From the IMG/VR virus record IMGVR_UViG_3300023184_000088, positions 56,615 through 76,614 of that record: DNA of 20,000 bases; one strand, given 5' to 3'. Source of the DNA: an uncultured virus (IMG/VR IMGVR_UViG_3300023184_000088). Lineage: Duplodnaviria > Heunggongvirae > Uroviricota > Caudoviricetes. Positions within the stretch are counted from its first letter, which is position 1. The number at the start of each line of letters is the position of its first letter. This document shows, one piece after another, positions 1 through 20,000 of this stretch. The translations under genes and the position numbers were made by a program. Below the pieces are notes generated by a model. That model was not told the DNA's origin. It made no database searches and saw only the letters and a program-made list of their open reading frames with translations.

Positions 1-48
1 TTTGAATTCTGATGAAGATATTTCTAATAATGTTATTAATTTTTTCAT
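1..48 (-). CDS. 5' fragment of a hypothetical protein running off the window (MKKLITLLEISSSEFK...)
   Basis: ATG at 48 directly after the stop of the 50..655 ORF; open to the window edge. Confidence 0.5.
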   Translation of the reverse strand, partial: MKKLITLLEISSSEFK

Positions 49-49
49 A

Positions 50-655
50 TTATTGTTGTAGATGGTTCATTAAGACACCACCCAATGAGGCTGAATACAT
101 TTTTAAATGTTGGATATCTTCTTCGTCAAGTTTAGTTTTTCTTTTTGTATAATCTAAACCTAATGTTCCAATATACTTTCCGTCAATGGATTTGATTGGG
201 AATAAGTATCCGGATTTACATCCGGTATCTTCAGCAACATATTTTAACCCAAAAGTCGCTATTGTTTCATCTTTATAATCTGCAATTTCAATAGATTCGT
301 TCTCTAATAAATAGTTGATAGATTTTGAAAATAAATTAACGGGGATATTTTGGAAGTTTGATTGGATGGATGAAACACCGGTTTTTACTGTTTCGTAGAT
401 AACGCTAAACTTAGCCATTGATTTACCTGTTGGGTAAAAATTTCCACCATTATGAAATTGAGTCACCCAAACTCTATCGGGTTTTAATTCGTCTTTGATA
501 CGGTCCAATTTAGTCATTACTAACTCACTAACTTTTAAAGTTTCTAAAACCATATCAGGTTTTTGACTCTTTTTATCTAATTTATTTTTAATAAATAATA
601 ATATAACTGGTCCTAAAACTCCCGTGATAAACGCTACTATTACTGATGTACTCAT
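50..655 (-). CDS. Single-TM protein with C-terminal GAF-like domain; candidate T4-T-like holin
   Basis: N-terminal hydrophobic helix (VIVAFITGVLGPVILLFI); GAF-like pattern DRVWVTQFHNGG...YLFPI...IGTLGLDY. Confidence 0.55.
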   Translation of the reverse strand: MSTSVIVAFITGVLGPVILLFIKNKLDKKSQKPDMVLETLKVSELVMTKLDRIKDELKPDRVWVTQFHNGGNFYPTGKSMAKFSVIYETVKTGVSSIQSNFQNIPVNLFSKSINYLLENESIEIADYKDETIATFGLKYVAEDTGCKSGYLFPIKSIDGKYIGTLGLDYTKRKTKLDEEDIQHLKMYSASLGGVLMNHLQQ

Positions 656-691
656 AATTTGTTAATATATCAAGATAAATAGTTTAAAAAT

Positions 692-721
692 AAAAAAAGT
701 GAGGACAATTCCTCACTTTTA
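692..721. terminator. Rho-independent terminator after the RNA ligase gene
   Basis: aaaagtgagg-acaatt-cctcactttt inverted repeat flanked by A/T tracts. Confidence 0.7.
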
Positions 722-731
722 GTCATTTTTC

Positions 732-1757
732 CTACAATTTTTTAAATTCCGGTTTGATTAGATTCCATATAATTTCGGAGTAATCTTTACGGTCAAACAT
801 CCTAAATAAAATACCTGATAAATGTTTAGGTTGTTGTGATACCCACTCAGCATACTCTTTTCTATCTGTGATGGGTTCTTTGTCGTTATATTTACCATAC
901 ATTTTACCATCAAATTTTTTACCAGCATCTTCAGATATTTGGAAATAAAAATACCTTAATTCTTTTACATAATTTTTAATTTTGGTGTAAAATTCATCCG
1001 GAACATCTTTTAATAATTCCATTACATCTTCACCATTTTTTAAATATTCCCATATACCTGTTGTAGACACATTGGTCATAATTTTATGAAGACGAAGATA
1101 CTCAACACCTTTTACTTTAACTCTATCTCCATTTGAGAACTTCACCACGAACCCCTCTTGGTCGTTTTTAACCATTTCTTTTAATTGTTGGTAGTCCTTG
1201 ATACCATCGTATTTTTTAACCACATCAAAACCCCACTCATCCCAATCTGACATGTCATAATCTTTACCCCAATTATCGAATGCTCCCAATAGGACCAGTT
1301 TCTCTTCACCTTTATAATCCAAAACAATTCTGTTTTCCGGGTAGATAATCTCAAAACAAAATGTCATATGTCTAAACATTATGTCTGTATTGTATTTCTT
1401 TAAGAGTTCTCTCGCTTTGATTGCTTGGTCTGATGTAAATGAACCACGAGTGGCAACCACCCATTGACCTTCATACCAAAATACGATACCTAATGAACCA
1501 TCCATTTTTTCATAAACTTCAAAGGTTTCAGTAGGAGTATATTTTCCTTCCTCAATATTAAAGAATTTTTTAAATGGTGTTGCAACAATATCTCCTTTGT
1601 CGTCAGTAACTAAACCTCTTGTACTAAGAGTCACCTCATCCCACAGGTTCTCGTACTGAACTTTTTCAGAGTAGTTCCATATGGTTAATGGGAGTGTTGG
1701 ATGTACTTGTTTGTAAAGTAATCCGTCTTCGTAATATTTGTTTAGTTTTTCTAACAT
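732..1757 (-). CDS. RNA ligase, T4 Rnl1 (RnlA) family
   Basis: KFFN, motif I EKMDGSLG, TRGSF, motif IV EGFVV, motif V RVKVK..EY. Confidence 0.9.
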   Translation of the reverse strand: MLEKLNKYYEDGLLYKQVHPTLPLTIWNYSEKVQYENLWDEVTLSTRGLVTDDKGDIVATPFKKFFNIEEGKYTPTETFEVYEKMDGSLGIVFWYEGQWVVATRGSFTSDQAIKARELLKKYNTDIMFRHMTFCFEIIYPENRIVLDYKGEEKLVLLGAFDNWGKDYDMSDWDEWGFDVVKKYDGIKDYQQLKEMVKNDQEGFVVKFSNGDRVKVKGVEYLRLHKIMTNVSTTGIWEYLKNGEDVMELLKDVPDEFYTKIKNYVKELRYFYFQISEDAGKKFDGKMYGKYNDKEPITDRKEYAEWVSQQPKHLSGILFRMFDRKDYSEIIWNLIKPEFKKL

Positions 1758-1761
1758 AATT

Positions 1762-1899
1762 TTATTTTTTCTTTTTCTTTTTTTTAATAGGTCTTTCAGG
1801 TCTTTCTAAATATCTTGGGGGTAAAGGGATTTGTCTTCCCCCTCTGAATACACATCCATTTCCCATCATGAGGAAGGACCAAATAAACCACCCTATCAT
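1762..1899 (-). CDS. Small basic hypothetical protein (45 aa, MIGWFIWSFLMMGNG...KKKKKK)
   Basis: ATGA overlap with the kinase stop codon; fills the gap before the ligase. Confidence 0.4.
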   Translation of the reverse strand: MIGWFIWSFLMMGNGCVFRGGRQIPLPPRYLERPERPIKKKKKKK

Positions 1900-2288
1900 A
1901 ATTTTATTTCAAATCTATCTTTCATTTGGACTAATTTATCCTCCGGAACTCCGTGTTCATTGACACCACCGTGTCTATTTTCCACAATGATGGAGAATAC
2001 TTTATACCCGTATTTTGCTGCCAAGTCATAATATGGTTGCATTTCCCACTCTTGTGTGAATGTATTAGACACCACAACTTTATGTTCGTATTTCATCAAA
2101 AAATCAACTTCTTCTTGACACCAAGCGTGAGCATCTTTAATTTCAGATGGTTTGAAATTATAATTTCCATCTCTATCCACAAAGAACATATCGGCTTCTT
2201 TGACATACCCTTTATTACCGGCAATAGATTTTGCCAATGTTGATTTACCACTTCCTGGTAATCCTCTCAATAAAAATAACTCTTTCAT
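1896..2288 (-). CDS. P-loop kinase (AAA_33 / polynucleotide kinase-like)
   Basis: Walker A RGLPGSGKST, EADMFF, AHAWCQ, VVVSNTF, HGVP; no fused phosphatase domain. Confidence 0.85.
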   Translation of the reverse strand: MKELFLLRGLPGSGKSTLAKSIAGNKGYVKEADMFFVDRDGNYNFKPSEIKDAHAWCQEEVDFLMKYEHKVVVSNTFTQEWEMQPYYDLAAKYGYKVFSIIVENRHGGVNEHGVPEDKLVQMKDRFEIKL

Positions 2289-2289
2289 T

Positions 2290-2571
2290 TTAATTTTTTA
2301 AATATTTCACAATCTTTTCAATTCCTTCGGTATCATCCGAATTAATAATAAATTCATCAAACGCTCCGTACTTACATTGATAACCAAAAATATATTTCAA
2401 ACCATAACTAACTCTTTCCCAAAAAGGTCGTTTAGTTAAATGAGTGTGGATATATACCATTGGATGTTTCACACCATCAATTTCGTCTTCATCATACATT
2501 ACCACCATTTGATGTTCTGTGTTATGACAAGAACAGATGAATAAATCTTTTTGTGTTTGTTTAATTTTCAT
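2290..2571 (-). CDS. Hypothetical protein
   Basis: ORF in a tightly packed operon; CxC-H motif. Confidence 0.7.
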   Translation of the reverse strand: MKIKQTQKDLFICSCHNTEHQMVVMYDEDEIDGVKHPMVYIHTHLTKRPFWERVSYGLKYIFGYQCKYGAFDEFIINSDDTEGIEKIVKYLKN

Positions 2572-3064
2572 GTTTTTTTAATCTTTTTTTTATTTTTTTT
2601 AACACTATTTTATCATTCGCAGCATCTTTTAGTGAATTATATTTAGTGTAGGATTCTTTAGTTAGTTTTAATAACTCAATACTTTCTTCATCCGATAAAT
2701 CAAATAAAATATGACCACAAATTACTTTTGTTATAAATCTATAAGTCGTAACTGTTGTCCAAAACTTTTTTAATCCAAAATATTTTGTCTTATAAATCTC
2801 ATCCGCAGAACTATAATCCCACTGCGTATAAACTCTAATATCGGGTTCACCATCTTCAAATTTTAAAGTAAACTCCATTATATCGGGACTTATGTGTTCT
2901 GATTTGTCATAATTCTCTTTAACTTTAAACCGCTTTGTAACGTATGGTGATGGACTATAACTACCACAATATATGTGATTAGCAAAATAACAATTGTGAA
3001 AAATATTTTCACCACCCACATTCTCTAATTCTTTGTGAATTAATTCTAAAATTTTTTCTTTCAT
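2561..3064 (-). CDS. Hypothetical protein
   Basis: Likely start MKEKIL overlapping the upstream stop. Confidence 0.7.
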   Translation of the reverse strand: MKEKILELIHKELENVGGENIFHNCYFANHIYCGSYSPSPYVTKRFKVKENYDKSEHISPDIMEFTLKFEDGEPDIRVYTQWDYSSADEIYKTKYFGLKKFWTTVTTYRFITKVICGHILFDLSDEESIELLKLTKESYTKYNSLKDAANDKIVLKKIKKRLKKHEN

Positions 3065-3324
3065 CTTATTTTTACTTCTATTAATTTTTTTCTTAACCAT
3101 TCTTCATTAACATAATCCGGTCTTTCCCCCAAAATAATTTCATCTATTGTCTCCCCAAGGATTTCCATTAACATTGATTTAATTTCTGATGGAGCGTCCA
3201 TTGGTACATATGAAAAACAATCTTGTATCATCTCGTAAGTCAATGGTACCTCAATAATCACTCGCTTGGGGATTAAATTCCCCTTTTCATCAAAATGGGA
3301 TTCTTCAATTCTCGTGTTATACAT
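3061..3324 (-). CDS. Hypothetical protein
   Basis: Likely start MYNTR just after the phosphoesterase stop. Confidence 0.65.
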   Translation of the reverse strand: MYNTRIEESHFDEKGNLIPKRVIIEVPLTYEMIQDCFSYVPMDAPSEIKSMLMEILGETIDEIILGERPDYVNEEWLRKKLIEVKIR

Positions 3325-3325
3325 A

Positions 3326-3988
3326 TTATTTTCTTTTTTTACCGTCTTCAGTTTCAATCTCATCCGTGTGGTGGTCAAATAACATATCTGACACAATATC
3401 ACGTTTATCCATTATTCTTATTATATCATCCATATCATATACTCCAAAATTTGGGTGACCATCCATACCAACATCCATTTTCTTACCTTTACCAAATCTT
3501 AAATTTGTTGGTAAGTGAACGTGTCCATGGAGATGAATAACACCTCTATTCAAGTTCTCCCAAGAAGCTATTGGATAATGAAATAATTCAAATGTTTTGA
3601 ATTTGTATGTCATAATATCTGAACGAGAAACACTTGCAAATAACTCCTGACAATCACCTCTGTTGTTTTGAATGTGGTGGTCGTGATTACCTAATATAAG
3701 GTGAATCTCTTTACACACAATTCTATCTCTGAATTTTTGGATGTTTTCAAATCCCCCGAAGCTCCAATCCCCAAGATGAATTAACACATCATCTTCACCA
3801 ACAACACTATTAATGTTATTAACGATTGTTTCGTTCATCTGTTCTATTGTATTAAAATCTCTCGTTTGAGATATCGGAATACTACCATCAGGGAGACGCC
3901 ATTCGGTCACTCCTCTACATATGTTTTTGTGTCCGTAGTGTGTATCGGACGTAACAAAAACTTTTCTATCTTTATCTATCTTAATCAT
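3326..3988 (-). CDS. Calcineurin-like metallophosphoesterase
   Basis: SDTHYGH, LGD, GNHD, FHYP, HGHVH motifs. Confidence 0.9.
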   Translation of the reverse strand: MIKIDKDRKVFVTSDTHYGHKNICRGVTEWRLPDGSIPISQTRDFNTIEQMNETIVNNINSVVGEDDVLIHLGDWSFGGFENIQKFRDRIVCKEIHLILGNHDHHIQNNRGDCQELFASVSRSDIMTYKFKTFELFHYPIASWENLNRGVIHLHGHVHLPTNLRFGKGKKMDVGMDGHPNFGVYDMDDIIRIMDKRDIVSDMLFDHHTDEIETEDGKKRK

Positions 3989-4478
3989 ACTGCAAATGTA
4001 GTTCTTTTTTTCCAAACCAAAAAGGTTTTTCTCTATTTTTCCAAGAGGCTAAATTAATTTTAGCACCCATATAATAATTTCTATAAGATTCCACAACAGA
4101 ATCCACCTTAAACTCATCCGGCATTGCCATTGCTGGTTGAGTAAAACCAATATCCGGAATGTTTGGTTTATTAATGATACACCAATTAATCACATCTATT
4201 GATTTGTGTCTTTTACCATACCTGTGGGTATATTCCTTCCCAAGTTCTAACCCCAATTCACACAAATACAAATAATTTGATAAACTCTGACGAGCCCACA
4301 CCGCACAAGGGTGATTTTTATGAGACAACTTGTACGGTACTTGGTCGTTAACTTGGTCGGTTACGTGATGAACGCTACATAATAATTGAGCGGTTTCCAA
4401 AATCATTTTCACTACGTGTTTATCTACGTGGTATTGAGCCGATAGTTTAGGATTCTCATCCAAGAAAAATATATTCAT
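3981..4478 (-). CDS. Pyrimidine-dimer DNA glycosylase / endonuclease V-like family protein
   Basis: MNIFFLD...DKHVVKMILETAQLL...HKNHPCAVW...AMPD...YRNYY signature. Confidence 0.75.
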   Translation of the reverse strand: MNIFFLDENPKLSAQYHVDKHVVKMILETAQLLCSVHHVTDQVNDQVPYKLSHKNHPCAVWARQSLSNYLYLCELGLELGKEYTHRYGKRHKSIDVINWCIINKPNIPDIGFTQPAMAMPDEFKVDSVVESYRNYYMGAKINLASWKNREKPFWFGKKELHLQYD

Positions 4479-4948
4479 TATACATGTGGTATTTTGACTC
4501 TTACACAAGTTTGTGCTTGACCCTCGTTCATATAAAAATTATTTAAATAACCCATAATATTTGCACTTCCAATTGGATTAGCCGAATGAACATATACAGT
4601 TGGAAAAACAAATTTATCTATTTTTCTCTCACTTCTTGTCATATTAAACCTTCCCTCGTTTGTATTGTGGAATAATGCAACCAAGAATTTGGCAGCATCA
4701 TATCCGGTTTTTTCGTTAATATTGTTATAATCCAAAGTATAGTTCGGAGAAACATTACCATAATACTCTTTCATCGCAGAATCACCTAAATCGTGGTCCA
4801 GGGAGATTGTACTAACATTTTCTAAACCAATTTTGTTAACTTCGTTAACAAATTCATCATAATCTCTAACAACAACCCAATCATCTCCGGTTGGAGTTCT
4901 TACATCATCGAGATAAATTCTACAAGTTGTTTTCATATTATTTTCCAT
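4478..4948 (-). CDS. Cyclic-phosphate-processing receiver-like domain protein
   Basis: IYLDDVR, ISLDHDLG, TGYDAAKFL, VHSANPIG motifs. Confidence 0.75.
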   Translation of the reverse strand: MENNMKTTCRIYLDDVRTPTGDDWVVVRDYDEFVNEVNKIGLENVSTISLDHDLGDSAMKEYYGNVSPNYTLDYNNINEKTGYDAAKFLVALFHNTNEGRFNMTRSERKIDKFVFPTVYVHSANPIGSANIMGYLNNFYMNEGQAQTCVRVKIPHV

Positions 4949-4965
4949 ATCACATTATTTAGATG

Positions 4966-4973
4966 CAAATATA
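4966..4973 (-). promoter_or_regulatory. Bacteroidota-type -7 promoter element (TATATTTG) upstream of the RNA-repair operon
   Basis: Matches TAnnTTTG, 17 nt upstream of the ATG at 4948; no clear -33 box. Confidence 0.5.
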
Positions 4974-5019
4974 ATAATTTTTTTTTTAATAAAAAAACTA
5001 TTTATATTAAAATGTTAGT

Positions 5020-7914
5020 ATGAATGGTCAAAAATTAGAAATTATAAATAACGGTAATTCAAAAATAACAATAAAGTATCAAAACTTTAATGATTCTTCG
5101 TGGAAGACTGGGGTAGTATTAAACCCTAAACAATCTAAAACCATATGGTGTTTTAAAGGGACGTTTTCACATACGTTAGGTAAATTAAAAATTATCTCAA
5201 ATGTTAACTGGCCCGAAACAAATATTGTTTCATCACCTATTTGTGTTTTACCCAATAATTTAAGTCCCATTGATATTTTAAAATCTGTTATCTTGGAAAA
5301 TCCGAGTGAAGTAATAACGTTTGATTTAACTATTGGACCAATTTGTTATTGGATAAATTTACAAAATAGTCCGTCTTACACCAATAGAAACGCAAAAACT
5401 ACCTCTTACTCTAACTATAGTTATGATACCCAACAGATGATTATGTATAACAAAAATAATGGTTGTATCGTATCTAATGGTTATTATATGTCAAATGATT
5501 TGTTATCAGCTCAAAAAGGGGTGATAACAATAGTTGACACGGGAGATATTTGTCAAATACCTACACCTACACCAACACCAACAAACACTCAAACACCAAC
5601 AATAACCCCAACAATAACTCCAACAAAAACAATAACCCCAACAATAACATCAACCCCAACGATAACACCAACGCCAGGTCTTGAACATTATTTAAGACTA
5701 ACCTTTAATAATATTGGAAGTATAAACTCATTAGTTGGTGACCCAACAGACGTTACAAATTGGAATAATTTTTTTGATTTACCATATTATGGTAATGATT
5801 TCTCATCAGTTACCATCAATGATGTAAATGTATTATTATTTGGTGGTAGTGACATTATGATAAAAAGTGGTTTATTTAATAATAACAATTCGTTAATAGA
5901 AATTGTTGATGAGCTTAATTGTATTACTCAAATTGGTATTAGCGGATTTTCATCTTGTTTAAACCTAACAACAATTATTCTACCAAATAGTCAATATTGT
6001 AATACTAATTGTTTTAATATAACACCAAAGGTTAACTATATTAGTTTACCAAATCTTAAAACCGCAGGTGAACAAACATTCGGGGGGGTGATAATGTTAA
6101 CCAATTTATCTTTACCAAAATTAATAAATTCTGGTGAATATTGTTTTTATTCCTGTAATAATATCACAAATTTTAATCTACCAAATTTAATTTCTATAGG
6201 TAATAATGGTTTTGATAATTGCGCATCAATGACGGAATTATATATACCATCAATTTTATCTTTAGGTGATAGTGTAGATAATGAGAATGTTTTTAATGGT
6301 ATAACCGGAAAAACAATAAATCTAACAGTTTCATCGTATATTATGACATGTAATGATGGATATCCGGATGGTGATATACAATATCTATTATCTAATAATA
6401 ATGTTACTATCATAACAATCGACATAACGCCAACCCCAACACCAACTCAAACCCCAACTCAAACTCCAACAATAACCCCAACAAACACTCAAACACCGAC
6501 AAAAACCCCAACAAATACTCCAACAAACACTCGAACACCTGGGTTATCATCAACTCCAACAAACACCCCTACAAAAACGACTACAAATACACCAACAAAC
6601 ACACCAACTAATACCGTAACACCAACAAACACACTAACACCAACAAACACACCTACAAATACGCCAACTAATACCGTAACACCAACAAATACTGTTACAC
6701 CAACAAATACCCCTACATCACTATCACCTACAGGTAGTGTATGTGTTAGTGGTGCTGGAAGTGGGGTAAATGGTACGTATATATATTTTGGAACTCAAAT
6801 AGTAAACGGATTTACTAGACCAATGTACGAATATGGTTATTTCAATGTTATACCTGTATCTACTTCAGGAGTAACAGTGTGGGCTATATATAACTATAAT
6901 GATGAGGAAACTTATTATTATGGTAACACTACACCTATACCACAATATCCTTATCAGGAAACCTCGTGGAGAATAGTAACTGTTGGTGTTCTACCGTTAC
7001 CCACAGTTAACGCGTCTGCTTGTACAGGACCTACACCTACACCAACAATAACACCCACTGTTACCCCAACAAACACACCAACTAACACTCAAACACCAAC
7101 AAACACACCAACAAATACTCAAACACCAACAAATACTCTAACTCCGACACCTACAAAAACACCTACAAATACCCCAACAAACACACCGACTAACACTCAA
7201 ACACCAACAATAACACCGACACCTACTAAAACACCTACAAAAACACCGACTAATACACCAACACCAACATTAACACCTAATATAGTTTACACATCTGTAA
7301 CAATTTATAGTCAAATATGGACAAATAAAAATTTAGATGTTTCAACATACAGAGATGGAACGGTAATACCTCAAGTAACCGACCCAACCGAATGGTCAGA
7401 ATTAACCGTTGGTGCTTGGTGTTATTTTAATAATAATTCAACAACAGGAGCAACGTATGGTAAGTTATATAATTGGTATGCTGTTGCTGGTATCGATGGT
7501 AGTGGAATACCAAGAAATTTAGCTCCTGTAGGTTGGCATGTCCCATCAAATAATGAATGGTTTACGTTAGTGAATAATTTTGTTTATATTGAAGATGATG
7601 GTTCCTGTCCTTATTGTTTTGATGGGTATAATAATTATAATCCAATCTCAGGACAATATTTAAAAGAAAGTGGAACAACTCACTGGTATGGTGTTAACAT
7701 TTCAAATAATTACACAAAGTTTACGGCACTTCCAGGCGGTTATCGTGGGGTGGATGGTGGTTTTGGATTACTAGGACTTAGTGGTTACTGGAGAACTTTA
7801 GATTATGCCAGCCCAGGAATAATTATATATATGAATAATGGGGATAGTTCAGTAAGTTATGATTTGAGTGAGGATAATGAAGGTTATTCGGTCCGATTAA
7901 TTAAAGATTATTAA
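5020..7914 (+). CDS. Modular surface/virion protein: Pro/Thr linkers, BspA-type leucine-rich repeats, C-terminal Fibrobacter succinogenes major paralogous (FISUMP) domain
   Basis: Three (TPTN/TPTI)n tracts; LPNLxxIG..F..C repeats; [52 protein letters not shown]. Confidence 0.8.
6424..6717 (+). repeat. Coding tandem repeats (TPTN/TPTQ linker); similar tracts near 5560-5675 and 7030-7280
   Basis: Repeated acaccaacaaac-type units. Confidence 0.85.
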
Positions 7915-7918
7915 TAAT

Positions 7919-7948
7919 AAACCCCCTCTGAAAAGAAGGGGTTTTTTT
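7919..7948. terminator. Terminator between convergent genes
   Basis: aaacccc-ctctgaaaagaa-ggggttttttt hairpin with U tract. Confidence 0.75.
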
Positions 7949-7974
7949 ATGAAACCTTGTTATTTGTTTATTTT

Positions 7975-8814
7975 TTAAAATTTAGTTCCACAAGAAGAAC
8001 AAAATTTATCAGAATCTTTTTTTCTTTTTTTACCACAATTACCACAATAAACTTTTAAATCTTTATTGTCATATTGTTTTTGTGATTCAGGTAATATCTT
8101 CCATATAGAAGTAGAACATGCGTAGTGATTAAACGATTTATTTACCGTTTGGAATGATTGGTCACTTTTACCACCTTTCTCAACTCTACCGGTCTCTAAT
8201 GAATCCATAGTGACCTCTTTTTTACCACCGATATTTAAATTTCCCGATGAGGTATTAAACATTACTGAATTAATCCCCGCTGTTAATGTACTGTACGATG
8301 CCGTTCCGGTTGTTGAACCAGCAAACCCATTAGTTGTAAATGTAACTCCACCAGTATTTGTTGTGTGGGTAATTTGTTGAAATGACCCACCCGTGTTTGT
8401 GGAATAAGTTGGTCCACCAAATGAACCACCACAATAACTAATATTATTTGTCCACACCGGTTGTTTATACTCATCAAAGAAGTCAATAACAACATCCCCA
8501 TTTCCGGAGATGGCATCCAACACCTCATTTGATGTTCCGTCAACCTCATAAGTTTCAAACTTGAATTTACGAGCATCGTCAAGATATCTCTCAAGGAAAA
8601 TTCGTTGTCCCGGTTTAAGAACAATTCCTCCTCCGGAGATATAATTTCCGTCAAGTTTAATTTTAGATAATACTGTGTTAGTGGAGGGATTAAACAATTC
8701 TAGTTCAAATTCATCCCCATTTTTAAGATAGACATTTTGTCCAACTTGTTTAAGACGTTTTTTGTCTTTTGTAATGTAGGCACAAGGCGTACCTGTTTTT
8801 GTTTGGTAATACAT
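7975..8814 (-). CDS. Hypothetical protein with C-terminal zinc ribbon
   Basis: YCGNCG...KFCSSCG; low-complexity Gly/Thr central region. Confidence 0.8.
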   Translation of the reverse strand: MYYQTKTGTPCAYITKDKKRLKQVGQNVYLKNGDEFELELFNPSTNTVLSKIKLDGNYISGGGIVLKPGQRIFLERYLDDARKFKFETYEVDGTSNEVLDAISGNGDVVIDFFDEYKQPVWTNNISYCGGSFGGPTYSTNTGGSFQQITHTTNTGGVTFTTNGFAGSTTGTASYSTLTAGINSVMFNTSSGNLNIGGKKEVTMDSLETGRVEKGGKSDQSFQTVNKSFNHYACSTSIWKILPESQKQYDNKDLKVYCGNCGKKRKKDSDKFCSSCGTKF

Positions 8815-9010
8815 AATTTCCTTATTTTATTTTTTATGTTTATTGAACTTCTCTTCGTTGGTATTAATTCCAACTCAAATGCCACTTTGGACACGAGAAC
8901 CTCAGCAACAAGGTTTCATTTATAATTATAAGGATGTTTTGTTTTTTGTGAACGATAAAGTAAAAATTACTCAATAAAATGGATTACTTTATTGAGCAAA
9001 AATAACTTTA

Positions 9011-9754
9011 TTAAAATGTCAGAACTTTTTTCTGCCATAAATCAAAAAAGTCGGGTCTTTTTATCATAGTCGACCAAATCTCAATTTCAGACATTCGATT
9101 TAACATATCATTTTCTTTTCTTAGTGACGACGGTAATTTAATCATAGTAGATAAGTCAGAACTTGATAATTTAACATTTGGTGTTGAGAATATTTGTTGC
9201 CACATATAAACGTCACTCCAAACATTTTTAGGGGCAGTCCTCCAACCAAACCTTAATTTTCGATATAAATCCATTGTGTGAGAAGCACCTGTTAAACTAA
9301 TTGCGTTTTGTTTAGGCTTTAAATGATAGTCAACCCATTTTTTATCTTTTAAGTTAATTCTTAAAACCTTTACAGCATTATTTAATTCTACCATAACAGG
9401 TAATGGATGTGCGAAGTCACTATCAACCAACATATCTTTCATTACCTCAACGTGCTTAGAAAATAAAAGGTCATCATCCCCAAGGTAAGTAACAATATCA
9501 GATTTTGATTCAGAAATAATTCTATGTCTAGCAACTTCATTTCTACTAATTCTTTTTGGTTCGTCCTCAAACCTAACTCTATCATCAGTTTTAATTATAT
9601 CACTAATAACATCTCTTGTATCATCAGTTACGCCATCACCAATAATAACTATATCCAAATCATCAACCGTTTGATTTTGTGCACTTTCAACAGAATATTT
9701 AAGTGTTGTGGGGTGATTATGTGTTGGAATAACCACCATAACTGATTTTACCAT
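9011..9754 (-). CDS. Glycosyltransferase family 2
   Basis: VVIPTHN, IIGDGVTD, YLGDDD (DxD). Confidence 0.85.
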   Translation of the reverse strand: MVKSVMVVIPTHNHPTTLKYSVESAQNQTVDDLDIVIIGDGVTDDTRDVISDIIKTDDRVRFEDEPKRISRNEVARHRIISESKSDIVTYLGDDDLLFSKHVEVMKDMLVDSDFAHPLPVMVELNNAVKVLRINLKDKKWVDYHLKPKQNAISLTGASHTMDLYRKLRFGWRTAPKNVWSDVYMWQQIFSTPNVKLSSSDLSTMIKLPSSLRKENDMLNRMSEIEIWSTMIKRPDFFDLWQKKVLTF

Positions 9755-10290
9755 CTAAAAGGAACAATATCTATCGCTTCATCAGATTCATAAGGTAAAT
9801 CAAGAGCGTCTGGTTTATCGTAGTTATACATTGAAGTTGGCATATTAATAATGAACGCCTCATTAGTTCCAATGTTTTTCCATCCGTGATATAAATTTGG
9901 AGAAATTGTTAATAAAGTCGGATTTTTTTCACTAACCTTAAATTCATTAACTAACCCATATGTTGGAGAATCAATTCTTCCATCATAAACAACAAAAGAA
10001 ACCAACCCTTTAACCACAAACAATCTATCTGAACTATTTTGGTGTAATCCCCATCCTCTAACTCTACCAATCTCAGTAGTTGTTAAATGAACGTGAACAA
10101 TAGGGTCAGTTATTTCTTCCCAATCAATTCTAGCAATCTCAGAAACAACACCATCATCGTGGGGTACAGGTCTAATATTTTTAATTGTTACACCATCAAT
10201 AAGTGTTTGACTTAAAGTCTTATTGTTAGTTACCGCAGATTGTTTTTGATGTAATCTGTCTAACCCAAAAATTTTTACTTCATTTTCCAT
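9748..10290 (-). CDS. dTDP-4-dehydrorhamnose 3,5-epimerase-like cupin (RmlC family)
   Basis: IDGV, RGWGLHQ, YDGRIDSPTYG, ISPNLYHGW. Confidence 0.8.
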   Translation of the reverse strand: MENEVKIFGLDRLHQKQSAVTNNKTLSQTLIDGVTIKNIRPVPHDDGVVSEIARIDWEEITDPIVHVHLTTTEIGRVRGWGLHQNSSDRLFVVKGLVSFVVYDGRIDSPTYGLVNEFKVSEKNPTLLTISPNLYHGWKNIGTNEAFIINMPTSMYNYDKPDALDLPYESDEAIDIVPFRW

Positions 10291-10336
10291 ATTTATCTTT
10301 TTTTTAATTATAAACAATAAAATATAAATAATAAAT

Positions 10337-10364
10337 AAAAAACCCCCAAGTTTCCTCGGAGGTT
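10337..10364 (-). terminator. Terminator at the 3' end of the tRNA array
   Basis: Minus strand AACCTCCGAG-GAAA-CTTGGGGGTT followed by U tract. Confidence 0.75.
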
Positions 10365-10476
10365 CTATGTAGAGTTAAATGGTATCCACACTTAGGCATC
10401 ACTCTAAGACCACCGTTCACCACCTGTAAGAGCCTAACGATAGATATTGTACTTGCTTACACTCAAATATCAGCTG

Positions 10477-10551
10477 TGTCCTCGACAGGCTTCGAACCTG
10501 TATATCTCTCGGTTATGAGCCGAGCGCCTTCACCAATTTAGCTACAAGGAC
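10477..10551 (-). tRNA. tRNA-Met(CAT) elongator, or Ile2
   Basis: GTCCTTG/CGAGGAC acceptor; CTCGG-CTCATAA-CCGAG; TTCGAAG T-loop. Confidence 0.9.
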
Positions 10552-10591
10552 AATTATGGGTTTTTAATGAACCCATAAAACATATGTCAAT

Positions 10592-10825
10592 CTATTGGTG
10601 GTGCTTAATGTACCTCCCAAATTTATCAACCCTCACAGAGAGTTTCTCCAATCTAAAGTTCCAATTATCGAACTTTCCTAAGCCAGATTTTACTCTCGCC
10701 TGTTTAACCGCAGATACTTCTGCCTTCTCACGTCCTTCTTCCGTAGTTTCTACGAAAAAAGTGGGAGCCTGAACACCAGTCTTACTGGTAGGGACTACTC
10801 TCCAAATTCTCAATTTCTGAGTCAT
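10592..10825 (-). CDS. Small hypothetical protein
   Basis: 77-aa ORF co-oriented with the tRNAs. Confidence 0.65.
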   Translation of the reverse strand: MTQKLRIWRVVPTSKTGVQAPTFFVETTEEGREKAEVSAVKQARVKSGLGKFDNWNFRLEKLSVRVDKFGRYIKHHQ

Positions 10826-10893
10826 AAATTTTAGCTAATAGCTAAAACTATGTGGAGTTGGGTTGGTTGTTTTTCATAATATTAAATTTTTTG

Positions 10894-10978
10894 TATCCGG
10901 AGAGGGACTTGAACCCTCAATCTCCTTTCGGAAAACTAGATTTTAAGTCTAGCGTGTATACCATTTCACCACCCAGAT
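10894..10978 (-). tRNA. tRNA-Leu(TAA)
   Basis: CTAGA-CTTAAAA-TCTAG; long variable arm; A73. Confidence 0.92.
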
Positions 10979-10988
10979 GTGTTCCCCC

Positions 10989-11189
10989 AATGAGATTAGT
11001 TTGGGGTAGATATTCACAGTTTTTCTATTCAAAACCCAACGCGTCTTACCGCTTAAAAGTCAACTATTACTTGGAGGTGAGTTAGTATGCTCCCCTTTTT
11101 TCCAAAGACCTCATCTGTAAAACCGTTTGAGGCGTCAGCCACATCATTATTTCGAACGATGCCAAATCATTGAGTATCTCTATCTCATT
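10989..11189 (-). ncRNA. Candidate ~200-nt multibranched ncRNA
   Basis: Terminal AATGAGAT/ATCTCATT pairing plus several internal hairpins; no credible ORF. Confidence 0.55.
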
Positions 11190-11191
11190 TG

Positions 11192-11282
11192 TTGTCAGAA
11201 CAGGAATCGAACCTGTGCTGGACCAGAGGCCACTCACTCACGTAAGACCCCCGACCGAATACTACCACTATATCATCTAACA
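11192..11282 (-). ncRNA. tRNA-like RNA lacking an anticodon loop
   Basis: Acceptor TGTTAGA/TCTGACA, D arm ATAT-AGTGGTA-GTAT, T arm ACAGG-TTCGATT-CCTGT; anticodon arm replaced by a long GUGA-capped helix. Confidence 0.75.
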
Positions 11283-11286
11283 ATTG

Positions 11287-11358
11287 AGCTTCCACGAGGA
11301 ATCGAACCCCGTTATCTTGTGTACAAAACAAGCTCATCACCATTTATGTTTTGGAAGC
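11287..11358 (-). tRNA. tRNA-Thr(TGT)
   Basis: GCTTCCA/TGGAAGC; CTTGT-TTTGTAC-ACAAG; A at position 8. Confidence 0.88.
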
Positions 11359-11569
11359 CTGTCGCAGAGTATTTTTTTTAAGTAGAAGTCAACTCTGTCT
11401 CTTAAACTACTAAAAGAAACTGTCCAAGGTCTATCCTGCTTTCGCTGTCCAGATTTTTCTCTGTTTCTTATAACATCATCACTTCGGCCACATTGGGAGA
11501 ACCGCAGTTCCCACGTTGTTTAAGGAGGTAGTTTGGCGGTGTATCACACCGAGTTATGATAATGTATTG

Positions 11570-11642
11570 TACCCCAGGAGGGATTCGAACCCTCAAAATC
11601 TTGTTCCTAAGACAAGCGTGTCTACCATTCCACCACCGGGGC
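11570..11642 (-). tRNA. tRNA-Leu(TAG), short variable loop
   Basis: GCCCCGG/CTGGGGT; CTTGT-CTTAGGA-ACAAG; 73 nt. Confidence 0.9.
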
Positions 11643-11703
11643 AATTGATGGGACTTTAACCCATCTGTTGACTATAACAAAAACATAAAAAAAGAAAAAT
11701 TAG

Positions 11704-11775
11704 TACCCCCACAGGGACTCGAACCCCGATACTATCCTTAGAAGGGATATGTCCTATCCATTGAACGATGGAGGT
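11704..11775 (-). tRNA. tRNA-Arg(TCT)
   Basis: TATCC-CTTCTAA-GGATA; A20 in the D-loop. Confidence 0.92.
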
Positions 11776-11779
11776 AATT

Positions 11780-11978
11780 AAAATAGTGTGACCAAATTTT
11801 TCACCATTGCGGTCTGAAGGAGTTGTGACTTCATCTCCACGTCCGTTATGGGTAATTACTCCCAGATGGATGACCGGTGCGCCGTTGTCTTTCATCATAC
11901 TTTTCACCTACCTATGTGTTAAAGGGTTCCGGCAGTGTCCCCGAAGGTTACTTCATATAATTACTTTTTCACTATTTT
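11780..11978 (-). ncRNA. Candidate ~200-nt multibranched ncRNA
   Basis: Terminal AAAATAGTG/CACTATTTT; fills the Gly-Arg spacer; several internal stems. Confidence 0.55.
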
Positions 11979-11980
11979 TG

Positions 11981-12054
11981 AGCAACATGCCGGTCTCGAA
12001 CCGGCCTTATTCCACATTGGAAGTGTGGTGCCATACCTACTAGGCGAATGTTGC
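11981..12054 (-). tRNA. tRNA-Gly(TCC)
   Basis: GCAACAT/ATGTTGC; CCACA-CTTCCAA-TGTGG; U73. Confidence 0.93.
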
Positions 12055-12187
12055 AGTTTAGATGAACTTCGGACTTGTGTACCGAAATGAGACCCAATAA
12101 TTAAATCACTAACCCTAGGTGTGGTCTATTCATCTATTTTTTTAAACTTATACCTTTAAAATAAATTTTAATTTTAAGCTTATAAGC

Positions 12188-12361
12188 TTAAACTTTAGTT
12201 TTAAGGATGTTAATCTCCTTCTCGATTCTTTTCTTATCAAAATCGGTTAAAGGGATTTTAGTACTCATAGTACCTTTTTCGGTTTTTACACCATTTTTTA
12301 ATTGTTTCTCCAACATATCAAGAACTCTTTGTTGTCTTGACCTTTTTGCTACTGTAGCCAT
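12188..12361 (-). CDS. Small basic hypothetical protein (57 aa, MATVAKRSRQQRVLDMLEKQLKNG...)
   Basis: Hand-translated ORF below the ORF-track cutoff; protein-like composition. Confidence 0.6.
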   Translation of the reverse strand: MATVAKRSRQQRVLDMLEKQLKNGVKTEKGTMSTKIPLTDFDKKRIEKEINILKTKV

Positions 12362-12383
12362 ACGGATTTAGTTATTAAATTAG

Positions 12384-12456
12384 TAGCGTAGGGCAGGTAA
12401 CGCTCCTGCTTTGGTCGGCTTATGAGACCGATGAGATACTATACCTCCCCCTCGCG
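12384..12456 (-). tRNA. Initiator-like tRNA-Met(CAT), atypical
   Basis: 5' CGCG with C1 mismatch; TCGGT-CTCATAA-GCCGA; T-loop AGCGTTA; bulged A in the acceptor stem. Confidence 0.75.
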
Positions 12457-12468
12457 ATGTATTATTTT

Positions 12469-12558
12469 TGGCGGTCTACGTGGGAGTCGAACCCACTTTT
12501 TCGTTTACCTACTTACTACCGTGACAGGGTAGCGCAACAGCCGTTATGCGCGTAGACC
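12469..12558 (-). tRNA. tRNA-Asp(GTC) with 19-nt variable region and encoded CCA
   Basis: GGTCTAC/GTAGACC-GCCA; CTACC-CTGTCAC-GGTAG. Confidence 0.85.
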
Positions 12559-12661
12559 AAAATTTTCAATTCAAAGGTGACAATCCTATAACAATTGAAA
12601 GAGAAAGAACCGTGTTTCCCGGGTAGTGACTTCCCGTATCCTGTCTTCCTGTTTTGTTTTA

Positions 12662-12692
12662 CAAAGATAGTTATTAAATCTTTAATAACCAA
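12662..12692 (-). promoter_or_regulatory. Bacteroidota-type promoter
   Basis: TATCTTTG (-7) with TTG about 20 nt upstream. Confidence 0.6.
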
Positions 12693-12698
12693 TTTTTT

Positions 12699-13304
12699 TC
12701 ACACCATTTTATTAAGTGTTGGTAAATACCATTTAAATTTCACCGCCATTACTCTAACTGATATAATCACTAATGAAGTGGTTAGATATAACACATCTGA
12801 GTTTAGGTTAAATTTCCTAAGTATGAAGAACACAATCCCCCCCAATATACAAATGGTTGCATATATTTCTTTTTTAAATATAACCGGTATTTCAGCACAT
12901 AGAATATCTCTAATCACACCACCAAAACAAGCGGTCATTGTACCTAATGCGATACATATAATGGGATGTAGACCAATGTTTATTCCTTTTTCTAATCCAA
13001 TCAATGTGAATACACCTAAACCGATTGTATCGAATATAAACAGATATATTTTAAACTTCTCTATCAGTTGTTTGAATAGTAATGTTAATATAAATCCTGT
13101 TATTATTATAAAGATATAATCTATATTGACCATCCATCCTACCGGTGTTCTTCCAATCATTACATCTCTCAGTGTTCCACCACCTAATGCGGTTACGAAT
13201 GTAATTATAAACACTCCGAATAAGTCCATTTTTTTATCTATGGATACTAAAGCTCCGGATATAGCAAATGCCAGTGTCCCTATTAGGTCTAATAAATTAA
13301 ACAT
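12699..13304 (-). CDS. Trimeric intracellular cation channel (TRIC)/UPF0126 YadS-like membrane protein
   Basis: GTLAFAISG, TALGGGTLRD, DTIGLGVF, TACFGGVIRDIL duplicated motifs. Confidence 0.9.
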   Translation of the reverse strand: MFNLLDLIGTLAFAISGALVSIDKKMDLFGVFIITFVTALGGGTLRDVMIGRTPVGWMVNIDYIFIIITGFILTLLFKQLIEKFKIYLFIFDTIGLGVFTLIGLEKGINIGLHPIICIALGTMTACFGGVIRDILCAEIPVIFKKEIYATICILGGIVFFILRKFNLNSDVLYLTTSLVIISVRVMAVKFKWYLPTLNKMV

Positions 13305-13351
13305 TAATCATTTATTTTAAATTAATTGGTCTTAACAATAGACCTTTTTTG

Positions 13352-13423
13352 TGGAGATATAGGGAGTTGAACCCTAATTTACGATTTGCAAAACCATTGT
13401 AATAGCCGTTATACTATATCCCC
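13352..13423 (-). tRNA. tRNA-Ala(TGC)
   Basis: GGGGATA/TATCTCC with G3-U70; ATGGT-TTTGCAA-ATCGT. Confidence 0.92.
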
Positions 13424-13608
13424 AATTTTGGATAGATGAGGTTCTATCCGGACCATGACCTTCTCCCTTGGGAGATGTCTGTTAAAATTATAGATTAAGG
13501 TATTGTACCAACACCAGCGGAATCGAACCGTTATGGTTGCCGGGAATCGAACCCGACATTCACTTAATCTTTCCCCAACCGCGGGAAAGAATTTCTTCAT
13601 AATTTTAG

Positions 13609-13680
13609 TACTGCCACGGAGAATCGAACTCCGATTTTATGGATGAAAACCATAGGTCCTGACCGTTAGACGATGGCAGC
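13609..13680 (-). tRNA. tRNA-Glu(TTC)
   Basis: TATGG-TTTTCAT-CCATA; canonical T arm. Confidence 0.92.
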
Positions 13681-13726
13681 GTCTGTATTACCAATATGTC
13701 AATTAACTTGTTATTTTTTGATGTTA

Positions 13727-13757
13727 CAAAGATAATACTTTATTTCATTCCACCAAA
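13727..13757 (-). promoter_or_regulatory. Bacteroidota primary-sigma promoter
   Basis: TTTG-N19-TATCTTTG upstream of tRNA-Glu. Confidence 0.8.
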
Positions 13758-13759
13758 AT

Positions 13760-13897
13760 TTATTCTTCAATAATATTATTTAGAACCAAATTTAATGCGT
13801 GGTCTTCATCCCACTCTGATTCATCAACAACATTTTTTAATCCGTAGGTTACTCCCAATATCGGTGAGTAATCCATAACCAATTCTTCTCTAATCAT
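13760..13897 (-). CDS. Small acidic hypothetical protein (45 aa)
   Basis: MIREELVMDYSPILG... hand-translated, in an operon with its neighbours. Confidence 0.5.
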   Translation of the reverse strand: MIREELVMDYSPILGVTYGLKNVVDESEWDEDHALNLVLNNIIEE

Positions 13898-13905
13898 AAT
13901 AGTTA

Positions 13906-14016
13906 TTATTTTTTTGTTATTTTATCAACATAATGTTTACCGATAACAATTAAAACTACTAAACCAATAAACATTAAACCAACGATAATCCCCAATTGTT
14001 CTTCTGTGTATCCCAT
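13906..14016 (-). CDS. Small single-TM protein (36 aa)
   Basis: MGYTEEQLGIIVGLMFIGLVVLIVIGKHY. Confidence 0.55.
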   Translation of the reverse strand: MGYTEEQLGIIVGLMFIGLVVLIVIGKHYVDKITKK

Positions 14017-14020
14017 GTCT

Positions 14021-14263
14021 TTAATTTGTTTTTTTCCAATTATTAGTATTATAAATGCAAAATTCTGAACCCACTTGGGCGTTTCTCCAATCATTCGGAT
14101 ATAGATAAAACAATTTATCATCACCGGTACATTCATTTCTAATTACAACAGAATAATCTCGTACTCTATTACTAATTACTAAACCACAATTACAACTCAC
14201 ATACTCATCGACAGAACAAGATAAGATTAGTGGGATGGACATAATTAAAATCAATTTTTTCAT
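14021..14263 (-). CDS. Small Cys-rich lipoprotein
   Basis: MKK + hydrophobic stretch + LSC lipobox. Confidence 0.7.
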   Translation of the reverse strand: MKKLILIMSIPLILSCSVDEYVSCNCGLVISNRVRDYSVVIRNECTGDDKLFYLYPNDWRNAQVGSEFCIYNTNNWKKTN

Positions 14264-14283
14264 AATTTATTTCTTTTAAACTT

Positions 14284-14469
14284 CTAATTCCAATCTTCAT
14301 ATTCTATACTACCATCATCATCCCAAGCGTCTTCCTCTTCATCTTCATCCTTTAATCCACACTCACCTCTAAAATCTAAGTAAGGTATCATATCATCTTC
14401 GTGAGCATTCTTTTGATGTTTCACCCAAGATTCTCTACATTTTTCTTCTGTCATGATTTCTTGTTTCAT
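14284..14469 (-). CDS. Small acidic hypothetical protein
   Basis: Start MKQEI downstream of the promoter at 14487. Confidence 0.6.
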   Translation of the reverse strand: MKQEIMTEEKCRESWVKHQKNAHEDDMIPYLDFRGECGLKDEDEEEDAWDDDGSIEYEDWN

Positions 14470-14486
14470 AATCCTTTTATTTTTGA

Positions 14487-14517
14487 CAAAGATACGACTT
14501 AATTTCATTCTGCCAAA
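14487..14517 (-). promoter_or_regulatory. Bacteroidota primary-sigma promoter
   Basis: TTTG-N19-TATCTTTG. Confidence 0.8.
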
Positions 14518-14526
14518 TATAAACCA

Positions 14527-14559
14527 AAAAAAAATCCACCTTTTTTGAAGATGGATTTT
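14527..14559 (-). terminator. Rho-independent terminator
   Basis: Minus strand AAAATCCATCTT-CAAA-AAAGGTGGATTTTTTTT. Confidence 0.7.
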
Positions 14560-14790
14560 AGAATATTTTTTTACTTAAATATATATCATACCATCACTGT
14601 CTCAGTTGTATCTCTACCCTCAGTTCCCGCTATCGTAAGTAATATGTTTAAAGTTTGCATTTTTTGTGTTATTGTGATTTCTAATAAATATACGACATTT
14701 TGTGAAAGTGTCAAGTGGTTTTAAAATTATTTTTTTAATTCATCTCAATTTCAAGATATTTATAGTAAATAAACTTTTAAAAATTCAATT

Positions 14791-14961
14791 ATGAATCAAG
14801 AACAAATTTTTGGTGTTATTCGCCACGTATTCACTGCCGTTGGTGGTATTGTCATTGCACAAGGTTATATATCTGACGGTATGTACACTGAATTATCAGG
14901 AGCGGTATTAACATTAGTTGGTGTAATTTGGTCAATTGTTGCTAAAAAACCTACAGTATAA
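14791..14961 (+). CDS. Small two-TM membrane protein, putative holin (56 aa)
   Basis: MNQEQIFGVIRHVFTAVGGIVIAQG...GAVLTLVGVIWSIVAKK; has its own terminator. Confidence 0.7.
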   Translation: MNQEQIFGVIRHVFTAVGGIVIAQGYISDGMYTELSGAVLTLVGVIWSIVAKKPTV

Positions 14962-14968
14962 TAAACTG

Positions 14969-14999
14969 AAAAAGGTTAGAGAAATCTAACCTTTTTTTT
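14969..14999. terminator. Bidirectional terminator
   Basis: aaaaaggttaga-gaaa-tctaaccttttttt. Confidence 0.8.
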
Positions 15000-15018
15000 A
15001 TGCCTATAAGTTAAATAA

Positions 15019-15233
15019 AAAAAGTTTAACAACCCCGCCCTCGGGTCGTAGCGGGCAACTTGAGAATCACTTCTCGTGGGAATTCCGGAATTGGTTGTGT
15101 TCCTCACCGGCGTACTAGTCCTTATCTATCCTTTACCGTATTTCTACGGTGCTACTATTGGGAGGTCACCCCTATCAACACAACTAGTCCATTAGTTTTT
15201 TAGAGTATGGACACCCCGGTTGTTAAACTTTTT
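15019..15233 (-). ncRNA. Candidate 215-nt multibranched ncRNA
   Basis: Perfect 16-bp terminal stem AAAAAGTTTAACAACC/GGTTGTTAAACTTTTT enclosing at least five GC-richer stems; strand inferred from context. Confidence 0.6.
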
Positions 15234-15432
15234 AATTTAATATTCTCTTACATAACGGCGATAATCGCCGGTATTTAATATTTTTGTAAAACAACAGACG
15301 GCTTTGAAGTACATCCACACCAACAATTATGACCGACTTCACCTTATGTGGAAGTTTAGTTTTACAATATCTATAAAGATTTACCCCAGCCTTTAGGTCG
15401 CTATTAATACCTTTAATCCTTATTCTCAAATT

Positions 15433-15497
15433 AATTAATACAGGAATCGAACCTGCGTCTGGGCCGTCACCCCGTAGTACCACTCTACTAATTTTTC
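15433..15497 (-). pseudogene. Truncated tRNA-like element (possibly Val(GAC)-derived)
   Basis: Intact D arm GTAG-AGTGGTA-CTAC and T arm GCAGG-TTCGATT-CCTGT; 3-bp anticodon stem; weak acceptor. Confidence 0.55.
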
Positions 15498-15562
15498 ATT
15501 TTACCTTCCGGAGATAACTTTCGTCTGTCACCTTATTCAACCTTATATGAATAAATCTTTTG

Positions 15563-15631
15563 CACGCCATCAAAGAATCGAACTCTGTCCTATGGGTTTG
15601 GAATCCATTTGGCTACCTTAGCCTATGACGC
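15563..15631 (-). tRNA. tRNA-Trp(CCA), short D-loop
   Basis: GCGTCAT/ATGGCGT-G73; ATGGA-TTCCAAA-CCCAT. Confidence 0.82.
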
Positions 15632-15641
15632 ATTTTTATTG

Positions 15642-15724
15642 AGTTCAGGGTCGGATTCGAACCGACGAGGACTTTCGTCATTGGTTTTGCAGACCAATCT
15701 AATCAACCACTCTAGCACCTGAAC
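15642..15724 (-). tRNA. tRNA-Cys(GCA) with long variable arm
   Basis: GTTCAGG/CCTGAAC-U73; TTGGT-CTGCAAA-ACCAA; variable arm GAC-GAAA-GTC. Confidence 0.88.
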
Positions 15725-15785
15725 ATTTAAAGTAAAATATAATTTACAAATACACCCATTTTTGTAAATTATATTTAATGTTAAT

Positions 15786-16031
15786 TTAATATCCTATTTC
15801 ATCTTTAACCTCCCATTGTTTATCAATGGGAATTCTTTCAATCTTTTCCACCGGAACAAATCCGTCAAATCCTTTGTCTTTAACATCTTCAAAATGTTCT
15901 ATGGTGTCCAAGTAAAATCCAAATTGATATCTAACGTATTGGAACTTCTCTCCGTCCCAATAAGCGACGTGGTTGTTTCTACAAAAACCATTATACCACC
16001 CCTCAACCATTTCATTTTTTGGTATCATCAT
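15786..16031 (-). CDS. Hypothetical protein
   Basis: 81-aa ORF; GWYNGFCRN...AYWDG. Confidence 0.7.
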   Translation of the reverse strand: MMIPKNEMVEGWYNGFCRNNHVAYWDGEKFQYVRYQFGFYLDTIEHFEDVKDKGFDGFVPVEKIERIPIDKQWEVKDEIGY

Positions 16032-16155
16032 TTCTATTTTTATATTAGCACCCTCTTTCTTATTATCAGGTATACGTCTGATTTCATTTCTCTTTCACTG
16101 AATATGTAAGAGTAGGGTCACGTAGTTACTGGATGAACCCAAATAACTTACTTGC

Positions 16156-16233
16156 TGAGAACTCATTTGTGTTGATAGAGGCGTTCTCTATACGTTTAAT
16201 TTACCTTTTCCCCTCTCACCGGGAACAACACAT
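16156..16233 (-). ncRNA. Repeated structured RNA, copy 1
   Basis: 46-nt core identical to 19141-19186; three-way junction plus pseudoknot. Confidence 0.6.
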
Positions 16234-16407
16234 CCAGCCATTACTGACAGGTATCTTTATGTAAATTTAATTATGGTAAGCAGGGCGCCTGGTATTATCT
16301 TCTAGAAGACAGGGACAAACTTATACTCTTACCTTTTGGACTATGCCTAGCCACTTTCCCATTTCATTTATAATTAATTTACAAAGGTTCGATGTTCAGC
16401 CTATTTT

Positions 16408-16593
16408 TTACAAAGATACAATTACATTTCTACTTTTAAGAATTTTTCTCAAAAAAACTAATCTTTTTCTATGATTAGTGTACTCATCAGCATCATTGGC
16501 TTTGTGACCTCTAAATATTGATTCGGTTACCTCACATTCAAGTTTAATAATTTCGGTTATTATCTCCTCCGTGGTTAGATTACTTTTTTTCAT
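16408..16593 (-). CDS. Hypothetical protein
   Basis: 61-aa ORF with ATGA overlap. Confidence 0.55.
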   Translation of the reverse strand: MKKSNLTTEEIITEIIKLECEVTESIFRGHKANDADEYTNHRKRLVFLRKILKSRNVIVSL

Positions 16594-16913
16594 ATCTTCT
16601 CAAATTCGTCTTCAAATCCGTACCACTCATCACCATTTTCATCTTCGTACCAACATTTGTATTCTCGCTCGTACCGATTCCAATCAACTCTGATTAATTC
16701 AACTTCATCTCCACCATCTTTGTTTTTAACCACTTCACCCACTTGGAATGCTTGTGGAGCATAATTATCAATTGTTTTACTTTGAACAATTAAATCCCCA
16801 ACACTTTTAACCTCATCGGTTTGGATGTTGGTGTATTTTCCACCGGATGATAATTTCCACCCATTACTATACAACCAAATTGTAAAATCTAAAATCTCTT
16901 TTTCTAATAACAT
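16590..16913 (-). CDS. Hypothetical protein
   Basis: 107-aa ORF; C-terminal FQVGEVV...YKCWY small beta-barrel-like pattern. Confidence 0.7.
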   Translation of the reverse strand: MLLEKEILDFTIWLYSNGWKLSSGGKYTNIQTDEVKSVGDLIVQSKTIDNYAPQAFQVGEVVKNKDGGDEVELIRVDWNRYEREYKCWYEDENGDEWYGFEDEFEKI

Positions 16914-16946
16914 AATACATCAGTTTTTGTGAGGACAAAGATAATA

Positions 16947-17279
16947 CTATTTTCTACCCAATCCTACAATCGTAACACTTTTAATCTTTTTTTTACCTTT
17001 TTTCACTTTTTTCTCAACTTTTGGTTGGGAAGCTCTATTTTGTAACGACAATACCTTTCTAGTTACTTTACACATTTTTTCTAAAATCTCTAATGATTCA
17101 AGATTCTTAAAGAAAACTGTGAGAAGTTCTTCCGATTCGTCTGAAGAATAAACATTATCACCAATCATTCTTGGTTTTAATAATTTATTAAAACTAATAA
17201 AGGGTGTTTGAGTAATATTCTCAATTCCCGCACCCATAGACAATTCTCCCAATCCCGCAACAACAATACTTTTTTTCAT
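16947..17279 (-). CDS. Hypothetical protein
   Basis: 110-aa ORF downstream of the promoter at 17303. Confidence 0.65.
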   Translation of the reverse strand: MKKSIVVAGLGELSMGAGIENITQTPFISFNKLLKPRMIGDNVYSSDESEELLTVFFKNLESLEILEKMCKVTRKVLSLQNRASQPKVEKKVKKGKKKIKSVTIVGLGRK

Positions 17280-17302
17280 AATTTTTATATATTTAATTTC
17301 GA

Positions 17303-17333
17303 CAAAGATAATACAATTTTTTAAACTACCAAA
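17303..17333 (-). promoter_or_regulatory. Bacteroidota primary-sigma promoter
   Basis: TTTG-N19-TATCTTTG. Confidence 0.8.
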
Positions 17334-17339
17334 CTTTTT

Positions 17340-17849
17340 TTAAAAAAATAAATATGGTTCCCATTCTTTTGGGATGTCGTGATGAACTTGTTTCATTAAC
17401 ATCAAATAGTGAGGTCTTCTGGGTTGAGGGATTTCTTTACCATACTCCTCTAACGTCAAATTGGACTTCTCACCGTTACATCTCCTACAAGCGGTAACCA
17501 AGTTATCCCAACTATCTTTACCCCCCTTAGATTGAGGCACTACGTGGTCCAAAGTTAATGTCTTTCTATTATTACATCCACAATATACACACTCAAAATT
17601 ATCTCTACGATAAACATTCTCTCTATTTAAAGGAACTTTTTGTATGATTTGATTCACATATTTATAAACTCGGATAATGGATGGTTTTTTAATATCCAAT
17701 TCGGGATTCACTAATTTAAATGATTCCGGATGTTCGTTTATAACATCGGCATTACCTTTATAAGAAATGACGAAAGCCCTCTCTGTGGAAATAATACTCC
17801 TCGCCATATAACTTGAATCCAAGACCAAAGTTTTTTGGTAACTACTCAC
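17340..17849 (-). CDS. HNH endonuclease (McrA-like)
   Basis: RDNFECVYCG, TLDHVVPQSKGG..SWDNLVTACRRCN. Confidence 0.92.
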   Translation of the reverse strand: MSSYQKTLVLDSSYMARSIISTERAFVISYKGNADVINEHPESFKLVNPELDIKKPSIIRVYKYVNQIIQKVPLNRENVYRRDNFECVYCGCNNRKTLTLDHVVPQSKGGKDSWDNLVTACRRCNGEKSNLTLEEYGKEIPQPRRPHYLMLMKQVHHDIPKEWEPYLFF

Positions 17850-17883
17850 GATTATTAATTTTTAATTAAACATTTTTTTTTTG

Positions 17884-17956
17884 TGACCCCGGATGGATTC
17901 GAACCATCACTCTACGCATTAAAAGTGCGTGGCTTTGCCAGTTAAGCTACAAGGTC
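17884..17956 (-). tRNA. tRNA-Lys(TTT)
   Basis: ACGCA-CTTTTAA-TGCGT. Confidence 0.93.
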
Positions 17957-18040
17957 ATTATTCGGCTCATTTCACATTGTTATTCGGCTCAAAATCCTCA
18001 TATTATGAGCCGAATAATGGTGGTTTGTGAGCCACATTTG

Positions 18041-18112
18041 TCGGTACGGATGGACTCGAACCATCGACGACCATTTCATCAGAATGGGCTTCTACCACTG
18101 AATTACGTACCG
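18041..18112 (-). tRNA. tRNA-Ile(GAT), G37
   Basis: CGGTACG/CGTACCG-A73; CCATT-CTGATGA-AATGG. Confidence 0.88.
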
Positions 18113-18657
18113 AATAAATTATAGTGTAATTCTCTATGACAATTAGAACATAATAAAATACATTTATCTAATTCTTCTTTTATTTTATCCCAAGACATAT
18201 TCATATTACTTGAAGGTGCAAAATCTTTTTTTTCAGGGTCTAAATGATGAAATTCTAACGCAATTACACATTTTTTATATCCACACTTAACACATTCTCC
18301 CCCTTTATATTCAACGGCTCGTTCTTTGTTTCGTCGTCTAAAACTTTTTACGTGTAAATAATTATTTCTAATTCTTTCTTCATCGGTTAATAATGTTACT
18401 TTTTTTTCCACATAATATTTTACGGAATGTGGAGACATATTAAAAAAATCTGCAGTTTCTTGTCTAGTGTGTGTTTGATAATATTCATTAATCTCCTTAA
18501 CTTTATCATCAGATAACCTTACTTTACCATCTGCTCTACCACCTAAACCATTATCTTTACAATATTTACTAACCGTTGATTTGGCTAAACCTGTTATTTT
18601 TTGTATTACATTAACACTTTTTCCTTCTCTTCTTAATTCTAAAACTTTTTCTTTCAT
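18103..18657 (-). CDS. HTH + HNH endonuclease, probable homing endonuclease
   Basis: N-terminal HTH (GKSVNVIQKITGLAKSTVSKY); YKGGECVKCGY, LEFHHLDP, CILLCSNCHRELH. Confidence 0.88.
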   Translation of the reverse strand: MKEKVLELRREGKSVNVIQKITGLAKSTVSKYCKDNGLGGRADGKVRLSDDKVKEINEYYQTHTRQETADFFNMSPHSVKYYVEKKVTLLTDEERIRNNYLHVKSFRRRNKERAVEYKGGECVKCGYKKCVIALEFHHLDPEKKDFAPSSNMNMSWDKIKEELDKCILLCSNCHRELHYNLFGT

Positions 18658-18751
18658 ACTTACACCCTTTTTATTATCATTACCTGATAATTATAAGTAT
18701 CTTGGTTTTAGTGAAAAACCATATTTAATTAAAAACATTTTAACACGATTG

Positions 18752-18830
18752 TCGGGTAGACAGGACTCGAACCTGCAATAAAATGTCCTCATCCCAAATG
18801 AGGCGACTTAGCCAATTAGTCTACTACCCG
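18752..18830 (-). tRNA. tRNA-Pro(TGG), 10-nt variable region
   Basis: CGGGTAG/CTACCCG-A73; CCTCA-TTTGGGA-TGAGG. Confidence 0.9.
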
Positions 18831-18948
18831 AATTTAATTAGTTGAGTTTATAACATCTTTATCCTACTAAGGCAAGGACTCCATTTGGGGTTCCGTTGAT
18901 TGATGTCTCTTTATACCCCCTCACGGAACAAGTGGGGGAACTAATTAG

Positions 18949-19034
18949 TGGAGAGCAGAATACTCGAAATCCATCCGTTTTACCGAACCACTCGCTTAGC
19001 AGGCGGTGACAATACCCTGATTGTTTTACTCTCC
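18949..19034 (-). tRNA. tRNA-Ser(GCT), divergent
   Basis: GGAGAGT/GCTCTCC; CGC-CTGCTAA-GCG; long variable arm; imperfect T stem. Confidence 0.75.
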
Positions 19035-19040
19035 ATTTTG

Positions 19041-19112
19041 TGTCCCCAAGAGGATTTGAACCCCTATCTCTGATGCCGTAAATCAAAATTCTATCCGTTG
19101 AACTATGGAAAC
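19041..19112 (-). tRNA. tRNA-Arg(ACG)
   Basis: TTGAT-TTACGGC-ATCAG; A20. Confidence 0.88.
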
Positions 19113-19122
19113 AATTTGAGGT

Positions 19123-19199
19123 TGAGAACTCCTCTGTGTCGATAGAGGCGTTCTCTATACGTTTAATTTACCTTTTCCCCTCTCACAGGAACAACACAT
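19123..19199 (-). ncRNA. Repeated structured RNA, copy 2
   Basis: Near-identical to 16156-16233 with structure-preserving changes. Confidence 0.6.
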
Positions 19200-19200
19200 T

Positions 19201-19458
19201 TCATAACCTTAATTTATAAATTTCTTTATAGTCATCCAAAGCGTTCTTCAGATTAACAATACATTCTCGGTAATTAACATCATCACCTAAATCAAATCTT
19301 TCATTTTCCTCTTCTCTCTTGAATAACACTTTTAACGAATTATCAATGTTAGATAAAATATCCAAGTAAATCAATTCCTTATCTTTGGACTTCTTTAAAT
19401 CAAATTTTAAATCAATAATGATTCCTTCCAATTCCTCGATTTTGTCTTCTTCTTCCAT
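19201..19458 (-). CDS. Hypothetical coiled-coil-like protein
   Basis: 85-aa ORF. Confidence 0.7.
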   Translation of the reverse strand: MEEEDKIEELEGIIIDLKFDLKKSKDKELIYLDILSNIDNSLKVLFKREEENERFDLGDDVNYRECIVNLKNALDDYKEIYKLRL

Positions 19459-19472
19459 AACAAATAATTAAG

Positions 19473-19546
19473 TGTGAAAGGTGGGACTCGAACCCACAAT
19501 CTCCTGAACCACAATCAGACGCTTTACCAATTCAGCTACAATCACC
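19473..19546 (-). tRNA. tRNA-His(GTG)
   Basis: G-1 encoded; TCTGA-TTGTGGT-TCAGG; two U-U mismatches in the acceptor; A73. Confidence 0.85.
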
Positions 19547-19612
19547 ATATAAAACCCCACTTCCCCGGCTTAACGGACCGAGTGCCATATAGGAGGTGTG
19601 GGGATAACCTCG

Positions 19613-19684
19613 CTCTTCCGGGTGGGCTCGAACCACCATAAATTGATTAACAGTCAACCGTAATAACCCTTATACGACAGAAGA
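19613..19684 (-). tRNA. tRNA-Asn(GTT)
   Basis: TCTTCTG/CGGAAGA-G73; GTTGA-CTGTTAA-TCAAT. Confidence 0.92.
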
Positions 19685-19834
19685 ATATTTGACCACTATG
19701 TTATTTTGCGAACGTATGAAGCTCGTATCATTATTAAGTCATAGTAGTCCAAGGCGTTACGCACCCATCTGGTAACTTTACTTCTCTTGAGTCCGGGTAA
19801 GCGCTTACCAACTCGGGGGTTGTTTCCTTGTTTG

Positions 19835-19907
19835 TGGGGACTACCGGTTACGCTCCGGTCTCCTTGATTCTTCAGACCAATGCTTTCACTAGATTAGCTT
19901 AATCCCC
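19835..19907 (-). tRNA. tRNA-Phe(GAA), atypical T-loop
   Basis: GGGGATT/AGTCCCC-A73; TTGGT-CTGAAGA-ATCAA; T-loop AGCGTAA. Confidence 0.85.
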
Positions 19908-20000
19908 AATTAAAATGATGGTGAGATACCCGTTTCGTCTCACTCTTGACTGCTTAATAGTAGTTTTACTGTGCACAGGCAGAGGGTTATAATTTCGTTT

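Follow-up and report, generated by a model that had tools for sequence, protein, structure and literature searches.

On a slight balance of probability, the spacers of the tRNA array of a giant uncultured phage encode at least 11 unrelated structured RNAs of 49-215 nt (about 16 with additional units), which would represent new small RNAs transcribed together with the tRNAs and freed through tRNA processing. Each unit is a discrete module with a terminal stem that closes it, and no catalogued RNA family includes any of them. In several of them, alignments of homologs indicate that helices are kept through compensatory changes, including predicted pseudoknots in U6, and the units lie on the tRNA strand in the same putative promoter-to-terminator blocks as the tRNAs. 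The features of the window, i.e., the whole stretch of 20,000 nt that was analyzed, are listed in Table 1.

Table 1. Features of the tRNA array and its flanks. The last column gives near-full nhmmer hits/distinct sequences.
Feature	Position	Strand	Description	Hits/distinct
tRNA array, whole	10476..19907	-	17 ARAGORN tRNAs plus low-scoring/non-canonical ones	
Low-scoring/non-canonical tRNA	11191-11282	-		
Low-scoring/non-canonical tRNA	12385-12455	-		
Low-scoring/non-canonical tRNA	15432-15519 (Rfam 15432-15497)	-	added by Rfam, E-value mode	
Low-scoring/non-canonical tRNA	18948-19034	-		
Low-scoring/non-canonical tRNA (Phe)	19834-19907 (Rfam 19835-19907)	-	added by Rfam, E-value mode	
TAnnTTTG promoter-like site	12655..12669	-	ahead of Asp-to-Met operon	
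TAnnTTTG promoter-like sites	13715-13757, 14475-14517, 16924-16966, 17291-17333		same family	
TAnnTTTG promoter-like site	16402-16430 (16404-16418)		Bacteroidota-type, before U8	
Intrinsic-terminator-like hairpin	10339..10366	-	with T-run, end of last tRNA operon	
Plain hairpin	10554-10578		before tRNA-Met	
Spacer with hairpin	11643..11702	-	hairpin 3 nt upstream of tRNA-Leu(tag)	
U1	10989..11189	-	201 nt, 8 bp terminal stem; 10 nt upstream of tRNA-Leu(taa)	31/14
U2	11414..11469	-	56 nt, 7 bp terminal stem	23/2
U3	11474..11564	-	91 nt, 9-10 bp terminal stem with G-U pairs; 4 nt past Leu(tag) here, usually 4-7 nt	47/8
U4	11780..11978	-	199 nt, 9 bp terminal stem; tRNA-Gly(tcc) 1 nt before, tRNA-Arg(tct) 4 nt after, slot filled exactly	11/6
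U5	12059..12136	-	78 nt, 9 bp terminal stem; 4 nt upstream of tRNA-Gly	15/7
U6	15019..15233	-	215 nt, 16 bp terminal stem; last element of an operon	39/18
U7	15284..15367	-	84 nt, 9 bp terminal stem	11/1
U8	16260..16383	-	124 nt, 8 bp terminal stem; first element past promoter-like site at 16404-16418	5/2
U9	19555..19603	-	49 nt, outer 6 bp stem plus inner hairpin; Asn 8 nt and His 9 nt away	30/11
U10	19691..19749	-	59 nt, 10 bp terminal stem; 6 nt upstream of Asn	30/14
U11	19750..19830	-	81 nt, 5 bp terminal stem; 3 nt past Phe tRNA, joined directly to U10	18/8
X10369	10369..10475	-	trailer unit directly after tRNA-Met(cat), terminator next	
U2b	11359..11413	-	conserved tRNA-Thr leader with own stem	
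D6a	16150..16235	-	repeat family copy, conserved arms and variable core	
D6b	19118..19200	-	second D6 copy, 4 nt upstream of tRNA-Arg(acg)	
Conserved spacer	17957..18039	-	83 nt, tRNA-Ile/tRNA-Lys, 14-bp stem	
X18860	18860..18947	-	88 nt; 7 hits, 3 distinct sequences	
X19908	19908..20000	-	~93 nt, upstream of Phe tRNA; 5' flank cut by contig end	

ARAGORN recognized 17 tRNAs, every one on the minus strand, spanning 10476-19684, and the array members include tRNAs for Phe, Asn, His, Leu(taa), Leu(tag), Gly(tcc), Arg(tct), Arg(acg), Met(cat), Ile, Lys, and Thr. Blocks mixing tRNAs, units, and small ORFs are framed by terminator-like hairpins and by promoter-like sites of the form TAnnTTTG, which we take to be the Bacteroidota -7 element. 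A preliminary description of this DNA had listed 11 spacers as GC-richer units with closing stems; all 11 are present at their coordinates, between tRNAs and on the minus strand, and each is closed by a terminal stem of 5-16 bp. For most, the nearest tRNA is 1-10 nt away, and the proposed abutment of several units on tRNA ends is borne out by U4 (1 nt), U11 (3 nt), and U3 and U5 (4 nt). The compositional claim stands in part: GC content spans 0.35-0.63 among the units and is at least 0.41 in 6 of the 11, against about 0.26-0.36 in coding bins. The claim that the spacers form discrete modules on the tRNA strand, conserved, structured, and non-coding, holds, with edges that match the limits of conservation and of insertions and deletions in relatives, and the location of the units with tRNAs inside putative promoter-to-terminator blocks is consistent with the polycistronic arrangement of tRNAs and ncRNAs that had been suggested. 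No conserved start codon or frame and no consistent ORF was found in any of the 11 units. In line with the preliminary description, which could assign none of them to a known family, none reaches any Rfam family; furthermore, no unit is matched in cultured phages or sampled Bacteroidota genomes. The list had omitted additional units of this type, and the description had also passed over several non-canonical tRNAs, tRNA debris in other spacers, and a GOLLD RNA present in the same genome.

Single-sequence folding is weak evidence for the units, and their support comes from comparison. Watson-Crick long-range stems of at least 8 bp number 22 in the non-coding gaps, against 7.1 ± 2.8 in dinucleotide shuffles (n = 150; 0/150 reach the observed count), and those of at least 9 bp number 10 against 2.1 (0/150), but the excess disappears once G-U pairs are allowed (97 versus 86 ± 11). 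The median z score of the minimum free energy (MFE) is -1.1 for the units, -2.0 for the tRNAs of the window (9/17 below -2), and -0.75 for coding controls (2/33 below -2), the units differing from the coding controls with a Mann-Whitney p of 0.026. Folding beyond shuffled controls, with which the preliminary description had linked its reading, is seen in three of the 11 units (z < -2), whereas the other eight fold no better (z > -2). RNAalifold energies sum to -539 on the tRNA strand versus -513 on the opposite strand, which gives the tRNA strand no clear advantage, and for U6, U9, and X19908 the opposite strand is slightly favored.

The relatives comprised about 55 related IMG/VR contigs from phages of ~300 kb, and the homolog pool consisted of 57 loci and the window, with some contigs entered twice. 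Among the relatives, the units recur at fixed array slots, either present or absent and with sharp edges, and their boundaries are where conservation and insertions or deletions begin and end; within units, insertions and deletions are whole hairpins or single bases. U2 behaves as a precise insertion/deletion cassette, with U3 on one side and the Thr leader on the other; U4 is missing in six relatives, where the Gly-Arg gap is 3-6 nt; and in one relative (L005) the closing hairpin of U5 alone remains in the U5 slot. Median identity to the window is 100% for U2 and U7, 98.9% for U3, 98.3% for U10, and 97.5% for U11, versus 82-87% for widespread ORFs and 79-97% for most tRNAs. U2, U3, and U7 are 99-100% identical beside neighboring ORFs at 82-87%, the 11 hits of U7 being a single sequence (100%). 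U3 contains a nearly invariant stretch of ~24 nt, predicted to be unpaired, that includes ACCUCCUUA; its 22-mer core is found in 37 IMG/VR contigs, and U3 is conserved although the alleles of the adjacent Leu(tag) tRNA, several in number, differ widely. No binding partner or target emerged; the complement of this exposed stretch has no other occurrence in five complete relatives. The near-identity of U2, U3, U4, U7, and U8 could reflect recent horizontal spread instead of constraint. RNA-library contigs from four metatranscriptome runs in four studies match units at 97-100%, among them two contigs of 160-168 nt that lie inside U4; contaminating DNA is a possible source, matches of this kind cannot by themselves demonstrate transcription, its strand, or the RNA ends, and they are a weak hint that the units may be transcribed.

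Compensatory changes appear strong in U6, modest in U1, U9, U10, and U11, and minimal in U5. An alignment of 17 distinct U6 sequences predicts seven helices, two of them crossing to form pseudoknots, with 48 pairs that are 98.3% paired. Twelve of these 48 pairs are changed on both sides, versus 2.7 ± 1.2 in shuffled alignments (0/500) and 1-2 in slid controls, a count that is partly circular because the helices were picked after a covarying-helix scan of the same alignment. The RNAalifold structure of U1 (14 distinct homologs) has 60 pairs, 94% paired, with 22 cells changed on both sides versus 9.8 in shuffles (0/500) and five pairs so changed, a number matched by 231/500 shuffles. In U11 (eight distinct sequences, 17 pairs, 97.7% paired), three pairs and nine cells are changed on both sides, the latter versus 3.4 in shuffles (0/500) and 0 in slid controls. 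Two of the five pairs of the U9 inner hairpin are changed on both sides (98% paired; 10 aligned of 11 distinct nhmmer sequences). U10 is a divergent "type A" member of a hairpin family of roughly 55 nt, for which the covariance model R1 gave 20 matches (12 distinct), with 15 pairs, 96.7% paired, and two changed on both sides; the window's own U10 copy falls below E 0.01 in this search. Many other U10 changes are switches among G-U, G-C, and A-U pairs, compatible with the tRNA strand only. For U1, U9, U10, and U11, between 78 and 285 of the 500 shuffles match the counts of pairs changed on both sides, and only cell-based measures stand out, which related sequences can inflate. One of 28 pairs is changed on both sides in U5 (seven distinct homologs) and none in U4 (six distinct homologs, 89-97% identity). 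U2, U3, U4, U7, and U8, near-invariant in the homolog pool, have no compensatory changes, the stem changes of U3 being only to or from G-U pairs. Homologs with covarying stems, which the preliminary description had proposed to look for, are evident in U6 and to some degree in U1, U9, U10, and U11; these five units vary too little to reveal any.

Similar features lie outside the 11 units. X10369 has 10 distinct homologs and 25 pairs (99.2% paired), five of them changed on both sides (matched by 0/500 shuffles); in eight of its 11 contexts, it is located at most 12 nt past Met(cat). For X19908, 6 of 17 pairs are changed on both sides, and in one hairpin of six pairs four are so changed (15 sequences aligned of 16 distinct nhmmer sequences). 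U2b is kept in relatives with or without U2, the family of the spacer at 17957..18039 comprises 11 distinct sequences of 81-83 nt, and the hairpin arms upstream of Leu(tag) carry compensatory differences among relatives, as judged by eye.

Because the units lie 0-10 nt from tRNA ends, their excision by tRNA processing is plausible. RNase P, cutting the downstream tRNA at its 5' end, would free one side of a unit, and 3' trimming of the upstream tRNA or endonuclease cutting would free the other. Because of their closing stems, the excised RNAs would be nearly free of single-stranded overhangs; they would thus be protected from exonucleases and may accumulate as stable small RNAs. The most likely role, and the least certain part of this reading, is action in trans during infection, proposed here tentatively, through the binding or titration of other RNAs or of host factors that bind or cut RNA. 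It is favored because the units are accessory and shuffled between phages as cassettes, and because U2, U3, and U7 are conserved beyond the adjacent tRNAs and genes.

The main alternative, which we consider rather unlikely, is a role in cis, in which the units are elaborate leaders, spacers, and trailers of tRNA precursors that insulate tRNAs from misfolding and set or protect processing sites, U6 and X10369 ending the transcript, with no function after excision. U9 and U10 would suit such a role, lying at most 12 nt upstream of varied tRNAs (His, Ile, or Asn in 15/20 contexts and Asn, Met, Ile, or Pro in 17/20, respectively), as would the plain hairpins in like positions (3 nt ahead of Leu(tag), ahead of Met, and, as the bare U5 stem of L005, ahead of Gly), the U-run after the 16-bp closing stem of U6, and the terminator adjoining X10369. 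However, a simple hairpin would suffice for these purposes, whereas units such as U3 and U6 have interiors with several predicted helices or pseudoknots and with long invariant regions predicted to be unpaired; relatives without a unit keep the same tRNAs 3-6 nt apart, so that the tRNAs do not need the unit; and the conservation of U2, U3, and U7 exceeds that of the tRNAs they would serve. The precise presence or absence and sharp boundaries of the units, and the near-identity of U2, U3, and U7 in phages with genes about 85% identical, also fit selfish or passively shuffled DNA cassettes bounded by inverted repeats, possibly aided by HNH endonucleases. This explanation, which we hold to be improbable, draws further on the restriction of the terminal-stem excess to perfect Watson-Crick repeats, the two HNH endonuclease genes of the array, and the shared junction sequences past the tRNA-Gly genes. 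Yet each unit is single-copy in the window's own 76.6 kb contig and keeps the same array slot without dispersal, no target-site duplication was seen at the filled and empty sites inspected by eye, and an inverted-repeat element needs neither covarying internal helices nor stem changes that pass via G-U pairs, as befits RNA. Mobility as DNA is compatible with the RNA reading.

Coding or decay would account for the units still less well. That they are leader-peptide or micro-ORF attenuators instead of functional RNAs is very unlikely: the D6 repeats, which lie outside the 11 units, begin ATG TGT TGT TCC in 23/23 distinct copies found (peptides starting MCCS), with an Arg/Lys exchange that resembles coding constraint, but 1-nt insertions and deletions make the lengths of their peptides vary from 5 to 71 residues, their 3' hairpin has no U-run terminator behind it, and the 11 listed units lack a conserved start codon or frame. 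Least probable of all, to the point of being nearly dismissible, is descent from decayed tRNA genes that survive only through close phage kinship. Even with the threshold relaxed to E <= 5, Rfam gives no tRNA hit for any of the 11 units, their conservation equals or exceeds that of working tRNAs, and their own covarying folds are not cloverleaf-like, although the array does hold such debris (the spacer 13424-13607, with two T-arm-like hairpins and no homolog among relatives), several of its tRNAs are non-canonical, and ARAGORN labels U5 a tRNA, only at a relaxed threshold.

The closest known cases to the tRNA-linked RNAs proposed here are T4 RNAC/RNAD and GOLLD. RNAC and RNAD are encoded in the T4 tRNA region, and their roles are described as unknown (PMC3014915, PMC9697503). 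Accumulation as stable small RNAs, proposed here for the phage units, has been reported for RNAC/RNAD. More than a dozen folded modules in tRNA gaps would extend this old, still unexplained T4 observation.

The units located between the tRNA genes of the window are real features of this genome, being conserved, discrete, and structured and lying within tRNA operons, and for some of them the evidence supports a reading as structured RNAs. The window is the final 20 kb of a 76.6-kb IMG/VR record (CheckV completeness 26%), and complete related genomes measure 289-322 kb. ARAGORN locates 17 tRNAs between 10476 and 19684, every one on the minus strand, whereas Rfam at gathering thresholds yields 16 matches in the window, all tRNA, and its E-value mode adds tRNA matches at 19835-19907 (42 bits) and 15432-15497 (38 bits). 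The host is probably a Bacteroidota bacterium, because tRNAs from Cellulophaga phages are the closest matches among cultured phages and because TAnnTTTG-type promoter-like sites, a motif typical of Bacteroidota, recur ahead of genes and tRNA blocks.

Several tRNA genes of the array are unusual. The Phe(gaa) and the second Met/Ile(cat) tRNA carry the odd T-loops AGCGTAA and AGCGTTA, and the same gene of the relatives carries the usual TTCGATT-type loop. Low-scoring genes among the non-canonical tRNAs are Ser(gct)-like, Tyr(gta)-like, and long-arm tRNA-like. The Asp tRNAs of relatives measure 73-74 nt, in contrast with the longer tRNA-Asp(gtc) of the window, which is not called by the Rfam tRNA model at the gathering threshold. 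The spacer that separates tRNA-Glu from tRNA-Ala has the appearance of tRNA debris, not of a conserved unit.

Features of the window and of related loci. U1-U11 are the inter-tRNA units under study; X10369 and X19908 are further units of the array; G000 is the IMG/VR record that holds the window, and L011 and L014 are related loci.
Feature	Position	Strand	Near-full nhmmer hits/distinct sequences	MFE z-score (tRNA strand)	Remarks
U1	10989-11189	minus	31/14	-1.4	
U2	11414-11469	minus	23/2	-1.6	
U3	11474-11564	minus	47/8	-1.1	
U4	11780-11978	minus	11/6	-0.3	
U5	12059-12136	minus	15/7	-2.6	
U6	15019-15233	minus	39/18	-2.8	
U7	15284-15367	minus	11/1	-0.6	
U8	16260-16383	minus	5/2	-1.0	
U9	19555-19603	minus	30/11	-0.7	
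U10	19691-19749	minus	30/14	-3.1	
U11	19750-19830	minus	18/8	-0.7	
X10369	10369-10475				
X19908	19908-20000				
D6 repeat copies (D6a, D6b)	16150-16235, 19118-19200	minus			conserved 5′ and 3′ arms pairing together; variable 40-70 nt core
Non-canonical tRNAs	19834-19907, 12385-12455, 18948-19034, 15432-15519, 11191-11282	minus			not called by default ARAGORN
tRNA-Asp(gtc)	12469-12558	minus			90 nt; ~20-nt extra arm; CCA end encoded
tRNA-Glu/tRNA-Ala spacer	13424-13607	minus			two consecutive T-arm-like hairpins; no homolog in relatives
Gly_transporter-family membrane protein	12699-13304				within array
Holin (Phage_holin_10)	14791-14961	plus			within array; opposite strand
HNH endonucleases	17340-17849, 18103-18657				within array
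GOLLD, own genome	G000:C1:52949-53355	minus			322 bits; ~3.3 kb before window start, ~13.6 kb beyond array
GOLLD, fifth relative	L014:5862-6273				inside tRNA array
tmRNA gene	L014:4009-4383				inside array
tmRNA gene	L011:18971-19361				

In the single sequence, the units exceed chance only weakly. Terminal stems ranging from 5 bp (U11) to 16 bp (U6) are present in all 11 units when read on the minus strand, and most units lie 1-10 nt from the nearest tRNA end, in agreement with the preliminary description, whose further statement that the units are GC-richer is only partly correct (unit GC of 0.35-0.63 vs approximately 0.26-0.36 in coding bins). The median z-score of the minimum free energy (MFE) is -2.0 for the window tRNAs and -0.75 for length-matched coding segments, and the folding test, in which the units had been expected to surpass shuffled controls, is insufficient by itself to carry the structured-RNA claim. 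Long-range perfect Watson-Crick stems of at least 8 bp number 22 in the non-coding gaps vs 7.1 ± 2.8 in dinucleotide shuffles (0/150 reach this count); with G-U pairs allowed, the numbers are 97 vs 86 ± 11, and the excess thus requires perfect Watson-Crick pairing. A comparison of RNAalifold energy between the two strands does not settle the strand, and the units are assigned to the tRNA strand mainly because of their context.

The conservation of the units is evident from comparison with relatives. Briefly, 20 related loci were retrieved via an 81-residue ORF inside the array and 37 contigs via a 22-base core of U3; since the two sets overlap, distinct sequences were counted. Homologs, on which the preliminary description had made its proposal depend, were found among the related loci by nhmmer for every listed unit. 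The arrays are syntenic among relatives, and the units occur as precise present/absent cassettes in fixed slots. In the window and a small number of relatives, U4 occupies the slot between Gly(tcc) and Arg(tct), two tRNAs that in six relatives are separated by 3-6 nt. U2 is cleanly inserted, with a length of approximately 58 nt, and has U3 on one side and the Thr leader on the other. U5 is always situated 4 nt ahead of a Gly tRNA, U3 follows Leu(tag) at a distance of at most 12 nt in 16 of the 22 contexts, and U9 and U10 are found at most 12 nt upstream of several different tRNAs. The limits of conservation coincide with the closing stems of the units. Median identity to the window reaches 100% for U2 and U7 and 98.9% for U3, compared with 82-87% for widespread ORFs and 79-97% for most tRNAs, and the Leu(tag) tRNA adjoining U3 exists as several very different alleles beside a nearly unchanged U3. 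Stems can persist while interiors change, since by eye the U5 slot of one relative (L005) contains the closing hairpin alone with a 4-6 nt loop and the U10 stem of another (L011) encloses a shorter interior. A systematic 9-mer search (one mismatch) for the same closing arms around a different interior was swamped by chance matches in AT-rich DNA, leaving as cases these two slots and the D6 repeat family. In 58 pooled arrays, 461 inter-tRNA spacers of 40-320 nt (270 distinct) cluster by single linkage into 76 families, 22 of which contain at least three distinct sequences; the window therefore samples a set that is far larger across the clade.

In relatives, the D6 family is represented by 27 distinct copies, which are frequently arranged in tandem and either precede tRNA-Arg(acg) by 4 nt or lie upstream of the ORF of 81 residues. 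The ATGTGTTGTTCC start was found in 23 distinct copies, every one of which reads ATG TGT TGT TCC, and the resulting micro-ORF (MCCS...) measures 5-71 codons. No U-run terminator was seen at the D6 repeats.

Covariation distinguishes the units from one another. Helices kept by compensatory substitutions, the other prediction attached to the homologs, are clear in U6, partly present in U1, U9, U10, and U11, and minimal in U5, whereas U2, U3, U4, U7, and U8 are too invariant for covariation counts. The curated structure of U6 (17 sequences) consists of seven helices, two of which cross the others, with 98.3% of cells paired; changes on both sides are found in 12 of 48 pairs vs 2.7 ± 1.2 in shuffles (0/500) and 1-2 in slid controls, a count that is not fully independent because the helices were picked after scanning the same alignment. 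In alignment columns 20-49 of U6 (window region 15200-15233), two helices that overlap each show covariation in three lineages, and the loop of one hairpin pairs with a downstream strand; these helices form a compact pseudoknot or else belong to two alternative folds. In U11, 3 of 17 pairs show changes on both sides, with 97.7% paired and none in slid controls. The inner hairpin of U9 has two of five pairs changed on both sides, and its outer stem is misaligned between two sequence types. The covariance model of U10 yields 20 matches (12 distinct), with two of 15 pairs changed on both sides and many single-sided G-U switches, and the copy in the window, which belongs to a divergent type, falls below E 0.01 in this search. 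For U1, the 5/60 pairs changed on both sides in the RNAalifold structure are matched by 231/500 shuffles and the cell-based measures by 0/500, and U5 contributes a single compensatory pair. The two changes seen in the U3 stem, U-A to U-G and U-G to U-A, fit an RNA on the tRNA strand. Covariation is also found in the unlisted units X10369 (5/25 pairs) and X19908 (6/17 pairs); RNAalifold gave few pairs for U10 and X19908, so that their pairs were counted on hand-written structures and are less independent.

The units do not correspond to the known RNAs with which they were compared. No unit matches any Rfam 15 family (riboswitches, ribozymes, 6S, tmRNA, SRP, Y RNA, GOLLD, ROOL, and others) at the gathering threshold, and the preliminary description could likewise assign none of them to a known family; the window's matches at that level are all tRNA, and sub-threshold matches at E ≤ 5 are all outside the 11 units. 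Even at E ≤ 5, the tRNA model RF00005 (at least 29 bits; cloverleaf with T-loop) matches none of them, and U5 is labelled as tRNA by relaxed ARAGORN only. Bacterial Y RNAs are accompanied by an encoded Ro60 (TROVE) partner, usually with RtcB close by; an interpretation as Y RNAs was rejected, TROVE and RtcB each being found in 0/5 complete relatives with searches that gave hits in control genomes. A proposed resemblance between helix 45 of 16S rRNA and the hairpin of U3 was likewise set aside: the shared letters occupy different structural positions, and no rRNA-like Rfam match was found. As far as GTDB species genomes and 401 sampled Bacteroidota genomes were searched, the units do not appear to be copies of host RNAs: the exact U3 22-mer has 0 matches in the GTDB species genomes, and in the 401 Bacteroidota genomes the query was matched at tRNA parts and one AT-rich stretch only. 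A degenerate U6 core pattern gave 11 matches in unrelated phyla with no wider nhmmer similarity and was treated as chance. Cultured phages match the array at tRNAs only.

Other explanations concern the DNA or its products. Protein-coding units would be expected to conserve reading frames, and no conserved frames were found. One common protein-binding site is not indicated, because no 6- or 7-mer is common to 15 units beyond shuffles; ACCTCC occurs in 4/15, within the null range. T4-type phages contain promoter/stem-loop shuffling cassettes, and the units resemble these and miniature inverted-repeat elements in being short, bounded by inverted repeats, and patchy among related genomes; terminal inverted repeats are indeed present in the units. 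Their slots are fixed, no dispersed copies were found, and, by eye, no target-site duplication is seen at the junctions. Each unit is single-copy in its own contig, which led to the rejection of a multi-copy element, and unlike miniature inverted-repeat elements the units contain covarying RNA helices.

Stable RNAs of phage tRNA clusters offer the nearest comparison. In the tRNA gene cluster of phage T4, the stable RNAs RNAC and RNAD ("species 1 and 2") are cut out by tRNA-processing enzymes. According to two reports, both originate in the T4 tRNA region and their roles are still unknown (PMC3014915, PMC9697503), and the present units resemble them in being small RNAs, other than tRNAs, whose genes lie amid those of phage tRNAs. 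The units are encoded between same-strand tRNA genes in the same transcription unit, whose limits are consensus matches rather than mapped ends. By contrast with the two RNAs of T4, more than 11 unrelated families are found here, in another host phylum and phage type, and they are swappable cassettes known from sequence alone. A distant blastn search for T4 rnaC/rnaD homology with window 10369-12600 and 15000-16400 (U1-U8) against 50,697 phage records, which may or may not include T4, returned tRNAs only, and U9-U11 were covered by whole-array megablast only. GOLLD and ROOL are described as large ornate phage RNAs of unknown function often near tRNA islands, and they share with the units the property of being phage-encoded structured RNAs tied to tRNA clusters (PMC12286853). 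The units are much smaller (49-215 nt vs 400-800 nt), and neither the GOLLD nor the ROOL model matches them. GOLLD (Rfam RF02032) is itself present in the own genome and in 4/4 complete relatives searched, at 285-322 bits. In E. coli, small RNAs from tRNA-operon spacers (the glyW-cysT-leuZ 3′ external transcribed spacer and internal spacers) are processing by-products that serve as trans sponges; they are short, host-encoded, and Hfq-dependent. By analogy, they may serve as an established example of the kind of release and action proposed for the units, which differ in being phage-encoded and highly structured. The kind of element is thus already known, as stable RNAs in phage tRNA clusters and as GOLLD and ROOL near tRNA islands (PMC12286853), while in the full-text passages retrieved, many unrelated families, cassette behaviour, and a stem-closed, tRNA-flanked layout were not found described.

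Parts of the window are present in 16 RNA runs, of which four, from four studies, were compared; their metatranscriptome contigs hold units at 97-100% identity and, as assembled contigs, attest to presence rather than to transcription, strand, ends, or level. In one run (X3), the mean depth reaches approximately 2506 in a single contig over 16237-16250, a stretch flanked by D6a and U8, all other array bins being at or below 86, and contig depth cannot rank genes. The bin holding this stretch (within 16165-16486) is also the highest in another run (X4).

Cutting by RNase P at the following tRNA, combined with maturation of the preceding tRNA at its 3′ end, would free the units, a release that may be likened to the situation of T4 RNAC and RNAD, and the freed pieces should resist exonucleases because the closing stems leave almost no overhang. 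Whether the units would serve processing in cis or act beyond it can be weighed from the comparisons. Relatives without individual units retain the same tRNAs, the elaborate interiors go far beyond what processing alone would call for, and some loops are invariant; action in trans, speculative as it is, is therefore favoured over a purely cis role. The clearest lead for such a role, equally speculative, is U3, which contains a nearly invariant, predicted-unpaired stretch of approximately 24 nt including ACCUCCUUA, which corresponds to the anti-Shine-Dalgarno element in 16S rRNA; it is a lone 9-mer match and may be due to chance. The complement of the exposed stretch was found in the five complete relatives only at the U3 locus itself (4/5). 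On a reading that is conceivable but improbable, U3 could titrate messages bearing a Shine-Dalgarno sequence or proteins masking the ACCUCCUUA sequence, an activity that would stand alongside GOLLD and the phage bS21 ribosomal protein, genes for which are present in four of the five complete relatives (G001, G002, G004, and G005; loci L096-L099).

The usual interpretation of phage tRNA clusters is limited to codon supply or anti-nuclease action. In this array, structured RNAs fill roughly as many slots as tRNAs and are conserved, modular, and exchanged between phages. It is conceivable, but improbable, that the tRNA slots of giant Bacteroidota phages form a plug-in platform for expression and excision, from which swapped small-RNA cassettes serve as RNA-level takeover or counter-defence factors; any small RNA with an acceptor-like closing stem between two tRNAs would then be excised by the tRNA-processing enzymes of the host, and the clade would share a pan-library of dozens of cassettes, exchanged among phages like anti-defence genes. 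The functions of T4 RNAC and RNAD, GOLLD, and ROOL have been open for decades. If excised and stable, the units would add more than 10 new RNA families beside these and would provide small, tractable molecules for studying the function of tRNA-cluster RNAs, and the way in which they are closed by stems and flanked by tRNAs suggests a natural rule for designing stable RNAs to be produced in bacteria.

What the first reader, a model, noticed from the sequence alone, without database searches (positions are those of the whole stretch)
11192..11282. Anticodon-less tRNA mimic with a GNRA-capped extended arm
Seen (minus strand): fully paired 7-bp acceptor UGUUAGA/UCUGACA+A73, canonical D-loop AGUGGUA and T-loop UUCGAUU. 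The anticodon arm is instead an 11-bp G-U-rich helix (GGUCGGGGGUC/GGCCUCUGGUC) continuing into a short UUAC-GUGA-GUGA hairpin, with no U33/anticodon loop. It lies 4 nt downstream of tRNA-Thr. An intact elbow and acceptor with a replaced anticodon arm look selected rather than decayed. Inference: a tRNA-shaped decoy for elbow/acceptor-binding proteins (toxins, synthetases, EF-Tu), or a non-translational aminoacyl carrier.
Basis: partly seen in the sequence, partly recalled or inferred. Interest (0 to 1): 0.8.

Follow-up and report, generated by a model that had tools for sequence, protein, structure and literature searches.

The report
Sealed-anticodon tRNA look-alike in jumbo phage
A lake-water giant phage carries, inside its tRNA gene island, a real and conserved RNA gene shaped like a tRNA whose codon-reading arm is replaced by a long closed hairpin, so it almost certainly cannot decode and instead looks like a natural "tRNA frame" carrying a small hairpin RNA of unknown job.

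Summary
At 11192-11282 (minus strand), 3-4 nt after tRNA-Thr, lies a 91-nt cloverleaf with a 7-bp acceptor stem, normal D and T arms, and a 36-nt GNRA-capped hairpin in place of the anticodon arm.

Default ARAGORN and the whole-window Rfam scan miss it. Rfam's tRNA model scores it 36.2 bits only by skipping the whole anticodon arm.

It is not a one-off. Six IMG/VR contigs of related roughly 310-kb T4-like lake phages hold three further variants. All 28 consensus pairs are kept in all 4 sequences. Four pairs changed on both sides: three in the acceptor, one in the long arm. The arm sequence differs at 18 of 41 columns yet keeps the hairpin and the GNRA cap. No homolog with a normal anticodon arm was found.

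It shares its T arm, and 5 of 7 acceptor pairs (one as a wobble), with a large group of tRNA-framed elements: at least 122 distinct, 69-139 nt, 92 not called as tRNAs.

Best reading: a selected, non-decoding, tRNA-framed small RNA matured like a tRNA. Its target is unknown. The decoy, recombination-debris and spliced tRNA-Val readings remain as rivals.

The scan has noted sealed-anticodon tRNA mimics in other phages before.

The parts
11276..11282 (-). 5' strand of the acceptor stem (UGUUAGA)
   Evidence: Pairs 1-72, 4-69 and 6-67 change on both sides among homologs.
11259..11273 (-). D arm: stem AUAU/GUAU, loop AGUGGUA with G18 G19
   Evidence: Invariant in all 4 family members.
11221..11256 (-). 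Extended arm replacing the anticodon arm: 11 bp, a GU bulge, 4 bp and the loop
   Evidence: The consensus with homologs keeps 11 shared pairs, 0 broken, with 1 double change and 5 one-sided changes.
11238..11241 (-). GUGA tetraloop (GNRA type). Homologs have GAAA here.
11217..11220 (-). 4-nt variable loop CAGC (C48 opposite G15)
11200..11216 (-). T arm ACAGG-UUCGAUU-CCUGU
   Evidence: The same T arm occurs in the large S-frame group.
11191..11199 (-). 3' strand of the acceptor stem (UCUGACA), then discriminator A and a C followed by A-rich sequence
   Evidence: Fifteen of the 18 ARAGORN tRNAs of this contig end with N73-C and then A; two have T and one G after the C (tRNA-Asp carries a full CCA).
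11286..11358 (-). tRNA-Thr(UGU), immediately upstream
   Evidence: Rfam 45.2 bits.
10893..10978 (-). tRNA-Leu(UAA), the next gene downstream after a 213-nt spacer that is conserved in relatives

Best explanation
This is a genuine, selectively maintained, non-decoding RNA gene built on a tRNA frame. It sits inside the phage's tRNA island.

Inferred: it is transcribed with its tRNA neighbours. Its intact upper half (acceptor stem, T arm, D arm and elbow nucleotides) lets the usual tRNA enzymes cut it out and finish its 3' end. Those enzymes are RNase P at the 5' end, 3' trimming at the shared N73-C/A-rich signature, and CCA completion.

Shown: the anticodon arm is replaced by a closed, roughly 15-bp GNRA-capped hairpin. 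The RNA therefore has no loop that could read a codon.

Inferred: the tRNA frame acts as a natural version of the laboratory 'tRNA scaffold'. It makes a small hairpin RNA stable and correctly processed. The function lies in the displayed arm, in the anticodon-free tRNA shape, or in both. The molecular target is unknown.
For: Architecture and tRNA-like score without any anticodon arm.

Three further variants of the same design occur in 6 related phage contigs. They lie in three different neighbourhoods.

All 28 consensus pairs are kept in 4 of 4 sequences. Four pairs changed on both sides; 6 of 500 shuffles reach this; slid controls pair 42-54%.

Between the window's arm and the relatives' arm, 18 of 41 columns differ. 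Of 22 paired columns, 7 changed and all 7 preserve pairing. Of 19 unpaired columns, 11 changed. Both arms end in GNRA.

The element has the same N73-C-then-A 3' flank as 15 of the contig's 18 called tRNAs.

It shares its T arm, and 5 of 7 acceptor pairs (one as a U-G wobble), with a large group of tRNA-framed elements. In that group, 122 distinct elements were sampled, 92 are not called tRNA by ARAGORN, and 3 have an anticodon-like loop. Lengths run 69-139 nt, and some insert types are conserved across phages.

The laboratory tRNA scaffold uses the acceptor, T and D arms with the anticodon stem-loop replaced by an insert held as a hairpin. It is processed and stable in E. coli (PMC3753655, passages read).
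Against: No RNA evidence exists for this element. The metatranscriptome contigs laid gave almost no cover over it, so transcription, processing and CCA addition are all inferred.

Only two independent versions of the arm exist, so covariation in the arm rests on a single comparison.

The element is dispensable. The closest relative found (98% identity in a neighbouring protein) lacks it.

The consensus structure was derived from the same four sequences on which the pairs were counted.
Confidence: 0.55

Rival explanations
1. A decoy. The anticodon-free tRNA shape soaks up a host or phage protein that recognises the acceptor, T arm or elbow. Candidates are a tRNA-directed defence toxin, a synthetase, EF-Tu or a repair enzyme. 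The arm only needs to stay closed so that it cannot be cleaved or used in decoding.
For: The upper half is the best conserved part. Presence or absence differs between close relatives, and several unrelated odd tRNA-like genes occupy the same spot after tRNA-Thr, which is typical of accessory or conflict loci. An Rnl1-type RNA ligase, a kinase, a phosphoesterase and a cREC domain lie 6-10 kb away. Jumbo-phage comparative work links such sets to repair of tRNAs cut by host defences (PMC7824862, passages read).
Against: No partner is identified. The best known anticodon nucleases recognise the anticodon loop, which is absent here (recalled). A mere closure would not need a 36-nt arm whose bulges and GNRA cap are kept in both versions. 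Many relatives in the wider group carry long, complex inserts.
Confidence: 0.2
2. Recombination debris. The element is a chimeric by-product of gene shuffling in a tRNA island that carries homing-type HNH endonucleases. It is not yet decayed and has no function of its own.
For: It is absent from the closest relative, and the Thr-to-Leu interval holds 0 to 4 odd elements in different relatives. HNH genes sit in the island at 17340-17849 and 18103-18657. A weak HNH-like ORF occupies the same spot in L010 and L017. The family is rare: 6 contigs in IMG/VR plus this one, 0 of 55 metagenome hits, and 0 in 185,579 species genomes.
Against: Compensatory changes occur at three acceptor pairs and one arm pair, and no pair is broken in 112 cells. 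All elbow nucleotides are intact. The element keeps the same 3' signature as most of the working tRNAs.
Confidence: 0.15
3. A pure processing signal (a 't-element'). The tRNA shape only recruits RNase P and 3' nucleases to cut the long array transcript at this point.
For: It lies between tRNA-Thr and a conserved 213-nt spacer. Earlier notes of this scan favoured this reading for sealed-anticodon mimics in other phages.
Against: Real tRNAs flank it on both sides and would give the same cuts. Relatives join tRNA-Thr directly to the same spacer without it. That role does not explain a conserved 36-nt arm.
Confidence: 0.08
4. An interrupted tRNA-Val. Part of the arm is removed, perhaps with the phage's own ligase, to give a decoding tRNA.
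For: Both arm versions contain a valine-like 7-mer at the same place: CUUACGU here and UUCACGA in relatives. Permissive ARAGORN calls tRNA-Val(UAC) with a 6-nt 'intron'. The complete relative that carries the element has no tRNA-Val among ARAGORN's 26 calls, while two complete relatives without it have a normal tRNA-Val. The phage encodes an RNA ligase and a kinase.
Against: The ARAGORN model needs an insert at a non-canonical place, a G-G mismatch, and a long variable arm. In the relatives only 3 of those 5 stem pairs would form (direct reading). Any simple excision leaves a stem of about 10 bp or no U33 loop. No bulge-helix-bulge motif or group I intron is present. A fourth complete relative has neither the element nor tRNA-Val. 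The normal tRNA-Val of relatives is unrelated in sequence.
Confidence: 0.03

Closest known systems
Canonical elongator tRNA (Rfam RF00005)
   Same: 7-bp acceptor stem, D arm with GG, T arm with UUCGAUU, a discriminator base, and a position inside a tRNA array. It scores 36.2 bits against a cut-off of 29.
   Different: There is no 5-bp anticodon stem and no 7-nt loop. The model aligns only by replacing all 17 anticodon-arm positions with 36 nt. Default ARAGORN does not call it.
Engineered 'tRNA scaffold' for recombinant RNA (PMC3753655, passages read)
   Same: Acceptor, T and D arms are kept. The anticodon stem-loop is replaced by an insert that stays a hairpin. The design relies on the cell's tRNA processing and stability.
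   Different: That is a laboratory construct. Here the arrangement is natural, and neither processing nor stability has been shown.
tRNA-like domain of tmRNA, with SmpB
   Same: A tRNA upper half without an anticodon. This same phage encodes a tmRNA (67.9 bits) and SmpB.
   Different: There is no G3-U70 pair, and a full D stem is present. There is no reading frame and no pseudoknots, and the element is 91 nt rather than about 400. Rfam gives no tmRNA hit beyond a 17-nt T-arm fragment at 10.5 bits.
Y-RNA-like YrlA RNAs (Rfam RF02553), the tRNA mimics of bacteria and phages
   Same: A non-decoding RNA that copies the tRNA D, T and acceptor modules. Sub-threshold YrlA-like hits of 41 and 26 bits lie in the same phage contig.
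   Different: YrlA is circularly permuted: its ends lie in the long stem and the acceptor-like helix is closed. Here the ends lie in the acceptor stem and the long stem is closed. Rfam gives no YrlA hit on the element.
RNAC and RNAD of phage T4
   Same: Small RNAs transcribed from the tRNA region of a T4-type phage, with roles still unknown (PMC3014915 and PMC9697503, passages read).
   Different: No sequences were compared here. Any tRNA-like folding of those RNAs is only recalled, not checked.
mascRNA and organellar or archaeal t-elements
   Same: tRNA-shaped, non-decoding RNAs recognised by RNase P and 3' enzymes (recalled; also named in this scan's earlier notes).
   Different: These are eukaryotic, organellar or archaeal. 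They have short or degenerate anticodon arms rather than an extended GNRA-capped one. The Rfam mascRNA model does not hit the element.

Membership tests
tRNA (decoding) | 7-bp acceptor stem with a discriminator base | tested here: met
   7 of 7 pairs, then A73.
tRNA (decoding) | D arm with G18 G19 and T arm with a U54-U55-C56 loop | tested here: met
tRNA (decoding) | 5-bp anticodon stem closing a 7-nt loop with U33 and a purine at 37 | tested here: not met
   The MFE and the family consensus give a closed hairpin with a 4-nt loop. Rfam skips the arm. Default ARAGORN makes no call.
Intron-bearing tRNA | A recognisable intron (bulge-helix-bulge or group I) whose removal leaves a normal anticodon arm | tested here: not met
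   Only a 6-nt insert at a non-canonical site with a G-G mismatch can be forced. In homologs 3 of the 5 stem pairs would form. RNA data were uninformative.
tmRNA | G3-U70 alanine identity pair, a tag reading frame and pseudoknots | tested here: not met
   Pair 3-70 is U-A. There is no RF00023 hit on the element.
YrlA / Y RNA | Permuted topology with the ends in a long Ro-binding stem | tested here: not met
   The ends are in the acceptor stem. There is no RF02553 hit on the element.
tRNA-framed non-decoding elements of these phages (family A, and the wider S-frame group, defined here) | Same T arm and related acceptor, tRNA-type D arm, and a central insert without an anticodon loop | tested here: met
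Natural tRNA scaffold (works like) | Excision by RNase P and 3' enzymes, CCA addition, and accumulation as a stable RNA | not testable with these tools
   Only the contig-level RNA data were available. They gave next to no cover over 11214-11287.

The most novel reading that the evidence does not exclude
T4-like giant lake phages that also carry GOLLD RNA, tmRNA and SmpB use one conserved tRNA upper half as a natural expression frame. On it they display a large, fast-changing repertoire of small RNA modules. At least 122 different inserts were sampled, including one conserved type that carries a CACCUCC stretch like the mRNA-binding end of 16S rRNA (that likeness is recalled). The element studied here is one such cassette, with a GNRA-tipped rod as payload. 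These RNAs would then be a new class of phage trans-acting RNAs, matured by the host's tRNA machinery and aimed at host or rival-phage targets. Possibly they dock to other large phage RNAs through the GNRA loop.
Probability: 0.25. Interest if true: 0.85.

Novelty: new variant of a known kind. Interest (0 to 1): 0.62.

Why it matters
tRNA islands of large phages are usually read as codon-usage helpers or as spare parts against host nucleases that cut tRNAs. Here a sizeable share of the 'tRNA genes' in one widespread group of lake phages cannot decode at all, yet is kept in tRNA shape by selection.

If these RNAs are matured and stable, phages have independently arrived at the trick biochemists use to produce foreign RNAs in bacteria. 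The inserts would then be a pool of unexplored small RNAs.

There is also a practical point. Default tRNA finders either miss these genes or give them arbitrary anticodons. In the sample, 30 of 122 received a scatter of unrelated amino-acid labels. Phage tRNA counts and codon-usage arguments can therefore be distorted.

Tried and rejected
RNA evidence. Four metatranscriptome runs, held as contigs only, were laid on 10400-12600. The bin 11214-11287 had depths of 4.09, 0, 0 and 1.76, and no joint fell inside the element. This says nothing either way about expression or splicing.

Search for more family members.
- An exact 24-nt T-arm/acceptor pattern in IMG/VR found 0.
- BLAST of the 301-nt region against 50,697 phage records found no match.
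- A gapped D-arm/T-loop pattern in the metagenome collection found 55 stretches, none of this family; by their look they are mostly intron-bearing tRNAs of other organisms.
- A 20-nt D-arm/arm pattern in 185,579 species genomes found 0.

Search for a normal-length parent tRNA with the same D arm gave 10 of 10 unrelated tRNAs, mostly Gly(UCC)-like.

Antisense target. The arm has no match longer than 9 nt elsewhere in the 76.6-kb contig, which is chance level.

Promoter and terminator scan of 10300-12700 found nothing next to the element. It gave 7 promoter-like sites against 5.1 expected and 6 terminator-like sites against 2.1 expected, most of the latter in tRNA arms.

The GIY-YIG cassette reading from earlier notes was not borne out. 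No GIY-YIG gene was seen in the window's ORFs. Only HNH genes are present.

Full report
WHAT IS THERE

The window is the last 20 kb of a 76.6-kb IMG/VR virus contig that CheckV rates as 26% complete. Complete relatives measure 308-322 kb. The contig carries T4-type major capsid, portal and terminase genes.

The minus strand of the window holds a tRNA island with 17 ARAGORN tRNAs. Rfam finds 16 of them at its cut-off.

The flagged element lies at 11192-11282 on the minus strand, 3-4 nt after tRNA-Thr(UGU) and 213 nt before tRNA-Leu(UAA). Read directly and folded (-28.9 kcal/mol), it has these parts:
- a fully paired 7-bp acceptor stem, then A73 and then C;
- a 4-bp D stem with the loop AGUGGUA;
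- a long arm;
- a 4-nt variable loop;
- a T arm, ACAGG-UUCGAUU-CCUGU.

The long arm consists of 11 bp, a GU bulge, 4 bp and a GUGA tetraloop. The nucleotides that normally build the tRNA elbow are all present. The only addition is a valine-like 7-mer (CUUACGU) buried in the 5' side of the hairpin.

HOW STANDARD TOOLS SEE IT

Default ARAGORN makes no call here. Rfam misses it at the gathering threshold on the whole window and in a 1.7-kb E-value search.

When only 115 nt are searched, Rfam's tRNA model scores the element 36.2 bits against a cut-off of 29. It does so only by replacing all 17 anticodon-arm positions with 36 unaligned bases.

ARAGORN with introns allowed and a lowered threshold calls it 'tRNA-Val(UAC)'. 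That call needs a 6-nt insert between the stem and the loop, a G-G mismatch and a long variable arm. I regard this solution as forced.

Folding energy alone is weak evidence. The whole element has z = -1.56 and the arm alone z = -2.46.

HOMOLOGS

An RNA-ligase gene 9.5 kb away brought in 79 related loci. A neighbouring membrane-protein gene brought in two more. BLAST of the element against these 83 loci found only itself at full length.

The closest relative, L003, is 98% identical in the neighbouring protein. There a different, 82-nt tRNA-Thr abuts the downstream spacer directly. The element is absent.

Pattern scans of IMG/VR with the D arm then found true homologs:
- four contigs with an identical copy, A1, again right after tRNA-Thr and before the same spacer;
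- one contig with A2, in a different neighbourhood;
- one contig with A3, in yet another neighbourhood.

A covariance model built from the four distinct sequences scores them 95-116 bits. The next hit in 1.16 Mb of related DNA scores 47 bits.

Nothing of this family was found in the metagenome collection (0 of 55 hits). Nothing was found in one genome each of 185,579 prokaryote species or in 50,697 phage records. A scan for a normal-length tRNA with the same D arm returned 10 unrelated tRNAs.

That condition is not met by anything I could find.

SELECTION

In the four-sequence alignment, A1, A2 and A3 are identical from the D arm to the T arm, apart from one T-stem wobble. They differ in the acceptor stem.

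RNAalifold gives one common structure. Counting on it gives these results:
- All 112 pair cells are standard pairs.
- Four pairs changed on both sides: 1-72 (U-A to A-U), 4-69 (C-G, U-G, U-A), 6-67 (G-C to A-U), and one pair in the arm (G-C to A-U).
- 6 of 500 shuffles reach these values.
- Sliding the partners by 1-3 columns drops pairing to 42-54%.

The window's arm differs from the relatives' arm at 18 of 41 columns. Of 22 paired columns, 7 changed and every change keeps the pair. Of 19 unpaired columns, 11 changed. The loop stays GNRA: GUGA here, GAAA in the relatives.

The caveats are real. There are only four sequences and only two independent arms, and the structure was derived from the same data. 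Even so, a decaying pseudogene should show broken pairs, and none is seen.

The element also shares the N73-C-then-A 3' flank with 15 of the 18 called tRNAs of the contig. That suggests the same 3'-end handling.

THE WIDER SETTING

The interval between tRNA-Thr and tRNA-Leu(UAA) is a hot spot. Different relatives hold one of the following there:
- nothing;
- this family;
- a 117-121-nt family with two T-arm-like motifs and a tetraloop-capped arm;
- 80-94-nt odd 'tRNAs';
- a weak HNH-like ORF.

The element's T arm, and five of its seven acceptor pairs (one as a U-G wobble), are those of a much larger group, which I call the S frame. Its acceptor is AGUCAGG/CCUGACU with A73. Most members have a D arm that I recall as tRNA-Leu-like.

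Of these:
- 92 are not called tRNA by ARAGORN, and the other 30 get a scatter of unrelated anticodons;
- 3 of 122 have an anticodon-like loop in the fold of the central part, and 13 have a GNRA-capped hairpin.

Some insert types recur with few changes in different phages. So at least some inserts are conserved rather than drifting freely.

The same contig, just outside the window, encodes several other RNA elements: a GOLLD RNA (321.8 bits), a tmRNA (67.9 bits), SmpB, and two sub-threshold YrlA-like elements.

Inside the window, 6-10 kb from the element, lie four RNA-repair genes: an Rnl1-type RNA ligase, an AAA_33 kinase, a metallophosphoesterase and a cREC domain protein. A published survey of jumbo phages ties such gene sets to RNA repair (PMC7824862, passages read). 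GOLLD is described as lying near tRNA islands of phages, with unknown function (bioRxiv 10.1101/2024.12.08.627333, passages read).

HOW IT MOST LIKELY WORKS

Shown:
- It is a tRNA-shaped gene with no decoding loop.
- It is kept in shape in related phages.
- It sits inside a tRNA array, with the N73-C-then-A 3' flank that most of its neighbours have.

Inferred: it is co-transcribed with the array, released by RNase P and 3' nucleases, and completed with CCA. It is stable because it looks like a tRNA.

This is exactly the logic of the engineered tRNA scaffold. There the acceptor, T and D arms are kept and the anticodon stem-loop is replaced by an insert held as a hairpin (PMC3753655, passages read).

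Two things make me favour 'frame plus payload' at 0.55 over a pure decoy at 0.2. One is the diversity and partial conservation of inserts in the S-frame group. The other is that this element's arm keeps its bulge positions and its GNRA cap in both versions.

The other readings score lower: recombination debris 0.15, a mere processing mark 0.08, and a spliced tRNA-Val 0.03. The tRNA-Val idea has some support. Both arms carry a valine-like 7-mer, and the complete relative with the element lacks an ARAGORN tRNA-Val while two relatives without it have one. However, no excision gives a normal anticodon arm. A fourth complete relative has neither. The normal tRNA-Val of relatives is unrelated in sequence. 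The 7-mer may be a relic of descent from a tRNA-Val.

WHAT COULD NOT BE SETTLED

Nothing here shows that the RNA is made. The four metatranscriptome runs were available only as contigs. They barely touch 11214-11287. The target of the arm, any charging with an amino acid, and any link to GOLLD, tmRNA/SmpB or the repair enzymes all remain open.

PRIOR KNOWLEDGE

I found no description of such elements in the papers searched:
- tRNA-like / phage / anticodon / jumbo;
- tRNA-like / bacteriophage / lacks an anticodon;
- phage-encoded tRNA / anticodon nuclease / tRNA-like / decoy;
- non-canonical tRNA / phage / tRNA-like / extended anticodon / metagenom.

A survey of viral structured RNAs mentions unspecified 'tRNA or tRNA-like' candidates (PMC10690425, passages read). 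Its supplementary tables were not opened and could list relatives.

T4's RNAC and RNAD are small RNAs of unknown role from its tRNA region. They are the nearest precedent in kind.

Earlier notes of this scan report sealed-anticodon tRNA mimics in several other phages. Those notes are unchecked AI notes. I used them only as leads for the processing-signal reading and the nuclease-cassette reading.

Noticed in passing
L276 14949-15355 (-) = own contig G000 52949-53355, about 3.3 kb before the window start: A GOLLD RNA (Rfam RF02032, 321.8 bits, full length) sits in the same phage contig beside the tRNA-like genes.
   Followed up: partly
G000 51537-51952 (+) and L276:14435-15013 (-): The phage encodes its own tmRNA (67.9 bits) and an SmpB protein (Pfam PF01668, E 3.4e-46). 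tmRNA scores over the cut-off in 3 of the 4 complete relatives searched; the fourth scores 45.6 bits, just under the 47-bit cut-off.
   Followed up: partly
L276 16078-16173 (-) and 15875-15983 (-), flanking L276 15986-16076: Two sub-threshold YrlA (Y-RNA-like) hits of 41 and 26 bits (cut-off 69). They flank a 91-nt tRNA with a 20-nt insert in its D loop and an 8-nt anticodon loop.
   Followed up: no
Loci L291-L370 and others (IMG/VR); own contig G000 54598-54701 (-): A large 'S-frame' group. Members share one tRNA upper half (acceptor AGUCAGG/CCUGACU, T arm ACAGGUUCGANUCCUGU, discriminator mostly A).
   Followed up: partly
L006 11982-12083, L011 14442-14543, L019 12827-12928, L056 7149-7250; 3 of the 122 sampled elements: One conserved S-frame insert type carries the stretch CACCUCC. 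I recall this as matching the mRNA-binding 3' end of 16S rRNA. It could be an anti-Shine-Dalgarno mimic displayed on a tRNA frame.
   Followed up: no
L007 1014-1130, L011 3232-3352, L024 1263-1379 (and their duplicates): A second odd family of 117-121 nt sits 4 nt after tRNA-Thr in other relatives (in L024 some 60 nt further on). It has a tRNA-like acceptor and D arm, a tetraloop-capped arm, and two T-arm-like motifs.
   Followed up: no
window 12469-12558 (-), 15641-15724 (-), 18751-18830 (-); L003 8287-8368: Several decoding tRNAs of these phages are enlarged. Asp is 90 nt, with a roughly 20-nt variable region and an encoded CCA. Cys is 84 nt and Pro 80 nt. In relatives, tRNA-Thr is 82-84 nt with an extra GAAA-capped mini-hairpin.
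   Followed up: no
window 732-1757, 1896-2288, 3326-4015, 4478-4948 (all -): An RNA-repair gene set: an Rnl1-type RNA ligase, an AAA_33 kinase, a metallophosphoesterase and a cREC_REC domain protein.
   Followed up: no
window 15431-15497 (-): Another uncalled tRNA-like stretch, with T arm GCAGG-UUCGAUU-CCUGU and a D-arm-like hairpin. It scores 28.1 bits with the family model.
   Followed up: no
window 17340-17849 (-), 18103-18657 (-); L010 1826-2539: HNH endonuclease genes lie inside the tRNA island. A weak HNH-like ORF fills the Thr-to-next-gene gap in relatives L010 and L017.
   Followed up: partly
window 11362-11583 and other spacers: Contigs from four metatranscriptome runs of four studies cover the spacers between the tRNA genes. 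DNA carry-over cannot be excluded.
   Followed up: no
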